Shown: piece after piece, positions 1 to 64,000 of the stretch
Position numbering within the stretch: the stretch's first letter is position 1
Layout of the letters: every line of letters starts with the position of its first letter
Assembly: GCA_965214705.1 (NCBI GenBank)
Contig: OZ243972.1
Span: 2,624,001 to 2,688,000 of the forward strand
Length of the DNA: 64,000 nt
Direction of reading: 5' to 3'
Source of the DNA: Alphaproteobacteria bacterium
Lineage (GTDB): Bacteria; Pseudomonadota; Alphaproteobacteria; UBA828
Program-made: the position numbers and the translations under genes
The notes under the pieces: generated by a model
Told to the model about the DNA's origin: nothing
Database searches by the model: none
Seen by the model: the letters and a program-made list of their open reading frames with translations, nothing else

Positions 1-1107
1 GACATCGCCGGCACGCAGGGCGAGCCGGGCGAGGAGCAACAGGATGGCGCGATCCCGCAGTCCCATGGGCGTCGCCCGGTCGCAGGATGCGATGATGCGT
101 TCGATGTCGTCCCGCGGCAGATGACGGGGCAATGTCGAGAACCTCTGAAGGGGGACCGTCGGCACCGCAGCGACAAGTCCCGGCCGGCAAAGGCCATCCA
201 GCACGAGGAAGCGCAGATACAGCCGAAGCGCCGACGTCTCGCGTCGGACAAGATCGCGCGATGCCGTCTCAAGGCGGCACTGCACCGTGTTCCTGATCAG
301 CGTCGCGCTGTATCGATCGGGATCGTCGCCAAGATGGGGAAGCAGCACCCGCATGGCCTTGTGGTAGCTCTCTATGGTCCTCTCCCCGATGCCGCGATAG
401 CGCCGCAGCCAGACCAGAAAACGCGCCACATATTGTCCGGGTTCCTCGCGCGCCGGCATCGGGCGCGGCGGGGCGATGCCCGTGCCGATCAGGTAATCGA
501 TGAACAACCCGATCTTCGATCGGCTGTTGTTGCAACCCGCGAATCTGCCGGTCCTGATGAAGAAGTCCGGATGCGCGCAGGTGCAGTCGTGCGCGAGGAA
601 GCGGGAGAGGACATCGTCATCGATCTCGGCGAGTGCGACATCGTGCAGGTAGAGCCAGACGATGAAGTGGCGACAGCGCTTCCGGTACGCGGCGATCGAC
701 TCGGGCACATATCCTTGTGCCACGAGCGTTTGAAGGAATGCCTCCACCACGCGGCCGCCGCTCTCGATCTCCGGAGGTATCCGCACTCGCCCCGTTTCCA
801 TGAGGAAGCCGAGAAACCGGTGCAGATGCCATCGGGCACGTCCGAGGTTCTTCCGGTATCCGCGCGGACCGGGACAGGCGCAGTCATGGTTCAGGAATCG
901 ATGCAAGACGCGAATGTCGAGCGTCTCGATCCCCATCCCGTTCGCCGACAACCATGCGATGAGGTGCAGGATCGTTCGGATGCACTTGCCCGTCAGGCTC
1001 GGGGAATATCCCAGGGCCTGCAACCGCGCCTTGTAGGTCGGGACGATGCCCGGATCCGGTCCATCACCCGCCTCGGGCGACGCCGTGTTGGTGATCATGG
1101 AAGACAT
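1..1107 (-). CDS. Tyrosine recombinase (RIT/Tn554-type first recombinase); runs off the left edge and is absent from the ORF track
   Basis: Manual translation from ATG 1107 (AGGAGA upstream) is open to position 1. It reads ...LRLYLRFL...TLPRHLPRDDIERIIASCD...GLRDRAILLLLARLALRAGDV, which is box I of tyrosine recombinases. Confidence 0.9.
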   Translation of the reverse strand, partial: MSSMITNTASPEAGDGPDPGIVPTYKARLQALGYSPSLTGKCIRTILHLIAWLSANGMGIETLDIRVLHRFLNHDCACPGPRGYRKNLGRARWHLHRFLGFLMETGRVRIPPEIESGGRVVEAFLQTLVAQGYVPESIAAYRKRCRHFIVWLYLHDVALAEIDDDVLSRFLAHDCTCAHPDFFIRTGRFAGCNNSRSKIGLFIDYLIGTGIAPPRPMPAREEPGQYVARFLVWLRRYRGIGERTIESYHKAMRVLLPHLGDDPDRYSATLIRNTVQCRLETASRDLVRRETSALRLYLRFLVLDGLCRPGLVAAVPTVPLQRFSTLPRHLPRDDIERIIASCDRATPMGLRDRAILLLLARLALRAGDV

Positions 1108-1155
1108 GCCGATTCTCCTGTCCAGGGGCAAAACCGGCAGGAGAAAAGCAGATTT

Positions 1156-1238
1156 TTATGGGAACCTGAGCCGTGCCCAATCCCTTGATAATCAACGCCC
1201 GCAGCGGCTCAGGTTCCCAGAATCATAAGGTTCCCATA
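1156..1238. repeat. Recombinase-element terminus with repeated binding sites
   Basis: Perfect 15-bp inverted repeat TGGGAACCTGAGCCG (1159-1173) / CGGCTCAGGTTCCCA (1205-1219), plus a third GGTTCCCATA copy at 1229-1238 that directly abuts the RT fragment. Confidence 0.75.
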
Positions 1239-1239
1239 T

Positions 1240-1920
1240 CCCATACTGGCGAACGTGTATCTGCACTACGTCCTCGACCTCTGGTTCTATCGCAAGTGGC
1301 GGCCCGAAAGGGCAGAAGGCGACGCCATCATCGTGCGCTACGCCGATGATGTGGTCGTCGGGTTCCAGCACAGGCAGGACGCGGAATGCTTCCTGCATGC
1401 GCTTGGGGAGCGGCTCGGCCAGTTCGATCTGGCCCTGCATCCGGCCAAGACCCGGCTCATCGAGTTCGGCAGGTTCGCGGAGGTGGACCGCCGGGCACGG
1501 GGGCTGGGCCGCCCGGAGACGTTCGACTTTCTGGGCTTCACACACTATTGCCGGAAGACCAGAAGCGGGCGGTTCGGGCTCGGACGCAAGCCCGCTGCAA
1601 AGCGGATGAGCCGCACACTGAAGCGCGTCGCGGAGGTTCTGCGGCGGCGCAGGCACCACGACCTCCACGAGGTCGCCCGGTGGCTGGGGCGGGTCGTCAA
1701 CGGGTGGCTGAACTACTATGCCGTCCCGACGAGTGCCCGCTTCCTGCGACGCTTCACCTACATCCTGAAACGGATATGGCTGAAGGCACTGCGCCGACGG
1801 TCGCAACGGGATCGCTTCAGCTGGCAACGGCTTCAAGCCCTGGTGGACTGATATTGGCCCAAGCCGTGGATCCGCCACCCGTGGCCGGGACAGCGGTTCA
1901 ACGTCAAATACCCGAGGTAG
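1240..1920 (+). pseudogene. 3' half of a group II intron reverse transcriptase/maturase (class E-like)
   Basis: PILANVYLHYVLD, RYADD, ETFDFLGFTH and domain X (WLNYYAVP...LRRRSQ). Premature TGA at 1849-1851; the frame continues YWPKPWIRHPWP...KYPR* to 1920. The 5' half is cut off by the recombinase element. Confidence 0.92.
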
Positions 1921-1937
1921 GAGCCGGATGGTTTAAC

Positions 1938-3908
1938 CCGAACTTCCCCAGCAGATATTGAGCTAAGTTGTTGCGGTGGCTTTCCAAACCACCGTTTCGC
2001 GGAGTCGCGTACTGGGTACGCTACAGGCTGACGCCAAGCAGATCGAGCGCCTGGCGCTGTACCGGCGTCGGCTTGGTGACCAGATCGAAGGGCGGTGCTC
2101 CGGCGAGTTTCGGTTGAACGCGGTTCCTGGCGATGGTCGCCAAATCATCGAGGAGCGTGCGGAAGCTGTGCACCGGCATCCCGTCTGGCGTGCGTTTGCC
2201 GGCGGCCTTGCGACGGGCGGAGGGCGAGGGCTTTGCCGGTGAGACGATGGAAGCGCGCGCGGCGTCCGCAGCGGCCGGGTCGTCCTCGTCGAACAGGATG
2301 GGGGCGAGCCTTTGGCGCATGTGCCATTCGACGTGGTAGGCGAGCATGCACAGCAGCACGTGGGCGCGCACGCGCTCGGGGCGGTAGTGGTGGATGGGCC
2401 GCACCTTGAGGTCGACGGTCTTGACGCTGCGGAAGGCGCGCTCGATGCGGCTCAATCCCTTGTAGGCGCGCACCGTGTCCTCGGCTCCGAGCTCGCCCTC
2501 GGGCACGCTGGTGCGGATGACGTAGAGGCCATCGAGCGCCGCCTCCTCGGCGATCCGCTCCCGGTTGCGCTGCCAGGTGAAGCCGTCATCGGCGATCTCC
2601 AGCTCGAAGTGCTTGGCGACCTTGTGCTTGCCGATGACCTTGCCCACGCGCAGGCCGATCTTGTCCTTGCCGGCGAGGCGGCGCTTGGCGCGCCGTGTTG
2701 CCGCTCGGATCTCGTCGAGGTCGCCCTCGGTGGCCTGGAGCAGGGCCTCGCGCTTGCGCGCCCTCTCGACGGCGAGCAGCGGGTTGCGGCAGGCGATCAG
2801 GCGTTCGCCGGGGAAGTCGGGATGATGGATCTCGGCCAGGTCGCGTTCGTCGAAGAGCGAGGGCTGCAGCGTTCCGCTGGAGGCCAGCTCCCGGATCGCC
2901 GGCGCCCGCAGCGCGCTGATCCACTCCAACCCGGCCGGCTTCACCTCCTCGCGGATGCGCGCCTCGGTGAGCATGCCGCGATCGCCCACCAGCACCACCC
3001 GCGAGAGGCCGAAGCGCCGGCGCAGCTTGTCGATCTGGGAGCCCAGGGTGGCCGGATCGGCGGTGTTGCCCTCGAACACCTCCACCGCCACCGGGCAGCC
3101 CTGCGCGTTGCACAGGAGCCCGAACACGATCTGCAGCTTGCCGCGCTTGCCGTCGCGGGAGTAGCCGTGATGCGCCAGCGGGCAGCAGCGCCCCTCCAGC
3201 CATGTCGAGGTGACGTCGTAGAGTACCAGAGCGCCGTCCTCGAGGTGACGCTCGGCCAGACGCCGTTCGATCCTGCCCTGGCGCTCAAGCAGCCAGTCCA
3301 TCGCCTGGTAGAGTTCGTCTTCGTCGACCTCGCCCAGGTCGAGGGCCTCGCCGAGGCCGCAGCTCAGGGTGTCGCCGCTGAGCCCGCGTGCGGTGGCGAG
3401 CTTCGAGCGCGGCGCCACGATGCGGGCGACGATCATCGCCGCCGCGAGGTCGCGCAGCCGCGAGCGCCTGGCCGCGATCAGCCGTTCCAGACCGAGGCCG
3501 CGCAGAGCCCCGAGCACCGCTGCGACATGGCCGAAGGGACGCGAGCGGGTGATGTCGAAGCCGTCGTCCTCGCGGCGCTTCTCGCCGCGGGGCACAGCGG
3601 TTCCGCCGCGCAAGAGGATGCGCAGGCCCTCGACCAGGTGCGGGGGCCACCTGGAGAGGTTGGCGAGGGTGCGCTTTCTGATTTTTCCGCCTTCGCGCCA
3701 TGATTCGCGCAGGAGGATTGCGGGGGGTGAGTTCCGGTTTGGGACGCTTTCGATATACATGGGGACGGATCATAGTGCCTGACCCGCAAAATATCAACGC
3801 CCCATCCTCATTTACATGGGTACACTTTGCATCCGCACCAACGGCCGATACGTCCGCAAAAACAAAGACTTATGCCCGAAAATCAGCGAAATTCTGGGGG
3901 AAGTTCGG
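1938..3908 (-). mobile_element. IS1634-family insertion sequence, complete
   Basis: Terminal inverted repeats CCGAACTTCCCC / GGGGAAGTTCGG; 6-bp target duplication TTTAAC at 1932-1937 and 3909-3914. Confidence 0.93.
2021..3760 (-). CDS. IS1634-family DDE transposase (579 aa)
   Basis: N-terminus LLRESWREGGKIRKRTLANLS; motifs LYDVTSTWLEG, GYSRDGKRGKLQI, VGDRGM, IERAFRSVK, RPIHH. Confidence 0.95.
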   Translation of the reverse strand: MYIESVPNRNSPPAILLRESWREGGKIRKRTLANLSRWPPHLVEGLRILLRGGTAVPRGEKRREDDGFDITRSRPFGHVAAVLGALRGLGLERLIAARRSRLRDLAAAMIVARIVAPRSKLATARGLSGDTLSCGLGEALDLGEVDEDELYQAMDWLLERQGRIERRLAERHLEDGALVLYDVTSTWLEGRCCPLAHHGYSRDGKRGKLQIVFGLLCNAQGCPVAVEVFEGNTADPATLGSQIDKLRRRFGLSRVVLVGDRGMLTEARIREEVKPAGLEWISALRAPAIRELASSGTLQPSLFDERDLAEIHHPDFPGERLIACRNPLLAVERARKREALLQATEGDLDEIRAATRRAKRRLAGKDKIGLRVGKVIGKHKVAKHFELEIADDGFTWQRNRERIAEEAALDGLYVIRTSVPEGELGAEDTVRAYKGLSRIERAFRSVKTVDLKVRPIHHYRPERVRAHVLLCMLAYHVEWHMRQRLAPILFDEDDPAAADAARASIVSPAKPSPSARRKAAGKRTPDGMPVHSFRTLLDDLATIARNRVQPKLAGAPPFDLVTKPTPVQRQALDLLGVSL

Positions 3909-3969
3909 TTTAACGACCACGTCCGGATCTGTGCGGGGGGCGCCGGAAAACCGGCGTCCCTACCGCGAC

Positions 3970-4201
3970 CGATATTCTACACCCTCAAGGAGGCCCAGGT
4001 TCTCATCGAATCGTGGCGGTGCCATTACAACGCGATCCGCCCACATGGCAGCCTGGGATACCGGCCGCCGGCCCCGGAGACGGTCGTCTTGACAAGCCGG
4101 CCGCCCGGTCCGCTACGCTACGCTCCGCCGGCCACCCAGCTTGGCCGAGAAACCGGCAATGCACTAACATTCGACTTGGACCGGTCGCTGGGGGCAGGTC
4201 A
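3970..4201 (+). pseudogene. IS3-family transposase 3' end and right terminus (host of the group II intron)
   Basis: IFYTLKEAQVLIESWRCHYNAIRPHGSLGYRPPAPE, then a terminus CTAACATTCGACTTGGACC...GGGGCAGGTCA. Confidence 0.85.
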
Positions 4202-4282
4202 ACGCGTCGACCAACAAACAATGCTCTAACCAGCGTCTACGGTGCTGTCCAGCCCCAGGGAGCCACTCCATAGGTGCGGTCA

Positions 4283-4663
4283 TCAGCCGCTTCGTTGTTC
4301 CAAGTAGGCGCGCCAGCCGCCGTACTCGGAAATGTCGCGATGCCGGCCTTCCGCCATCTCGCGCGGATAGAGGACTGCTTGCACGCGCCTGCCATTCGAA
4401 AGCGTGGCCTCCCCCCGGTATAGGTGAGGTGGCTCGCCAGCCTCAATGCGTGCCCACAACTCGTCGTCCACCAGGTACAACTCTCCCTTCACCGACACGC
4501 CGCCCGCGCCCACCTCGAACATTCCCGGATGGCGGTCGTCAATGGAATACACGCGATAGGTCGGCGCCGTCTGGGCCTCCCCCAAGAACTCCGCTCCCTC
4601 GAGATTTCCGTGGAGCTCGAGGCCCCGCATCAGCGTTCCGTTGACGAACAGCTCAAACGACAC
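4283..4663 (-). CDS. Gamma-glutamylcyclotransferase-fold protein resembling the allophanate hydrolase (AtzF) C-terminal domain
   Basis: LFVNGTLMRGLELH...YRVYSIDDRHPGM...GELY...EPPHL...DISEYGGWRAYL; GTG start with AGGAGGAG RBS. Confidence 0.8.
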   Translation of the reverse strand: MSFELFVNGTLMRGLELHGNLEGAEFLGEAQTAPTYRVYSIDDRHPGMFEVGAGGVSVKGELYLVDDELWARIEAGEPPHLYRGEATLSNGRRVQAVLYPREMAEGRHRDISEYGGWRAYLEQRSG

Positions 4664-4715
4664 CGCATTTCTCCTCCTGCCGCACAATGGCTGTCGGGAA
4701 ATCCCAGTGAAAGCA

Positions 4716-5345
4716 CACGCGAATCATAGCGGCCTCGGGGTTTCCATCCGTCGGTCCCTGATGCGAATCGACTTCCCCGCCCGACAAGTAGTCCATCGTG
4801 TCTCCGGTGACGGAGGCAACAACGCAATTGCCGACGGCGATAGCCTGTTTGGCTTCAATGTTGAAATCATCGTGCATCGCGACGCTGGCCTCGGCGCGCC
4901 TCGTGACCGGGTACGACAAGCTTCGCTAGCACGTTCACGACCCTCTCAAGATGGGATTCGGAGGGGCAGCAAGCGAAGTCGAGCTCTGCGCTCTTCATCG
5001 CCCCTTTTTACGCCGTTAGGGTCTATCAGATCTTTCATGATGCTGTGGACGATACAAATAATCCCTCACTGTTGGCGAAGAGCCGCCCAGGCCGACGGCC
5101 TCGGCGCGGGACTTTATTTCCCCGACGATGTCGAATAGACGCTGGGTTAGAGCGAGAATTCGCGTCGCACGAACTGATTGCCCAGCTTCTCCTCGGGAAT
5201 TTTATCGGTCTCGATGCCGACGCCTAGGGCCAAGGCATCGTGCGGTTAGCACATTGAGCAAAATGGGTTACGCTCGTTTCCTCGGTCACGATGGTTTGTC
5301 CCTCGCTCTTAGCGTCTGCGATGGAGGCGGGCCCCCTTAGACCGG
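4716..5345 (-). pseudogene. Frameshifted relic of a ring-opening amidohydrolase (cyanuric acid hydrolase AtzD/barbiturase family), C-terminal half
   Basis: Blocks across several frames: IADAKSEGQTIVTE, ALGVGI, VYSTSSG, IVHSIMKDLID, RVVNVLAKLV, VASVTGDT..LSGGEVDSHQGPTDGNPEAAMIR. Their order is collinear with AtzD/barbiturase. Confidence 0.75.
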
Positions 5346-5376
5346 TGCCCGCCCCCCTCGCGCGTGCTACGCCTTC

Positions 5377-6144
5377 CTACCAGTAGGCAGCCGGATCTTT
5401 GACCGCCCGTTCGGGCCGCAACTGAGACGGCGTGACGGCGTCTGCGTCCTCGAGTCCTTTGATCACATTGTCCGACGTCGTCCACCAGCCAAATATCCCC
5501 GCCTGAATCGGTAGCTGATCGACCATGCTTTGATGTATCTTTTCATCTGCTGAGGCGCAGGCATCCGTGATCATGCAACAGCCGAAGCCCATGTCATTTC
5601 CGTCCCGCATCGTGGTGGTAACGCAAACATCAGTCGTAATTCCGGTGATTAGCAGCATCTCTCGCCCTTGCGATCTGAGAATCAGCTCGAGATCGGTGTA
5701 GCGAAAGCTGCTCTTGGTGGATTTCTCAATGATGGGCTCACCTTCCAAGACAGCTAGTTCGTCGATTATTTGCCAGCCGAGGTCGCCCCGGATGCACATG
5801 CGGCCCAAATGAGCGGGTTCGCCAAAAACGGCAGCCCCTTCCACACCTGCATCGCGCGCCGCCTTGAAGCGTCCGATATCAGAGGGAGGCTCATCGGAGA
5901 GGTCTGCTCGCTTCCCATAGCGGGTCCAAATCACGAGGATTTCAGTTCCACGAACGGTTTCCAGCAGCCGACGGATGGGCTCAATCGGACTACGTAGCGG
6001 CTCGACGCTGTAGCCCATTTGTTCAAGATAGCCCCCTTGAATGAGGAACTCCTTCTGCATGTCTATCACCAGTAGAGCAGTGCGGTCCGGCTGGACAGGA
6101 AAGCTCACTGGTCCTGCGGGAATGTCTATCGTTTGCGCGGTCAT
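5377..6144 (-). CDS. Biuret hydrolase (BiuH)-like cysteine hydrolase, isochorismatase family
   Basis: ALLVIDMQ..F...GGY..MGY, EKSTKSSF..TDLELIL, TGITTDVCV.TTMR, IQAGIFG. The D/K/C triad is present. The start may instead be 6150 or 6153. Confidence 0.85.
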   Translation of the reverse strand: MTAQTIDIPAGPVSFPVQPDRTALLVIDMQKEFLIQGGYLEQMGYSVEPLRSPIEPIRRLLETVRGTEILVIWTRYGKRADLSDEPPSDIGRFKAARDAGVEGAAVFGEPAHLGRMCIRGDLGWQIIDELAVLEGEPIIEKSTKSSFRYTDLELILRSQGREMLLITGITTDVCVTTTMRDGNDMGFGCCMITDACASADEKIHQSMVDQLPIQAGIFGWWTTSDNVIKGLEDADAVTPSQLRPERAVKDPAAYW

Positions 6145-6255
6145 GATCATCAACCTCCTTCTGAGTTTTCTGCACTGATGTACTGCAACACCCTCTCAAG
6201 ATAGCTCCTTCTTGGGAGTCCTAGCTCTAAACCAATACCGTTACGCATGCCCCAT

Positions 6256-7335
6256 TCATGCCTCAGGACTCAACTTCTCGCGTCTGCTGATGCGGCCCCA
6301 AGTTAGCTTGGCTCCCGACAAACGCCTTGCCCAAACGTCAAGAGCTAGCGCCAAGATCAGCACAGACCCCTTCGAGATGTTTTGGAAGAACGGGTCAAGG
6401 CCGAGGAGCGTGAAACCATTCGACAGCGTCGCCAGAATTGCCAATCCGACGGCCGTACGCCAAATGGCGCCGATCCCTCCCGCAAGAGAGGTGCCGCCGA
6501 GCACGACGATCGCGATAACGTCGAACACGATGGTCGGTTCCATGCTGGCCTGTGCGGAACTGAGTTGCGAGCCTGCCAGCATCCCAGCGACGCCCATGCA
6601 CAGACCGGAAATGACATATGTGCTTCCCGTCAGAACCCGCACGCGCAGACCGCTTAATCGACTCGTCTCGGGATTGCCTCCGATCGCGTACAGGTATTTT
6701 CCATAAACTGTCTTCGCGAGGACGATCCCGCCCACAATAAGGAAGGCGAGGAGGAACATTCCTTTGTATGTGAAGCCATGCCAACTTCCGGAACCGAGCG
6801 CGTCGAAGCTCGGATCCTCGACGAGGATGTATGTGTGCGGCGTCGCGAAGAGATTGATGCCGAAGAATATAAAGCCGGTCCCGACTGTCGCGATAAAGGG
6901 ATTGATCCGGAAACCGGAAACGAGGAGAGCATTGACCAGTCCTACCCCGAGGCCCGCGCCGATCGCTGCAAGAAACGCAACGGCGGGCGAATAATCCAAA
7001 CTGCCGACCAGCGCAGCAATGATAGCGCAAAGAGAGAAACCGGACGCGATCGACAGATCGAATCCCCGCACGATGACGACATAGGTCATGCCGACGGCCA
7101 TGATGCCTGCGGGTGCCCACTGCCCAAGCATATTGAAGATGTTAGACTTGCTCAGGAAAGCTGGATCCCCAATCGCCACTAGGGCAACAAGGATCACGAG
7201 GGAAACTCCGATCCCGTAGGTGCGGAGCACCTCGCCGCCCTGGCGCAGAATAGCGGCACGCAACGCCCACAAGGGACCCGAACGACTGGCCTCTAACTCA
7301 ACCAGCTTCGTCTGGCTCATATCACCCTTTGCCAC
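6256..7335 (-). CDS. Sugar-type (RbsC-like) ABC transporter permease
   Basis: GMTYVVIVRGFDLS, YAIGGNPETSRLSG, VVLGGTSLAGGIG. Confidence 0.92.
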   Translation of the reverse strand: MAKGDMSQTKLVELEASRSGPLWALRAAILRQGGEVLRTYGIGVSLVILVALVAIGDPAFLSKSNIFNMLGQWAPAGIMAVGMTYVVIVRGFDLSIASGFSLCAIIAALVGSLDYSPAVAFLAAIGAGLGVGLVNALLVSGFRINPFIATVGTGFIFFGINLFATPHTYILVEDPSFDALGSGSWHGFTYKGMFLLAFLIVGGIVLAKTVYGKYLYAIGGNPETSRLSGLRVRVLTGSTYVISGLCMGVAGMLAGSQLSSAQASMEPTIVFDVIAIVVLGGTSLAGGIGAIWRTAVGLAILATLSNGFTLLGLDPFFQNISKGSVLILALALDVWARRLSGAKLTWGRISRREKLSPEA

Positions 7336-7402
7336 CCACCATACCCAACCACGTTACCGTCGAACTCCAACCAATTGCATGCACTAAGGCGACTTCCGCC
7401 TG

Positions 7403-8431
7403 TCACTGCCGCGCGAAATACTTCGCACGGCGTGCTTTCAGCTCTGCCTTTGCCGCCAGCCGCCGAGTGAACACATCCAAACCCAATGCGCCCACGATAA
7501 TGCATCCCTTCACGATGTACTTGTAGAACGGCTCCACCCCCATAAGGTTAAGACCGTTCTCCAGTGTTGCGAGGATGGCCAGCCCCAATGCGGTGCGCCA
7601 CATGGCGCCGAAGCCACCCGACAGGGATGTGCCCCCCACGACCACGGCGACGATTACGTCGAACACAAGAGCAGGATCTAGGTCGGCCGCCGAATAGCTG
7701 AGCTGGGAGGTCGCGACCACCGCTGCCGCGCCCATGCAAAGGCCGGAAAATACATAGGTACTTCCGGTTACGAGTCGCACCCGGATGCCGAAGAGTCGAC
7801 TGGCCTCGGGATTCCCGCCAACCGCGTAGATTGTTCGTCCGTAGGGTGTCTTGCCGAGAGCGATTCCGCCGAGCACAAGAAAACCTATAAGCAGCACCCC
7901 GGTAAACGGAAAACCACCCCATGAGCCAGTCCCAAAGTCGTCGTAGGCGGGATCCTCCACCAGGATAAAGGGATTGCCGATTGTCACATGGGGCAATCCG
8001 GCGAGCACAAACCCCGTTCCGAGCGTGGCAATAAAAGGATTGATGTTCAAGCCGGCGATCAGAAACGCGTTCAACAGACCGACCGACACGCCCACGCCGA
8101 TCGCCGCCAGGAAAGCCAGCTCGGGCGTCGCGCCCGCCTTTGCCAGCGCTGCCGCCACGACCGCGCAAAGCGCGAATCCGGATGCCACCGAAAGGTCGAA
8201 ACCCCGAGTTAGAATGACGTAGGTCATGCCCACGGCCATGATGCCGACAGGCGCCCATTGATCGAGCAAATTGAAAATATTTTGTTTGCCGAGGAACGCG
8301 GGACTCGCGGAAGCGACAATGGCCAAGAGAACTAGAAAAGCCACGACGACGCCATAGGTGCGAAGAATCGCGGTCCATTCGACTGTGAAGGGCCGACCAG
8401 GCACGTCCTTCTGCTTGGCGGTGTCGCTCAC
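7403..8431 (-). CDS. Sugar-type ABC transporter permease (paralog)
   Basis: GMTYVILTRGFDLS, YAVGGNPEASRLFG, VVVGGTSLSGGFG. Confidence 0.92.
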   Translation of the reverse strand: MSDTAKQKDVPGRPFTVEWTAILRTYGVVVAFLVLLAIVASASPAFLGKQNIFNLLDQWAPVGIMAVGMTYVILTRGFDLSVASGFALCAVVAAALAKAGATPELAFLAAIGVGVSVGLLNAFLIAGLNINPFIATLGTGFVLAGLPHVTIGNPFILVEDPAYDDFGTGSWGGFPFTGVLLIGFLVLGGIALGKTPYGRTIYAVGGNPEASRLFGIRVRLVTGSTYVFSGLCMGAAAVVATSQLSYSAADLDPALVFDVIVAVVVGGTSLSGGFGAMWRTALGLAILATLENGLNLMGVEPFYKYIVKGCIIVGALGLDVFTRRLAAKAELKARRAKYFARQ

Positions 8432-9990
8432 AGCGATGCTCGGACGCTGAACAGAAGATCAAGAATACGTTCGACCGATGCTTCGCTGCGGTCGAGAATG
8501 TGAAGCGATTGGCCTGCACCAATGACCATTGTTCGATCGGTGAGGTTGACGACCTCCTCCAGTTCGGACGAGACAAATATTACAGCCATGCCGCGGCTCG
8601 CGAGCCGCGTGACGACACTGAACATCTCGGCTTTTGCGCCGACATCGATACCGCGCGTGGGCTCATCGAGAAGCAGAACTTTGGGCTCGCGATAGAGCCA
8701 TTTTCCGACCACGAGCTTCTGTTGATTTCCGCCGGATAATGTCTCGGCCGGTGCCCTGAGTCGGCCAACATCAAACGCAAGGTCTGACATAATGTCTTCC
8801 GCATGGCGGAGTTGCTTTCGCTCGCTTACTAGGCCATAGGTCGTGGTGGTTCGTAGCTTGGAAAGCGTGACATTTTCGGCACCTCCCAAACCTAAGACCA
8901 ATCCCTGCTCCTTGCGGTCTTCTGGCGCAAGCGCAATACCATATTCCAGCGATCTTGCGACCGTCGTTGGCCAGGGTCGCTCGTGGCCATCAAGGTAGAG
9001 ATGCCCCCGCGCCTCCGAGTCTGCACCCGCCAGAGCGCGCAGAATCTCGCTGCGGCCCGAGCCTATCAGACCGGCAATACCGAGGATTTCCCCACTCCGC
9101 ACGCTGAATGACAGTCCTTCAATTATACCCGGAATTCGCAGGTCCTCGACGCGAAGCACCTCCTCGCCCGCCTCGCCGTGTCGCTTCACGGACTGCTTGA
9201 GTTCTGCGTCGCCGAGCATGGCGGCGACGGCATCCTCCTTGCTCCATTGAGAGACCGGCCTTGTCACAACTAACTGACCATCGCGCATGACCGATACACG
9301 ATCGCACAGGGAAAGGACTTCATCCAAATCGTGCGAGATGAATATTATGCACAGGCCCTGTTCCCTCAGGCCTCGAATGATCTCGTACAGCTTTTGCCTT
9401 TCGCGGGCTCCCAGCGACGCTGTAGGCTCATCCATGATCAGAATGCGGTGGTCTGCCTCGAGCGCACGCATGATCTCGATCAGTTGCTGATTGGCCACCG
9501 ACAACGAGCCCGCGCGACGCTGCGGGTCAATCGAAGCGCCGAGGTTTCCCGCCAATTCCCTGAAACGTTTCCGGCAAGCCCGTTCGGAGATGAATGGGCC
9601 CCACCTCTTCGGCCCTCCCAGGAACACATTCGCGGCTGCCGAGAGCTCGGGTACGATGAGCCGCTCCTGATAGATGACGGCAACCCCCGCCCTCTGTTGA
9701 GCGCGGGGGTCGGCGTGGGCGAGCCGCCGCTTCATGACTTCGATCTCGCCGCTGTCCGGAGCGTACACTCCGGCTATATGCTTAATGAGTGTCGACTTGC
9801 CCGCGCCATTCTCTCCGACCAGTCCGTGGACCTCGCCATGCGCGATGTCGAGATCCACGGAGTCGAGCGCCAAGACGCCCGGAAAGGTTTTGGTCAGGCC
9901 TCGAACGCGGACGGCGACAACGTTGCCCGCCGTTGCCTCGCTCTCGACTAATTTTTCTTCGGCCACTGCGCTTCCCCCATGTGACCTCAC
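8428..9990 (-). CDS. Sugar ABC transporter ATP-binding protein (two ATPase domains, RbsA-like)
   Basis: GENGAGKST, LIMDEPT, LSGGNQQK, LLDEPTRGIDVGAK. Confidence 0.95.
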   Translation of the reverse strand: MRSHGGSAVAEEKLVESEATAGNVVAVRVRGLTKTFPGVLALDSVDLDIAHGEVHGLVGENGAGKSTLIKHIAGVYAPDSGEIEVMKRRLAHADPRAQQRAGVAVIYQERLIVPELSAAANVFLGGPKRWGPFISERACRKRFRELAGNLGASIDPQRRAGSLSVANQQLIEIMRALEADHRILIMDEPTASLGARERQKLYEIIRGLREQGLCIIFISHDLDEVLSLCDRVSVMRDGQLVVTRPVSQWSKEDAVAAMLGDAELKQSVKRHGEAGEEVLRVEDLRIPGIIEGLSFSVRSGEILGIAGLIGSGRSEILRALAGADSEARGHLYLDGHERPWPTTVARSLEYGIALAPEDRKEQGLVLGLGGAENVTLSKLRTTTTYGLVSERKQLRHAEDIMSDLAFDVGRLRAPAETLSGGNQQKLVVGKWLYREPKVLLLDEPTRGIDVGAKAEMFSVVTRLASRGMAVIFVSSELEEVVNLTDRTMVIGAGQSLHILDRSEASVERILDLLFSVRASL

Positions 9991-10049
9991 GGGAGTGAAT
10001 ACGTCGAGCAGTTGCTCATTTGCTTCGAGCAGCAGCCTATGTCACCAGA

Positions 10050-11195
10050 TCACCAGTTCGCTTCGTATTTGTCGATGTTCTGTTTCGTAATCAAGATGCT
10101 CCCTGTTCCCCTGGTGATACGGGGGAGGTGCGCCTCGTTTATATAGCCGTTGGGGGGGTCACCCTCGAGCGCCATGACCAAGGCGACAGCGGCATAGTAG
10201 GATTCGTTGTAGGGATCCTCAACCGTGCTTTCGTTGAATTCCCCCTCGAGGATTTTCTTCACGCCGCGGCCGTTTGCGCCGGCATTGAAGATCAGAACGT
10301 CTACGCCCGGCTTGAGGCCTGCCTTCTTGATTGCCGCCAACGCGCCCAAGGACATGTCGTCGTCGTGCGAGACGATGACATCCAGATCGGGATGAGCTTG
10401 GAGCGCATCTTGAGTCAGTTGCATGGCAATACGCGGATCGAACTTCGCTTCCTGACGTGACACCATCTCGATATTGAGGTGCGGATACTTCGCCATGGCG
10501 TTATCGATTGCCTTATCCCACCGCGTAAAGAGGTCGGATCCGGCAAATCCACCGAGCGAAACCGCCTTGCACACGTCATCGCCCTCGCACGCGGCAAGGA
10601 GCGCATTCTCCCAATGGAAGTCATAGTACGGCTGGCGTTGAATGGTGACGGTTGCCGCCACCCCGGGCGTGTAGTCGATGTCGCCGCACATCGTCAGGTC
10701 GAGAGTGACGACGGGCTTGCCCGTCGGGACGAGATAGTCCTTCCACATTTTGCATCCGGCCGCATCGGCGGTCGGCGCAAACAGATAGCCGTCAAACCCC
10801 TCCTGGACGGCGTTCTGCACGTGCTTCAGCTGCGCCTGCGGGTTGAAGTTCGGATCGAAGGTCTTGAAGGTGAACCCATACTTCTCCGAGGCGTCCGTCA
10901 GACCCCGCAAACGAGCCTCGCAATAGAGATTAGTGACGCACTCGGTCAGATAGGCGATCCGATACTCCTTGCTTGCTGTCTGCCCGGATTCGTCAAACGC
11001 GATAACCTTCTTTACAGCTTCAGGTTCCTCCCCAGACTTCGCCGCATCGCGCGGATCTCCTCGCAGCGGCGCGTAGGGATCCTTTCCATCCTCGGATTGT
11101 ACCGGGCCTGCCACGATCGCCAAGCCGAACGCGACTACAGCCGCACCTAGGACGCTGACGCACAGCGTCGACGTGTCCTTGCTTTTCCATTTCAT
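10050..11195 (-). CDS. Sugar-type ABC transporter periplasmic binding protein
   Basis: Signal peptide after MKWKSK; QLKHVQNAVQEGFDG, HPDLDVIVSHDDDMSLGA. Confidence 0.88.
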   Translation of the reverse strand: MKWKSKDTSTLCVSVLGAAVVAFGLAIVAGPVQSEDGKDPYAPLRGDPRDAAKSGEEPEAVKKVIAFDESGQTASKEYRIAYLTECVTNLYCEARLRGLTDASEKYGFTFKTFDPNFNPQAQLKHVQNAVQEGFDGYLFAPTADAAGCKMWKDYLVPTGKPVVTLDLTMCGDIDYTPGVAATVTIQRQPYYDFHWENALLAACEGDDVCKAVSLGGFAGSDLFTRWDKAIDNAMAKYPHLNIEMVSRQEAKFDPRIAMQLTQDALQAHPDLDVIVSHDDDMSLGALAAIKKAGLKPGVDVLIFNAGANGRGVKKILEGEFNESTVEDPYNESYYAAVALVMALEGDPPNGYINEAHLPRITRGTGSILITKQNIDKYEANW

Positions 11196-11804
11196 GGCTT
11201 CGTCTCCCTTTCGGTTGAAATCTGCCTCGCCTCCGTTGGCGCGGCTCTCCGCGCCATTTTTATTCAAACACCGCAAGTGCGGAGATACTGGTGCTGTTCA
11301 ACATATCCTCCGGAGCGGGACACTCCGAAGGCACACCATACGTAGGATTATTACAGGTATACATGCGCCAGACCTTCTTTCGCGAGTCGCTGAATGTTAG
11401 ATCGTGCCCTTCGGATGTTCTCCAGGAGATATCTTTCCGCTTCCGCTGTTCGTCCTTCCTTTAGAGCCAAAACGACGCGCTGGTGCTCTGCTTTCGTCGC
11501 ACTGAATCTGCGTTTATCATCGAAGTCAATACGACGAATTATATGAATGCGTTCATTGACATGCTGCAGATAGCTGAGAAGGGCATGATTGCCTGACAAT
11601 TTCGCAATAGTTAGGTGAAATTTCTCGTCGCTAATCAATGCTTGCTCGGGATCACCGTTTTCCGGAAACTCATCCCAAACCTCGTGAAGGCGCTCCAGCT
11701 TGTCCGGTGACAGCGATTGAGCAAGCGTAACAATCGCTAGCCCCTCAAGCGCCTCCCGGATGTCCCATAGCTCGTCCATCTCTCGTAAGAGGGGCAAATC
11801 CTGG

Positions 11805-12475
11805 GAGCGCCAGGCTAACTCTGTCGTGGATAGCCGGTGAAAGTCCGGTGAAGGGAAGGACTAACGAACCACCCTTGCCTTGAGCCGTGCGTCGGCCTTC
11901 GCGAGGAGGCAGGCGAAGCGTCGGTAGAGGTGCGCGTGGGCAGGACATTGAGCACCGAAAATGCCGTCATTCGGAGTGCCGAGGCCATCCAGAAGGTCGA
12001 AGGCAACACCGGCCGCCCGCTTTCGTGAGGGCCGGCAGGGCTCCGCGGTGTCCAAGACCCCAGGCACGCGCGTACGTCCACACAGGGGACCTGGGAGGCC
12101 TCTTCATCACCCGTGCCTCAGAGTGCGGGTCGTGACGGGAAGGGTGGATGCCCATAGCCGTCGATGTACGATGGGGAGGAATCTGACTCGGTCGTAGTAC
12201 CGTTGAAACGGGGGAACAAAGGGGCGTGACAACCTTGGCGGACTTCGTGGAGGAAAGGACCGGGGCCAACGGGAGATCGGGGACCTGAAGCATGTGCCGG
12301 GCACAGAACCGGGTAAGCATGTCACAGGAGGGTCTCCGAACACGCCGCCGTGCGAGACGTCGCAAGAGCGACGAGAGTGCGCCGGACGTCTGACCGGAGG
12401 CAGGAGCCGGATGCCTTAGCGGGCACGTCCGGATCTGCGCGGGGGGCGCTGGGTAACCAGCGTCCCTACCGCGAA
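11805..12475 (+). ncRNA. ORF-less group II intron (class E-like), domains I-VI
   Basis: DI motifs GGTGAAAGTCC, TTGAGCCG...GCGAAGCG, GCCGA...GAAGGCAAC; DIII TCTGACTCGGTCGTAGTACC; DV GAGCCGGATGCCTTAGCGGGCACGTCCGGATCTG; DVI ending CCCTACCGCGAA. Only a vestige of the IEP remains (MSQEGLRTRRRARRRK). Confidence 0.85.
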
Positions 12476-12522
12476 GATGAAGCGGCGTGATTCCGGCTTT
12501 GAGGTCCGGTTTGGGCAGGACC

Positions 12523-14190
12523 TCAGATGGCCTGCGGAGCGAGCACTGGACCAGCGGTCGGTCGCTGGCGCGCGAGGTCGGGGAGCCAGGGGACACTTTC
12601 GGCACCTGGGATGCCCAGGCGGTCACCGAGGTAGTTCCAGAATGAGATGCCGTGGCGGGCACAGGTCTTCATGTGGGTGAGGAAGGCGTCGCGGCAGGCA
12701 CGGCCTTTATCCGAGCGGGTTCCGCCCGAGACCTTGCGGCGGACGACACAGACGCGAAGGTCGTTCTCGGTACCGTTGGTGTGGGCCGGCACGTCGGGAC
12801 GGTCGAGCACGGCGAGCAGCTTGTCGCGGTTGGCTAGGGTGCGCCCGATCTGCTCGTCGAGCAGGCGGTAGCCGGTGCCGGTCCGGAAGGTGCGCGCGAA
12901 GCTGCGCTCGACGACGGCGCGTCTGCGCGGACTTGGCTGGCGGCAATAGGCGCCAAGCAGCCGGTACGTCCGCCAGATGCCGCCGCGCACCTCATCGACG
13001 GCCGCACGGCTGGCGTCGCTCCAGACCGGCAACGTGCGATAGAGCCTCTCGGCATGGATCCAGCACAGGAACTGGTGCAGGCCGAGGTCGAACTGGCCGG
13101 CGTCGTCGCTCAGGATGGCGCTGTCCTCGCGCAGCAGGCCATGGGCGAACAGACAGCCGAGCCGGGCGCCCTCGGTGGCGAGGAGCCGGGCCCTGGGGGC
13201 GTCGATCCCGAGCCCGTCGAGGAACGCCATCCACAGGTCAGGCCCGTCAAACCGACCACCGGCATGCCCCCTCAACGCGTCAAGCGCCCGACGCGGCATG
13301 CTGTGGCTCTCCATGTGCCGGAACGCTTCATCGTTCAGCACGTACTCGTCGAGGGCGCCGCACATCGTGTCGAGGAAGCTCAGCCGGCTCTTCGACCCCG
13401 TCGTTCCGAACCAGCCGAAGCAATCGTTGCCGATCGAGATGCAATAGCCGTTGCGCCCTTGATGGCGCGCGCCAGTGTCGTCGACCGAGATCCAGGCCGC
13501 CCCTTCAAGACCCGCCTTCAGTATCTCCGCCGCCTCGCCGACGAACGGTTCCCTGTTCCCGGTCAGCAGGCGCCGCACCTGACGCTCCGAGATGTCGAGG
13601 CCGATCCCATCGAGCAGGGCAGTGATGCGCGGGATCGTGCTCTGGCCCTGGTGGTAGAGCATCAGCACGAAGCGATGCAGCTCAAGGTTGAAGCCGCCGA
13701 TCACGCCGTCGGGCAGCTCAGCGACGATGATGCGCCCATCCGGCGTCACCACGCGCTCGCGCTGAAAGACGACGTTGTGGACTTCGAGTTCCAGCAGTTG
13801 GGCGTGATAGTCCTGGTAATCTTTGTGGACCGAGCCCTCGGGCGCGTCCTCTACGCAGACGACCACGCGCTTCGCGTCCTTGCGGCCCTGCTTGGGGCCT
13901 CGCCGCTTCTTCGAGGCGCCCGAAGAGCGCCGGCCTCCCTCCAGGCCCTTGCCGCCCGAGCCCTTGCCGTCTCCGTCGCCCGCGCCCGGTTTGATATCCG
14001 GCTTGCCGGGCAACCTCTTGAGTTGGCGGATCTCGGCCTTGAGCATCTCGATTGTCTCGGTGTGCACTGCGACCGTCTCCTTGAGACGCTCGTTCTCGGC
14101 ACGCAACTCAAGGATCGTTTCCGCCTGCGCGGCGTTCGTCGCCCGCAGTTCCTCGATCAACCGAGCTTGGGTTTGAAGCGAATCGACCAT
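12523..14190 (-). CDS. IS66-family transposase (555 aa)
   Basis: Coiled-coil N-terminus; WISVDDTGARH, ILSDDAGQF, LCWIHAER, HTNGTENDLR, RKVSGGTRS. Confidence 0.93.
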   Translation of the reverse strand: MVDSLQTQARLIEELRATNAAQAETILELRAENERLKETVAVHTETIEMLKAEIRQLKRLPGKPDIKPGAGDGDGKGSGGKGLEGGRRSSGASKKRRGPKQGRKDAKRVVVCVEDAPEGSVHKDYQDYHAQLLELEVHNVVFQRERVVTPDGRIIVAELPDGVIGGFNLELHRFVLMLYHQGQSTIPRITALLDGIGLDISERQVRRLLTGNREPFVGEAAEILKAGLEGAAWISVDDTGARHQGRNGYCISIGNDCFGWFGTTGSKSRLSFLDTMCGALDEYVLNDEAFRHMESHSMPRRALDALRGHAGGRFDGPDLWMAFLDGLGIDAPRARLLATEGARLGCLFAHGLLREDSAILSDDAGQFDLGLHQFLCWIHAERLYRTLPVWSDASRAAVDEVRGGIWRTYRLLGAYCRQPSPRRRAVVERSFARTFRTGTGYRLLDEQIGRTLANRDKLLAVLDRPDVPAHTNGTENDLRVCVVRRKVSGGTRSDKGRACRDAFLTHMKTCARHGISFWNYLGDRLGIPGAESVPWLPDLARQRPTAGPVLAPQAI

Positions 14191-14437
14191 GGACCCTCCG
14201 CGCGCAGGCTGTCCGTAAAGCGCGCGAAGTCCAGCGAAAAATGCGCGCTCAACCCCCTGATCCGGATCGGCAACGCGGTCGCGTCACATGGCCGGGCCCA
14301 TGGCCGCTGCACCCGGAACTGGAAGCGCGATGGCCAGGAAACGCCGAAGGTGGCCCGATGCCTATCACCAAGGACTACCGTCAGCGCCGGGCGTAACAGG
14401 GACCCCCAAGCGACATCACACCAGCTGCGCGCGCTCA

Positions 14438-14726
14438 CCAGGTCCCCTGTGTGGACGTACGCGCGTGCCTGGGGTCTCGGACACCGCGGAGCCCCGCCGC
14501 CCTCACGAAAACGGGCGGCCGGTGTTGCCTTCGACCTTCTGGATGGCCTCGGCACTCCGAATGACGGCATTTTCGGTGCTCGATGTCCTGCCCACGCGCA
14601 CCTCTACCGACGCTTCGCCTGCCTCCTCGCGAAGGCCGACGCACGGCTCAAGGCAAGGATGGGGCGTCAGTCCTTCCCTTCACCGGACTTTCACCGGCTG
14701 TCCACGACAAAGTTAGGCTGGCGCTC
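14438..14726 (-). ncRNA. Second, 3'-truncated copy of the group II intron (domain I only)
   Basis: Its reverse complement aligns to 11805-12094 with scattered substitutions; homology stops after GGGGACCTGG. Confidence 0.85.
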
Positions 14727-14999
14727 CCAGGATTTGCCCCTCTTACCATCTCTCGAAGATCGAATTTTCGGACGCAGTAGCCTCGACCATCCCTTGCTAC
14801 CAGGCCAGCATGTTCGAGTTTCTGCAGTGCCTCGCGCACGGGCGTGCGACTCACTGACAGGAGCTGGGCGAGACCAGTTTCAGTAAGCCGTTCACCGGGC
14901 TTCAGCTCAAATCTTAGAATACGGTCTCGAAGCAGATACGCCATTGCGTCGCTTCGTCTTCGGTGCCGCGGCGTTGCTACATTCACTGCTGTATCCCGA

Positions 15000-15011
15000 A
15001 ATGTATACAAT
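15000..15011. promoter_or_regulatory. Putative GntR/FadR operator
   Basis: Palindrome TGTATACA (15002-15009) in an AT-rich patch just upstream of the gntR start. Confidence 0.55.
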
Positions 15012-15128
15012 ATGATATGGAACATTAGTCGCGCTCCGTCCCGCATGTCAAGGGACCACAATCGAACCGACCACCGATAGGCCAGCATGCTGCACGTCAA
15101 CGGGTGAGGTTTCATCCACCGCACATAC

Positions 15129-17489
15129 ATGGACGCGGCCACGAACGTTTCATTCGGCTGGCCTCGCGGCGACACCTTCGCGATGGCCATGGTCCTGGCC
15201 CAGATCGAGGACCAGTGCCGTAATTTCATCGGGGGACCGGGCGCAGGGTCACTGGAGCATGTTGTGGAGTTCACAGCCGAGGCACGCTATCCGAGCCAGA
15301 TCTGGGAGGTAGAAGTACCGCTCCGTTCCAATCGATTTGCCTCGGACGCCGACGTGGCAGCCCTGCGCGCCGATTTCCACAAGGTCCACGAAGATATTTT
15401 CGCCATCGCAGATACGAAATCGGAGATCGAGATTGTCGGCTGGCGCGCGAACGTGCGCTGCACACTCCGAGAGGGCAAGGATAGGCGGCTGGTCGAAGAT
15501 GCCGGCGATTTCCACTCATCCGCGCGCAGGACGGTCTACCTGCCGGATGTCGGCAAGATCGAGGCAAAGGTTGTCCGCCTCGAAGCGATCGACCGGGGCG
15601 TCATTGTAGAGGGGCCGGCGATCATCGAATCGTCCTTCACCACCGTGGTGGTCGAGCCGGGCGCTGCTGTGGAGAGGCGCGCTTCGGGCAGCCTGATGAT
15701 CACGCCCCCTGCTCCGGCTGCCAAGGAGGTCTCGACGCTGGGCAGCCTCGATGGCGTACAATTGGCCATACTCAACAAACGCATGGAGGCACTTTCGGCC
15801 AAGATGGCCAACACGCTGCTGCGCACCGGACGATCCGGCGTGCTGAACAGCGCGCGCGATTTCTCGTGCTGTATCGTGACGGCCGAACACCAGCTAATCT
15901 GCGCCTCCGAGAGCCTGCCCGTTCACGTGCTGCGCGGCGCCGACCTGATGTGCGCTTCCATGAAGGAGTTCCACCCCGAGGTCGCACGCGGCGACGCGTT
16001 TCTGCACAACTCGCCCTACCACGGCAACACGCACCCCGCCGACCACACGATCCTGCTCCCTGTGATCGACGACGGCGGCATCCACCGCTTCACCATGGTA
16101 GCCAAGGCGCATCAGGCCGATTGCGGCAACTCGATTCCCACGACTTATCACGGTGGCGCGCGCGATGTGTATCAAGAGGGAGCGCTGATCTTTCCTGCCG
16201 TCCAAATTCAACGCGACTACAAGGACATCGACGACATCATCCGCATGTGCCGGCTGCGCATCCTCGTGCCCGACCAGTGGTGGGGCGACTATCTCGCCAT
16301 GTTGGGTTCCGCCCGCATCGGCGAGCGCGAGATGCTGGCCCCCGGCAAGGAGGTCGGCTGGGACACGCTCGAGCGCTTCTCGGCGCAGTGGATGGACTAT
16401 TCCGAGCAGCTCATGGCCGAGGCGATCGAGAAGATGCCGGAGGGCCGCGCGACTTGCGAGAGCCGGCACGACCCCTTCCCTAACGCTGAGGAGGGCATTC
16501 CGCTGCAAGCCGTGGTCGAGACGCGGCCCAAGGACGGCATCATCGAGGTGGACTTGCGCGACAACCCGGACAGCTATCCGTGCGGACTCAATCTGAGTCG
16601 GGCAAGCTCAGAGAGCAACGCTCTGCTCGCCGTGTTCAACGGAATTCCGGACCAAGTGCCGTGTAACGAGGGCTCGTTCCGCCGTATCAAGGTGCACTTG
16701 CGCGAGGGCAGCGTCGCGGGCATCGCGGTCCATCCGACGAGCTGCTCGGTGGCAACGACCAATGTCGCCGACCGCGTGGGCAATGCCGTGTCGCGCGCGA
16801 TCGCCAATCTCGGTGACGGCTTTGGCATGGCGAGCACGGGCTCGCTCCAGCCACCCTCGCTCGGCGTCATTTCGGGTGTAAGCGAGAAGACGCGCGGGCC
16901 TTACGTGAACCAGATCTTTCTCGGTTGGGGTGGCGGTGCGGCGGCACCGCATTGCGACGCCTGGATCTCCATCGGCCATATGGGCAATGGCGGTGCTTGC
17001 CATCAGGATAGCGTGGAGCTCGACGAGATGCGCTTTCCGTTGATCGTGGTCGGTCGACACTACGTGACGGACAGCGGTGGCTTCGGGCGCACCCGAGGCG
17101 GTGAAGCCATGTATTCGGAGTTCGGGCCCACCGAAGCGGACATCGAGGTCGGCTTTGTGAGCGATGGCAACATATCGGCTCCGGAAGGGGCCCGAGGCGG
17201 CGGGCCGGGCGCACGTTCCAATCAGTTCCGCCGTGCTCCCAATGGCGATCTCCACCAGCTGGAACCCTGCTCCCAAGCGATCATCTCGCTCGGCCACACC
17301 ATCGTGTCCTATTCTTGCGGCGGTGGCGGTTACGGTTCGCCGCTTGAACGTGCGCCCCAGAAGGTGGCGAGCGACGTGCGCGAGGGGTGGGCTTCCGTCG
17401 AAGCTGCACGTGAGATTTACAAGGTCGTCGTCAGCGCGGACGGTGAACTCGACAAGGCCGCGACAGACGCACTGCGCCGCTTCGGATAG
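15129..17489 (+). pseudogene. 5'-truncated fused hydantoinase A/B (oxoprolinase-family) gene
   Basis: Only the A-subunit tail (ARYPSQIWEVEV, GPAIIES..TTVVV) precedes a complete B domain (DFSCCI, NSPYHGNTHPAD, AHQADCG, GGGGYGSPLER). The A-type ATP-binding motifs are absent. Confidence 0.8.
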
Positions 17490-17517
17490 CGTAGAACTCG
17501 GGCATAGGCTGCCGCCG

Positions 17518-17544
17518 AAAACTGTCCCGCCTCAGGGGCCCACT
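17518..17544 (+). repeat. Remnant IS3-family right inverted repeat, cut by IS110-B
   Basis: AAAACTGTCCCGCCTCAGGGGCCCACT resembles IS3/IS150-type ends (AACTGTCC...GGGG.CA.TCCA) as recalled, minus the terminal bases. Confidence 0.5.
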
Positions 17545-17987
17545 TCTGTAATGGGGCGTTTCCCGTCAAGCTCGATTTTCAACGGATCATTGTCGCGACA
17601 ATCGGTTGTTTTCCTGGCGTGGTGTAGGGGGCTCCTTCGGCTTGGCTGTGAGGCGCCGGCGAGGCGCGGAGGAGGATGCCCGCGTCAGGTTCAATGTGGC
17701 CGACCGCATTGGTCTTGTGCTTGACCAACGTCTTGAGTCCTTCGCCGGGTTCTCGCTTCTGTCCGTGGTCAGCGCATTGGCTGCCGACGTCATGCCCCGT
17801 CCAAATCGGTTCCCCAGTGCCTATCTCCAAAGCGTGCTCGAACGCGACAGGTCGGTTCGGCAAACAAGTGGGCCCACGTGCATCATCGGGGACCGCGTCC
17901 CGGCGAGGGGACACGGGGGGATCGCCCCCCTTCAGGCGCGGCTCTTTCCTCCTCTCCTCGCTGATTGCCGATGGGATGCAGCCGTGC
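17545..17987 (-). ncRNA. Putative bridge/seek RNA region of IS110-B
   Basis: Contains GGGCCCACT (complementary to its flank) and ACAGAAG (identical to its own end). Boundaries are approximate. Confidence 0.65.
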
Positions 17988-18216
17988 CTATGCCATCTGA
18001 AACGCCATCGCCTCGTCGCGCGTGAAGCGGAACTCGGTGCCATCCCGCCACATCTGGTGGAGCACCACGCCGATACGCCGGGCCAAGGCAACGGTCGCGC
18101 GCTTCTTGCCCCGAAGCTTTGACAGACGTAGCGCCCAGCCCTTCAGATCCTATGGGGCCGACTCGGAGACCGGCACTACGGTGCCGTTCTCGCTAGACCT
18201 CATCAGGAGACAAGAG

Positions 18217-19413
18217 ATGTCCCCAACGAACGAGACCGCCGCGCCGGTCAACGCAGAGCATAGCACGCTGTACGTTGCCATCGAGATCAGCGGAAAGAGC
18301 TGGGTGGTGGGAGTGAAGAGCCCTGCCAGTGATCGGATCGGGCTGCATTCACTGGGGCCAGTGGACGCGGCGACGGTCGAAGGGCTCAAGGAATTGATCG
18401 AGAAGCAGCGAGCCAAGGCTGAACAGGCTCTCGGCCGAGAGGTGCGTGTTCTGTGTTGCTACGAGGCGGGCTACCAGGGCTTCTGGCTTGTGCGCTGGTT
18501 AGATCAGGAGATGTCCATTGAGACAGTGGTGCTCGATCCGGCGAGTCTGCTGGTGAACCGAAAAGCGAAGCAGCGCAAGACGGATCGGATCGATGCGAAG
18601 AAGATGGTGCGCGCGCTACTGGCGCACGACCGAGGCGACGCTGCAGTGCTGAGCCGGGTGCGGGTGCCGAGCGTGGAGGAAGAGGACCGCAAGCGCCTGC
18701 TTCGTGAGCGTCGGCGGCTGGTGAAAGAGCGGACCTCACTGACGAACTCGATCAAAGGGCTGCTCAAGCTGCAAGGGGTCTTCGACCTGGCCCCCCGAGC
18801 CAAGGAGTTCGAGGAGGAGTTCGCGGAAGTGGTGACCGCGTACGGCTCACCGTTCCCGCCGCGGGCGCGTAAGGAGATCGAGCGGCTCAAGGAGAGGTTG
18901 TCCTTGGTGGAACGACAGCTCGCAGATGTCGAGGCCGAGCGCGACGCGGTCGCACGGTCGGGAGCCGACCTCCCGATCACGGATGTCTCGGAGGGGAGCG
19001 ATAAACAGGCGGCGGCGAAGATCGCAACGCTGGCCCGGCTCAAGGGGATCGGCAAAAACGATGCGACCCTGCTCACCAATGAGATTTTCTATCGCGACTT
19101 CCGAAACCGCCGCGAACTCGCGAGCTGGGTCGGCCTGGCGCCAACCCCGTGGGCGAGCGGTGACACGCACCGAGACCAAGGGATCGGCCGAGATGGCCCT
19201 GGCTGGGTCCGATCTCAACTCATCGAAATGGCGTGGCGCTGGCTGCGCCATCAGCCCGATAGTGCACTTAGCGAGTGGTTCGAAAAGCGCACTGCTGGCG
19301 GGCGCGGGCGCATCCGTCGAGTGATGGTTGTAGCACTTGCCCGGAAGCTGCTCATCGCCTTGTGGCGGTTCTCTGAAACCGGTCTCGTGCCGACGGGCGC
19401 CAGGATCGCCTGA
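18217..19413 (+). CDS. IS110-family recombinase (398 aa)
   Basis: RuvC-like DEDD variant (VAIEIS, CYEAG, KTDRIDA) and serine motif GLAPTPWASG; AGGAGA RBS. Confidence 0.94.
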   Translation: MSPTNETAAPVNAEHSTLYVAIEISGKSWVVGVKSPASDRIGLHSLGPVDAATVEGLKELIEKQRAKAEQALGREVRVLCCYEAGYQGFWLVRWLDQEMSIETVVLDPASLLVNRKAKQRKTDRIDAKKMVRALLAHDRGDAAVLSRVRVPSVEEEDRKRLLRERRRLVKERTSLTNSIKGLLKLQGVFDLAPRAKEFEEEFAEVVTAYGSPFPPRARKEIERLKERLSLVERQLADVEAERDAVARSGADLPITDVSEGSDKQAAAKIATLARLKGIGKNDATLLTNEIFYRDFRNRRELASWVGLAPTPWASGDTHRDQGIGRDGPGWVRSQLIEMAWRWLRHQPDSALSEWFEKRTAGGRGRIRRVMVVALARKLLIALWRFSETGLVPTGARIA

Positions 19414-19726
19414 ATCGTGAGACCGTTCCGTTCTTGCGTCAGCCGGACGCGGCCGGCGCTGGGCCGGGTGGCGTGTGGCCGGAGAACTGGCGGGCTGAAA
19501 GACGCCGACCTTCAGATGGGCCCCGCCTCCGGAACGCTGTGCCCGCAGCAAGCGGGATTGTGGGATGGAGCCAGCGTCTCGCCGCTGGCAACCGCCCGGA
19601 TAAGAGTTGGGTACGCGCAAAGCCGTGTGACCGGTGCAACAAGCGTTCCGATCTGGCAAGAGTAGCCGCCGATCCTGCGAACCCAGGGAGGCCGACACAT
19701 GTGGTAGCTGGTTCTGAATTTCTTGT
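19414..19726 (+). ncRNA. Putative bridge/seek RNA region of IS110-A
   Basis: Contains GAACTGGC and CCTTCAG (match the two target flanks) and ATAAGAG (matches its own end) within stem-flanked loops. Boundaries are approximate. Confidence 0.72.
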
Positions 19727-19970
19727 TTGACATTCTACAGCCCCATAAGAGCCAGTTCGGTCCTGCGCGGTTCAGCATCACCGTGGCGGCCTGATAGAGC
19801 GCCGTGCGCAGAGTTGCGTCGCCGCACTTCGTGATTCCGCCGACAATATCTCGTTCGCCGGATTGGTCCCGTCCCGGCGTCAGCCCCACCCAGGGGCCGA
19901 CATCCTTCGATCTTCGGAACCGATCGGGATCGTCAATCGCCGACATGAAGGTCAGCGCCACTGCGGCTAA

Positions 19971-20063
19971 TACGGTCTGACGGGGAACAGCAAACGTCTC
20001 AGCGGCTTCCGCTACTGGGTCATCCGCCACGGGCGCAAGGCGCTCGCGCGCCGCAGCCGCTAG
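19971..20063 (+). pseudogene. Short relic of group II intron maturase domain X
   Basis: YGLTGNSKRLSGFRYWVIRHGRKALARRSR*, which parallels the domain X seen in the 1240-1920 fragment. Confidence 0.6.
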
Positions 20064-21709
20064 CCCGGATTTCTCACGAGCGTCCATCGTTGGGTTGTTT
20101 GGTGTTTGTCGTGGGTTTGGTTAGAGAGTTGCGGTGTGGGCCGGGTAATGGCGCAGGAGTGGCGGTGGCGCCGGGGGCGCGGTTGAGGCTGGAGCGGGTT
20201 TTTGGTTGTTGGCGGGAGGGTGGCAGCGGGCCTGAGGCTCGGCTCAGGTGCATAATCGGGCGTGAGCACGTGCGAACTCGGGCGCGTGGGGTGCGCTTGA
20301 GGCCATGGCGATGCGGATGCGGCGGGTACTCAGGCGGACCTGGGCGCCGATCTTCAGCAGCTTGAGGCGGATCGAGCCGCAGGTAGCGCGGGCAAGGCGA
20401 GTTCCGGCGAGCGCGATGCGCCTGAGCGCTGCGAGCAGCACGTAGGCCATGGCGGCGAACCAGAGACGGAGCTGGTTGGCGCGCATGGTCTGAGCCGAGG
20501 TGCGGTCGGCGAAGAGGTCGAGCTGGCACTCCTTGATGCGGTTCTCCATGTCGCCGCGGGCGCAGTAGAGGGTCTCGTAGAGTTCCCGCCGGTCGATGGC
20601 GGCCGCGCTCAGCGAGGTGACGACGAAGCGGGGGTTGGCGCGGCCCGGCATCCACTCCGCCTTGCCGACGACACGGCGCGGGCGCGACCAAGTCTTGCAC
20701 GTGCGGTAGCGGAACTCGGTGAACAGCCGCGCCGGCTGGCCGCTCTCCCGCGAGCGGGCTTCGGCCAGGTCCAGGGCCGGTTGCAGGCGGTCCGTGAGCC
20801 GCGGGTTCCGGGCGAGCCCGAAGACATAGTCCACCCCGTTCGCCTCGCACCAGGCCATCAGTCCCTCGCGGGCGAAGCCAGAGTCTGCGCGCAGCACGAT
20901 CTCGACGGCGGGCCAGCGGGCGCGGATGCGCGCGACGATGCGCGCCACCTCTTCGGCCGCGCCGGCGCTGGCGTCGATGTCGGCCCGCCTCAGCTTGGCG
21001 GCCAGCAGGTGATCGCCGCAGAAGATGTAGAGCGGCAGGTAGCAGTAGCAGTCGTAGTAGCCGTGGAAGAAGCGGCCTTCCTGATGGCCGTGCAGCGGGT
21101 CGTCGGTGGCGTCCAGATCGAGGACCAACCGCTCAGGGGCCTGCCCGTGGGCGTCGAGGAAGAGATCGACGAAGAGCGTCTCGATCGCCTCAGGCTCATG
21201 ACCGATCCGGCGATAGCGATGGGCGCCCGAAGGCGCGTGCTCCAGCCGGTTCAGCGTCGACTTGCCCGCAAGCGGCGCACAGCCCGCACGCCCGGCCTCC
21301 AAACGCCCCAGCACCACCCCCAGCACGGGGTCGTGGCGCAGCGCGTCGTGGTCGATCAAGTCCTCGTAGCCCAGCGCGATCCCGAACACCCGCTGGCCCA
21401 CCAGGGTGGCAACGTCGTGCACCACACGAGAGGCCGCGCGCCCGTCCGAGAAGCAGGCGGCGAAGCAATCCACCAGTCCGATCGCCCGGTCCGTGGCGCC
21501 CAGCAGCAGGGCGCCCGCGTCCGAGGTCATCACCCCGCCGCCGAAGTCGGCCACCACATCACGCCCGTTCAGGCGTGCAAACTGCATCGCGGGCGGGCTA
21601 CACTCTGCAGGCATCGGGGAACTCCTCTGCAGCCGGTGAAGTCTTTGTTGCAGAAGAACTTTCTCACGAGCAGAGCCCCGATGCACACCATACTCGTGAG
21701 AAATCCGGG
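20064..21709 (-). mobile_element. IS1380-family element, complete
   Basis: 17-bp perfect terminal repeat CCCGGATTTCTCACGAG; CTAG duplicated at 20060-20063 and 21710-21713. Confidence 0.93.
20244..21614 (-). CDS. IS1380-family transposase
   Basis: TSDAGALLL, LDLDATDDPLHGHQEG, LRADSGF, YCARGDMENRIKE. Confidence 0.95.
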   Translation of the reverse strand: MPAECSPPAMQFARLNGRDVVADFGGGVMTSDAGALLLGATDRAIGLVDCFAACFSDGRAASRVVHDVATLVGQRVFGIALGYEDLIDHDALRHDPVLGVVLGRLEAGRAGCAPLAGKSTLNRLEHAPSGAHRYRRIGHEPEAIETLFVDLFLDAHGQAPERLVLDLDATDDPLHGHQEGRFFHGYYDCYCYLPLYIFCGDHLLAAKLRRADIDASAGAAEEVARIVARIRARWPAVEIVLRADSGFAREGLMAWCEANGVDYVFGLARNPRLTDRLQPALDLAEARSRESGQPARLFTEFRYRTCKTWSRPRRVVGKAEWMPGRANPRFVVTSLSAAAIDRRELYETLYCARGDMENRIKECQLDLFADRTSAQTMRANQLRLWFAAMAYVLLAALRRIALAGTRLARATCGSIRLKLLKIGAQVRLSTRRIRIAMASSAPHAPEFARAHARLCT

Positions 21710-21713
21710 CTAG

Positions 21714-22064
21714 CATCGAGGTGGCGCGCATGACGGCCCGCCCTGGTCGATCTCTTCTGCCGCAGCTTCGCGGCCCCACCTGCCGCCATCACGCTGGATA
21801 TCGACGATACCTGCGATGCCGTGCACGGCCACCAGCAGCTCTCGCTCTTTCATGCCCACCACGACACGCGCTGCTTCCTCCCCGTCCACGTCTACCAATC
21901 CGCTCACCAGCGCTGAGTTCACCACTCTCAGGTTACGCCTGTTCAAGATCGTCGCCCGCGTCGTCGAAAAGGTTACACACATCCAAATCCACTCCGCCTC
22001 GCCCTGTCCCGACACCGCCCTCTTCCGCCTGCTCGCAGGTCGCCTCTCCGCAGCAAGCCCCTGA
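21714..22064 (+). pseudogene. Internally deleted IS1380-family transposase relic
   Basis: ITLDIDDTCDAVHGHQQLSLFHAHHDTRCFLPVHVY joined to the C-terminal AEFTTLRLRLFKIVARVVE...SPCPD. Confidence 0.78.
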
Positions 22065-22411
22065 TCACCGGAGCGGCGTGCCCCGCGACCCCGAACCCTC
22101 TCAACCCCCAACTCGGACACAACGAGCCCCAAATGCCGGCGCCACGGAGCGCTGCAGGACAATTGCGCGCGGCTAACCAGCGCCCTCAACCGCACGGGTA
22201 CCTCGAAAAGATCGGAATAAGTTGCGCAGGGACGCGGTCGACACGAACCACGGTGAGACCGGGCACCGCTGTGCAGGTTCCCTCCGGACCATGGTGCGGT
22301 GCACGGTGCGGGGCGGGTGCGGCATCATCGCGGCATGGGGTGCTTGAACGAACGTGCTGCGGCTGGCGTCGGCGCCAAAGATGTCCGGGCCGGGCGGCTG
22401 TCCCGCGGAAA

Positions 22412-22498
22412 CCCACTTGTCCCACCTAATCCCACCTATCCCACTTACGCCGCTTATCCCGCTTATCCCGCGTATCCCACTTATCCCGCCGAATCCCG
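22412..22498. repeat. Degenerate 9-10 bp tandem repeat, consensus CCCRCTTAT, about 9 copies
   Basis: cccacttgt cccacctaat cccacctat cccacttac gccgcttat cccgcttat cccgcgtat cccacttat cccgccgaat. Confidence 0.85.
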
Positions 22499-22696
22499 GT
22501 CGTCCGTCTCACCGGGCGCCCGCGGGCGGTGCCTCCGTACCTGTCGCGGGCGTCGCCACCATGGCGGTGAGCCGGCCCGAAATCTCCCGCAGGCGACGCC
22601 ACTGCTGGTAGTAGAGGGGAAGCGACATCACCGCTCATCGCATGAGCCTCGGACTGTGGATTGGGACGATCGGAGGCGATCGGGCGGGGCGGGCGC

Positions 22697-24640
22697 CTAC
22701 TCGAATGCCGGGAGCCGGGCAAGGAGCTGCGCGATCTCGGCATCGCTCACCTGCGCCGGGCGGTACCAGGACCGTTCCGACGCGCTCACGATCTTCTGCC
22801 GCTCCGCCGGCACATCGGGAACGAAGCCGATCCAGAGCTCGCTCATCTCGTCCGTGGTCTCCCAGCCCCAGGTCACGGTCTGGGGTTCGACCGCCGGGTT
22901 CTGCGGGTTGTCCGCCGTGTTGTCGTAGCGCACCCAGGCGTCGATGCGGCTGCCCGCCGGCAGATGGACCGGCTCGCGGTAGGCGAAGGTGTTCTGCCAG
23001 CGAAAGTCCCAGTCGGCGATGCGGATGAGCGGCTTCTCGCTGCCGTCGGGCAGGGTCGCGATGGCGATGAACTCGCGGCCGAGGAAGTGCATGTGCGGGG
23101 TGACGTCGGTCAGCGCCATGCCGGACGGGACGTCCATGGAGAAGCGCCGCCAGTAGTTCTCCTCGCCCGGCAGAATGCGCAGGTTCTGGGTGCCGATGAC
23201 CACGCCATCGACGTAGCGGCTGACCGGCTCCCTGGCGAAATAGAAGCCCACCTCGCTCCGGTCGGTGGTGGCCTTGCCGTTCAGGTGATAGTGCACCTCC
23301 AGCACCAGGTCCCCGCCCCTGGGCAGCCACATGCCCAGCCCCTTGTCGAGGACGTAAGGCTCGACGCCGGGTGCCCAGCCTCCGATGCCCCAGGCGTTGT
23401 AGTCGAGGAACGCCCCGGTGCCGAAGACGGAGAAGCCCGGCTCCGCGTCCTTCGCATCCGCCGCCCTGGCGCGCCCGCTGTAGTCCATGAGGTAGTTGGC
23501 GTGATGCACCACCTTGGCATCGCCGGGGCTGAATTCGAGCGCTGCCACCACCTTGTCCTCGGCGAAGCCGGTGGGGATGACGAAGTAGCGATAGATGTCG
23601 TCGCCGTCCGCCGGAACCTGGAAGGGCTCGGTCATGCTGAGCACCAGGTCGGGCTCGCCCAATTGCCACTTCGAGCTGGAGCGGACGGAGGCCGGCATGG
23701 CGTCGCCCGCCTCGCCCAGCCGGGCGCCGTTCTCCGACCATGATGCGAGCAGCGATATCTGGTGGTCGCTGAGGCGGCGCGCGTCGCGGAACGCGCCGAA
23801 GCCGGGCACCGCGCGCCACGGAGGCATCAGGCGCTCGCCGGCCATGAAGGAGACCATGCGGTGCCAGCGCTTCGCGTTGTCGTAGCCCTCGAGGGAGAAG
23901 GGGGCGATGCCGCCCTGCCGGTGGCATTCGACGCAGTTGGCCTCCAGCAGCGGGGCGATGTGGTGGTTGTAGGTGACTTCGTCGAGGCCTGTGCGGTTGG
24001 CGCCCGCCCGGTTCCAGTCGTGGTGGAAGCATCCGATGGCCTCGGTGGCGTAGGGTTCCGGCTGGCCGCCGTCCGCCATCGCCTCGATGACGGTGCGCAG
24101 GTCGTGCGAGGAGATTCGCGTGCGCAGCCTGCCCACGGCGGCGAAGCGATCGTCGATGCGGCCCCGGTAGACGACGCGGTCGGCGGTGGAGATCACGAAG
24201 GCCTCCGACATGACGCGGGGGCCGAGGCGGTGCGCCAGGTCGCCGGTGCTGTCCAGGATGACCGGGAACGCGATGCCGAACTCGTCCACGAAATCCGCGC
24301 TCTGGCGCCAGGTGATGTCCGGGTTCGACAGGACGCCATAGAGCGCCACGCCATTCGCGCGCGCTTCGGCGTGGAGCGCGTTGAGCGTCGGCACGTAGCG
24401 CGTGGCGACGGGGCAGGCGGTATCGAGGAAGACCAGGACTGCCGGCTGCACCGCCCCTGCGGAGACGCCGATGCGGTGGTGGTGGCCTTTCACGTCGGTC
24501 ACGCGGACCCCGATCAGATCCACCTCATCGCCTGGTCCCGGCGAGGCGGCGATAGTCATCGCCGGTGCTGCGACCATCAGGCAGGAGAGAACGAACAGGA
24601 CGCGAAGTCGCGTCGCGGTGGCGGTCATCGCGGTCATCAT
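22697..24640 (-). CDS. Secreted fusion of redoxin, CxxCH heme-c and copper type II (PHM/DBH-like) monooxygenase domains
   Basis: Signal peptide; ACPVA redoxin; NCVECH; VVHHANY; LEVHYH; PHMHFLG; WDFRWQ; DEMSELW. Confidence 0.82.
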   Translation of the reverse strand: MMTAMTATATRLRVLFVLSCLMVAAPAMTIAASPGPGDEVDLIGVRVTDVKGHHHRIGVSAGAVQPAVLVFLDTACPVATRYVPTLNALHAEARANGVALYGVLSNPDITWRQSADFVDEFGIAFPVILDSTGDLAHRLGPRVMSEAFVISTADRVVYRGRIDDRFAAVGRLRTRISSHDLRTVIEAMADGGQPEPYATEAIGCFHHDWNRAGANRTGLDEVTYNHHIAPLLEANCVECHRQGGIAPFSLEGYDNAKRWHRMVSFMAGERLMPPWRAVPGFGAFRDARRLSDHQISLLASWSENGARLGEAGDAMPASVRSSSKWQLGEPDLVLSMTEPFQVPADGDDIYRYFVIPTGFAEDKVVAALEFSPGDAKVVHHANYLMDYSGRARAADAKDAEPGFSVFGTGAFLDYNAWGIGGWAPGVEPYVLDKGLGMWLPRGGDLVLEVHYHLNGKATTDRSEVGFYFAREPVSRYVDGVVIGTQNLRILPGEENYWRRFSMDVPSGMALTDVTPHMHFLGREFIAIATLPDGSEKPLIRIADWDFRWQNTFAYREPVHLPAGSRIDAWVRYDNTADNPQNPAVEPQTVTWGWETTDEMSELWIGFVPDVPAERQKIVSASERSWYRPAQVSDAEIAQLLARLPAFE

Positions 24641-25188
24641 GAACCCAATCCTTCGAGCAATGTGCGAAGCGCCAGGTCGGCCGCGTGCGCGGGCGCCAGA
24701 TTTCCCGCCGCGACTTCCGACCAGGCAAGCCAGACCTGTGCATCGATGTTGACGACCGCCCAGCTGCGCGGCACGTCGGCGGCGATCACGCCTTCCGCCT
24801 TGAGGTCGTCCACCAGGTGCCCGAGCCAGTCGAGCTCCTCGGCGTACCGCTTGCGCACGGCCTCGTCGTCGACGGCCTCGGAGACCAGAAAGTGGTAGCG
24901 ATCGCCGAGCGGGATCACCGCTTCCAGCATGCGCGAGAGGCGCTCCTGTGCCGAGCGTGCGTCCTGGAGCGCTTCGACGGTCGCGGCGTCGATCTCGTCC
25001 ATGCACTGCCTGGAGGCGGCGGCGATGAGATCGCCACGAGAGGAGAAATGGCGGTGCAGGCTCGCCCGGCCGACTCCGGCGCGGCTCGCGATCTCGGAGA
25101 GGGATGCGCCCGGATTGCGCGCAAGCGTGTCGATGGCCGCATCGAGTACGGCCTGTCGTGTCGAGGGTCTGAGAGGTCGTTCGGGCAT
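24637..25188 (-). CDS. TetR-family regulator
   Basis: ASLSEIASRAGVGRASLHRHFSSR helix-turn-helix; 4-bp overlap with the downstream gene. Confidence 0.92.
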   Translation of the reverse strand: MPERPLRPSTRQAVLDAAIDTLARNPGASLSEIASRAGVGRASLHRHFSSRGDLIAAASRQCMDEIDAATVEALQDARSAQERLSRMLEAVIPLGDRYHFLVSEAVDDEAVRKRYAEELDWLGHLVDDLKAEGVIAADVPRSWAVVNIDAQVWLAWSEVAAGNLAPAHAADLALRTLLEGLGS

Positions 25189-25192
25189 GGCT

Positions 25193-25216
25193 ATGTGATA
25201 CAATATTGTCTCATAT
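25193..25216. promoter_or_regulatory. Putative TetR operator
   Basis: Imperfect 24-bp palindrome ATGTGATACAATATTGTCTCATAT, 5 bp upstream of the tetR start. Confidence 0.7.
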
Positions 25217-25313
25217 GAGGCAATGTTCAATACCTCGCGCCGCGCCCTCCTCGCGGCGTGGCGTGATAGGATCGCGCGCCTCGACGCCAACCACGATCCC
25301 AGGTGCCCGGTCC

Positions 25314-26651
<1,338 letters not shown>

Positions 26652-26682
26652 AGGCGCAAGCGGACCACGGGGGAGCGGCAGG

Positions 26683-27882
26683 ATGACGCGGGCCTATATC
26701 GTCGGCACCCTCGACACCAAGGGCGCGGAGCTGCTCTACGTCCGCGATCTGCTCGCGGCGGATGGCGTGCAGGCCTGCGTCGTGGACGTGGGCACCGGCG
26801 GCAGCGCGCGGCCGGCCGGCGTGGACGTGAGCGCGGCCGAGGTCGCGGCCCATCATCCGGACGGCGCCGATGCGGTGCTGAGCTTGGACGACCGCGGCCA
26901 GGCGGTCACCGCCATGGGCGAGGCGCTGGCGCGCTTCCTGCCCACGCGCGATGACATCGGCGGGGTGATCGGGGCAGGGGGCTCCGGCAACACCGCGCTG
27001 GTTTCCATCGGGATGCAGGCGCTCCCCATCGGGGTGCCGCGGGTGGTGGTCTCCACCGTCGCGTCGGGCAACGTCGCGCCCTACGTCGGACCCAACGACA
27101 TCACCATGATGTACTCGGTGGTGGACATCGCCGGGCTCAACCGAATTTCGCGGGTGGTGCTCGCCAACGCGGCCCACGCGCTCGCCGGCATGATGCGGGG
27201 GGAGGCGCCGGCGGCCGAGGACAAGCCCGCCATCGGGCTCACCATGTTCGGCGTCACTACGCCCTGCGTGGATCAGGTCCGCACGGCGCTCGAGGGGCGC
27301 TACGACTGCCTGGTCTTCCACGCGACCGGGACCGGCGGACGCTCAATGGAGAAGCTGGTCGATTCGGGCCTGGTGCTGGGCTGCATCGACAGCACCACGA
27401 CCGAGGTCTGCGACCACCTCATGGGCGGCGTCTTCAGCGCGGGCGGGGACCGGCTCGGCGCCTTCGCGCGGACCGGCCTGCCCTACGTGGGCTCGTGCGG
27501 GGCGCTCGACATGGTGAACTTCGGTGCGCGTGAGACCGTGCCGGCGCAGTACGAAGGCCGCACCTTCCACATCCACAATCCCAACGTGACGCTCATGCGG
27601 ACGACGCCCGACGAAAACCGAGCCATGGGCGAATGGATCGGCGCCAGGCTCAACGCCTGTGAGGGGCCGGTGCGATTCCTGATCCCGGAGCAGGGGGTTT
27701 CGCTGATCGACGCACCGGGGATGCCGTTCCACGACCCCGACGCCGACGCGGCGCTCTTCGAGGCGCTGGAGCGGACGGTCGAGCAGACCGACGCGCGGCG
27801 CCTGATCCGCCTGCCGCTCCACATCAACGACGACGATTTCGCCCGGGCTCTGGTCGAGTGCTGGAACGAGATCGCCGCCTGA
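26683..27882 (+). CDS. Tm-1-like ATP-binding domain protein (UPF0261)
   Basis: [48 protein letters not shown]. Confidence 0.92.
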
Positions 27883-27904
27883 GCCGGACACAGGGAGGCC
27901 GACA

Positions 27905-28735
27905 GTGCCGGGCATGGATCGCCGCACGCTGCTGGACAAGTTTCACGGCATGGTTGCCCGCCGCGAGCCGATCATCGGCGGCGGTGCGGGCACCGGGCTC
28001 TCGGCCAAGTGCGAGGAGGCGGGCGGTATCGACCTCATCGTGATCTACAACTCGGGCCGCTACCGCATGGCGGGCCGGGGCTCGCTCGCGGGCCTGCTCG
28101 CCTACGGCAACGCCAACGAGATCGTGAAGGAGATGGCGAGCGAAGTGATCCCCGTGGTCAGCCGCACGCCGGTGCTGGCCGGGGTGAACGGCACCGACCC
28201 CTTCATGGTGCTCGACCGCTTCCTGGACGAGCTCAAGGCGCTGGGGTTCGCGGGCGTGCAGAACTTCCCGACCGTGGGGCTGATCGACGGCGTCTTCCGC
28301 GCCAACCTGGAAGAGACCGGCATGGGCTACGGCCTGGAGGTTGACATGATCCGCGCGGCCCACGAGGCCGACCTGCTCACAACGCCCTACGTCTTCTCGG
28401 AGGACGACGCGGTCGCCATGGCGGACGCCGGCGCCGACATCATCGTCTGCCACATGGGGCTCACCACCAGCGGCACCATCGGCGCGCAGACCGCGAAGTC
28501 GCTGGAAGAGTGCGTGGCGTTGATCGACGCGTGGGCGCTCGCGGCCAAGGCTGTGCGGGAGGACGTGATCGTGCTCTGCCACGGCGGCCCCATCGCCTCG
28601 CCCGAGGACGCCACGCATGTGCTGCAGAACGCGGAGCATGTCCACGGCTTCTACGGTGCGAGCAGCATGGAGCGCCTGCCCACCGAGGTCGCCATGACCG
28701 CGCAGACCAAGGCCTTCAAGGACATCAGCTTCTGA
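27905..28735 (+). CDS. TIM-barrel protein, phosphoenolpyruvate hydrolase-like (partner of UPF0261)
   Basis: [47 protein letters not shown]. Confidence 0.92.
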
Positions 28736-28747
28736 GGCGCGGCGGCC

Positions 28748-29437
28748 TTACACGCCCAGGTATCTGTCCGTCAGTGCGGGTGTGAGGTCGGCGCTGGCGC
28801 CGGACCAGCAGGTCGCGCCTTTCTCCAGGATGACGCAGCGCTCGGCGACGGCCGTGAGTTCCTTGAGCGACTTGTCGACGACGAGGATGGAGAGACCGGC
28901 CTCTTTGAGGCGGGCAATCACCGACCAGATTTCCCGGCGGATGAGCGGCCCGAGCCCCTCCGTCGCCTCGTCCAGGATCAGCAGCCGGGGGTTGGTCATC
29001 AGCGCCCGGCCGATGGCGAGCATCTGTTGCTCGCCGCCGGAGAGCGTGTTGGCCTTCTGATTGCGGCGCTCCGCGAGCTGGGGGAAGAGCGCGATCACCC
29101 GCTCCTCGTTCCAGTGGCCGGGCCGGGCGGCAGCCGTGAGGTTCTCGCGCACCGTCAGCGTCGGGAAGCAGCGCCGGCCCTCCGGCACCAGCCCGAGGCC
29201 GAGCCAGGCCGCCCGGTGCGAGGGCAGGCGCGCGAGGTCGCGGCCGGCGAAGGCGATGCGGCCCTCGCGGTGCGGCATCATGCGGCAGATCGTGCGGATG
29301 GTCGTCGTCTTGCCCATGCCGTTGCGGCCCATGAGCGCAACGACCTCGCCTTCGCCGACGGCGAGGTCGACGCCGAAGAGCGCCTGCGAGGTGCCGTAGA
29401 AGGCGGTGACGCCCGCGACCTCAAGCAGCGCCGTCAT
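28748..29437 (-). CDS. Branched-chain-type ABC ATP-binding protein (LivF-like)
   Basis: GRNGMGKTT, LSGGEQQMLAIGRALM. Confidence 0.92.
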   Translation of the reverse strand: MTALLEVAGVTAFYGTSQALFGVDLAVGEGEVVALMGRNGMGKTTTIRTICRMMPHREGRIAFAGRDLARLPSHRAAWLGLGLVPEGRRCFPTLTVRENLTAAARPGHWNEERVIALFPQLAERRNQKANTLSGGEQQMLAIGRALMTNPRLLILDEATEGLGPLIRREIWSVIARLKEAGLSILVVDKSLKELTAVAERCVILEKGATCWSGASADLTPALTDRYLGV

Positions 29438-30185
29438 GCCCTTCGTCCCCGAGGTAGGCGCGCTGCACCTCCTCGTTGGCGCGTATCTCCTCCGGCGTGC
29501 CGCTTGCGATGATCCGGCCGTAGACGATGACGGAGATACGGTCCGCAAGGGCGAAGACCGCATCCATGTCGTGCTCGACCAGCAGGATCGGGGCCTCCGC
29601 CCGCAGGTCATCGAGAATCTCGATCAGCTTCGCCGTGTTTTCCGGCCCCATGCCCGCCATGGGCTCGTCCAGCAGGAACGCCTTGGGCTTGAGCGCGAGC
29701 GCGATGGCGATCTCCAGCGCCCTTCGCTCGCCGTGCGACATGTCGCCTGCGCGAACGTCAGCCCTGTCGTCCAGCAGGAGGCGTTCGAGATGGGCCATCG
29801 CCTGCGTCATCAGTGGCTTGTCCTTGAGCGCCGGCTTGAGGAAGCGGAAGGTCTTCCGTTCCACCGATTGGACCGCCAGCATGACGTTCTGCAGCCCCGA
29901 GAACTCCGGCGCGACGGAGGACACCTGAAACGTCCGCGCCAGCCCAAGCTGGGCGCGCGCCACCATGTCCAGCCGGTCGATGTCGCGGCCGGCGAAGCGG
30001 ATCGAGCCGCTGTCCTGCCTGATCTCGCCCGCGATCTGCTTGATGACGGTGGACTTGCCGGCACCGTTCGGCCCGATCAGCGCATGAATCTCGCCGGGCA
30101 CGAGGTCGAGCGTCACCGCGTCGCTCGCGACCACCGCGCCGAAGCGCTTCGACAGCTTCTCGGTCTGGAGGATCGGCTCAGGCAT
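29421..30185 (-). CDS. Branched-chain-type ABC ATP-binding protein (LivG-like)
   Basis: GPNGAGKST, LLDEPMAGM, VEHDMD, VQRAYLG. Confidence 0.92.
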   Translation of the reverse strand: MPEPILQTEKLSKRFGAVVASDAVTLDLVPGEIHALIGPNGAGKSTVIKQIAGEIRQDSGSIRFAGRDIDRLDMVARAQLGLARTFQVSSVAPEFSGLQNVMLAVQSVERKTFRFLKPALKDKPLMTQAMAHLERLLLDDRADVRAGDMSHGERRALEIAIALALKPKAFLLDEPMAGMGPENTAKLIEILDDLRAEAPILLVEHDMDAVFALADRISVIVYGRIIASGTPEEIRANEEVQRAYLGDEGHDGAA

Positions 30186-31161
30186 GGCGGGGTTGGCCCG
30201 CCAGAATGCCGATGACGCCGCCGCGGGCGAACAGCACCAGCGCCACCAGCAGCGCGCCGAGTAGGAGAAGCCAGTGCTCGCTCACGTCGCCCAGGGTGTT
30301 TTCCAGCACGATGTAGAGCGCGGCGCCGGCGGTGGGGCCGAACAGCCGTCTCGTACCGCCCAGGATCACGAACACCATGATCTCGCCCGAGGTGTGCCAC
30401 GACAGCATCGACGGGCTGACGAAGCGGTTGAGGTCGGCGTAGAGCGCGCCCGCGAGCCCCGCCATCATGCCCGAGATCACGAAGGCGGTGAGCTTCACGC
30501 GGAAGGGACTGATGCCGACGGTCGCCAGCCGCTGCGCGTTCTGCCGCGCGCCGCCCAGCGCGAGCCCAAAGCGCGATCGCGAGAGCAGGAAGGAGAAGCC
30601 GATCGCAAGGATGAGGAGGACGTAGCAGATGGCGAAGAAGTGGAGCGGGTTGAGCGTGTTGAGGCCGGGGAATTCGTTCCTGATGTAGATCGAGAGCCCG
30701 TCCTCGCCGCCGTAGGCCGGCCACGAGATGGCGAAGTAGTAGACCATCTGGGCGAAGGCCAGCGTGATCATGATGAAGAAGACGCCGGTGGTGCGCAGGG
30801 AGAGCGCGCCGATCACCAGCGCCGCAATGCCGCTGACGACGATGGCGACGGGCCAGATGATCAGCATCTGCGTCGTGCCTTCGATCAGCAGCGGCGCGGT
30901 GAAGAGCGGCTCGTAGTTGAGGGCGTGGCTCGCGAGGATGCCGGCTGCGTAGCCGCCGAGCCCGAAGAACGCCGCGTGGCCGAGCGAGACCACGCCGCCG
31001 TAGCCGAGGGCGATGTTGAGGCCGGTGCCGGCAAGCCCGAGGATCGCCACCTTGGTCGCGAGCGTGATGACGAAAGGCTCGTCGAAGGCGTTGCCGAGCA
31101 GCGGCGCGGCAAGCAGGCCCACCGCGATTAGGAGACTGATGGCCGCCTCGCGGGTCATCAT
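30178..31161 (-). CDS. Branched-chain-type ABC permease (LivM-like)
   Basis: SLGHAAFFGLGGY, FFIMITLAFAQM. Confidence 0.92.
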   Translation of the reverse strand: MMTREAAISLLIAVGLLAAPLLGNAFDEPFVITLATKVAILGLAGTGLNIALGYGGVVSLGHAAFFGLGGYAAGILASHALNYEPLFTAPLLIEGTTQMLIIWPVAIVVSGIAALVIGALSLRTTGVFFIMITLAFAQMVYYFAISWPAYGGEDGLSIYIRNEFPGLNTLNPLHFFAICYVLLILAIGFSFLLSRSRFGLALGGARQNAQRLATVGISPFRVKLTAFVISGMMAGLAGALYADLNRFVSPSMLSWHTSGEIMVFVILGGTRRLFGPTAGAALYIVLENTLGDVSEHWLLLLGALLVALVLFARGGVIGILAGQPRHA

Positions 31162-32084
31162 CAGTGCGCCCTGGTGCCGAACAGGCCGGTCGGGCGCAGG
31201 AACAGCACCAGCGCCATCAGGATGTAGATGAGCATGGAGGCCAATGCTGAGCCGACGTTGTTGGCAGTGGAGGAGTCCATGAACGTGTCGAACGCGACGG
31301 GGAGCAGGAAGCGCCCGAGCGTGTCGGCGAGGCCCACCAGGATTGCGCTTACCAGCGCGCCGACGATGGAGCCGAGCCCGCCGATGATGATGACGACGAA
31401 GGCGAGAATCAGCACCGGCTCGCCCATGCCCACCTGCACCGACTGGATGGTGCCCACCAGCGCGCCTGCGAGGCCGGCCAGCGCCGCGCCGATGGCGAAC
31501 ACGGTGGTGTAGAGCTTGCGGATGTCGACACCGAGGGCGGCGATCATCTCCCGGTCGGATTCGCCGGCCCGGATGCGGATGCCGAGGCGCGTGCGTGCGA
31601 TCAGGAGAAAGAGTCCGCCTGCGATCACGAGTCCGATCAGGATGATCGCGAAGCGGAAGAGGGGGTAGTCGATGCCGCCGGGAAGCGCCACCGGCCCCGA
31701 CAGGAAGTCGGGCACGGTGAGGTAGAGCGGAAAGGAGCCGAATACCCAGCGGGTGCCCTCGGAGAAGACAAGGATCAGCGCGAAGGTCGCGAGCACCTGA
31801 TCGAGATGGTCGCGACGGTAGAGCCGGCGGATGACGGCGACCTCGACGAGGGCGCCTGCGGCGGCGGCGGCCGCGAGGCTCGCCGCAAGCCCCACCCAGT
31901 AGGAGCCGGTCGCGGCAGCCACGGCGGCGCAGGCGAAGGCGCCAATCATGTAGAACGAGCCGTGGGCGAGGTTGATGAGGCCCATGACGCCAAAGATGAG
32001 CGTCAGCCCGGCGGCCATCAGAAACAGCATGAAGCCGAACTGAAGGCCGTTCAGGAGCTGCTCGACGATGAGCGAGACCGTCAA
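31161..32084 (-). CDS. Branched-chain-type ABC permease (LivH-like)
   Basis: GLTLIFGVMGLINLAHGSFYM, IIGGLGSIVG. Confidence 0.92.
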   Translation of the reverse strand: MTVSLIVEQLLNGLQFGFMLFLMAAGLTLIFGVMGLINLAHGSFYMIGAFACAAVAAATGSYWVGLAASLAAAAAAGALVEVAVIRRLYRRDHLDQVLATFALILVFSEGTRWVFGSFPLYLTVPDFLSGPVALPGGIDYPLFRFAIILIGLVIAGGLFLLIARTRLGIRIRAGESDREMIAALGVDIRKLYTTVFAIGAALAGLAGALVGTIQSVQVGMGEPVLILAFVVIIIGGLGSIVGALVSAILVGLADTLGRFLLPVAFDTFMDSSTANNVGSALASMLIYILMALVLFLRPTGLFGTRAH

Positions 32085-32278
32085 GTTGGTGCCTCGGTCA
32101 CGCGGATGGCCCGGCGACTGCTGACTCGCAACGAATGTCGGGAGCGGCCTTCCATGCCCATGCTTTCGACTTCGGACGCTTGCGGTCCACTTAGCATCTT
32201 GAGTGACGAACTAGGTAGGGCTTGCGTTGAACGCATTCCCTGCAGACAATCTAGTCAGACTGGTCAGGATCATGTGAT

Positions 32279-32527
32279 ATGGCGACATGGCAGGTGCAGG
32301 AGGCCAAGGCGCGCTTCAGCGAGTTGATGCGCGGTGCCGACGAGGCCGGGCCGCAGACGATCACCGTGCGAGGGCGGCGTGCGGCCGTGCTCCTGTCCGC
32401 GAACGATTACGACCGTCTCCGTAGCCGAAAGCCCTCGTTGACCGTGCTCATGCGCGCGTCTCCGCTGGCGGGTATCGAGCTCACCGTCGACCGAGACCAA
32501 ACGCCGCCGCGCGATGTCGATCTGTGA
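32279..32527 (+). CDS. Phd/YefM-family antitoxin
   Basis: WQVQEAKARFSEL...GPQTITVRGRRAAVLLS. Confidence 0.92.
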   Translation: MATWQVQEAKARFSELMRGADEAGPQTITVRGRRAAVLLSANDYDRLRSRKPSLTVLMRASPLAGIELTVDRDQTPPRDVDL

Positions 32528-32937
32528 GCTTCCTCGTCGACACTTGCGCACTCTCCGAGCTGGTCAAGCCGAAACCGTCGAGTGACGTCTGCGACTGGTT
32601 CGACGCTGCACCGCCGGAAGTGCTGTTCGTGAGTGTTCTGACGCTCGGCGAAATTCGGAAGGGCGTGGAAAAGCTCGAAGGCGGTCGCCGACGCGCACTG
32701 ATCGCCACGTGGCTCGAGACGGCGTTGCCTGCGTGGTTCGAAGACCGGGTCCTGCCGGTGGATGCCGGCGTCGCGGACGAATGGGGTCGTCTGGCGGCCC
32801 GCCTGCCCAGGCCGATTCCCGCCATCGACAGCCTCATCGCCGCGACCGCTATCCGGCACCGCCTCGCGATCGTCACGCGCAACGAACCCGACTTCGCGAC
32901 CACGGGAGTGGATATCTTGAACCCGTGGAAGACTTGA
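32524..32937 (+). CDS. vapC: VapC PIN-domain toxin
   Basis: FLVDTCALSEL, SVLTLGEIRKG, DSLIAATA, IVTRNEPDF; 4-bp overlap with the antitoxin. Confidence 0.93.
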   Translation: MSFLVDTCALSELVKPKPSSDVCDWFDAAPPEVLFVSVLTLGEIRKGVEKLEGGRRRALIATWLETALPAWFEDRVLPVDAGVADEWGRLAARLPRPIPAIDSLIAATAIRHRLAIVTRNEPDFATTGVDILNPWKT

Positions 32938-32986
32938 GTGGTCGGAGAGACCGGTCGTCTGCCACGGCATGAATCGCCAAGAGCAC

Positions 32987-33017
32987 CGGAACGGGCCGCG
33001 CTGAGCGGCCCGTTCCG
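32987..33017. terminator. GC-rich hairpin between the convergent vapC and binding-protein genes
   Basis: Perfect 13-bp stem CGGAACGGGCCGC / GCGGCCCGTTCCG with a 5-nt loop; no U-tract. Confidence 0.55.
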
Positions 33018-33031
33018 TCCGCTCCAGCAGG

Positions 33032-34171
33032 CTACATCTGGCAGACGTCGATATACGCGTTGGCGTGGTCGGTCATGGCCACGCCCACGATCTTGTTGGT
33101 GTAGACGTCACCTTCCTTGATCACTTCGCGGACGTAGATGTCCTGGATCGGGTGGTGGTTGGGGGCGAATGCGAAGTCGCCGCGCGTGGACTTGAAGTCC
33201 GCCGCCCTGAGAGCATCGCGGAACGCGTCGGCATCCGAGACGCTCGCCTTGCCCATGGCCGAGATCAGCAGGTTCGCCGTGTCGAAGCCCTGGCTCGCAT
33301 AGAGCGAGGGCAGGCGGCCGTACTCGGCCTGGAAGCTCTCGACGAAAGCCTTGTTGGTCGGATTGTCGATGTCCTTGTTCCACTGCGAGGTGTTCTTCAC
33401 ACCCATCGCCGCCTCGCCGACGGCCTGCAGGATGCCCTGGTCGAAGGAGAAGGCAGGGCCGACGAGCGGGATGTCGATACCGGCCTGGGCATACTGCTTG
33501 AGGAAGGCGATGCCCATGCCGCCCGGCAGGAAGAAGTACACGCTGTCGGCGCCCGAGGCCCTAATCTGCGCGATCTCCGGCGCGTATTCGTTCGCGCCCA
33601 GCTTGGTGTAGACCTCGTCGGCGACGGCGCCTTTATAGAAGCGCTTGTAACCGGTCAGCATGTCGCGGCCGGCGGGGTAGTTGGGCGCGAGCAGAAAGCT
33701 GTTGCTGTAGCCGGCGTCGTTCGCATAGCCGCCGGCGGCCTCGGCCAGATTGTCGTTCTGCCAGGCGACGTTGAAGTAGTTCTCGTGGCAGCGTTCGCCG
33801 GCAAGCAGCGAGGGCCCCGCGTTGGGCGAGAGGTAGAACTTGCCCTGCTGCACCACTGCCGGCACGACGGCGATGGCGAGGTTCGACCAGATGATGCCAG
33901 TCAGCACGTCGACCTTGTCGCTCTGCATCATCTTGTCGGCGAGCTGGACGGCGATATCCGGCTTGCGCTGGTCGTCCTCCACGATCACCTCGATGTCGGC
34001 ACCGGCTTGCTTGACGGCGAGCATGAAGGCGTCGCGCACGTCGATGCCGAGGCTGGCACCGCCGCCGGAGAGTGTCGTGATCATGCCGACCTTGAGCGTC
34101 TCGGCATGGGCGGCCGTTGCCAGCGCCATCGCTGCAACCGCCACTGTCAGCAGGCTGGGTAATTTTCTCAT
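33032..34171 (-). CDS. ABC substrate-binding protein (branched-chain/aromatic type)
   Basis: Signal peptide; LTGIIWSNL, SPNAGPS, FFLPGGMGIAF. Confidence 0.92.
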   Translation of the reverse strand: MRKLPSLLTVAVAAMALATAAHAETLKVGMITTLSGGGASLGIDVRDAFMLAVKQAGADIEVIVEDDQRKPDIAVQLADKMMQSDKVDVLTGIIWSNLAIAVVPAVVQQGKFYLSPNAGPSLLAGERCHENYFNVAWQNDNLAEAAGGYANDAGYSNSFLLAPNYPAGRDMLTGYKRFYKGAVADEVYTKLGANEYAPEIAQIRASGADSVYFFLPGGMGIAFLKQYAQAGIDIPLVGPAFSFDQGILQAVGEAAMGVKNTSQWNKDIDNPTNKAFVESFQAEYGRLPSLYASQGFDTANLLISAMGKASVSDADAFRDALRAADFKSTRGDFAFAPNHHPIQDIYVREVIKEGDVYTNKIVGVAMTDHANAYIDVCQM

Positions 34172-34222
34172 GGGTCTTGGCCTCCCGTGGTGTGTCTTCG
34201 TCCAATCAGTCTAGGGGAGCAG

Positions 34223-35671
34223 TCACGCGCCCGCGTTGACCGGGGGCAAGCGATCCGCCCAGGGTTGCGCCTGTTCAAGCTGGCCGGCGAGGCGGAAGAG
34301 CAGCGCTTCGTCGAGGTCGCGCCCGACCAGCTGGGAGCCCACCGGCACGCCGTCGGCGGTCCAGTGCAGCGGCAGCGAAATGCCCGGAAGCCCGGTCGCG
34401 TTGAAAGGCTGGGTGAAGGCGCAATCCGGTCCCATGATGTTCGCGTTGTAGTCGTCACAATCGCGCGACATGTCGTAGTAGCCGATCTTGCGCGCCACCA
34501 TCGGCACCACCGGGCATAGCCATGCGTCGTAGGCGGCCATTCGCCCCACGATGTCGCGGCACATGGCGCGGAGCTGAGCCACGTCGTTGTGATGATCGAC
34601 GCCGGAGATGCCGCGGCCCCGCTGGATCGTCGTCCAGTAGAGGTTCTCGGTTTCGTCCTGCCTGAGCGTGTGGCCGACGAGCTCGGCCGAGCCATCGAAC
34701 CAGGCTGCCGTGACCACAGCGCCGATCCGCATGTAGCAGTCGTAGAGCGGCCAGAAGTCGTAGGGCGCGGTCTCGGGCGTGACCCGGTGGCCGAGGCTCT
34801 CCAGCAGCTTGCCGGTGTTCTCGATGCCTTCGCGCACCTCTGCGTCCACCGGGGTGCAGCCGTCGGGCGAGGCGGTGACCATGGCGATCGAGAGCGAGTC
34901 CGGATCCTTGCCGATCTCGTCGAGGTAGGGGGTCTCCGGCATGACCGCGTAGTAGGGATCGCCGCGCATGGGGCCGCCCACGGTGTCGAAGAAAGCCGCC
35001 GTGTCGCGCAGGCTGCGCGAGACGCAGAGGAAGGTCACGCCGCCGTACCAGAAGTCCGCACCCGGCGCCATCGTGATGCGCCCGCGCGCGGGCTTGAGGC
35101 CGACGAGGCCGGAATGGCAGGCGGGCGTGCGGATGGAACCGCCGCCGTCGCTTGCTTCCGCCAGCGGCAGCACGCGGGCCGCCACCGCCGCCGCGGAGCC
35201 GCCGGAGGAGCCGCCCGGCGTGCGCGTCGTGTCCCACGGATTGACCGTCGGGCCGTACATCTTGGGCTCGGTGGAGAGCGCCCAGCCGGCCTCGGGCGAG
35301 TTGGACTTGCCGAGCAGCACGAAGCCCGCCTGCTTGACGCGCCGGACCTGCTCGTTGTCGCTGGTCGAGACGACATCCTTGAAGTAGGGGCAGGCATTGG
35401 TGTTCTGCAGGCCGGTCCAATCGGTCGCGATCTCCTTCACCAGCCAGGGCACGCCCTTGAAGGGGCCGTCGGGCAGCGTCGGGTCGGCCGCCATCTTGCG
35501 GCCTTCCTCGTAGGCTTTGTAGGTGAGGAAGTTGAGCGTGCCGTTGACGGCTTCGGCGCGGCGAATCGCCTCTTCGAGCACCTCGCTCGGTGAAACCTCG
35601 CCTTGTTTGACCAGGGCGGCGAGCCCCACGCCGTCGAGTGAGCCGTAAACCTCGGAAATCCCGCCCGTCAT
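34223..35671 (-). CDS. Amidase signature family enzyme
   Basis: GVPWLVKE, TPGGSSGGSAAAVA, SDGGGSIRTPA. Confidence 0.94.
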   Translation of the reverse strand: MTGGISEVYGSLDGVGLAALVKQGEVSPSEVLEEAIRRAEAVNGTLNFLTYKAYEEGRKMAADPTLPDGPFKGVPWLVKEIATDWTGLQNTNACPYFKDVVSTSDNEQVRRVKQAGFVLLGKSNSPEAGWALSTEPKMYGPTVNPWDTTRTPGGSSGGSAAAVAARVLPLAEASDGGGSIRTPACHSGLVGLKPARGRITMAPGADFWYGGVTFLCVSRSLRDTAAFFDTVGGPMRGDPYYAVMPETPYLDEIGKDPDSLSIAMVTASPDGCTPVDAEVREGIENTGKLLESLGHRVTPETAPYDFWPLYDCYMRIGAVVTAAWFDGSAELVGHTLRQDETENLYWTTIQRGRGISGVDHHNDVAQLRAMCRDIVGRMAAYDAWLCPVVPMVARKIGYYDMSRDCDDYNANIMGPDCAFTQPFNATGLPGISLPLHWTADGVPVGSQLVGRDLDEALLFRLAGQLEQAQPWADRLPPVNAGA

Positions 35672-35777
35672 GCGTCCTCTCCCTGCATCATGCGATCGCG
35701 CCCAAGCGCCGGCTTGTTATCGCACGCCGGGCGCAGGCGTGACACCCTCGGCCTGACTGGGGGCTCTTGCCGTTCCT

Positions 35778-38700
35778 TCAGGCCGGCGCCGGCTGGCGTG
35801 CCGCGCCGGAGCGCTCCGCGCGCAACTTGCGGGTCGCCTCCTCGTCGAGCCGCATCGGCTCGGGCTCGATCACGACGCCGTAGTCGTCCCGCGCGCGCTC
35901 GATAGAGGTGAAGCCGTCGAACACGTCCGAGAGCACCAGCGCCGGATCGCGCTCCAGCGGATCGCCGTAGCCGCCCGAGTTCGGCACCGTGATCTCGATG
36001 CTGTCGCCGGCGGCGAGTCGGAAGCCGGTGAACTTCGACGGCCACGCTTCTTCGTCCGCGCCGCCGCGGTTGCGCACGACGGAGGCGTTCAGCCCCGCCA
36101 TGCCGCCGAAGACTCCCCAGGGCTCGTCGGACTCGTGCCGCTCTCCTTCGCAGGTGACGATGGTCTCCACCAGCATCCTGTTGACCCGCACCATGCCGAT
36201 GCCGCCCCGCCACTTGCCGGCGGCGCAGGGCTCGTTGCGCAGCTCGTAGCGCTCGGTGCGGATCGGGAAGCGCCACTCCAGCTCCTCGATCGGGTTGTTG
36301 CGGGTGTTGGCGATGAGGCAATCCACGGCGTCCATGCCGTCGCGATCCGGGCGGCCGCCGTAGGAGCCTTCGTCGACCTCCAGGTAGACCCAGTACTCGC
36401 CCTGTTCCGCGTCGAAGCCGGAGTAGGAGATGAAGTGCAGGTGGGCGGAGTTGCCCGCGGTCACCCGCTCCGGCACCACCGGCGCGAGCGCGCGCAGCAC
36501 CAGATCGACCGCGCGCTGCACCTGGCAGAAGCGGGCGAAGCAGGAGCGCGGGAAGTTGGGGTTGAAGATCGAGCCCTTGGGCGCGATGACGTTGATCGGC
36601 CGGGTCATGCCCTCGTTCTGCGGCACGTAGACCGGGTGGGTCACGGTATCGAGGAAGATCATCCGCGTGATGAACGACATGGCGGAGCAGGTCGTGCCCT
36701 CGAAGGGCACGTTGTAGCCGGTCGGCACCTCATCGCTGGAGCCGGTGAGGTCGTAGGTGATCTCGTCGCCTTCGATGATGACCTTGACCTTGACCGGCAG
36801 CTTGCGGCCCCGGTTGACCCCGTCGTCGTCGAGATAACCCATAGCGGTCTCGTACTCGCCGTCGGGAATCCTGGCGATCTCGCGGCGCAGCATCTGCTCC
36901 GAATAGGTCATCCAGTGCTGGCCGGCCGCGTCGACGGCAGTCCGCCCGTAGCGCTCGATCAGGTCGAGGTAGCGCCGCTTGGCGAGCTCGCAGGCCGCGA
37001 TCATGGCCTGGATGTCGCCCTCGTTGGGCGTGGGCGTGCGCATGTTCTCCAGGATGTGCTTCCAGAGCCCGTCCTGCCGCACGCCTTTCACCGCGAGCTT
37101 CACGGCGCGGTAGATGTTGCCCTCGGCGTAAATGTCGACCGCGTTGATGTTGAGCCCCGGATAGGCGCCGCCGATGTCGAGCAGGTGGGCGGAGGCGCCT
37201 GCGAATCCCACCAGCTCGCCCCGATCGTAGATCGGCATCACGATGGCGCAGTCCGGCGAATGCGTGGCCCCGTAGTAGGGGTCGTTGTGGAAGATGATGT
37301 CGCCTTCGTGGATGTCGCCGTCGAGCAGCTCGATGACGTTCTGGACGATGCGCGGCATGGCGCCCATGAACATCGGCGTCGATTCAGACTCCGCCAGCAT
37401 GAGGCCGTCGCGGTCGAAGATGCCCGCGCCGAGGTCTTCGGATTCGCGGATGATCGAGGAATAGGACATGCGGTAGAGCACGCCTGCCATCTCCTGCGCG
37501 ATGGCGGTGAACGCACCGCCGATGACGCGCTGCATGATCGGCGCAGCCAGGTCGTGCCCGTGCTGCGCCACCGCGCCCGCGCAATCGATCACGATATTGC
37601 CGCGCGCATCGATCGCCGCCTCGCAGCGGGGCGGGATCACCACGGTCGTGTCGTATTGCTCGACGATGGCAGGGCCCGCGATGCGGTCGCCGGCGCGGAG
37701 CGCGGCGCGGTCGTAGAACGGCGTCTCGTGGGTCTCGCCCTTGCCCTCGACCTCGAACACCACCGGCTGGCGCAGCAGCGGCGTCGGCGCGCCATCACCG
37801 CTCTCGATCTCCGGCCAGTCGAGGTCCGGGATGCGGCCGATGGCGACCGCGCGGATGTTGATGATCTCGACGGGGGCATCGAAGCGATGGCCATACTCGG
37901 CATCGTGGGCGCGATGGAAGCGTTCGGCCAGCTCCTCGACCCAGGCGTCGTCGATCTCGCCCGCCGGTGCGTCGAAGCGCACCTCGTAGCCCTGGCCGGC
38001 GTAGCGGCAATCGGCGAGGCGGCGGATCAGGCGGTCGCCCTCCGGCACGCCGTCGGCCTCCAGCCGCGCCAGCGCCTGGCCGGTCAGTTCCTCGAAGCGG
38101 GCGGCGAGATGGGCGCGGTCGAGCGTCGCCAGCGGCTGGCGCTCGGTGGTGACGAACTCGTGCTGCATGTCGGTGGCCAGCAGCCCGGTGGCGGAGAGGA
38201 TGCCCGGATGCGGCGGCACCAGCACGCGCGGAATCTCAAGCTCCACCGCGATGTCGCAGGCGAAGAGCGGGCCCGCGCCGCCGGCGGCGACGAGGGTGAA
38301 GTCGCGCGGGTCGTAGCCGCGCCGCACGCTGTTGAGCTCGATGGCCTGCACCATGCTGAACTTCTGGATCTGGAGCGCGCCGAGCGCGGTCTCCTCCAGC
38401 GACATGTCGAGCGTGCCGGCGAGCCCTTGCAGCGCGTTCTGGGCGAGGTCCGCGTGCAGGGTCATGCTGCCGCCGACGAGGCCGCGGTCGGTGCGGAGCC
38501 GGCCGAGCGCCACCTGCGCGTCGGTGGAGGTGGGCTCGGCTCCGCCGCGTCCGTAGCAGGCGGGGCCAGGATCGGCGCCAGCGGATTGCGGGCCGACCCG
38601 GTAGATGCCGCCCTCGTCGACATAGGCGATGGAGCCGCCGCCCGCACCGATGGTGTCGATATCGACCATCGGGATCATGGCCTGGTAGTCGCCGACCTTG

Positions 38701-39641
38701 GTGTCGAGCAGGTGGCGCATCCTGAGCGCGCCGCCGGCGGCCACGCCGATGTCAGCGGACGTGCCGCCGATATCGAGCGTGAACACATTGTCGTAGCCGG
38801 CCATCTTGCCAGCCCAGATGCCACCGATCAGCCCTGCCACCGGCCCCGACATCATCAGGTTGACCGGGCCGCCGGTCGCGCTGTCTGCGGTCGTCATGCC
38901 GCCGGAGGACTGCATAAGGCGGACGCCGCGCGCGAGCCCCGCGTCCTTCAAGCCGGCTTCCAGCCGCCCGACATAGCTCCCTACGCGTGGGCCGACATAG
39001 GCGTTGAGGCAGGTGGTCGAGAAGCGCTCGAACTCGCGGTAGAGCGGCAGCACCTCGCTGGAAACCGAGAGGTAGGCGTCGGGGCACTCCTCCTGCAGGA
39101 TCTGCTTGATGCGCTGCTCGTGCGCCGGGTTGAGGTAGGCGTGCAGCAGGCAGACGGCGATGGCGTCCACTCCGGCCTTCCGAAGCACTCGCGCGCGCTC
39201 GCGCACCTCCGCCTCGTCCAGCGGCTCGATGATCTCGCCCCTGGGCGCGGTGACCCGTTCCTTGACCGTGAGCCGGTGGCGGCGCCTGACCAGCGGGCGC
39301 GACTGCCACGGCAGCTCCTGCTGCAGCGAGAAGTTGTGCGGCTTCTTGTGGCGCGCGATGTGGAGGATGTCGCGGAAGCCTTCGGTCGTGATCAGGCCGA
39401 CCTCGGCGCCCTTGTGCTCGATGGCGATGTTGGTCGCCACGGTGGTGCCGTGCAGCAGCAGGTCTACCGCCTCCAGGCTGACCCCGGCCTTGCCGCAGAG
39501 GGCGTCCACGCCCGTCATCACCGCTCGCGCTGGATCGTCCGGCGTGGACGGCACCTTGTCGACCGTGATCGCGCCTGCCGCCTCGTCGACCAGAATCAGG
39601 TCCGTGAAGGTACCGCCGACATCCACTCCGATGCGCCGCAT
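35778..39641 (-). CDS. Fused hydantoinase A/B / ATP-dependent 5-oxoprolinase-family enzyme (1287 aa)
   Basis: GVDVGGTFTD, DIGGTSADI, IGAGGGSI, HNDPYYGATHSPD, AHLLDIGG, GGYGDPLER. Confidence 0.93.
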   Translation of the reverse strand: MRRIGVDVGGTFTDLILVDEAAGAITVDKVPSTPDDPARAVMTGVDALCGKAGVSLEAVDLLLHGTTVATNIAIEHKGAEVGLITTEGFRDILHIARHKKPHNFSLQQELPWQSRPLVRRRHRLTVKERVTAPRGEIIEPLDEAEVRERARVLRKAGVDAIAVCLLHAYLNPAHEQRIKQILQEECPDAYLSVSSEVLPLYREFERFSTTCLNAYVGPRVGSYVGRLEAGLKDAGLARGVRLMQSSGGMTTADSATGGPVNLMMSGPVAGLIGGIWAGKMAGYDNVFTLDIGGTSADIGVAAGGALRMRHLLDTKVGDYQAMIPMVDIDTIGAGGGSIAYVDEGGIYRVGPQSAGADPGPACYGRGGAEPTSTDAQVALGRLRTDRGLVGGSMTLHADLAQNALQGLAGTLDMSLEETALGALQIQKFSMVQAIELNSVRRGYDPRDFTLVAAGGAGPLFACDIAVELEIPRVLVPPHPGILSATGLLATDMQHEFVTTERQPLATLDRAHLAARFEELTGQALARLEADGVPEGDRLIRRLADCRYAGQGYEVRFDAPAGEIDDAWVEELAERFHRAHDAEYGHRFDAPVEIINIRAVAIGRIPDLDWPEIESGDGAPTPLLRQPVVFEVEGKGETHETPFYDRAALRAGDRIAGPAIVEQYDTTVVIPPRCEAAIDARGNIVIDCAGAVAQHGHDLAAPIMQRVIGGAFTAIAQEMAGVLYRMSYSSIIRESEDLGAGIFDRDGLMLAESESTPMFMGAMPRIVQNVIELLDGDIHEGDIIFHNDPYYGATHSPDCAIVMPIYDRGELVGFAGASAHLLDIGGAYPGLNINAVDIYAEGNIYRAVKLAVKGVRQDGLWKHILENMRTPTPNEGDIQAMIAACELAKRRYLDLIERYGRTAVDAAGQHWMTYSEQMLRREIARIPDGEYETAMGYLDDDGVNRGRKLPVKVKVIIEGDEITYDLTGSSDEVPTGYNVPFEGTTCSAMSFITRMIFLDTVTHPVYVPQNEGMTRPINVIAPKGSIFNPNFPRSCFARFCQVQRAVDLVLRALAPVVPERVTAGNSAHLHFISYSGFDAEQGEYWVYLEVDEGSYGGRPDRDGMDAVDCLIANTRNNPIEELEWRFPIRTERYELRNEPCAAGKWRGGIGMVRVNRMLVETIVTCEGERHESDEPWGVFGGMAGLNASVVRNRGGADEEAWPSKFTGFRLAAGDSIEITVPNSGGYGDPLERDPALVLSDVFDGFTSIERARDDYGVVIEPEPMRLDEEATRKLRAERSGAARQPAPA

Positions 39642-39856
39642 GGCTCCTCTCCCTCGAACGCCGGTATCGCCGCATCTTCGCCGACACCCGGCCGCACGAC
39701 AATCACTATGGGATTAGATCGTCGCAAACGAAGGAGTTGATGCATTTGCGCTCGGCATGAAATGGCACCTTGTAACAGGTTGATGCCGTCGCCACGTGAC
39801 GGTTGAAGGTCGCCTGCAAGCCAGCGGGTCTCCGCCAACGGGCGAGCATCGTCACG

Positions 39857-41257
39857 ATGTTCCTGAGCGTCTTCGACATCTTCAAGGTCGGCATCGGCCC
39901 GTCTTCGTCCCACACCATGGGGCCGATGGCGGCGGCCGAGGCCTTCCTCGCGCTACTGGCGGAGCGGGTCGCGACGGATCCGCCTCCCGATTCATGGCTG
40001 CGCATTCACGTCTCGCTCCATGGCTCGTTGGCCTTCACCGGCAGGGGCCATGCGACGGACCGGGCGATCGTGTTTGGACTGCTCGGCCATCGCGCCGGCG
40101 ACATCGACATCGACAAGGCCGAGGGCGACGTGGCGGTCCTCAGGCAGAGCAGACACCTGCCTCCACTCGGCGGCATCACGCTCGCGTTCGATCCGCATCA
40201 CCACATCTTTTTCGACTATGGCCCACCGCTACCGGGCCATCCCAACGGCATGGAGTTCCATGCAATCGATGCCGAGGGCGTGGGCTATCTGAGCCAGATC
40301 TACTATTCGATCGGCGGCGGTTTCATCGTGACGGCCGAGGAGCTCGCCGGCGGCCAGGCGGGCGTCGGCGACAATGCGGACGCGCAAGTGCCGTTCCCGT
40401 TCGAAAACGCCGCCTCCATGCTTCGAATGGCGGAGGAGAGCGGCAACTCCATCGCCCAGATGATGCTGGCGAACGAGCGCGCCCTCCGCTCCGACGCCGA
40501 GGTCGATGCCGGGCTCGCGGCACTCTGGGGTGCCATGGACTCCTGCATCGATCGCGGGCTCGCGCGGCAGGGCGAGCTCCCCGGCGGGCTTCGCGTGAAG
40601 CGGCGGGCGAGCGCGCTGTTCGAGCAGTTGTGCGACGAGCAGGGCTCCAACAGCGCCCAGCCTCACGTCTATGCCGACTGGCTCACCGTCTACGCCATGG
40701 CGGTCAACGAAGAGAACGCCGGCGGGGGCAAGGTGGTCACGGCACCGACCAACGGTGCCGCCGGCGTGATTCCGGCCGTGGTGCGCTACTACCTAGACCA
40801 TTGTATAGACGCCGAGAGAGTGCGGGTCGGGGAATTCCTGCTCACCGCCGCGGCGATCGGCGGCCTGATCAAGTCCAACGCGTCGATCTCCGGCGCCGAT
40901 GCCGGCTGCCAGGCGGAAGTCGGCTCCGCCGCGGCCATGGCTGCCGCCGGTCTCTGCGCTGTGCTCGACGGCACGCCGGCTCAGGTGGAGAACGCGGCCG
41001 AAATCGCGCTGGAGCACCATCTCGGCATGACCTGCGATCCGGTCGCAGGCCTGGTCCAGGTGCCGTGCATCGAGCGCAACGGCATCGGCGCGACCAAGGC
41101 CGTCACCGCTGCATCGCTGGCGCTGCGGGGGGATGGCACCCACTTCATGCCGCTCGACAACTGCATCCAGGCGATGCGCGAGACCGGGCGCGAGATGAGC
41201 GCCAAGTTCAAGGAGACCAGCCTCGGCGGTCTCGCCGTGAACATGCCGGAGTGCTGA
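39857..41257 (+). CDS. sdaA: L-serine ammonia-lyase (Fe-S, single chain)
   Basis: [49 protein letters not shown]. Confidence 0.95.
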
Positions 41258-41279
41258 ACCTATCCGCCTCTGTTGATCG

Positions 41280-42686
41280 TCACTCGGCCGCTTCGTCGGT
41301 CCGGGGCTCGACCAGTTCCTCCGCCTGAGCCTCGCGGGGGTCGAGCTCGACCGGCTCCAGCGTCGGGATCGAGGACGAAGCCGGCGCGACGCCCAGCTCC
41401 TCGAACTTGCGCGCCGCCGGCAGAACCCGGCTCTCGAGCGAGCCCACGCCCTTGTTGTAGCGGTCCACGGTCTGCCGCAGCGACCGGCCGAGGTCGCCCA
41501 TGTGCCCGCCGAAGACCTTGATCCGCTCGTAGAGGTCGCGGCCCTGCGCCGCCACGACTTGCGCATTCTCCGCGAGCTTCTCCTGCTGCCAGCCGTAAGC
41601 GATGGTCTTCACCAGCGCGATCAGGGTGGTCGGCGTGCTGATGAGGACCCGCTGGCGCGCGGCGCTCTCGAACAGCGCGGGGTCGCTCTCGATGGCCGCC
41701 GCGAAGAAGGATTCGCCGGGCACGAACATCACGACGAACTCGGGCGTCTCGGACAGGGCTTTCCAGTAGTCCCGCGATGACAGCATGCGCACGTGGTCCC
41801 GGACCTGGCGGGCGTGGTCGGCCATGAGCCGCTCGCGGGTCTCCTCGTCGGAGGCCTCCACGGCGCTGAGGTAGGCGTCGAGCGGCGTCTTGGCATCGAC
41901 GATGATCGACTTGCCGCCGGGAACGCGGATGATCACGTCGGGCCGCAGCCGGCCCTCTTCGCCCTCGATGGTCGACTGCTCGACGAAGTCCACGTGCTCG
42001 GTCATACCGGCCATGTCGAGCACGTTGCGCAGCTGGTATTCGCCCCAGCGCCCGCGGGTCTGGGGCCGCCTGAGCGCCTGCACGAGCCGGCTGGTTTCCG
42101 TCCGCAGGCCCGTCTGCCCCTCCGCCAGGCTCTTCACCTGTTCGCTGATGGCCCGGTAGGCGCCCTCGCGTGCCTTCTCGATCGCGTCCACCTTGTGCTC
42201 GAACTTGCTGAGGCTTTCGCCCAGCGGCTTGACCAGGGTTTCGATTGCAACGCGGCGCTTCTCCAGGTCGTCCTTGGCGCTCGCGCTGTGCTTCTCGAAG
42301 CGCTCGCTCACGAGCTTCAAGAATCCCTCGCTGTTCTTACCGAGAGCCTCGGCTGCGAGCCCCGCAAATTTCTTCTCGAGCTCGGCACCCATTCGCGTCA
42401 GCTCGGCGACGCGCGCCTCGTGGCTCTTGCGCTCGGCCTCCAGCGCTGCCTCAAGCGCAGCTTTTTTTCTGTCGATGTCCTGAAGCCGATCCCGGAGCGC
42501 GACGGTCTCCTCTTCGAGCCCAGCCACGCGCTCGGCGGCGGCGGTAAGGCGAGCGATCTCCGTTGCACGCGCCTCCCGCTCGCGCGCCGCTCTCCGTGTC
42601 GAAGGCAGCACGAAAGCGAAATAGCAGACCACCCCGCCCGCGAGCGCCGCCAGCACGATGACGATGATGGTCAGCCCGAGGCCCAT
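41280..42686 (-). CDS. rmuC: DNA recombination protein RmuC
   Basis: N-terminal membrane anchor and coiled coil; RGRWGEYQL, RPDVII, IVDAKTP, MFVPGE. Confidence 0.93.
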   Translation of the reverse strand: MGLGLTIIVIVLAALAGGVVCYFAFVLPSTRRAAREREARATEIARLTAAAERVAGLEEETVALRDRLQDIDRKKAALEAALEAERKSHEARVAELTRMGAELEKKFAGLAAEALGKNSEGFLKLVSERFEKHSASAKDDLEKRRVAIETLVKPLGESLSKFEHKVDAIEKAREGAYRAISEQVKSLAEGQTGLRTETSRLVQALRRPQTRGRWGEYQLRNVLDMAGMTEHVDFVEQSTIEGEEGRLRPDVIIRVPGGKSIIVDAKTPLDAYLSAVEASDEETRERLMADHARQVRDHVRMLSSRDYWKALSETPEFVVMFVPGESFFAAAIESDPALFESAARQRVLISTPTTLIALVKTIAYGWQQEKLAENAQVVAAQGRDLYERIKVFGGHMGDLGRSLRQTVDRYNKGVGSLESRVLPAARKFEELGVAPASSSIPTLEPVELDPREAQAEELVEPRTDEAAE

Positions 42687-42746
42687 GTCGTCGATCCGCC
42701 GTTCTCTCTCTGCAAGTTCAGGTGCGTCTGCGAGGGCGTGCGCGAG

Positions 42747-44324
42747 TCAGAAACTCAGGCGCTTCAGGTCGATGACCGCGGCGCGGGACCGGAGCCTGGC
42801 CACCACCTCGTCCGGAACCACAGAATCGACGCCGATGAGGCCGATGGCCGCGCCGCCCGGTTCCCTGCGCCCGAGATTGAAGGTGGCGATGTTGATTCCG
42901 GCCTCGCCCAGGATCGTCGCCACCGCGCCGATCAGGCCCGGCCTGTCCTCGTTGGTGAAGTAGAGCATGTGCGGGCCGAGTTCCGCCTCGATTTCAATGC
43001 CCTCGATTTCCACGATTCGCTGCCCGCCCCGGCCGATGAGCGTGCCTGCTACCGTCTGCGCGTGCTCTTGCGACAGCACTTCTACCCGCAAGAGGGTCCG
43101 ATAGTCCGCCGTCATCTCGCTCTTGACTTCGCGTACCGTGATGCCGCGCTCGCGAGCGATGAAGAGGGCGTTGACGATGTTGATATCGTCGAGGCGCGGG
43201 GCGAGCAGACCCTGCAGGGCGGCGGCGGTGAGCAGCCGCGAATCGAGCGCGCTGGCCTGGCCCTCGTAGGCGATCGTGACGCCGCGGATTCGGCCGTCCG
43301 CAATCTGACCGGCGAAGCTCCCGATCTGCTCGGCAAGGGTGAGATAGGGGCCGAGCTTCGCCATCTCCTCGGGCGACACCGAGGGGGCGTTGACCGCGTT
43401 GACGACGGTGTCGGTCAGCAGGTACTCGGCCATCTGCTGCGCGATCTGGAGCGCCACGTTCTCCTGCGCCTCGACCGTGGAGGCGCCGAGGTGGGGGGTC
43501 GCGATCACCTCGTCGAGCGCAAAGAGGGCGTTTTCCCGAGCCGGCTCCTCCTCGAACACGTCGAGCGCGGCACCGGCCACGTGGCCGCTTTCGATGGCGC
43601 TCTTCAAGTCGGCCTCTACGACGAGCCCGCCGCGGGCGCAATTCACGATCCGCACGCCGGGCTTGGTCTTGGCGAGCGCATCGGCGTCGATGATCCCCCG
43701 CGTCTCGTCGGTCAGAGGCACGTGCAGCGTGATGACGTCGGCCTCGCCGAGCAGCTCGTCCATCGTCGCCAGCGTCACGCCGAGGGCGGCGGCACGGTCC
43801 GGCGCGAGGTAGGGGTCGAAGGCGACGACCCGCATTCTGAGCCCCTGGGCGAGGGTCGCGACGATGGCGCCGATGGTGCCGCAGCCCACGACGCCGAGCG
43901 TCTTGTCGCGCAACTCGACGCCCATGAAGCGGCCGCGCTCCCAGCCGCCCTTGCGGGTGGAGCGGTCAGCCTGCGGGATTCGACGCGCCAGCGCGCACAT
44001 CATGGCGATCGTGTGTTCGGCCGCAGTCACGGAATTGCCGTGGGGCGTGTTCATGACCACGATGCCGCGCTTGGTGGCTGCGTTCATGTCGACGTTGTCG
44101 ACCCCGGTGCCGGCGCGGCCCACGACCTTGAGCCGAGCGGCCCGGTCCACCAGTTCCGCGGTCACTCTGGTCGCGGAGCGGACGACAAGGCCCTCATAGT
44201 CTCCAATGATCTCGGCCAGCGCCTCGGGCGCGAGCCCCGGCTGCACGCTGACCTCGATGCCGCGCTCGGCGAACGCCTGCACGGCGACTTCGCTCACCTC
44301 GTCTGCGATCAGGACTCGCGGCAT
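42747..44324 (-). CDS. serA: D-3-phosphoglycerate dehydrogenase
   Basis: GRAGTGVDNVD, GVVGCGTIG, TPHLGASTVEAQ, C-terminal ACT domain. Confidence 0.96.
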   Translation of the reverse strand: MPRVLIADEVSEVAVQAFAERGIEVSVQPGLAPEALAEIIGDYEGLVVRSATRVTAELVDRAARLKVVGRAGTGVDNVDMNAATKRGIVVMNTPHGNSVTAAEHTIAMMCALARRIPQADRSTRKGGWERGRFMGVELRDKTLGVVGCGTIGAIVATLAQGLRMRVVAFDPYLAPDRAAALGVTLATMDELLGEADVITLHVPLTDETRGIIDADALAKTKPGVRIVNCARGGLVVEADLKSAIESGHVAGAALDVFEEEPARENALFALDEVIATPHLGASTVEAQENVALQIAQQMAEYLLTDTVVNAVNAPSVSPEEMAKLGPYLTLAEQIGSFAGQIADGRIRGVTIAYEGQASALDSRLLTAAALQGLLAPRLDDINIVNALFIARERGITVREVKSEMTADYRTLLRVEVLSQEHAQTVAGTLIGRGGQRIVEIEGIEIEAELGPHMLYFTNEDRPGLIGAVATILGEAGINIATFNLGRREPGGAAIGLIGVDSVVPDEVVARLRSRAAVIDLKRLSF

Positions 44325-44351
44325 CGCCCCCGGCCCCCGCGGCTGGGCGGG

Positions 44352-45512
44352 TCAGCCGGCCCCATGCCGGCGCACCTCGTCCCAGGCCCAATCGAGCCAC
44401 GGAGTCAGCGCTTCGAGATCGTCGCGCTGCACCGTGCCGCCGCACCAGATGCGCAGCCCCGGCGGGGCGGCCCGATGGGTCTTGATATCATATGCGGCGC
44501 CCTCCGCCTCTAGCAGCGCGCACATCCGCTTGATCGCGGCCCACTGCTCGTCGGTGTCGAGCATGCTGAACCAGGGATCGACGATGCTGAGGCACACCGA
44601 GGTGCGGGAGCGTGTCTCCGGCGCCCGTGCGAGGAAGTCGATCCATTCGCGTGCCGCGACCCAAGCGTCGATGACGTCGAAATTGGCCTGCGTCCGCGCG
44701 ATCATCCCGGTCTGGCCGCCGATGGAGTCGATCCAGCGCATCGCATCGAGCGCGTCTTCGATCGCCATCATCGAGACCGTGTTGATGGTCTCGCCCCGGA
44801 AAATGCCTTCGTTGAGCCGGCCATCGCCGGTGGTAAGGCGGAAGACCCTGGGCACCGGCCAGGGCGGCGATGCGCTCTCCAGCCGCTCCACGGCACGGGG
44901 ACCCAGGATCAGCATGCCGAACCCGGCCTCGCCGCCCAGCACCTTCTGCCAGGAGTAGGTGGTCGCGTCGAGCCTGGTCCAGTCCATCGGGTAAGCGAGG
45001 ATGGCCGAGGTGGCATCGCAAAGAGTGAGCCCAGCACGGTCGGCGGCAATCCACGCGGCATCGGGCACCCGCACGCCTGACGTGGTGCCGTTCCAGACGA
45101 AGACCGTGTCGCGGTTGGGGTCGACCTGCGCGAGGTCGGGCAGGCGGCCGTATGGCGCGTCGGTCACGCGCGCATCCAGAGGGCGCAGCTCGCGCTCGCC
45201 GTCGATGGCCCAGAGCGCGCCGAAATTGTCCCAGCTCAGAAAGTCGACGCCGCGCGGGCCGAGCAGCGACCACATAGCCATCTCGATGGCGCCGGTGTCG
45301 GAGCCTGGCACGATCCCGATGCGCCATTCGTCGGGTAGCCCCAGTAGCGCGCGCGAGTGCTCCAGCACCTCCTGGATTCGCGCCAGCGGCTCTTTCGCCC
45401 GGTGGGACCTGCCGAGCAGCGCACCCGACAGGACATCGACCGACCAGCCGGGGCGCTTGGGACACGGCCCGGAGGAGAAGAGCGGATATTGGGGACGGAC
45501 GGTGGGCTTCAT
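44352..45512 (-). CDS. serC: Phosphoserine aminotransferase (Methanosarcina/alphaproteobacterial type)
   Basis: FSSGPCPKRPGW, LGRSHR, WNGTTSGVRVP, SWQKVLGGE. Confidence 0.94.
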   Translation of the reverse strand: MKPTVRPQYPLFSSGPCPKRPGWSVDVLSGALLGRSHRAKEPLARIQEVLEHSRALLGLPDEWRIGIVPGSDTGAIEMAMWSLLGPRGVDFLSWDNFGALWAIDGERELRPLDARVTDAPYGRLPDLAQVDPNRDTVFVWNGTTSGVRVPDAAWIAADRAGLTLCDATSAILAYPMDWTRLDATTYSWQKVLGGEAGFGMLILGPRAVERLESASPPWPVPRVFRLTTGDGRLNEGIFRGETINTVSMMAIEDALDAMRWIDSIGGQTGMIARTQANFDVIDAWVAAREWIDFLARAPETRSRTSVCLSIVDPWFSMLDTDEQWAAIKRMCALLEAEGAAYDIKTHRAAPPGLRIWCGGTVQRDDLEALTPWLDWAWDEVRRHGAG

Positions 45513-45543
45513 GGGCGGTACGGCCGGCGCAGGCCTTTCGGGC

Positions 45544-46326
45544 TCAGACCGCGATCGTCCCTTCGAGATATTGCACGGCACGGCCGGCGAGCCGGACCCG
45601 GTCGCCTGCGACCGTGCAACGGACCGCCCCGCCGCGCGCCGAAACCTGATGGGCGTGGAGGTCCTCCTTGCCCAGGCGTTCGGCCCAAAAGGGTGCAAGC
45701 ATGCAGTGGGCGGACCCGGTGACCGGGTCTTCGGGGACCCCGAGTCGGGGGCTGAAGAATCGCGAGACGAAGTCCGCGCTCTCGCCGGGCGCGGTCACGA
45801 TGACCCCGCGTCGCTCGTCAAGGCGGGCCAACGCCGTCAAGTTGGGCTCGATTGCCCTGACGTCGGCCTCGGTCTCGAAGAGCGCGAGATAGTCCATGTC
45901 GGCGAACACCGCATCGGGCTCGGCTCCGAGACCCTCGGCGAGGTCGGCCGGCGACTCGACGGGGTGCGCGGCCAAAGCCGGGAAGTCCATGATGAGGCCG
46001 TCGTCGTCGCGGGCGACGTACAGGCGCCCGCTTCGGGTCTCGAAGGCGACCGACTCGGCATCCGGCTGCACGTGGCGAAACACGACGTAGGCGCTGGCGA
46101 GGGTCGCGTGGCCGCACAGATCGACCTCTGCCAACGGCGTGAACCAGCGCAATGCGTAGGCGCCGTTGGCCGGCACGAAAAACGCGGTCTCCGACAGGTT
46201 GTTCTCGTTCGCGATCGCCTGCAGCGTGGCGTCGTCGAGCCAGGACTCCAGCGGGCAGACGGCGGCAGGATTGCCGCCGAACACGGCATCGGTGAACGCA
46301 TCGATCTGGAATATCTTCAGGCGCAT
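45544..46326 (-). CDS. PhzF-family epimerase/isomerase
   Basis: IDAFT..FGGNPAAVC, EVDLCGHATLA, EDPVTGSAHC. Confidence 0.94.
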   Translation of the reverse strand: MRLKIFQIDAFTDAVFGGNPAAVCPLESWLDDATLQAIANENNLSETAFFVPANGAYALRWFTPLAEVDLCGHATLASAYVVFRHVQPDAESVAFETRSGRLYVARDDDGLIMDFPALAAHPVESPADLAEGLGAEPDAVFADMDYLALFETEADVRAIEPNLTALARLDERRGVIVTAPGESADFVSRFFSPRLGVPEDPVTGSAHCMLAPFWAERLGKEDLHAHQVSARGGAVRCTVAGDRVRLAGRAVQYLEGTIAV

Positions 46327-46422
46327 GCAACAGTTTATTGACGATCGCGGACAGGCATGCAAGGTGAGGCAGGGACTGCGGCGCTGTGCGCCGCGCTGCA
46401 ACGATCGGGTTCCGCCGACGGC

Positions 46423-47844
46423 ATGAACCGCGACTCCTTGCGAGATTTCCGGGCATTCATATCGGCCGCCTCAATGGGCGCGGCGGCACTTTGCTTGGCA
46501 GCGCTGACTGCACCAAACGCAGCGGCGAGCGATTTTTTTGACGGTTACGAGGCGTTTCAACGGGGCGACTACGACGAGGCGCGCGCCATCTGGTCCGAGC
46601 TCGCCTATGACGGCGACGTGGATGCGCAGTTCAACCTCGGCACGCTCTACGAGAACGGCTTCGGCGTTGAGGAGGACGCCGAGCAGGCAGCGCGCTGGTA
46701 CCGGGCAGCGGCAGCGCGCCGCGTCGACCTCGCCAGACTCGCGCTGGCGCGCCTGCAGCGCACGGGCGCGCTTGAGCCAGAACCGGATGAGGACCAAATA
46801 AAGCTGCTCGAGACCGCCGCCCGGCGCGGCCTGGCCGAGGCGCAGTACGAGCTGGGCGTGGCCTACGATCGCGGGCTCGGCGTCACACAGAATCATGCAA
46901 CGGCGGCGGGTTGGTATCAGCGCGCGGCCGAGCAGGGTCTGACCGATGCACAGTACAACCTGGCGACGCTCTTTGACGAAGGGCTGGGGACCCCGCGTGA
47001 TTTCGAGCAGGCGCGGGACTGGTACATGCGCGCTTCTGACGCCGGTGAGGCTAGGGCCATGAACAATCTCGGATACATTTATGAGAAAGGCCTGACCGGT
47101 CGACGGGACTATGGCAAGGCCGTCGTGTGGTATCGACATGCGGCCCAAACGGGTCTCGCCATCGCGCAGAGCAATCTCGCGGCGCTTCACTATCTGGGCC
47201 GCGGCGTGCCCCGTGACTTTGAACAGGCTTACCGCTGGTACAAGGCCGCGGCGGAGCAGGGCGACGCCGCAGGGCAGAACGGCCTCGGCCTGCTCTACGC
47301 CAACGGGCTCGGTGTCGAGCGCGATCTCGTCAAGGCGATGGCCATGTTCAGCCTTGCAGTCCACGGGGAAGGCTCGGCCGGCGCAGACGCGAAGACCTAT
47401 CGCGACCGGCTTGCACGCCTGTTGTCGGTGGAAGAGCGCGCATGGGCGGACGCGCTGAGCGAAGACATTCTGGCCCGAACAGCCACTGAAGAGGCGTCGG
47501 AGGAGCCCGTCTTCGGCGTGTCAATGCCGAGATCTGCGAACGGCTTCCGCGATTCCGCCATTTACGCACAAAGGCTTCTCAAATCGTTGGGCTACTATGA
47601 CGCGGCGGTGGACGGAGTCGCCGGTGAGTTCACCATCAAGGCGACGCGGCAATTTCTGAGAGAGAACGGGTTGAGAATGGAACCGCGGATCACCCGAGAG
47701 CTGGTGGAAGCGCTGGAGGCAGTGCGGACGGCCCGCATCGCTGCGGCTGCCGCCGCCGCTGCTGCCGAAGAAGCCGCAGGGCAAGAAAGCGTTGAAGAGC
47801 CGGCCGACGAGATGGTCGAGCATAACGGGCAGGGCCAATCATGA
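46423..47844 (+). CDS. Secreted SEL1-like repeat protein with a C-terminal peptidoglycan-binding domain
   Basis: Repeated AQ(F/Y)NLG..Y..G.G...A..WY..AA units; AQRLLKSLGYY...VDGVAG..T..A.RQF. Start is uncertain. Confidence 0.88.
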   Translation: MNRDSLRDFRAFISAASMGAAALCLAALTAPNAAASDFFDGYEAFQRGDYDEARAIWSELAYDGDVDAQFNLGTLYENGFGVEEDAEQAARWYRAAAARRVDLARLALARLQRTGALEPEPDEDQIKLLETAARRGLAEAQYELGVAYDRGLGVTQNHATAAGWYQRAAEQGLTDAQYNLATLFDEGLGTPRDFEQARDWYMRASDAGEARAMNNLGYIYEKGLTGRRDYGKAVVWYRHAAQTGLAIAQSNLAALHYLGRGVPRDFEQAYRWYKAAAEQGDAAGQNGLGLLYANGLGVERDLVKAMAMFSLAVHGEGSAGADAKTYRDRLARLLSVEERAWADALSEDILARTATEEASEEPVFGVSMPRSANGFRDSAIYAQRLLKSLGYYDAAVDGVAGEFTIKATRQFLRENGLRMEPRITRELVEALEAVRTARIAAAAAAAAAEEAAGQESVEEPADEMVEHNGQGQS

Positions 47845-48674
47845 GGCTTACGCGCGCAAAGAGTTCGACGTCCCTTGCGGCACTGGCTGCGTCGGTCGTG
47901 CTGGCATTGGCACTGCTTGCGGGCTGCGCGACAGAAGAAGAGGCCTACGTCGAACGCTCGGTCGAGGAGCTTTACAACGAGGCGATGGACAGCCTGCTGG
48001 ACGACGATTTCGACGCCGCCGCGGTGGGGTTCGCCGAGGTCGAGCGCCAGCATCCCTATTCCGTGTGGGCGACGCGGGCACAGATCATGTCGGCCTTCGT
48101 CTACTACCAGGGCAACCTCTACGACGAGGCTATCGCCGCAGCCAAGCGGTTCGTCGAGTTGCACCCGGGTCATCGCGATGCCGCGTACGGCTACTACCTG
48201 ATCGCCATGTCCCACTACGAGCAGATCTCGGATGTAGGCCGCGATCAGAGCACCACGGCGCGCGCGCTGCGGGCTCTTGAGGAGGTCACGCGCCGGTTTC
48301 CCGGCAGCGTCTACGCGCGCGATGCGCGCCTCAAGATCGATCTGGCGCGCGATCATCTCGCGGGTAAGGAGATGACCGTCGGCCGCTACTACCAGCGGCG
48401 CGGGAATCACGTTGCGGCGATCGGGCGCTTTCGCAAGGTCGTCGAGCTCTACCAGACCACGAGCCACACGCCGGAGGCGCTGCATCGCCTGACCGAAGCC
48501 TATCTGGCGCTGGGTCTGCCCAATGAAGCACAGACCTCGGCGGCGGTCCTCGGTCACAATTACCCCGGCAGCCGGTGGTACCAGCACAGCTATGCCCTGC
48601 TCCTCGACTCCGACCTCGAACCCGAGGCGGATGAGGGTTCATGGATCAGCCGGGTCTTCGGCGACGTGTTCTGA
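47841..48674 (+). CDS. bamD: Outer membrane protein assembly factor BamD
   Basis: Lipobox LAGC; ERQHPYSVWA, HLAGKEMTVGRYY, EALHRLTEAY. Confidence 0.95.
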   Translation: MRLTRAKSSTSLAALAASVVLALALLAGCATEEEAYVERSVEELYNEAMDSLLDDDFDAAAVGFAEVERQHPYSVWATRAQIMSAFVYYQGNLYDEAIAAAKRFVELHPGHRDAAYGYYLIAMSHYEQISDVGRDQSTTARALRALEEVTRRFPGSVYARDARLKIDLARDHLAGKEMTVGRYYQRRGNHVAAIGRFRKVVELYQTTSHTPEALHRLTEAYLALGLPNEAQTSAAVLGHNYPGSRWYQHSYALLLDSDLEPEADEGSWISRVFGDVF

Positions 48675-48683
48675 CGCCGCCAG

Positions 48684-53146
<4,463 letters not shown>

Positions 53147-53150
<4 letters not shown>

Positions 53151-53470
53151 TGGGCGCCGCGCGACAGATTGAGCCCGACCACGCCGATGATAATGAGGAC
53201 GATGGAGCCGATCCTGAGCGGCCCCATCGGCTCCTTGAACCAGATGTAGCCGATCATGGCGATCGCCGCCGTGCCGATACCGGCCCAGATCGCGTAGGAC
53301 AGGCCAAGATCGAGCTTCTTCAGCGCAAGCGCGAACAGCACGAAGCTGACCCCGTAGAGGACGAAGATCAGCACCGTGAAGACGGGCTTCGTCAGCCCCT
53401 CGCTGAGCTTCATGGAGGTCGTGCCGCCGACCTCGAATACGATGGCGAGGGCGAGATAGAGCCAGTGCAT
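53147..53470 (-). CDS. SMR-family small multidrug transporter
   Basis: [27 protein letters not shown]; four transmembrane segments. Confidence 0.92.
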
Positions 53471-53667
53471 GGTGCGACTCCGCAAGTACCGACCGGGGCT
53501 CGTCATTCTTTGATGCGCGCCGCGGAGTCAAGGAATACGGGGCGTGTCATATTCCCGCCGGATAAGGCGACGGGCTACCTTGCGTGCGCTGGGGCGGACG
53601 GGGACAATCGCGTCGCCCGGCGCAAGAACCCGCGCTGCACGCGCCCACACGGCGATGGGACCATCCC

Positions 53668-54660
53668 ATGAGCGACCAATCCGACCTGTCGAAGCCGTTG
53701 AAGACCTGGAGCCACCTCGCCGGCAAACGGCGCAGGCCGAGCGAATACGAGATCGTCTCGACCAATCTGCTCTGGAGCACCGACGACGAGATGCCGTGGG
53801 CGCTTTCGCCCGACATCGACATGAACAAGTGGTATCTCCGATACCGCAACAACTCGCCGCTCAAGCACGACGACTGGGACGCGTTCCGCGACCCCGATGA
53901 GCTGGTCTATCGCTCCTACAACGTCATGCAGGACGGGCACGAGACCTACGTGGACGGGCTGATCCGCGACCATGCAAAGAACGAACACGACAAGGGCCTG
54001 AGCGCGGAATGGGTGGCGGCGTTGGCGCGGCTCTACACGCCGACGCGCTATCCGCTCCACTGCCTGCAGATGGGCTCCGCGTACCTGGTGCAGATGGTTC
54101 CGGCGAGCACGATCGAGAACTGCGCCATGTTCCAGGCGGCCGACCAGCTCCGCTGGGTCTCGCGCGTGGCCTACCGCACAAAGGAGCTCGCCAACACACA
54201 CGCCGATGCGGGCTTCGTCAGCGGCGAGCGCACAGCGTGGGAGGAGGATGCCTGCTGGCAGGGCTTCCGCGAACTGCTGGAGCGCGTCCTCGTCGCCTAC
54301 GACTGGGCCGAGCATTTTGTCGCGCTCAACGTCGTCGCCAAGCCGGCGTTCGACGAGGCCTGCGTCCGCCAGCTGGTCCGCTCGGCCCGGCGCAACGGCG
54401 ACACGCTGCTTGCCCAGATGCTCGACGCGCAATGGGAGGACAGCGAGCGCGCCAGGCGCTGGACCGGCGCGCTCGTCGCGTTCGCACGCGAGACCGAGGG
54501 CAACGCGGCCGTGATGGCGGACTGGGTCGCGAAATGGGTGCCCTTGGGCGATGCCGCCATCGACGCCTATTGCGCCGCGCTGCCGGCGGGAGCGGACACT
54601 GCGGCTGAGGCGAAGGGCGCAGCCAGCGCCTTCCGCGCCTCGCTAGGATTCGCTGGCTGA
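53668..54660 (+). CDS. Soluble diiron monooxygenase hydroxylase beta subunit (TmoE/TouE-like)
   Basis: KPLKTWSHLA..RRRPSEYEIVSTNL, WDAFRDPDELVYRSY, WQGFREL.ER.LVAYDWAE. Confidence 0.9.
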   Translation: MSDQSDLSKPLKTWSHLAGKRRRPSEYEIVSTNLLWSTDDEMPWALSPDIDMNKWYLRYRNNSPLKHDDWDAFRDPDELVYRSYNVMQDGHETYVDGLIRDHAKNEHDKGLSAEWVAALARLYTPTRYPLHCLQMGSAYLVQMVPASTIENCAMFQAADQLRWVSRVAYRTKELANTHADAGFVSGERTAWEEDACWQGFRELLERVLVAYDWAEHFVALNVVAKPAFDEACVRQLVRSARRNGDTLLAQMLDAQWEDSERARRWTGALVAFARETEGNAAVMADWVAKWVPLGDAAIDAYCAALPAGADTAAEAKGAASAFRASLGFAG

Positions 54661-54697
54661 GGCGCGCCAGCGCGGGCGCCATTTTCGGAGGAATGAC

Positions 54698-55897
54698 ATG
54701 CGCAAGGTGATGATCGGCGGGACCGGGATGACCCGGTTCGGCAAGTTCCTGGACACGAATCTGCGCGCGCTCGCCGCCGAGGCGGCGACGGCAGCGCTCG
54801 CCGATGCCGATACCACGGCCGACGAGGTCGGCATGGTCTTCTTCGGCAACGCGGCGGGCGGGCTGCTCGGCGCGCAGGAATGCGTGCGCGGGCAGGTGGC
54901 GCTGCGCCATTCCGGCCTGCTGGGCAAGCCGATCGTCAATGTCGAGAACGCCTGCGCCTCCTCGTCCACGGCGTTTCATCTGGCGGTGCTGGCCGTGGGC
55001 TCCGGCCAGTGCGACGTGGCGCTCGCGGTGGGTGCCGAGAAGATGAGCAACGAGGACAGGACCGTGCCGATCAAAGCGCTGGAGGCGGCGGCGGATCGCG
55101 ACGAGTTCGAAGAGCTGAAGAAGCGGATCGCCCCCGGCGGCGCCGGCACGGGCTCGGTCTTCATGGACCTCTATTCGAGCCTCGCGCGGGACTATGCGGA
55201 GCAGACCGGCGCCACGCCCGCCGACTACGCCCGGGTCTCGGTCAAGCAGCGGCGGGCCGGCGCGCTCAACGAGAAGGCGCAGTTCCAGGAGGAGGTCACG
55301 CTGGAAGACGTGCTGCAAAGCCGCATGATCGCGGAGCCGCTCACGCTGATGATGTGCTCGTCGATCGGCGATGGTGCCGCCGCGCTGGTGCTGATGAGCG
55401 AGGACTACGCGCAGCGCAAGGCGGCCCACCCGGTGGCGGTGCTCGCGAGCGAGCTGCGCTCCGGCCAGGGCGACGACCCCGAGGCCCCGCCGGTCGCTCA
55501 GGCCGCCGCCACGGCAGCCTACGAGACGGCGGGGCTTGGGCCCGAGGACCTCAGCGTCGCCGAAATCCATGACGCCGCGGCGCCGGCGGAGCTGATGCTC
55601 TCGGAGCAGCTCGGCTTCTGCCGTCCGGGCGATGCGGTCGGCCTGCTGCGCGACGGCGTCACCGCGCTGGATGGCCGTATGCCGATCAACCCGAGCGGCG
55701 GGCTGCTCAGCAAGGGGCACCCCATCGGTGCGACCGGCGCGGCGCAGCTCGTCGAGCTGGCCGACCAGATGCGCGGTCGCTCGGGCGCCCGCCAGAAGAA
55801 GGGCGCGCGCTTCGGCCTCGCCGAGAATGCCGGCGGCTGGATCGGCGCGGACGCCGCTGCCGCCTGCGTCACTATCCTGGGCTCGACTAGGCACTAG
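54698..55897 (+). CDS. SCP2-type thiolase family protein
   Basis: NVENACASSSTAF, EIHDA, NPSGGLLSKGHPIGATG. Confidence 0.9.
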   Translation: MRKVMIGGTGMTRFGKFLDTNLRALAAEAATAALADADTTADEVGMVFFGNAAGGLLGAQECVRGQVALRHSGLLGKPIVNVENACASSSTAFHLAVLAVGSGQCDVALAVGAEKMSNEDRTVPIKALEAAADRDEFEELKKRIAPGGAGTGSVFMDLYSSLARDYAEQTGATPADYARVSVKQRRAGALNEKAQFQEEVTLEDVLQSRMIAEPLTLMMCSSIGDGAAALVLMSEDYAQRKAAHPVAVLASELRSGQGDDPEAPPVAQAAATAAYETAGLGPEDLSVAEIHDAAAPAELMLSEQLGFCRPGDAVGLLRDGVTALDGRMPINPSGGLLSKGHPIGATGAAQLVELADQMRGRSGARQKKGARFGLAENAGGWIGADAAAACVTILGSTRH

Positions 55898-55994
55898 CGC
55901 GGCGACCACGAGAGGGCAGAACCAGAAGGGGCCGGGCCGTCAGGCCCGGAGCGAGCGCCCGGCGATTGAGAGAAATGGAAAAGAGGAGAAGGGC

Positions 55995-56777
55995 ATGAGC
56001 GAGAACGCCGTGCTGGTCGAGGTCGCGGGCAGGGCAGGGGTCATTACCGTCAACCGGCCGGAGAGACTTAACGCGCTCGACGTGCCGACCTGCGGCGCCC
56101 TCGACGATGCCGTGAGCCAGGTGGAGGCGGACGAGGCGGTGCGGGTCGTGGTGTTCACCGGCGCGGGCCGCGCGTTCGTGGCCGGCGGCGACATCGCCGA
56201 TCTCGACTCGCGCCGGGGCTTGGCCCACTACGAGGAGTTCGCCGCGCCGATCCACCGGCTGTTCCGCCGGATCGAGACCCTGGACAAGCCGACCATCGCG
56301 GTCGTCAACGGCTTCGCGCTCGGCGGCGGCGCGGAACTCATGCTCTCCACCGACATCCGGGTGCTCTCCTCGGTGGCCAAGATCGGCGTGCCCGAGATCA
56401 ATCTCGGGCTCTTCCCCGGTGCCGGCGGCTCGCAGCGCCTGATCCGCCAGATACCGCTCTGCTGCGCCAAGGAGATGATGTTCTCCGGCGCCCCCATCGG
56501 TGCGGAGGAGGCAGTGGCGCTCGGCCTCGCCAATCGGGTGGTCGAGCCCGAGGCGCTGATGGAGGAGGCGCTGGCCCTTGCCGAAAGGATCGCGGACAAG
56601 TCGCCGCTCGTGCTGCGCCTGCTCAAGCGCACCATCGATGCCGGCGCCGACATGCCGCTGCCGGCGGCGCTCGCCCACGAGCAGGCCATGATCTCGCTGG
56701 TGCTCGACAGCGAGGACGCGCACGAGGGCTGCCGGGCGTTCCTGGAGAAGCGCAAGGCCAGCTTCAAGGGCGCCTGA
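55995..56777 (+). CDS. Enoyl-CoA hydratase/isomerase
   Basis: NRPERLNAL, FVAGGDI, GFALGGGAEL, PEINLGLFPGAGG. Confidence 0.93.
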   Translation: MSENAVLVEVAGRAGVITVNRPERLNALDVPTCGALDDAVSQVEADEAVRVVVFTGAGRAFVAGGDIADLDSRRGLAHYEEFAAPIHRLFRRIETLDKPTIAVVNGFALGGGAELMLSTDIRVLSSVAKIGVPEINLGLFPGAGGSQRLIRQIPLCCAKEMMFSGAPIGAEEAVALGLANRVVEPEALMEEALALAERIADKSPLVLRLLKRTIDAGADMPLPAALAHEQAMISLVLDSEDAHEGCRAFLEKRKASFKGA

Positions 56778-56780
56778 GCG

Positions 56781-57953
56781 GTGGAGGTCCAGCTCTCCGA
56801 AGAACAGGCGCTGATGCTGGAGACGGCACGGCGCATCGGAGCCGCGTACGGTCTTGACTACTGGCGGGCGCTGGACGAAGAGGGCGCCTACCCGAGCGCG
56901 ATGTGGCAGGCGATTTGCGACGCGGGTTTTGGGGGCATCGCGCTGCCGGAGGAGCATGGCGGCGCCGGGCTCGGGATGCTCGACCAGGCGCTGGTGATCG
57001 AGGCGCTCTGCGAGGCGGGCGCGGGCAGCACGCTCGCTCAGATATTCATGGTCAACCCGATTTTCGGCGGCGTCGCCATCGCGCGCTACGGCACGGAGGC
57101 GATGCGCCGCGATCTGCTGCCGCCGCTCATCGCGGGCGACATCCAGTGCTGCATGGCGCTCACCGAGCCGGACGCCGGCACCAACAGCCTGGAGCTTCGC
57201 ACCTTCGCCGAGGCCCACGGCAACGGCTGGCGGCTCAACGGCCGGAAAATATGGATCTCGGCGGTGCCGACGGCTGACAAGATGCTGGTGGTGGCCCGTA
57301 CCAAGAAGGTCGAGGACTCGGAGCGCCGCACCGACGGCATCTCGCTCTTCCTCGTCGACGTGGAGCGCGAGGGGCTGACCCACTCCACCATCGAGAAGGC
57401 GGGCACCCACTGCGTGCCGGCGAGCAACGTCTATTTCGAGAACACGCCGGTGGCGGGCGACGAGCTGGTCGGCACGCTCCACGGCGGCTGGAAGGAGCTG
57501 CTCGACGTGCTCAACACCGAGCGCATCGTCACCGCCGCCGGCCTCGTGGGCACCGTGCGGCTGGCGCTCGGTCTCGCGGTCGACTACGCCAACGAGCGCC
57601 GCGTGTTCGGAGACCGGCCAATCGCCTCGTACCAGGGGCTGCAGTTCCCGCTCGCCCAGGCGAAGGCGGAGATCGAGTGCGCCGCGGTGATGAACCACAA
57701 GGCCGCTGCGCTGCACGATGCCGGCCTGCCCTACGGTTCCGAAGCTAACATGGCCAAGCTCATCGCGGCGCAGGCCGCCGCCGAGGGGCTGGAGCGCGCG
57801 ATGCAGGCCATGGGCGGCATGGGCTACGCCAAGGAGATGCACCTGGAGCGACTCTGGCGCGACGCGCGCCTCTTCCGCTTCGCGCCGATCTCGGAGGAGA
57901 TGATCCTCAACTACGTCGCCGTACACGACCTCGGCATGGCGCGGGGGTATTGA
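56781..57953 (+). CDS. Acyl-CoA dehydrogenase
   Basis: MALTEPDAGT, LNGRKIWIS, RRVFG.RPI..YQGLQ, GGMGY..E..LERLWRD. Confidence 0.94.
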   Translation: MEVQLSEEQALMLETARRIGAAYGLDYWRALDEEGAYPSAMWQAICDAGFGGIALPEEHGGAGLGMLDQALVIEALCEAGAGSTLAQIFMVNPIFGGVAIARYGTEAMRRDLLPPLIAGDIQCCMALTEPDAGTNSLELRTFAEAHGNGWRLNGRKIWISAVPTADKMLVVARTKKVEDSERRTDGISLFLVDVEREGLTHSTIEKAGTHCVPASNVYFENTPVAGDELVGTLHGGWKELLDVLNTERIVTAAGLVGTVRLALGLAVDYANERRVFGDRPIASYQGLQFPLAQAKAEIECAAVMNHKAAALHDAGLPYGSEANMAKLIAAQAAAEGLERAMQAMGGMGYAKEMHLERLWRDARLFRFAPISEEMILNYVAVHDLGMARGY

Positions 57954-58113
57954 GGGGCGCCGGCCAGTCTTACAAGCAGCGGGGCGACGAAGGCACCCCC
58001 ACCTTGCATCTCGTCCACTCGCCGTCGGGGTTATTGTGATGGCGTTGGACGCGGGCGGGAGACCGATCCACCTCTGGTCTCGACATCGACGTGAGCCAAT
58101 CAGGGAGGCACCG

Positions 58114-59127
58114 ATGCGCATCTACAACTACAAGAAGGGGACGGCGCGACGGCTCGCGGTAGAGGATAACAAGGAGCTGGTCGACCCGATCGATGCGCTG
58201 GGCGGTCAGCGCAAGCTCGTTGCGCGGGACCGCGAGGCGCTCGCCGACACGATCTCTTTCATCGAATCCGGGGATCGGGGATTGCGCCTTGCGCGCAAGG
58301 CGATCCGCGAAAGCCGCGGCAGCGGCAAGGGCCGCCGCAGCCTGGCCCGGACCACGCTGTTCGCGCCCGTTGAGCCCGCGGTCATCCTGTGTTCGGGAGA
58401 GAACTACTGGGATCATCGGGACGAGAAGCCGGTGGTCGAGGGCAAGGAACCCGAGTTCTTCATCAAGCTCCAGCAATGCGCCAACGGGCCATACGACGAC
58501 ATCGTCTACGAGCCGAAGATCACCCGGAAGCTGGACTATGAAACCGAGCTTGCCATCGTCATCGGCAAGGGCGGGCGCCACATCGCCAAGAGGGATGCGA
58601 TGAAGCACATATTCGGTTTCACCGTCATGAACGATGTCACGGCCCGGGATCGGCAGGTCAAGATGCGGCCCGACGGCACCTCGCAATATGCGCTCGGACC
58701 GGGCAAGAACTTCGATACCTCCGCGCCGCTCGGCCCCTGCATCGTCACGACAGACGAGCTCGGCAACCCACAGAAGCTGGCGCTCCGCACCTGGGTCAAC
58801 GACGAGCTGCGCCAGAACAACACCACCGCGATGATGATCTGGAACGTCCGGGAGCTGGTCCACTTCTTTTCGGGCTTCGTCACCCTGAAACCTGGTTCGG
58901 TGATTTCGACGGGCACGCCCGGCGGAACCGCGTGGGGAACCGATCCCGAGCTGGGCGGGCGCGGTGCCCAGACCGAACGCGAAGACATCGAGCTCGCCGG
59001 GGGCTATCTCAAGGTCGGCGATGTGGTCACCTGTGAGATCGAAGGCATCGGCCGCCTGCGGGCCAGGGTCGTGCTATCCGGGCATTCGCGGAGAAAAACC
59101 TCGGCAAGAATCAAGCAAAATCAATGA
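58114..59127 (+). CDS. Fumarylacetoacetate hydrolase family protein
   Basis: LDYETELA, NDVTARD, GKNFDTSAPLGP, STGTPGG. Confidence 0.92.
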   Translation: MRIYNYKKGTARRLAVEDNKELVDPIDALGGQRKLVARDREALADTISFIESGDRGLRLARKAIRESRGSGKGRRSLARTTLFAPVEPAVILCSGENYWDHRDEKPVVEGKEPEFFIKLQQCANGPYDDIVYEPKITRKLDYETELAIVIGKGGRHIAKRDAMKHIFGFTVMNDVTARDRQVKMRPDGTSQYALGPGKNFDTSAPLGPCIVTTDELGNPQKLALRTWVNDELRQNNTTAMMIWNVRELVHFFSGFVTLKPGSVISTGTPGGTAWGTDPELGGRGAQTEREDIELAGGYLKVGDVVTCEIEGIGRLRARVVLSGHSRRKTSARIKQNQ

Positions 59128-59169
59128 ATTATCGTTCCAATCGGCATCCAATCTATGCGCCGATGAACA

Positions 59170-59228
59170 GCCATGGTCGGCCTGCGCCGACCGTGGCAGG
59201 TGAGAGGGCGGGAGGGGAAGCCGCCCTC
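59170..59228. terminator. Two hairpins between convergent genes
   Basis: GCCATGGTCGGC / GCCGACCGTGGC and GAGGGCGG / CCGCCCTC. Confidence 0.45.
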
Positions 59229-59230
59229 CC

Positions 59231-59989
59231 TCAGTTCACATTCGCGGCCTCGCCCAGGGGCGGGCCGATTTCGCGGTTTATGACGAGGTCGGCGATACCG
59301 TCGAGGTCGGTGGGTTCGCGGTTCAGGATGACGAGGGTGGAGCCGGATTCCTTGGCGAGCATGGGCAACCCGGCGGCGGGGTAAACGACGAGCGACGAGC
59401 CGATGGCGAGGAAGAGGTCGCAGGCAAGCGTCTCGCGCTTCGCGCGATTCATCTCGTCCTCCGGCATCGCTTGGCCGAAGGAGATCGTCGCCGTCTTGAC
59501 CGGCGCTCCGCAGAGCGTGCAGGCGGGCGGCACGGAGTCCCTCTCGAACGCCTCCTTGATCGGAGCAAGCTCGTAGCGGGTCCCGCAGGCGACGCATTTC
59601 GCATAGCTGCCGTTGCCGTGGAGCTCGATCACCTTCTCCTTGGGCACGCCCGAATCCTGGTGCAGGTTGTCGATGTTCTGGGTGATCACACTCGAGACCT
59701 TGCCGATTCGGACCAGCTTGGCGACCGCTCGGTGCCCGCGGTTGGGCGTGGCGTCCACGATGTCCCGGTCGACCAGCAACTTGCGCCGCCAGGCCTCGAT
59801 ACGCGCGTCCTCGGAGGCGAGGAACTCCTGGTAATAGATCGGCTTGGTCTGCGACCAGATGCCGGTCGGGCTGCGGAAGTCCGGGATGCCCGACTCGGTC
59901 GATATCCCGGCGCCGGTAAAGACGACCGCCCGGCGCGCGTCCGCGATCATCCCAGCGAGGCGCTCGATATCGGCGCGGGCGCCCTCCAT
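59231..59989 (-). CDS. cobB: Sir2-family NAD-dependent protein deacylase
   Basis: GAGISTESGIPDFR, TQNIDNLH, ELHG, two CxxC, GSSLVVYPAA. Confidence 0.92.
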   Translation of the reverse strand: MEGARADIERLAGMIADARRAVVFTGAGISTESGIPDFRSPTGIWSQTKPIYYQEFLASEDARIEAWRRKLLVDRDIVDATPNRGHRAVAKLVRIGKVSSVITQNIDNLHQDSGVPKEKVIELHGNGSYAKCVACGTRYELAPIKEAFERDSVPPACTLCGAPVKTATISFGQAMPEDEMNRAKRETLACDLFLAIGSSLVVYPAAGLPMLAKESGSTLVILNREPTDLDGIADLVINREIGPPLGEAANVN

Positions 59990-60181
59990 CTCAGCCGCGC
60001 TCCGGGGTAGCCACGTCTCAGTCTTCCTTATTGCTGTCGTCGGTCACGCGCTCAAGGAGGTCCTACTGACAGGTCTCGTCAAGACCAGCATCAGCTTCGG
60101 GATGATCGGCCTACCCAATTGAGTAGTCCAGTTTTAATGTTGGTTGCGGCCTGTCGCCCGTCCGCTGAAAGCGGGCGGGCT

Positions 60182-61045
60182 CTACCGATGCTTCTCCAGG
60201 AAGGGGCCGACGGCGGCGTGGTAGCCTTGCGGGTTCTCCCAGAACGGCATGTGGGCGCAGCCGGGGAAGAAGGCATACTCCGAGTTTGGCAGATATTGGC
60301 ACGAAACGGCACAGAGCTCCGGCAGCACGTAGTCGTGCTCGCTGGCGACGACCAGAGTCGGTGTCGTCACGCGATGCAGGTCGCCCATACGGTCGAACCA
60401 CCGGAGCGTACCGGTACAGTTGAAGAGATGCGGCCCGAACATGCGCCGGAGCGGGCCGTAGCCGATATCGCTCAAGGACTTCTGCACTGGCTCGGGCCAG
60501 GTCTCCATCCGACACATGTGCCGGTAGAGCAGCATAGTTACGGCCGCTTGGTACTCCGGATGCTCGGTGGTGCCTTCGGATTCGCGGCGCGCCATCATGC
60601 GCACGGTCTCATCTCCGAGGTTCTGCTTGCAGCGGAGGAAGCCCGCCTGAACCTCACGGAAGTCGTAGGCGATGCTGCTGGAGACGAAGCACTTCACGTT
60701 GTCGGGATGGGCGAGGCAGTATTCGAGGCCGAGCATCCCGCCCCATGAGTTGCCCACCACGGCGACCCGGCCGAGGTCGAGGGCGCTACGCACCGTCTCC
60801 ATCTCTTCCACGTAGCGCTCCACGGTCCAGAGCGCATCGTCGTCCGGCCGGTCGGATTCGCCGCAACCGAGCTGATCCCACGAGACCACGCGGAACCCCT
60901 GCTCGGCGTAGCAGAGATGGGCGTCGCGCACGTAGTTGCACGGCACCCCCGGACCGCCATGGACTACCAGGATCACGTCATCGCCCGCGCCCTCGCTGAA
61001 CGCGGTGACGGAATGCGCGCCGACGCGCACCGGAATTCGCTCCAT
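60182..61045 (-). CDS. Proline iminopeptidase-family alpha/beta hydrolase
   Basis: HGGPG, DQLGCGESD, GNSWGG. Confidence 0.9.
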   Translation of the reverse strand: MERIPVRVGAHSVTAFSEGAGDDVILVVHGGPGVPCNYVRDAHLCYAEQGFRVVSWDQLGCGESDRPDDDALWTVERYVEEMETVRSALDLGRVAVVGNSWGGMLGLEYCLAHPDNVKCFVSSSIAYDFREVQAGFLRCKQNLGDETVRMMARRESEGTTEHPEYQAAVTMLLYRHMCRMETWPEPVQKSLSDIGYGPLRRMFGPHLFNCTGTLRWFDRMGDLHRVTTPTLVVASEHDYVLPELCAVSCQYLPNSEYAFFPGCAHMPFWENPQGYHAAVGPFLEKHR

Positions 61046-61113
61046 CTCGTTCTCCCTGCCCGCCGTTGCAGACACCGTGTGCTACGCTCGGCTGCCGGCC
61101 ACAGGAGCAGCCA

Positions 61114-61941
61114 GTGCGCGTAGCCTTCATCGATATCGACGGTACCCGCACACGTTATCTTTATGAAGGCGATGCAGGCGAAACCTTGCTTCTCATTCAC
61201 GGATTCGGGCTGAGCGCCGACATCTGGGCGCATGTGCTCGACCCGCTGGCGGCGCATTTCTCCGTGTTTGCGCCCGACATCCTCGGTCACGGCTTCACCG
61301 ACTTCAAAGAGCCCGGCGCAGACGCCGCGCCGCTGGTGATGACCCGGCACCTCGAAGGCTTCATGGACGCGGTAGGGATCGAGCGCTGTGCCGTGCTCGG
61401 CAGCTCGCTCGGCGGCCTGCTGGCGCCGCTGCTCTATGCCGCGCGGCCCGAGAGCATCACGGCGCTGATCATCGACGGCTTGCACACGCCCGTCTCCGAT
61501 ACCGGCAAGCTGCCGCCGGAGACGATCAGGGCGACCATGGCCAACGGCACCACGGCGATGACCGACGTGACCTGGCAGTCGTGCATCGATCGCATGGGGC
61601 GAATCTGCCACGACCCCGCGCGCTCGCCCGCCGACATCGCGCTGATGCAAGTCACGGTCTACGCTCAGCCCGACCGGCTGCCGGCCTACCTCGCCTACGG
61701 TCAGAGCATGATCGACCACGTGGATGACGAGGCGGTGCGGATGCGGCCCGAAACCATCGCGGTGCCGACGCTCTTCCTCAGCGGCCGGCAGGACATCCGC
61801 GCCCCCATCGAGGTGATCGAGAAGAACTACCGGCGCGTTCCCGGCGCCAGCCTCAGCGTGTTCGAGGAATGCGGCCACCTGCCCGAGGTGGAGCATCCTG
61901 AAAAATTCGCGGAAACGGTGACGGCGTTCCTGCGGGGATAG
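61114..61941 (+). CDS. Alpha/beta hydrolase
   Basis: LIHGFG, PDILGHG, GSSLGG, GHLPEVEHP; GTG start with AGGAG. Confidence 0.9.
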   Translation: MRVAFIDIDGTRTRYLYEGDAGETLLLIHGFGLSADIWAHVLDPLAAHFSVFAPDILGHGFTDFKEPGADAAPLVMTRHLEGFMDAVGIERCAVLGSSLGGLLAPLLYAARPESITALIIDGLHTPVSDTGKLPPETIRATMANGTTAMTDVTWQSCIDRMGRICHDPARSPADIALMQVTVYAQPDRLPAYLAYGQSMIDHVDDEAVRMRPETIAVPTLFLSGRQDIRAPIEVIEKNYRRVPGASLSVFEECGHLPEVEHPEKFAETVTAFLRG

Positions 61942-62493
61942 CCCGGACCATGGTGCTTTGTCCGCCCGGACATTCGCAGCACCGGGAAGGTCAGGAGAGT
62001 GTACTATTATTTCTCTCTATATCAGTGCGTTGCAGTTCCCTCTCGATGAGCGCTGTCGCATTGTCCCAAACATCAGGCACCAAATAGGCGCAACTTGAAT
62101 TCGTATTCCTGCGTACACGATCCGCCTGTTAGTTGCGATTTATGGATATTTATTCCTAATATCGTAATCTGTGGCCGGCCCAGACACCGGCCCCAGGAGG
62201 CCAGCCGCGCTCACACTCCGCCAATCAAGGGGCAAGGGGGGGCGCTTTCGAGTTGTCCTCCCGCATCCTCACCGACCTGCCTTCCTCGCGGTGCCGACCC
62301 GCCCCGGCGGCGAGGCGCGCGGCGTTCCTTGAACACCGGCCACCCCCGACCGGGCGCCCATGATATCGACGCCTGGCCCGGGGCGACAGCTTCCGGGTGC
62401 TGCCCGGACTTCCTGTCTGCTCATCGCCATGCGAGGCCCGCGTCCGGTATATTCCCGTGCGCACGGGTGAAGCCCGCGCGCGATGACTACGGA

Positions 62494-63393
62494 ATGCACA
62501 GCATGGGTTCCGTTGCCGACAAGATCGCGAAGAAGATCATCGCGTCCCGCGGGTCGAAGGTCGTCGATCTCACGAGCTGGCGGGAAGGCAGAACGATGGC
62601 CCTCGAAGCCGGTTTCGATGGCGAGGGTCCGGTCCCCGACAAGTTCGCGGACCTTGACCCGTGCCACGGCATCTACGCGTTGGCGCAGAACATCGCCTCC
62701 CTCATGGCCGAATCGATTTCCGGGATGAGAGAGGCAAAGGGGTACGTCAGGATCGCCGGCGCCGCCGAGGACGAGTACCTGCCGGCCGGGCCGCCGATGA
62801 GCCCGTTGACGGTCAGCTACTTCACGATGTGGGCGCTGTTCGACGTCCGGTTCGGGAGCAGCCGGGAAACCATGGGCAGCTGCATCCTGCGCATCGCGCC
62901 CGAGTTCGATTCCCCGTCCTGGCTGATCGACACCGTCGAGCGGATGCAGCACTCGAGGATGGGCTTCTACGTCCACTGCGGCAGCGAGGACGAGGGGGTC
63001 CTGCTGCGCGAGGTCGGCACGCGGCAGATCGTTTCGTGCACGGTGCCGGCTGGCTATGCCGGCCGCGAGGGGGAGATCTGGTTCGTGCGCGTGCTTCCGC
63101 CGCCCCACCGCCTGTGCCGCCGGCATATCGTGATCAACACGCCCTACGTCATCCGGGACTGGCCCGAACGCGCCTTTGTCGACTATCTGGAGCGCGAGCT
63201 TGCGCGGATGATGGCGAAGAAGCCGCCCCGGACGGATGACGCACACGGTCATCTGATGAAGTACGGTCCGGAGCCCAACCACTGGAACGAATATGTCTTC
63301 TGCGCGTATTCGGGTCATCGGCATGAGGCGATCTTTCTGACCGGCATCCCGGACATCCGGCAGAGTCTTCCCCATGCCTCGCCGGTTCGGTAG
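62494..63393 (+). CDS. Hypothetical protein (~299 aa)
   Basis: Long ORF with protein-like composition; no motif recognised; start is uncertain. Confidence 0.7.
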   Translation: MHSMGSVADKIAKKIIASRGSKVVDLTSWREGRTMALEAGFDGEGPVPDKFADLDPCHGIYALAQNIASLMAESISGMREAKGYVRIAGAAEDEYLPAGPPMSPLTVSYFTMWALFDVRFGSSRETMGSCILRIAPEFDSPSWLIDTVERMQHSRMGFYVHCGSEDEGVLLREVGTRQIVSCTVPAGYAGREGEIWFVRVLPPPHRLCRRHIVINTPYVIRDWPERAFVDYLERELARMMAKKPPRTDDAHGHLMKYGPEPNHWNEYVFCAYSGHRHEAIFLTGIPDIRQSLPHASPVR

Positions 63394-63711
63394 CTCGGCG
63401 GTCATTGGGCATCGACGGCACGCGGCGGCGCCCTTATCGACATGGAGGCGCTGAAGGCAATCCCGGTCATGCAGCGCATTCCCGTCGCCAGCATTGCCGC
63501 CTGGCAGGCCGGGGAACGCGCCCTCGACGCCGGCGACCCGGAGAACGGCCGGCAGCCCTTCGACGATCAGCGGTCCTGCCGGCGGCTGGCCCGCCCCCCG
63601 GCCGGGAACAGGCCGCAGCTGCTTCCACGGACCGCCGCTTCCGACCTTGGCGGCCGTTCGGCGGCGTAGTATGCAGCCGGTCGTTCCACTGAGCATCAGG
63701 AGACCCCGGTC

Positions 63712-64000
63712 ATGCCCGCATCGACTCCCCGCAAGGCCACGGCGCTCAAGGAAGCGATGACCAAGAGCCAGATGATCGCCTCGCTTTCCGAATCCACGGG
63801 ACTGCCCAAGAAGGATGTCGCTGCCGTGCTCGACGACCTGGGGCTTCTCATAGAGCGTCACGTCAAGAAGCGCGCCGTCGGCACCTTCACGCTGCCGGGC
63901 CTGTTGAAGATCAGGCGCGTGCGCAAGCCTGCGCGCAAGGCGCGGACGATGATCTCGCCGCGCACGGGCGAAGAGATCGAAGTCCCGGCCAAGCGGGCCT
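63712..64000 (+). CDS. HU-family DNA-binding protein; runs off the right edge and is absent from the ORF track
   Basis: MTKSQMIASLSESTGLPKKDVAAV...FTLPGLLKI...KPARKAR..ISPRTGEEIEVPAK; AGGAGA RBS. Confidence 0.92.
   Translation, partial: MPASTPRKATALKEAMTKSQMIASLSESTGLPKKDVAAVLDDLGLLIERHVKKRAVGTFTLPGLLKIRRVRKPARKARTMISPRTGEEIEVPAKRA

Follow-up and report, generated by a model that had tools for sequence, protein, structure and literature searches.

A group II intron lacking its own reverse transcriptase gene at both ends of a distantly IS66-like insertion sequence: very probably one mobile element housed in another

IStrons join a group I intron with genes of the IS200/IS605 type; they move as a single unit and splice out of host transcripts. 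Among group II introns, ORF-less members are reportedly mobilised by the reverse transcriptases (RTs) of related introns, in Thermosynechococcus as well as in archaea. As to insertion sequences (ISs), in canonical members of the IS66 family tnpC is preceded by the accessory genes tnpA and tnpB, and the terminal inverted repeats start with GTAAG. The closest precedent for the locus described here is the group II intron RmInt2, which in Sinorhizobium meliloti GR4 occupies the inverted repeats at the two ends of ISRm17, according to the available parts of the original description and of a review (PMC4615759; PMC5894124). ISRm17 itself is filed under ISNCY, in the ISDol1 group (PMC10194956). A literature search for an association of IS66 with group II introns and for ORF-less introns in IS ends yielded nothing closer than RmInt2 and ISRm17.

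The locus was analysed in a 64,000-nt stretch of alphaproteobacterial DNA (contig OZ243972.1), which is referred to as the window and within which all positions are counted. A mobile unit of 2962 bp (11785–14746) lies there inside a gntR-type gene and cuts one GntR/FCD regulator in two. The 3' half, with the FCD ligand-binding domain, is located at 11351–11784 on the minus strand (Pfam FCD, E 1.5e-21, ORF 11351–11797), and the 5' part, with the winged-helix HTH, at 14747–14944 on the same strand (Pfam GntR, E 8.6e-15, matched in 14648–15274), its start near 14944 being an estimate. A first-pass annotation had reported an exact 8-bp duplication within gntR, and CATCTCTC is indeed present on both sides, at 11777–11784 beside the FCD half and at 14747–14754 beside the HTH half. 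The near-identical inverted repeats of about 310 bp that it had described were likewise recovered: 11785–12032 matches 14499–14746 (248 nt, 96%) and 12030–12094 matches 14438–14502 (65 nt, 95%), giving arms of about 310 and 309 nt with one single-base indel. Each arm starts with a 20-bp tip (left, 11785–11804, plus strand; right, 14727–14746, minus strand) and, as had been proposed for both ends, continues directly into group II intron RNA. Prediction of promoters and terminators returned a single weak promoter-like site, located outside the unit; no terminator was seen. The unit is very probably one mobile element housed in another and not a fusion, that is, an IS host together with an intron that moves separately.

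The IS body (12476–14437, minus strand) occurs without introns in relatives, the intron-free IS being about 2.0–2.07 kb long with a single gene. This transposase gene (12523–14190, minus strand) was rightly called intact: it is open for 555 aa, has an N-terminal coiled coil, and residues 1–551 align with relatives. The assignment to IS66 is only partly upheld. The tips begin with GTAAG, as do those of the relatives, the terminal inverted repeats measure 20–22 bp, and 8-bp duplications flank three of the four complete IS copies in the genome (CATCTCTC, CAACTACT and GATTGCAA; copy 4 has none). Together with the coiled-coil N-terminus, these are features shared with the IS66 family, and the DDE_Tnp_IS66 domain (PF03050) is matched with 41.5 bits against a cut-off of 23.1, but over profile positions 147–281 of 284 only. 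On the other side, NCBIfam transpos_IS66 (NF033517) reached 81.5 bits, far under its cut-off of 180, and the element has a single ORF without tnpA or tnpB. A Pfam scan of the three ORFs within the unit gave a match only in the transposase, and at low stringency nothing was added for the unit except coiled-coil noise. The transposase thus appears, judging from its sequence, to be only a distant IS66 relative of the DDE type. Plasmid relatives at about 40% amino acid identity are annotated merely as 'transposase', and a rhizobial relative (40% identical) has a 23-bp repeat starting with GTACG. The rhizobial relative on pRmeGR4b was considered as a candidate for ISRm17 itself and is probably not that element, as its annotated neighbours include no intron RT and the published RmInt2 target is absent from its repeat.

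On the left side, the first-pass annotation had proposed a full ORF-less intron, and this was borne out. The intron spans 671 nt (11805–12475, plus strand), runs from GAGCG at its 5' end to GAA at its 3' end and is antisense to the transposase gene. Its boundaries follow from copies 3, 4 and 5, where the site is empty, and from contigs skipping 11805–12475. The covariance model RF02005 (group-II-D1D4-6) matched at 11840–12060 on the plus strand with 168.1 bits over the whole model (1–225), and the right arm at 14472–14691 on the minus strand, likewise over the full model, with 155.4 bits, so both arms lie above the gathering score of 49. Domains V and VI (12402–12475, plus strand) were aligned end to end by RF00029 with 32.8 bits, which falls short of the gathering score (40; E 7e-4 in a 3.5-kb search). 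A low score seems typical of the clade of this intron, since RF00029 also fails to reach E 0.01 in an RT-bearing relative (L009). The usual 5' end of group II introns is GUGYG; GAGCG departs from it but is common to the RT-bearing relatives at C2:592876, C2:402499, C3:92354 and C1:1871277, and relatives in other genomes start with GTGCG, GTGTG, GAGCG or GAATG. Domain IV encodes no RT or maturase; what is left are 21 codons and a stop (12164–12229, plus strand), whose translation resembles the N-terminal ends of RTs encoded by related introns. An RT-bearing relative measures about 1.9 kb.

The right arm contains a remnant of the same intron (14438–14726, minus strand, 289 bp), which corresponds to intron nucleotides 1–290, is 95.9% identical to the full intron and lies upstream of the transposase gene on the transposase strand. 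This arm had been thought to stop after domain I. Alignment with RT-bearing relatives instead places its end, at nucleotide 290, within the 5' part of the ribozyme and not at a domain boundary. Copies 2 and 3 carry it at their right ends too, the three remnants being 94.1–95.9% identical to the full introns. It is a heritable part of the IS, found in all three complete copies of the subfamily, each with a different duplication. Because it has moved with the IS in three copies, the tip followed by intron sequence still functions as an IS end.

In the whole genome, the tip 20-mer (up to three mismatches) occurs nine times, always at an IS end and always with the same junction: the full intron comes next at three tips and the 290-nt remnant at another three, and the remaining three lead directly into the IS body. 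The junction lies after tip base 20 at left and right ends alike, in opposite orientations. The full 671-nt intron is present in five copies that are 100% identical, which implies recent mobility. One of them (C3:1789188–1789858) is a solitary insertion into a transposase gene of the IS91 family, oriented in the sense direction, at a site that shares GGCA, the spacing, CTGG and the G at +1 with the IS tip. Two others are arranged head to tail at the right end of copy 4 (C1:1859845–1860515 and 1860516–1861186). Such an arrangement would be expected if a G at +1 were the sole 3' requirement, because the first base of the intron is itself a G.

According to the first-pass annotation, the locus is a stable chimera of IS66 and a group II intron, in which the 310-bp ends are integral and possibly co-opted and the whole 2962 bp transpose together. 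This is improbable, even though copy 1 (the unit in the window) and copy 2 show the complete arrangement at separate sites, each with an 8-bp duplication of its own, and even though the remnant travels with the IS in three copies, so that a left end with the full intron should be usable as well. However, copy 3, which is identical to copy 1 at 2291/2291 aligned bases and has its own duplication, GATTGCAA, lacks the left intron, and the left ends of copies 4 and 5 are also empty. Movement as one unit is supported for the right remnant but not for the left intron. The same division was seen when the other IS copies were searched for forms without intron: only the full intron on the left can be missing, whereas the right piece is kept in every complete copy of the subfamily.

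Sequence divergence between copies also speaks against a chimera. Copy 2 differs from copy 1 at 22/1960 positions in the body and at 7/290 in the remnant, whereas the left intron shows 0/671 differences; at the rate of the body, 7.5 would be expected (Poisson P(0) = 5e-4). The two transposases differ in 3 of 555 amino acids. Signs of constraint are absent from the remnant, since its 7/290 differences compare with 4/246 in the non-coding DNA that precedes the transposase gene. Together with the solo copy in the IS91-family gene, the empty left ends and the intron-free relatives elsewhere argue against the idea of stable or co-opted intron ends. Gene conversion among intron copies would be an alternative source of the 0/671 differences.

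These relatives (L001–L006, 72–87% amino acid identity) come from other genomes and have the same tips, with intron-free ends; an Rfam scan of L001–L007 gave 0 intron matches. In L001, the DNA that follows the tip bears a loose likeness to intron nucleotides 1–17, which is attributed to chance as there is neither an Rfam match nor alignment support. Public sequencing runs with this IS came from 12 studies, and no RNA run was among those listed. Four runs were examined as contigs rather than raw reads, so flank, intron and body were at no point observed together on one molecule. Contigs from three of the four (X1, X3 and X5) join 11804 to 12476, which corresponds to a left end without intron and again disagrees with a chimera; on the tip side these joints comprise 20 nt only and are not assignable to one locus. 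A contig from X4 joins 11775 to 14746 and thereby gives an uninterrupted gntR gene. In X1, which may be the source sample and is not independent, one contig connects the gntR flank, by way of the tip, with the first six intron bases, and another exits the right end into the flank.

It was also considered whether the intron-bearing form is ancestral, with the empty left ends of copies 3, 4 and 5 arising by precise loss of the intron from the DNA. Introns in general can be lost by recombination with cDNA of spliced RNA, and for a single copy this would be conceivable. Three precise losses would be required in one genome, however, and the scenario clashes with the intron-free relatives elsewhere and with an intron younger than the divergence of the IS copies, which makes it very unlikely. 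An assembly artefact, with the inverted repeat or the left intron misplaced among near-identical repeats, is scarcely credible: a short-read assembler could swap copies 1 and 3, which are identical bar the intron, or the five identical introns, but the genome is in three large contigs, both flanks come from a single gene that was cut in two and bear an exact duplication, X1 contigs cross both ends of the unit, although X1 is possibly the source sample, and X4 contains the empty site.

How a separately moving intron might choose the ends of its IS host can be read from the complementarity between the two. With the tip as 5' exon, IBS2 is GGCA at −12 to −9 and IBS1 occupies −6 to −1. The proposed EBS2 (11958–11971, plus strand), which the Rfam consensus structure shows as an unpaired internal loop, contains UGCC, complementary to the tip GGCA in only four pairs, and the proposed EBS1 (11987–11996, plus strand), a hairpin loop in the Rfam structure, contains CCAGAA, which pairs perfectly with UUCUGG and with one C-A mismatch with UCCUGG, all pairings being judged by eye. 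The TTCTGG variant of the tip is thus the perfect partner of EBS1, and the CCTGG tip of copies 1–3 the one with the mismatch. Both loops are kept in the right remnant. In the related intron C2a, the loop homologous to EBS1 is CUCAUC and the 5' exon ends with GAUGAG; the EBS2-homologous loop likewise differs in step with its different 5' exon. Because EBS1 and EBS2 pair with the 20-bp tip, both inverted IS ends probably are homing sites for the intron.

From these elements, a course of events can be proposed. A single-gene, distantly IS66-like IS of about 2.0 kb entered the gntR-type gene and generated the 8-bp duplication. The intron, having lost its RT gene, would borrow an RT from related RT-bearing introns of the genome and recognise the tip by RNA-DNA pairing of EBS2 with GGCA (−12 to −9), of EBS1 with the last six bases and through the G at +1, inserting between tip positions 20 and 21. 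As the two IS ends carry one sequence in opposite orientations, each would offer the same homing site on opposite strands, and two insertions would thus produce a long inverted repeat of intron RNA. The left intron may reflect recent retrohoming that took place separately in copy 1 and copy 2. The piece on the right would be an older insertion, which probably lost everything past nucleotide 290 plus about 24 bp of IS DNA and since then may have been copied passively along with the IS.

An additional role of the IS as a vehicle for the intron is possible but rather unlikely. Since the right end still works with the remnant, an IS loaded with the full intron may transpose intact, and a ribozyme dependent on a foreign RT would then be carried to new replicons and hosts. 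In that case, the inverted intron sequences of 310 bp, one in the leader of the transposase and one antisense behind the gene, could also cause read-through RNA to form a long hairpin and so reduce expression of the transposase. Apart from this, the locus preserves a clear record of selfish DNA in three layers (gene, IS and intron), and one genome holds target sites that are empty, freshly filled, filled in tandem or decayed. It also represents a natural experiment in which 20 bp of terminal repeat suffice for transposition of the IS.

Compared with ORF-less introns moved in trans, the present intron is alike in being a compact ribozyme without RT, in existing as several identical copies and in residing in a genome that also holds numerous related introns with an RT, along with twintrons. 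RF02005 gave 27 matches above the cut-off in this genome, and related introns there carry RT ORFs with RVT_1 and GIIM domains. The difference is that no close RT-bearing parent was found in this genome, whose RTs are candidate helpers: the nearest RT-bearing relatives are about 68–72% identical in the 5' part, and 91.6% identity to RT-bearing introns was reached only across the last 83 nt. A search of 44 genomes of the same family for such a parent gave at best 80–82% over about 300 nt, with other 5' exons and targets. With IStrons, the locus has in common that a ribozyme and transposase genes lie within one DNA stretch. Unlike in IStrons, the ribozyme belongs to group II, moves by itself, as seen from the solo copy and the empty ends, and is antisense to the transposase at the left end.

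The similarity to RmInt2 and ISRm17 is closer. In the accessible parts of the original report (PMC4615759), both inverted repeats of the IS serve as sites on opposite strands, two per element, targets are recognised with relaxed specificity, EBS2/IBS2 contributing only four pairs, introns occur head to tail with the +1 requirement met by the first G of the intron, and occupied and empty IS ends are found side by side, all of which has its counterpart here. A decayed remnant carried by the IS to at least three sites was not found described in those parts of the RmInt2/ISRm17 literature that were available. Further differences are that RmInt2, as described there, encodes its own RT whereas the present intron is ORF-less, that ISRm17 belongs to ISNCY whereas the present IS is distantly IS66-like, and that the present tip is unrelated to the selected RmInt2 target (CTAGTTC at −16 to −10). 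The locus is therefore a new example of a behaviour already described in rhizobia and no new fusion of ribozyme and transposon, and it extends this behaviour to an ORF-less intron and an IS66-like element.

The inverted repeat described in the first-pass annotation is real and in its proposed place, with arms at 11785-12094 and 14438-14746 that are 95-96% complementary and differ by one single-base indel. Covariance models likewise confirmed group II intron RNA in both arms. The Rfam model RF02005 (group-II-D1D4-6) was matched with 168.1 bits on the left and 155.4 bits on the right (gathering score 49), over all 225 model positions and directed inward from each end. The left arm continues as far as domains V-VI, matched by RF00029 at 12402-12475(+) (32.8 bits, below the gathering score of 40). 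The exact 8-bp repeat CATCTCTC is found on both sides of the 2962-bp unit (11785-14746), which splits a minus-strand GntR/FCD regulator gene, leaving its FCD domain on the left and its HTH domain on the right. In a contig of the public sequencing run X4, 11775 is joined straight to 14746, with 2970 bases (2962 plus 8) skipped; thus, an uninterrupted gntR gene exists elsewhere, and the insertion and its duplication are genuine. Close to the start and end of the split gene, at 14990-15010 and 11350-11365, are short TGTATACA/GGTATACA-type palindromes, possible operator sites of the regulator.

The host element is IS66-like but not certified as a member of IS66. Its open reading frame (12523-14190(-)) encodes a 555-aa protein with an N-terminal coiled coil, which matched Pfam DDE_Tnp_IS66 with 41.5 bits, above the cut-off but only partially (profile positions 147-281 of 284), and scored 81.5 for NCBIfam IS66, far below the cut-off of 180. 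Neither tnpA nor tnpB is present in the unit. Six relatives in other assemblies (L001-L006; 72-87% amino-acid identity) are about 2.07 kb long including their 20-bp terminal repeats ("tips"), which are the same as here and begin GTAAG. Rhizobial plasmids commonly carry more distant relatives (about 40%), annotated only as "transposase". One such element, on Sinorhizobium meliloti GR4 pRmeGR4b (L031 4292-6530), is a 2.2-kb insertion sequence with a 23-bp perfect terminal repeat that has the GGGGCAAAT core in common with the element here; its transposase, 41% identical, carries no annotation beyond 'transposase' and adjoins a retron-type reverse transcriptase (RT) gene.

BLAST and tip searches of the source genome, in whose contig C1 the window spans 2624001-2688000, identified five copies of the element, of which the unit under study is copy 1, with a full intron at the left end and a truncated remnant at the right. 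Copy 2 (C1:421541-424505) is built in the same way, is flanked by CAACTACT and differs from copy 1 in its body, the element without introns, by 22 mismatches in 1960. Copy 3 (C1:1501614-1503904, flanked by GATTGCAA) carries the remnant and an empty left end, and has 0 mismatches to copy 1 over 2291 nt. Copy 4 (C1:1859825-1863187; body about 95% identical to copy 1) is empty on the left and without a duplication; directly behind its right tip stand two identical complete ORF-less introns, head to tail (C1:1859825-1861186; L010 826-2187). Copy 5 (C1:4122988 onward) is also empty on the left, is truncated after unit position 2280 and has 23 mismatches to copy 1 in 1589 nt (identity about 98.6%). 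The transposase had been called intact, and copies 1 to 4 all have the 555-aa frame open. What follows the nine tips of the genome is a full intron, the 290-nt remnant or the body itself, in three cases each, and the junction always lies after tip base 20.

The first-pass annotation had further proposed a stable IS66/group II ribozyme chimera, with the intron riding on or co-opted by the transposon, to be sought in further copies with different duplications. For the left intron, this was not supported. Between copies 1 and 2, 22/1960 positions differ in the body and 7/290 in the right remnant, and 0/671 in the left intron, for which 7.5 differences would be expected at the body rate (P(0) = 5e-4). 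Together with the absence of a left intron from the otherwise identical copy 3, and with contigs from three of the four sequencing runs examined (X1, X3 and X5) that join the tip directly to the body, these comparisons indicate that the full intron would have inserted behind the left tips of copies 1 and 2 recently and in separate events. Gene conversion, which would have homogenised the two left introns to identity, is a much less likely source of the same 0/671.

At the right end, the proposal holds in a weak sense, as a dead intron fragment is a heritable passenger of the element. The remnant, which has 94-96% identity to the active intron, is present in all of copies 1-3 and therefore predates their spread. 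The three different duplications around these copies show that the remnant moves along when the element transposes, and that a 20-bp tip is enough at that end. Relative to copy 4 and L001, the lineage with the remnant also lacks about 24 bp of the element beside the intron. An older right-end insertion may thus have been followed by deletion of the intron's 3' part and these 24 bp, after which the remnant was carried along. Aborted reverse transcription would keep the 3' end of an intron and does not fit, as the remnant retains the 5' end. Between copies 1 and 2 the remnant has diverged at least as much (7/290) as the adjacent non-coding leader (4/246), which gives no hint of conservation for a function. 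Among 44 same-family genomes, the body occurs only in the source genome and in G043, where it is 87% identical and intron-free, and the introns most closely related to this one (80-82%) are found behind unrelated 5' exons; the pairing is therefore local and not a conserved composite family.

The full intron (11805-12475, 671 nt, with boundaries set by empty sites) is a mobile element separate from the insertion sequence. Its five copies in the genome are 100% identical, and one of them (C3:1789188-1789858; L011 1689-2359) lies away from IS66-like tips, in sense orientation within an IS91-family transposase gene, with Zn_Tnp_IS91 upstream and Y2_Tnp downstream. Read by eye, it interrupts the part of the gene that codes for the conserved histidine motif, so that splicing would be predicted to restore the frame. 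The intron has no RT gene; what is left is a stretch of 21 codons similar to the N-termini encoded by the RT ORFs of related introns. Of the 33 RF02005 matches listed for the genome, 27 exceed the cut-off. RT ORFs that encode RVT_1 and GIIM domains are also present, some of them nested as twintrons, which makes an RT supplied by another intron a plausible candidate helper. Several RT-bearing introns (C2:398565-402499, C3:92354-96288, C1:791410-795650 and C3:26300-30377) hold, within or next to their own RT ORF, a further one that starts MTRTSS..., in a twintron-like manner. Group II introns usually begin with GUGYG, unlike this clade, which begins with GAGCG in the source genome (11805; C2:592876, C2:402499, C3:92354, C1:1871277) and with GAATG in five copies in G043 (5' ends compared including the related introns L026-L030); the second base appears free to vary within the clade. 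At 3910-3968(+), a further 59 nt match the 3'-terminal 59 nt of the ORF-less intron (domains V-VI) with 86% identity. They probably form the 3' terminus of a different, much interrupted intron; its 5' end may be at C1:2612724, before the window begins.

The pairings proposed for target recognition were read by eye from tool alignments. The hairpin loop 11987-11996 and the internal loop 11958-11971 are unpaired in the Rfam structure. CCAGAA in the former is the complement of the final six bases in tips of the TTCTGG variant, with one C-A mismatch to the CCTGG variant, and UGCC in the latter is complementary to GGCA at -12..-9. This loop assignment is supported by the related RT-bearing intron at C2:592876, in which the homologous loop is CUCAUC and the 5' exon ends in GAUGAG. 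The solo-intron site and the tip have GGCA, the spacing, CTGG and G at +1 in common. All targets have G at +1; since the intron also starts with G, an occupied site can still serve as a target, and this accounts for the two introns placed head to tail at copy 4.

The closest precedent is RmInt2 of S. meliloti GR4. In the available excerpts of two reports (PMC4615759, PMC5894124), every copy of it sits in an inverted repeat of ISRm17, each ISRm17 providing two sites on opposite strands; four EBS2/IBS2 pairs are enough, and head-to-tail copies result from the ability of its EBS3 to pair with the first G of the intron. As far as these excerpts go, the opposite-strand sites in inverted repeats, the four EBS2/IBS2 pairs and the head-to-tail copies all recur here. 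Unlike RmInt2, the intron here is ORF-less; unlike ISRm17, which is assigned to ISNCY (ISDol1 group) (PMC10194956), the host belongs to another family; and, in contrast to what the excerpts describe, one insertion has become a truncated passenger.

Follow-up and report, generated by a model that had tools for sequence, protein, structure and literature searches.

At positions 17543-19961 (minus strand) of the window, by which we mean the whole 64,000-nucleotide stretch of DNA analysed here, we found what is, at a probability of roughly 90%, the wreck of an IS1111-type element of the IS110 family. The 3′ non-coding region of this element, denoted IS110-B, would encode a guide RNA (seekRNA or bridge RNA) aimed at the terminal inverted repeat (TIR) of an IS3-family element. 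The RNA by itself was enough to predict the element's left flank, which is lost from the window and has since turned up in another genome. For the IS1111 branch, which is the less studied one, IS110-B in this way puts the seekRNA/bridge-RNA rule to a clean natural test. It is a well-supported extension of a known RNA-guided system to a new prey, the IS3 TIR; the mechanism is not new.

A wrecked IS1111-type element and its candidate guides

The IS110-B copy in the window is inactive. Its transposase gene is split by a second IS1111-type element, IS110-A, and the 5′ part is missing: everything 5′ of about residue 208 is gone, the N-terminal domain with it (Table 1). On the minus strand the right tip reads ...CCCCATTACAGAAG(17543)|TGGGCCCC, with the end ...CGCCCCATTACAGAAG at 17543 and the flank TGGGCCCCTGAGGCGGGACAGTT beginning at 17542. 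A convergent, plus-strand hydantoinase-like ORF has its stop at 17489, about 50 bases past the start of this flank. The position that the earlier note had assigned to the end of the element held up, as full sibling copies and empty sites fixed both the boundary and the common AG. Full copies have CCGTAATGGGGC on the left and GCCCCATTAC(A/G)G on the right, with one AG in the empty sites.

We assign IS110-B to the IS1111 group of the IS110 family, every testable published feature of which it matches. The sections of PMC11187229 that we drew on describe IS1111 elements as having a transposase of 330-350 aa with a GL-P----S(t)G motif. In these elements the non-coding stretch downstream of tnp is the longer one, and the subterminal inverted repeats, 11-13 bp in length, carry extensions of 7 (or 6) bp at the left end and 3 bp at the right. 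The full copy L025 scored 61 bits against PF01548, the DEDD/RuvC-like N-terminal domain, 84.4 bits against PF02371, the C-terminal Transposase_20 domain, and 241.2 bits against NF033542 (cut-off 140), and a sibling transposase (P0002) scored 243.8 bits against the last of these models, 'IS110 family RNA-guided transposase' (cut-off 140). These transposases are 346 aa (L025) and 347 aa (P0002) long, and both P0002 and the window fragment contain the motif GLTPGRDQSG. Non-coding DNA extends for 447 nt from stop to tip in the window and for about 150 nt upstream of tnp in full copies. Relatives carry the subterminal repeats CCGTAATGGGGC / GCCCCATTACGG, of which the window retains the right one only; taking the repeat as 11 bp and assigning the shared AG to the left side, one obtains AGATGCC (7) as the left extension and AGA/GGA (3) as the right one. 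Empty sites have one AG and filled sites an AG at both junctions, meaning no target duplication, and a single orientation is seen. The IS110 group proper is marked by an upstream guide RNA and by repeats that are absent or 2-3 bp long; here the guide lies downstream and the repeats are 11-13 bp long.

The 3′ non-coding region was aligned to 70 related loci. Three motifs that the earlier note had read in it, GGGCCCACT, CTTTGGAGAT and ACAGAAG, are present exactly where it had put them, at 17875-17867, 17832-17823 and 17762-17756 (minus strand). Guide T (17875-17866) lies 5′ of guide B (17831-17823), and the two overlap at a shared AG. Guide B would pair with the bottom strand of the target, and its match to the target spans only 5-6 bases in the case of IS110-B. 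The segments follow one another in the order complement of core plus right flank, hairpin, left flank plus core plus AT, and a second occurrence of the element's right-end sequence. The order recurs in 33 distinct relatives, each with sequences particular to itself, in agreement with the guide layout proposed earlier. GGCAT is probably the donor guide for the left end, and is the weakest of the four guides.

A TTGAC at a fixed distance of 21 nt from the tip was found in 28 of 30 distinct right-end tails, and it may serve as the -35 of a circle-junction promoter. In those tails TTGAC alone is conserved, and no convincing placement of a -10 box emerged. Contigs from two of four RNA-library runs cover 17662-18146 and 17717-17944; their source relatives are 85-99% alike (mostly 90-95%), and these contigs may be DNA carry-over. 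The other two of the four runs gave no contigs over the IS110-B non-coding region. A search of Rfam 15 (E <= 1) with 17400-20200 returned no matching family.

Table 1. Coordinates of IS110-B, its candidate guide RNA and adjoining features in the window
Feature	Position	Strand	Basis or remark
IS3 right inverted repeat remnant (~35 nt, inner part), right half of target	17508..17542	-	Close by-eye match of the first 26 nt to TGGGCCCCTGGGGCCGGACAGTTT
IS110-B 3′ non-coding region, with guide RNA region inside	17543..17989	-	From transposase stop codon to right tip
Right subterminal inverted repeat CGCCCCATTAC	17558-17548	-	With extension AGA 17547-17545 and core AG 17544-17543
Conserved -35-like hexamer TTGACG	17564..17569	-	21 nt from right tip
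Donor guide ACAGAAG	17756..17762	-	Identical to the last 7 bases of IS110-B itself
Second conserved stem-loop	17765..17788	-	Just upstream of donor guide ACAGAAG; helix 7, 99.3% paired
Probable donor guide GGCAT	17792..17796	-	Complementary to left end ATGCC
Outer stem (17896-17880 with 17820-17806), putative target-binding loop	17806..17896	-	Encloses guide T, hairpin and guide B; helix 4
Target guide B TTTGGAGAT	17823..17831	-	Same as left flank + AG core + AT (first two bases of left end)
Hairpin between guides T and B	17836..17861	-	RNAalifold helix, columns 100-107/130-137; both-side changes in 5/7 pairs
Target guide T GGGCCCACTT	17866..17875	-	Complementary to top strand of A + AG core + right flank TGGGCCC
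Last 52 codons of IS110-B transposase gene	17991..18146	-	Stop 17990-17988; aligns to C-terminus of intact 347-aa sibling transposase
IS110-A, second IS1111-type element	18147..19749	+	Transposase of 396 aa and a 3′ non-coding region of its own; interrupts the IS110-B transposase gene
Internal fragment of IS110-B transposase gene (about residues 208-280, GLTPGRDQSG motif)	19750..19961	-	PF02371, 64 bits

The predicted target site in IS3 inverted repeats

The lost left flank had been predicted to end in (T)TGGAG, and this sequence was present in four out of four complete copies of the element in another genome. That genome (G033, = G001) belongs to the same genus as the window's genome and holds four complete 1636-bp IS110-B copies that share their first guide and their end with the window copy. 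On the left, the flanks of these copies finish in GATTGGAG, ATATGGAG, TATTGGAG and GATTGGAG; on the right, they start with TGGGCCCCTGGGG. The IS110-B-specific non-coding part was matched in six of 44 family genomes (the window's own included), with complete copies in G033 alone. Uninterrupted sites of the form ...TGGAG|TGGGCCCC, for which the earlier note had advised a search, do exist: two in the window's own genome (...GCATGGAG|TGGGCCCC at C1:701171 and ...GCATGGAG|TGGGCCCT at C1:3531546) and two in G033 (...ACTGGAG|TGGGCCCC and ...TCTGGAG|TGGGCCCC).

In the window's genome, reversed codons from the C-terminus of an IS3-type OrfB (...YNERRLHSALGYLSPNRFEEE...) come after the empty sites. A tblastn search of this genome with the OrfB tail gave four short matches and no full-length IS3 of the target kind. 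Because only remnants are present there, the complete IS3 was taken from G033/G001. The OrfB of this element (L099) matched NF033516, 'IS3 family transposase', at 310.7 bits (cut-off 160) and PF00665, the rve integrase core, at 91.2 bits; its OrfA matched PF01527 (HTH_Tnp_1) at 35.7 bits, and the OrfA and OrfB frames overlap (1270-1659 and 1488-2453). Terminal inverted repeats of the IS3 family begin 5′-TG. The left inverted repeat (IRL) of L099 and the right inverted repeat (IRR) of a second locus (L098) both start with TGTCAATCGGC and are alike over ~57 nt, through ...GA(T/C)TGGAGTGGGCCCCTGGGG(T/C)CGGACAG.

The IS3 inverted repeat starts TGTCAATCGG..., and the insertion site lies 36 nt inside the ~57-nt TIR, in both IRL and IRR. 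The earlier proposal of a target in an IS3 terminus was right about the IS3 family and the repeat, as borne out by the OrfB score, and wrong about the tip, given the depth of the site within the repeat. What had been given as the empty-site string is the inner half of the inverted repeat. Around one IS3 body in G033 (C8:525314-526959) there is one IS110-B copy per repeat, the two facing each other, and the transposase of every copy reads toward the IS3 interior. The sequence TGGGCCCCTGGGGCCGGACAGTTT, against which the remnant in the window was matched, comes from IS3 ends in the window's genome and in G033; the likeness of 17508..17542 to it fades before the stop of the hydantoinase-like ORF.

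A metagenome scan for the right end yielded nine contigs. Seven were flanked by the same IS3-repeat sequence (four distinct contexts), and the other two (one context) had a 117-nt right-end remnant beside a different flank, CGGGTCTCTGG.... There were no clean complete copies among the nine, which hold right junctions only: remnants of 83-117 nt (L114/L116 and L117/L118), a different relative beside a 41-nt remnant (L115/L119/L121), and contig edges (L120/L122). A metagenome scan with the left end of the G033 copies gave 0 matches.

It is very unlikely that the true target is a generic repeated or palindromic (REP-like) motif and that the IS3 ends are incidental. The idea draws on the targeting of REP by other IS1111 members, described in the sections of PMC11187229 used here, on the 35-nt remnant that stands alone in the window with no IS3 gene adjoining, and on the one right-end remnant context with a different flank. 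However, the IS3 inverted repeat continues beside all four complete copies, the window copy, a contig edge in a further genome (G029) and seven of the nine metagenome contigs, and it is seen either as IRL-type beside orfA or as IRR-type beside the orfB stop. The complete IS3, moreover, has the site in both of its repeats, and the exact 12-nt site GGAGTGGGCCCC has just two occurrences in the 7.9-Mb genome of the window, one of which was identified as an IS3 end.

Guide variation among relatives and RNA structure

The window's genome (7.9 Mb, three contigs) also holds four copies of a sibling element, denoted B′. Across the C-terminal part of the transposase and the initial ~250 nt of non-coding sequence, sibling copies are 83-84% identical to IS110-B (84% in the non-coding part). 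One of them (C1:602265-603921) is complete, 1657 bp long, with an intact 347-aa transposase; another is complete but frameshifted, a third is split by an IS110-A copy at the same codon as IS110-B in the window, and the fourth is a partial tandem. Uninterrupted paralogues of one sibling insertion site were found at C1:1342383 and C3:2755971. The filled site reads ...ACCAG|ATGCCGTAATGGGGCG...CGCCCCATTACGGAAG|CCGCTCGCC and the empty site ...ACCAGCCGCTGGCC, and from this comparison of filled with empty sites it follows that AG is the common core, without duplication.

When the five 3′ regions of sibling and IS110-B copies were aligned, the scaffold was conserved and three patches differed. Guide T changes from GGGCCCACTT in IS110-B to GCTAGCGGCT in the sibling, the complement of AG+CCGCTAGC, and matches the sibling's right flank AG|CCGCT(C/G)GC. 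Guide B changes from TTTGGAGAT to (T/G/C)ACCAGAT, that is, the left flank ..ACCAG plus AT, and the donor guide changes from ACAGAAG to ACGGAAG, as in the sibling's own end TTACGGAAG. These patch changes are what an RNA-guide model requires, with no palindrome involved, and they point to a clear case of natural guide reprogramming between two siblings on one scaffold.

We extended the comparison of guides and targets, which had been suggested as a check, to the family. Relatives were the best 80 of 508 confirmed (transposases 71-96% identical), together with two complete copies from the window's genome. Both ends could be placed in 70 of the 82 loci. The covariation count omits the 12 loci that the end-motif search missed and any row whose left flank is <14 nt, and duplicates were collapsed to 66 guide/target combinations representing 33 distinct guide pairs. 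Guide T was complementary to the reconstructed target (exact match of at least 7 nt touching the core) in 22/66 cognate and 19/2112 non-cognate pairings, and guide B was identical to the target (exact match of at least 6 nt touching the core) in 28/66 and 23/2112, respectively; the covariation is present, and its ratios, coming from relatives that are kin and not phylogenetically independent, overstate the weight of the comparison and are not probabilities. The best cognate match exceeded the 99th percentile of the guide's non-cognate matches in 18/33 groups for T and 15/33 for B. The longest guide matches were of 12 nt (L085), 11 nt (the C1:602265 copy of the window's own genome) and 10 nt (L031, L038 and L046). 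With no mismatches allowed, 44/66 (T) and 38/66 (B) cognate pairs fell below the exact-match thresholds; these may reflect mismatches, off-target insertions or later change of the flank. As for the donor segments, ACGGAAG, ACAGAAG, ACGAAAG and ATGGAAG were each paired with an identical right end (exact in 8/10 distinct combinations), and GGCAT/GGTAT tracked the left ends ATGCC/ATACC (exact agreement in 5/10 distinct combinations).

The single-sequence fold of 17740-17990 was no more stable than shuffles (z = 0.26), and we therefore judged the structure on an alignment of 35 distinct sequences (RNAalifold). In the resulting model guides T and B are unpaired within one stem-bounded loop. The outer stem of this loop (helix 4) has 99.0% of its cells paired and double changes in 4 pairs, and at pair 195:218 of helix 7, 18 rows have AU and 15 have GC. 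Overall, 97.3% of cells were paired, versus 26%-37% with slid partners, and both-side changes occurred in 13 pairs, versus 5.7 ± 1.8 in shuffles (0/500 shuffles reached 13). The window copy is the sole row of the 35 that breaks outer-stem pair 72:161, which fits the decay of a dead copy; pair 63:170 (G-A) is also broken in it. Base pairing in helix 2 may engage part of the GGCAT donor guide when the RNA is free.

Alternatively, the transposase might find the IS3 repeat through protein-DNA contacts, with the patches as passive copies of targets and ends, acquired, for example, via recombination. The guide role here is predicted from sequence, and IS3 repeats are protein-binding sites themselves. 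We nevertheless hold this explanation to be highly improbable: the patches stand at fixed positions in a scaffold with compensatory base-pair changes; one is complementary and one direct, overlapping at the cut, like the experimentally reprogrammed seekRNAs in the sections of PMC11187229 used here; and transposases that are 84-95% alike use quite different sites.

Taken from the window alone, the guide matches are suggestive. The 64-kb window contains two occurrences of GGGCCCACT, one in the guide and the other, as its complement, at the junction, versus 0.52 expected; at least two occurrences were seen in 8/100 shuffles. When the 427-nt non-coding region was shuffled 2000 times with dinucleotides preserved, 18 shuffles reached the length of the observed reverse-complement junction match (10 nt), 289 reached that of the observed direct junction match (8 nt), and six reached both. 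That the matches are more than chance is, in our judgment, settled by the comparative data, in which hypervariable patches co-vary with flanks and ends in a conserved scaffold. A chance match aided by the GGGCCC palindrome, in a non-coding region without guide function, is scarcely credible: part of the match does come free with the self-complementary GGGCCC and the direct 8-nt match is unremarkable by itself, but the 10-nt reverse-complement match is rare and the joint occurrence rarer still, the non-palindromic guides of the sibling and of 33 relatives match their own flanks, and a flank prediction made from the guide only came true in 4/4 full copies.

In the IS1111 group a short RNA derived from the non-coding region copurifies with the transposase, transposition requires this RNA, and a circular intermediate has its ends abutted. 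In the RNA-guided reading that we favor, and by extension from published systems, the non-coding region would be transcribed into a guide RNA, perhaps from a junction promoter, and this RNA would bind the DEDD transposase and direct its choice of insertion site. Guide T (GGGCCCACTT) would pair with the top strand of AG + TGGGCCC and guide B (TTTGGAG-AT) with the bottom strand of TTTGG + AG, while the left and right ends of the element itself, which presumably abut one another in a circular intermediate, would be recognised by GGCAT and ACAGAAG, respectively. The transposase would exchange strands at AG, where guides T and B overlap. The site specified in this way would be (T)TGGAG|TGGGCCCC, in both IS3 repeats, and because both repeats carry it, the element would colonise IS3 copies and split their ends. 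IS621 is known for a 'handshake' pairing, which two details might by analogy resemble: guide B has an additional AT and guide T an additional A, and these match the product junctions and not the target.

Known systems and nested elements

IS4321 and IS5075, of the IS1111 family, reportedly insert inside terminal inverted repeats that belong to transposons of the Tn21 family, and the earlier note's appeal to them as a precedent was apt. These elements, like IS110-B, reportedly insert at one position and in one orientation within the terminal inverted repeats of another transposon. Their prey is a Tn21-family (Tn3-type) repeat, whereas that of IS110-B is an IS3-family, much longer repeat, entered 36 nt from the tip.

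IS110-B is like the IS1111 seekRNA elements ISEc11, ISPa11, ISKpn4 and ISPst6 (Siddiquee et al. 2024, PMC11187229, in the sections used here) in its ~346-aa DEDD transposase, layout, repeats and guide order. As those sections describe it, the seekRNA segment complementary to the top strand is placed 5′ to the segment for the bottom strand, with an overlap between them in the target. The 'natural reprogramming' described there for ISEc11/ISXne4 parallels that of IS110-B and its sibling, with the scaffold kept and two segments changed. The IS1111 targets in the same sections are a linear site, REP or attC, whereas the target of IS110-B, read from DNA sequence, is the inner IS3 inverted repeat; IS110-B also has two segments matching its own ends, of which the sections on IS1111 seekRNAs make no mention. 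ISEc21, an RNA-guided element of IS110 type, shares with IS110-B a natural target in IS3-family elements (PMC11187229, same sections). In contrast to IS110-B, its non-coding region is upstream, its guide order is the reverse, and its target consists of codons within IS3 transposase genes.

The bridge RNA of IS621 (IS110 group; Durrant et al. 2024, PMC11208160, in the parts drawn on) is like the predicted RNA of IS110-B in having a target-binding internal loop with two guides around a hairpin, donor-recognising segments and a two-base core common to donor and target. The RNA of IS621 is at the opposite end of the element, with the guide order reversed relative to IS110-B; unlike in IS621, the donor-binding part of IS110-B is not a simple internal loop, and its core AG is on the transposase strand. 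According to the same parts of that paper, bridge RNAs are predicted for 93.0% of IS1111 elements, at the right end, with IS1111 donor-binding nucleotides in multi-loops, which would fit the less tidy donor part of IS110-B. A literature search covering listings and abstracts found no description of an IS1111-type element in IS3-family inverted repeats. On the published record covered, these repeats join the natural prey of such elements, alongside Tn21 repeats, attC, REP and IS3 transposase codons. The two siblings and about 30 natural guide variants could help to define the programmable positions of IS1111-type RNA.

The nested arrangement in the window documents RNA-guided elements attacking one another. 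Three tiers are seen: IS110-A guides correspond to a conserved stretch of the IS110-B/B′ transposase gene, those of IS110-B to IS3 repeats, and those of B′ to a relaxase-like gene. We raise tentatively, at somewhat less than even odds, the idea that this IS1111-type clade, by reprogramming its guides, became a specialist of conserved functional sites in other mobile elements, its own kin included. If true, these elements would be hyperparasites that immobilise their hosts while riding them, and guide turnover would be driven by the local mobile DNA. IS110-A, 1603 bp in length, is found at this insertion site in two of the sibling copies as well. The insertion site in IS110-B is matched by the T guide GAACTGGC, at 19484-19491, and the B guide CCTTCAGAT, from ~19509, that IS110-A itself carries. 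The guides of B′ aim at the 5′ part of a multi-copy gene, which looks like a MobF/TrwC-type relaxase gene.

IS110-A, its guide patches and their match

IS110-A, which lies inside the transposase gene of the decayed element IS110-B, is likewise of the IS1111 type: it has its own termini (ATCCTATGGGGCC...GCCCCATAAG, with a shared AG), a gene for a 396-aa transposase and a 3' non-coding region of 336 nt. Within this non-coding region, GAACTGGC (window 19484-19491) is the complement of G plus CCAGTTC of the right flank, and is followed by CCTTCAGAT, which equals the left flank plus AG and AT. Three of the four IS110-A copies occupy the same codons (P-N-W-L-K) of the transposase gene of IS110-B or of B', its sibling in the same genome (G000); the remaining copy sits at an unrelated location and shows the identical TTCAG|AGCCAGTTC (vertical bars denote junctions). 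IS110-A is a putative RNA-guided insertion sequence directed at the transposase gene of a related element.

Coordinates of the elements, target gene and flanking region
Feature	Location	Strand	Remark
IS110-A	window 18147-19749	+	IS1111-type element
IS110-A, further loci	G000 C1:1326792-1328394; C3:617968-619570; C3:1724983-1725068		
B' copy with self-derived flank	G000 C3:1724218-1725001	-	
Multi-copy gene hit by B'	G000 C1:1340802-1342496	-	paralogues, e.g., C3:2755971
Region upstream of IS110-B fragment	window 19965-20100 and 20244-21779	-	

The sibling B' and its insertion sites

The B' insertion site, ..ACCAG|CCGCT.GC, lies within the 5' portion of a gene present in multiple copies, the product of which we take, by eye, to resemble a MobF/TrwC-type conjugative relaxase (N-terminal ...HYFEADGYYAKGDPEHRKASGWCGEAAALMGL...). 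At one B' copy the end and flank read ...TTACGGAAG|CCGCCAAGGCAACC, and this flank is an internal stretch of the non-coding region of B' itself, similar to the B' target (AGCCGCC vs. AGCCGCT). This leaves a partial tandem, in which another right end is reached after 150 nt.

Compound arrangements and the upstream flank

Elsewhere in the genus, a single IS3 body in genome G033 (=G001; C8:525314-526959; loci L110, L111 and L026) carries IS110-B in both its left and its right repeat, the two copies being oriented towards each other. In the resulting composite, each IS3 tip is set apart from the body by 1.6 kb.

Three metagenome contigs (L115, L119 and L121) hold a different relative, 83.6% identical over positions 1-1444, with the guide patches GTGTGCACCCTT and GATTGAGAT. 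After this relative come ∼680 nt of sequence without relation to it; the final 41 nt of the IS110-B right end are next, and then the IS3 repeat. The order may represent a chimera or a nested insertion.

Upstream of the surviving fragment of IS110-B, which has lost its 5' part, ∼90 nt match C1:727150-727252 at 93%. Beyond them is the terminus of an element that occurs in multiple copies and contains a 511-aa ORF; the last ∼45 nt of this element have five matches (∼96%-98%) at other places in G000.

Follow-up and report, generated by a model that had tools for sequence, protein, structure and literature searches.

An IS110-family insertion sequence with a predicted 3'-end guide RNA matching a site found mostly in another IS110-family transposase gene

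Element A is an insertion sequence (IS) located in a 64,000-nucleotide window of an alphaproteobacterial genome (the whole stretch analysed here). We consider it highly probable, as one joint reading, that A, which is still active or was so recently, belongs to family IS110 and is of the IS1111/seekRNA type, and that its insertion is RNA-guided, with guides set to a 14-mer present mostly within element B. An earlier note on the window had suggested an RNA-guided element whose site lies in another IS110-family transposase gene. Our sequence comparisons are consistent with this suggestion, since three of four insertions and ten of 12 fetched 14-mer loci were in B-type genes. The strings on which it relied were all located (CCTTCAG at 18140-18146 and again at 19509-19515, GAACTGGC at 19484-19491, GTGGGAT at 19560-19566, ATAAGAG at 19600-19606 and CCAGTTC at 19752-19758).

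Boundaries, copies and insertion site of element A

The boundaries of element A (Table 1) were established by comparing empty with filled sites and contig joints. The element is composed of a gene for a 398-aa transposase (TnpA) followed by a 3' non-coding end of 338 nt, against only 70 nt of left end upstream of the gene. Its subterminal inverted repeats (ATGGGGC/GCCCCAT) were 7 bp long and situated 5 bases inside each end; in relatives, ATGAGGC was paired with GCCTCAT. Insertion occurred without target duplication, and target and element end had only the 2-nt core AG in common. A is labelled IS1111-type by its layout, the transposase length being outside the classical range (330-350 aa according to the relevant part of PMC11187229). 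Plasmid matches to TnpA obtained by tblastn were labelled no more precisely than 'IS110 family transposase', and A therefore received no ISfinder name or subgroup. The TTGACA motif near the right end is a possible -35 box of a circle-junction promoter, by analogy with what is described for ISEc11 and ISEc21 in part of PMC11187229; inspection by eye across the A circle junction found no convincing -10 box at 17-19 nt spacing.

Three full-length copies of A were present in the host genome, with 0 and 3 differences over 1605 positions relative to the window copy. The B sequences flanking two full copies differed at 23 of 200 nt; such divergent flanks around near-identical elements indicate independent insertions. 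A fourth insertion consisted of an 86-bp left-end remnant in a B gene, at GGCCTTCAG. All four were found at (CC)TTCAG|CCAGTTC, and three of them were inside copies of B, an element with a 347-aa IS1111-type transposase (TnpB), within codons N-W-L-K. The left flank read TTCAG in every case and CCTTCAG in three. The remaining insertion lay in an ordinary gene, where the site agreed with the 14-mer at 12 positions; B is therefore the main target of A, not its sole one. Thus, the expectation that other copies would be bordered by CCTTCAG and CCAGTTC held for most left flanks and for the right flanks of the three full copies, while their location in IS110-family genes held for three insertions and failed for one. 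Likewise, describing A as a parasite of a relative is fair for these three insertions, but the transposases of A and B are just 24.6% identical across 305 aa and the ordinary gene does not fit the description.

The empty site postulated from the window alone proved to be real. Two occurrences of the uninterrupted 14-mer CCTTCAGCCAGTTC were located in the host genome, each inside a transposase gene of B type, one of these genes being intact at 347 aa. In contigs of three public runs, position 18146 was joined directly to B-paralogue sequence starting with CCAGTTCGG or CCAATTCGG. The 14-mer was also recorded 18 times in seven of 41 related genomes, versus two hits for the reversed control. Twelve loci were fetched from the host and related genomes, and ten of them were in TnpB-family genes, at the same codons and with 70-100% aa identity to TnpB. 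These ten comprised eight full-length genes (86-100%), one probably frameshifted copy (70%) and one C-terminal fragment.

A separate observation came from contigs of four runs, among which one X1 contig passed from the left flank of the window into a B paralogue without A; switching between repeat copies is possible in such contigs. Among the public runs listed as containing A, none is registered as RNA.

Table 1. Features of element A, its predicted guide RNA and the flanking fragments of element B (positions in the window)
Feature	Position	Strand	Description and basis
Element B fragment	17739-18146	-	51 C-terminal tnpB codons (17993-18146), then a portion of the 3' non-coding end of B itself; 83% nt identity to intact B region 1405-1812; tblastn to TnpB residues 284-347
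Left target half	18140-18146	+	CCTTC + core AG (CT on minus strand); CCTTCAG, same as guide 2
Element A	18147-19751	+	IS110-family IS, IS1111-type layout; 1605 bp; empty sites and contig joints
Left subterminal inverted repeat	18152-18158	+	ATGGGGC, complement of GCCCCAT at 19740-19746
tnpA	18217-19413	+	Transposase gene, 398 aa; E23, E83, D123, D126; S314-G315; Pfam DEDD_Tnp_IS110 and Transposase_20
Core of predicted guide (seek/bridge) RNA	19463-19657	+	Closing helix 19463-19468 with 19652-19657; RNAalifold and pair counts, 21 sequences
Target-binding domain (predicted)	19470-19527	+	Outer stem 19470-19480 with 19519-19527; inner hairpin 19493-19506
5' target guide (guide 1)	19484-19491	+	GAACTGGC; cognate guide/flank matches
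3' target guide (guide 2)	19509-19517	+	CCUUC-AG-AU; same sense as left flank + core + first 2 nt of A
Donor-binding domain (predicted)	19530-19650	+	Closing helix 19530-19538 with 19642-19650; hairpins 19542-19556, 19562-19597, 19610-19632
Candidate left-end donor guide	19554-19559	+	GGGAU(U); invariant in 21/21
GTGGGAT	19560-19566	+	Mostly 5' strand of stem; 19562-19568 pairs with 19592-19597
Right-end donor guide	19598-19606	+	GGAUAAG-AG; same sense as right end CATAAG + core AG
TTGACA	19727-19732	+	18-20 nt from right end; TTGAC invariant in 21/21 aligned relatives
Right end	19740-19751	+	GCCCCATAAG + core AG; subterminal repeat GCCCCAT
Right target half	19752-19758	+	CCAGTTC; identical beside all three full A copies
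Element B fragment	19752-20087	-	tnpB codons about 223-305, Transposase_20, cut off upstream; Pfam E 1.7e-17; tblastn 83% to TnpB residues 223-305

Transposase and predicted guide RNA

TnpA displayed an N-terminal RuvC-like DEDD domain (PF01548, E 1.1e-9) and a C-terminal Transposase_20 domain (PF02371, E 5.9e-13), and scored 192 bits against NCBIfam NF033542 (cut-off 140). Residues E83, D123 and D126 were invariant in the clade alignment. The first catalytic position was E23, as had been read from the window, and aligned with D8 of TnpB; among 110 aligned rows it was occupied by E in 88, by D in 17 and by other residues in five. Judged from this alignment, Glu is a trait of the clade, not a peculiarity of the A copy. 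The segment GLAPTPWASG fits the G(L)-P----S/T-G motif, with S314 and G315 at least 90% conserved and aligned with the SG of IS621 and ISCro4. A phmmer search of solved structures with TnpA alone returned nothing relevant, and a profile was needed: that of the A clade matched the IS621 (E 1.3e-12) and ISCro4 transposases, leaving the first catalytic position unaligned. Sequence alignment between A and IS621 was confined to the KTDxxDA segment and the domain at the C-terminus.

The comparative fold of the 3' non-coding end contained 57 pairs, with 97.2% of cells paired and compensatory changes at 20 of the 57 (21 sequences). None of 500 shuffles scored as high and slid controls reached at most 7. 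The inner hairpin enclosed in an outer GGCC stem, perceived beforehand in the single sequence, emerged again from this covariation analysis; the outer stem was paired in 100% of cases, with covariation at four of nine pairs, and the inner hairpin was invariant. In the donor domain, helices 6, 8 and 9 displayed three, three and four covarying pairs, respectively, and helix 7 none within the 21 sequences. Folding of A alone (19455-19680) gave z = -0.12, 85 of 200 shuffles folding equally well, and an Rfam scan of 17000-21000 at E values up to 10 found no relevant match, the only hit being a chance eL15 leader (E 2.6). The comparative evidence supports the prediction that the 3' end of A encodes a bridge/seekRNA-like guide RNA with two domains, whose target guides match the insertion site.

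The two target-matching segments recognized earlier are real features of this region. When the 338-nt end was shuffled 20000 times with dinucleotides preserved, both 7-mers appeared in the correct order and within 40 nt only once. Among 27 related loci, 21 had the two loop positions altered so as to match the flanks of the element concerned; the other six (L033, L046, L047, L051, L052 and L056) were unscored, as no hairpin with an end was recognizable by the patterns used. For guide 1, cognate matches averaged 6.0 of 7 (n = 23) versus 3.0 of 7 for 500 non-cognate pairs. For guide 2 they averaged 4.7 of 6 variable positions (n = 19) versus 1.6 of 6 among 336 non-cognate pairs, the highest non-cognate score being no more than 4. 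Guide 2 is in the same sense as the top-strand left flank and therefore pairs with the bottom strand. The register of guide 1 in A was one nucleotide out relative to most relatives (offset 1, versus offset 2 in 14 of 23). Weak cognate pairs were encountered in L004 (guide 1, 5 of 7) and L057 (guide 2, 3 of 6); one L038 row scored 4 of 7, its flank being probably not the original one.

A similar correspondence was observed between the donor domain and the right end of the element. The assignment of ATAAGAG to the right end was well founded, as guide and end carried the identical TAAGAG, TAAAAG, TACAAG or TATAAG variant in 21 of 21 aligned relatives; the guide was also matched in element E (see below) and in five of six plasmid relatives. 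The left end is probably read by GGGAU(U), which would pair with core G and ATCCT, including one G.T pair. Outside the close clade, reading by eye gave GGUAU with ATACC in E and GGGAU with ATCCC in L088, a 4/5 match in four of the remaining distant relatives and no match in one. Within the close clade the left end does not vary, and beyond this clade a full match to the candidate was found in only three of eight lineages.

The earlier note had instead proposed that GTGGGAT wobble-pairs with the left end. This candidate was rejected since bases 19562-19568 belong to a stem with compensatory changes (columns 161 and 195 change on both sides in five sequences) and the segment varies among relatives whose left end is constant. 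The wobble guide had probably been misplaced by about 6 nt.

Proposed mechanism and alternative explanations

The element boundaries, the site specificity, the covariation of guides with flanks and ends, and the RNA fold are established by sequence comparison. By homology with characterized systems, the RNA would be made, bind the transposase and direct its chemistry. The 3' non-coding end would encode a structured, two-domain RNA about 195 nt long. An internal loop of the target domain would present the two guides on either side of the small invariant hairpin, and the donor domain would likewise read the joined ends of A, with GGAUAAG-AG for the right end and probably GGGAU-U for the left one. 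By analogy with ISEc11 and IS621, the RNA-bound transposase would bring the circular element and its target together, and strands would be exchanged at the 2-nt core (AG on top, CT on the bottom strand), leading to insertion without duplication. The guides would be set to CCTTC-AG-CCAGTTC, which in this genus is almost confined to the N-W-L-K codons near the Transposase_20 end of B; since the 14-mer occurs almost only there, A would land mostly inside B. Such insertions would cut the last 42 codons off tnpB and part the gene from B's downstream guide RNA.

It is hardly credible that the matching segments are mere chance similarities in a GC-rich non-coding end. They are only 7-8 nt long and the single-sequence fold is not significant, but the shuffling result and the cross-element covariation led us to regard chance as already refuted. 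Targeting by the protein alone, with the segments as by-products such as flank remnants of past recombination, is also very improbable. The guide RNA of A and its binding are predictions, which leaves some room for this explanation; yet both segments occupy fixed positions of a conserved covarying fold, one sense and one antisense to the target, and vary in step with the flanks across about 20 independent relatives whose proteins remain 60-83% identical. Moreover, the RNA was required and reprogrammable in the experiments on ISEc11, ISEc21 and IS621, as described in parts of PMC11187229 and PMC11208160.

A third explanation accepts RNA guidance and holds the link to B to be incidental, B copies being just the most numerous carriers of a suitable 12-14-nt site, without adaptation to B. 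We judge it unlikely, although several observations fit it: one of four insertions was outside B, junctions of close relatives at 21 loci corresponded to four transposase domains, four ordinary genes and 13 cases with no Pfam hit, and blastx of 43 flanking sequences from relatives against IS110-family proteins gave five hits, most of them away from the junction. Against it, B-family genes hold nearly all occurrences of the exact 14-mer (ten of the 12 fetched sites), which is kept across B copies that diverge elsewhere in nucleotide sequence. Members of the wider clade were also found in transposase genes, namely E (IS91-type, 18 sites), L057 (IS110-family) and L040, L044 and L045 (rve-type). 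RNA-guided insertion with guides set to a site mostly within B is thus retained as the preferred explanation.

Element E, with 51% aa identity to A, and five plasmid elements (44-49%) all followed the same guide logic. E occurs in the same genome as A and had filled 18 of about 91 sites in IS91-type genes. A possible but doubtful extension is that the Glu clade (transposases of about 398 aa) consists of habitual 'hyperparasites' of other insertion sequences, with guides repeatedly retuned to conserved segments of transposase genes; if so, the clade would hold other IS families in check in IS-rich genomes. Examples of such locations are A in IS1111-type B and, as given above, E, L057, L040, L044 and L045. 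Two further points belong to this doubtful extension: natural sites whose core differs from that of the donor (AA in the target, AG in the donor, with AG at the left and AA at the right junction) would place the crossover between the two bases of the core, and the left-end guide of the donor domain would share sequence with one strand of a hairpin. The blastx survey described above led us to reject 'IS110-in-IS110' as a rule for the clade.

Significance and comparison with known systems

Guide retargeting can be followed in this clade in a clean natural data set with its own internal controls, as about 20 relatives display differing guides and matching flanks. The branch represented by A is characterized by an unusual first-position Glu and a predicted RNA in the 3' end. 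A adds a case of an IS110-family element homing into another IS110-family transposase gene, and its co-occurrence with the IS91-targeting E bears on IS competition and harmless landing sites in IS-rich genomes.

A close resemblance was seen to the IS1111/seekRNA elements ISEc11, ISKpn4, ISPst6 and ISPa11 (Siddiquee et al. 2024, PMC11187229, considered in part). Like A, these have a short left end and a long downstream non-coding region, subterminal inverted repeats, sequence-specific insertion without duplication, natural retargeting among relatives and, close to the right end, a putative -35 box for a circle-junction promoter. Guide order is also shared: the seekRNA rule places the segment complementary to the top strand 5' of that complementary to the bottom strand, in the non-coding region downstream of the transposase gene, and positions 19509-19517 of A are identical to the top-strand left flank. 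A differs by its longer transposase (398 versus 330-350 aa) and by Glu in place of the first DEDD Asp, and its 7-bp subterminal repeat is at the lower limit of the IS1111 range (7-17 bp in the part of PMC11208160 considered).

The IS621 bridge RNA (Durrant et al. 2024, PMC11208160, considered in part; structures including 8wt6) likewise has separate target and donor domains, and in both elements the core CT is on the strand opposite the transposase gene. Yet the RNA of IS621 is encoded ahead of its recombinase gene, at the left end instead of the right, the guide order within loops is reversed and the donor domain is a simple internal loop, in contrast to the multi-hairpin junction predicted for A. 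The bridge/seek RNA layout with a CT core that the earlier note had recognized therefore stands in its IS1111/seekRNA form (RNA downstream of the gene, guide order), not in the left-end form of IS621.

Judged from the parts of the two 2024 reports considered, A is a natural example of a mechanism described there, which it leaves unchanged, and targeting of one IS by another was already known from ISEc21. In a limited literature search, no paper was found to describe an IS110-family element directed at a transposase gene of its own family, and the target lists of PMC11187229 and PMC11208160 may hold such cases. ISEc21 resembles A as an RNA-guided IS preferring a conserved coding segment in the transposase gene of another IS, but its RNA is upstream, its guide order opposite and its victim of the IS3 family, whereas B belongs to family IS110 (IS1111-type). 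IS4321 and IS5075, both of the IS1111 family, have the terminal repeats of Tn21-family transposons as their target. Like A, they are IS1111-type elements specialised on another mobile element; unlike A, which targets coding sequence, they recognize a terminal inverted repeat.

Insertion of element A into transposase genes

TnpA, the transposase of IS110-family element A, displayed both Pfam domains of IS110-family transposases (PF01548 and PF02371) and matched the NCBI model 'IS110 family RNA-guided transposase' with 192 bits (cut-off 140). A profile built from 58 members of its clade matched two transposases of known structure, those of IS621 (E 1.3e-12) and ISCro4 (E 2.6e-14), across the C-terminal domain with the Ser-Gly motif and the KTDxxDA segment. 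The glutamate that an earlier note had placed at the first catalytic position was indeed present: E23 (AIEISG) aligned with D8 (GLDVS) of TnpB, the 347-aa transposase of the IS1111-type element B, to which TnpA was 24.6% identical over 305 residues. When A and TnpB were aligned with 108 representatives of clusters (355-425 aa), E occupied this column in 88 of the 110 rows (D in 17, other residues in 5), and it is therefore a clade trait. Residues E83, D123 and D126 did not vary among 58 aligned sequences.

A was present in full three times in its own genome (7.9 Mb, 3 contigs); compared with the copy in the window, one of the others showed no difference and one showed 3 in 1605 positions. Their flanks were CCCTTCAG / A / CCAGTTCGGT for the window copy, and AGTTCAG / A / CCAGTTCTCG and GCCTTCAG / A / CCAGTTCGGC for the two others; a fourth insertion consisted of an 86-bp left-end remnant adjoining GGCCTTCAG. 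The uninterrupted 14-mer CCTTCAGCCAGTTC was present twice in this genome, both times within B-type genes, one of which was an intact gene of 347 codons (C1:602419-603459). Comparison of empty and filled sites showed that A inserts without duplication, and that target and right end of A have only the dinucleotide AG in common. Read on the strand opposite tnpA, this core is the CT previously proposed. Three of the four insertions were located in B genes at codons N-W-L-K. The remaining one interrupted an unrelated gene after about 45 codons (site match 12/14); this gene had only weak, sub-threshold Pfam AAA/helicase-like matches. Although the A copies were nearly identical, the B sequences around the window copy and the second B-borne copy showed 23 differences in 200 positions on the left side and an indel on the right side; these are separate insertions rather than copies of one composite.

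The B fragment carrying A lies on the minus strand, with a Transposase_20 domain at 19752-20087 (E 1.7e-17), and the B-type gene resumes across A at 18146-17993. Insertion deprived tnpB of its last 42 codons and displaced the candidate guide-RNA region of B 1.6 kb from the gene. An IS1380-family transposase gene (20244-21779, minus strand; NF033539, 404 bits) lies just past the truncated upstream end of B, and the locus is thus composed of three nested or abutted insertion sequences. In sequencing run X1, a 2222-nt contig covering window 17600-18119 and 19768-19926 linked the left flank of the window copy, with 1 difference in 520, to sequence of a B paralogue, and A was absent from it. This contig may come either from a strain or subpopulation that does not have this insertion, or from an assembly that switched between repeats.

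In its intact form (C1:602265-603921), the IS1111-type element B measures about 1657 bp and has a subterminal repeat of 13 bp and, close to its right end, TTGACA. Within its 3' end of 462 nt, GCGAGCGG and TACCAGAT match its own right flank (as reverse complement) and left junction, and are candidates for the guides of B itself. B sits in another repeated sequence adjoining a relaxase-like ORF (empty site C1:1342015-1342769). Searching G000 and 40 related genomes for the 14-mer gave 18 matches in 7 of the 41 genomes (2 for the reversed control). Twelve loci were fetched: ten fell on the same codons of TnpB-family genes, eight of them full-length (protein identity 86-100%), the other two being a 70% copy in the genome of A, probably with a frameshift, and a C-terminal fragment; two lay elsewhere. 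Of the genomes searched, only that of the window yielded A with this exact 3' end.

Features of element A, its predicted RNA and the adjoining B fragment (window positions)
Feature	Position	Strand	Remarks
Element A, 1605 bp	18147-19751	+	70-nt left end, ORF, 338-nt non-coding right end
tnpA ORF, 398 aa	18217-19413	+	Pfam, NCBIfam
B fragment beyond tnpB, part of IS1111-type element	17739-17992	-	
Closing helix	19463-19468 with 19652-19657	+	
Target domain, outer stem	19470-19480 with 19519-19527	+	
Target-domain loop carrying GAACUGGC	19481-19492	+	
Target domain, invariant hairpin	19493-19506	+	
Target-domain loop carrying CCUUCAGAU	19507-19518	+	
Donor domain helix	19530-19538 with 19642-19650	+	encloses three hairpins
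Donor-domain hairpins	19542-19556, 19562-19597, 19610-19632	+	
Single-stranded stretch GGAUAAGAGUUG	19598-19609	+	

Fold and target guides of the non-coding end

Relatives of A were recovered from its own genome (L004, L005, L006/L007 and L008, at about 80% nucleotide identity) and, in a scan of one genome per species, from 27 further loci (protein identity 60-83%). Of the latter, 21 were scored, having a recognisable hairpin and at least one end; L033, L046, L047, L051, L052 and L056 displayed no hairpin with an end under the patterns used. Of 23 available non-coding ends, 21 entered the fold alignment; L036, which barely differs from L034, and the partial tandem copy of L038 were omitted. 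RNAalifold proposed 57 pairs, 20 with compensatory changes, and 97.2% of cells were paired. None of 500 column shuffles reached any of five pair measures, and partners slid by 1-3 columns gave at most 7 covarying pairs. Folded as a single sequence, the non-coding end of A was no better than shuffles (z = -0.12), and no Rfam family matched its RNA.

All strings named in the earlier note were found where it had placed them. The non-coding end was conserved apart from two hypervariable blocks, which are the target segments of that note and in each element match its own flanks. When the 338-nt end was shuffled 20000 times with dinucleotides preserved, the left-flank 7-mer appeared 305 times, the reverse complement of the right-flank 7-mer 521 times, and both in correct order at most 40 nt apart once. 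The 3' target guide, scored over six variable positions before an invariant AG, matched its cognate flank at 4.7 positions on average (19 distinct, range 3-6), versus 1.6 for non-cognate pairs (n=336, none above 4). For the 5' guide (seven positions, best of four registers), the cognate mean was 6.0 (23 distinct) and the non-cognate mean 3.0 (n=500; three reached 6, none 7). These scores include the weak cognate cases: 5/7 for guide 1 (5') of L004, 3/6 for guide 2 (3') of L057, 5/7 in an odd register for guide 1 of L039, and 4/7 for one row of L038, whose 'flank' is the sequence after a partial tandem copy. L038 carries two copies of the 3' non-coding end 399 bp apart (L038:2687-3420), the first ending in CATAAGAA instead of CATAAGAG.

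Two 5'-guide registers coexisted within this one clade (window 19483-19492; alignment A1, columns 74-86). In 14 of 23 ends, C and a further base separated the seven nucleotides from the hairpin. The extra base was missing in A and in four others; the guide of A is one base nearer the hairpin than in those 14.

Donor guides

In all 21 sequences, the RNA hexamer after GGA (TAAGAG, TAAAAG, TACAAG or TATAAG) was identical to the last six bases of the element. The same rule was followed by E, a distant relative in the same genome (51% protein identity), and by plasmid-borne relatives (44-49%): among six plasmid elements, the right-end guide was exact in three (ATATGAG, ATACGAG, ATGTGAG) and matched except for the last core base in two, while no right end was found within 480 nt in the sixth.

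The left-end guide previously suggested, GTGGGAT, had to be abandoned since bases 19562-19568 pair with 19592-19597. Alignment columns 161/195 changed on both sides in five sequences, and the segment reads GGGGTAC/GGGGCAC in relatives whose left end stays ATCCTAT. The better candidate, and a probable guide, is GGGAU(U) at 19554-19559, as judged from its invariance (21/21), its position, which corresponds to that of the 5' target guide with a next base able to pair with the core G, and its form in E (GGUAU, left end ATACC) and L088 (GGGAU kept, left end ATCCC). However, the match was only 4/5 in four further lineages and none was found in L083 (both read by eye), and the segment overlaps the 3' strand of the hairpin at 19542-19556.

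Relatives in other transposase genes and known systems

Element E (398 aa, Glu-first) was found at C3:550809-552469 and in 17 further copies, always at the same position among the codons for the zinc-binding domain of a transposase gene of the IS91 family (Zn_Tnp_IS91 and Y2_Tnp; target example L082:1347-2585). About 91 such sites were counted, 18 filled and about 73 empty, and its RNA displayed guides matching the site. At the junctions of E and of relatives L085 and L086, the target core is AA, whereas the right-end guide reads a donor core of AG; the left junction has AG, the right one AA, and UU are the last bases of the 5' target guide. This mismatch is consistent with strands crossing over between the first and second base of the core, with a G.T pair tolerated there.

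L057, a relative 73-81% identical to A, is flanked by Transposase_20 and DEDD_Tnp_IS110 domains, both on the opposite strand (L057:792-1373 and L057:2982-3260); here, for the second time, one IS110-family element lies within a gene of that family. L040, L044 and L045 adjoin rve-type transposase domains. Annotated neighbours of plasmid relatives L083, L084, L086 and L087 (44-49%) were often other transposase genes (ISL3, IS6, IS91, IS110), L086 being inserted in an unnamed 'transposase'.

By homology, the RNA of A would be produced by read-through from tnpA or from a circle-junction promoter, bind the transposase and align the circular donor with the target, with strand exchange at the core. 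TTGAC at 19727-19731, a candidate element of such a promoter, was invariant; no clear -10 was found for it. As far as described in PMC11187229, seekRNAs of IS1111 type are encoded downstream of tnp, with the top-strand-complementary segment 5' of the bottom-strand-complementary one. A obeys this rule in both position and segment order, whereas the order described for ISEc21 and IS621 is the opposite (PMC11187229, PMC11208160); like in IS621, as presented in PMC11208160, every guide would contain the core. It has already been reported that IS110/IS1111 elements choose their targets by RNA, that related elements are naturally retargeted and that ISEc21 homes into IS3-family transposase genes (PMC11187229). 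Particular to A is a victim from the same superfamily; its clade combines an IS110-sized, Glu-first transposase with an IS1111 layout, and its genome harbours the cousin E, for which 18 of about 91 target sites, all in a transposase gene of the IS91 family, are filled.
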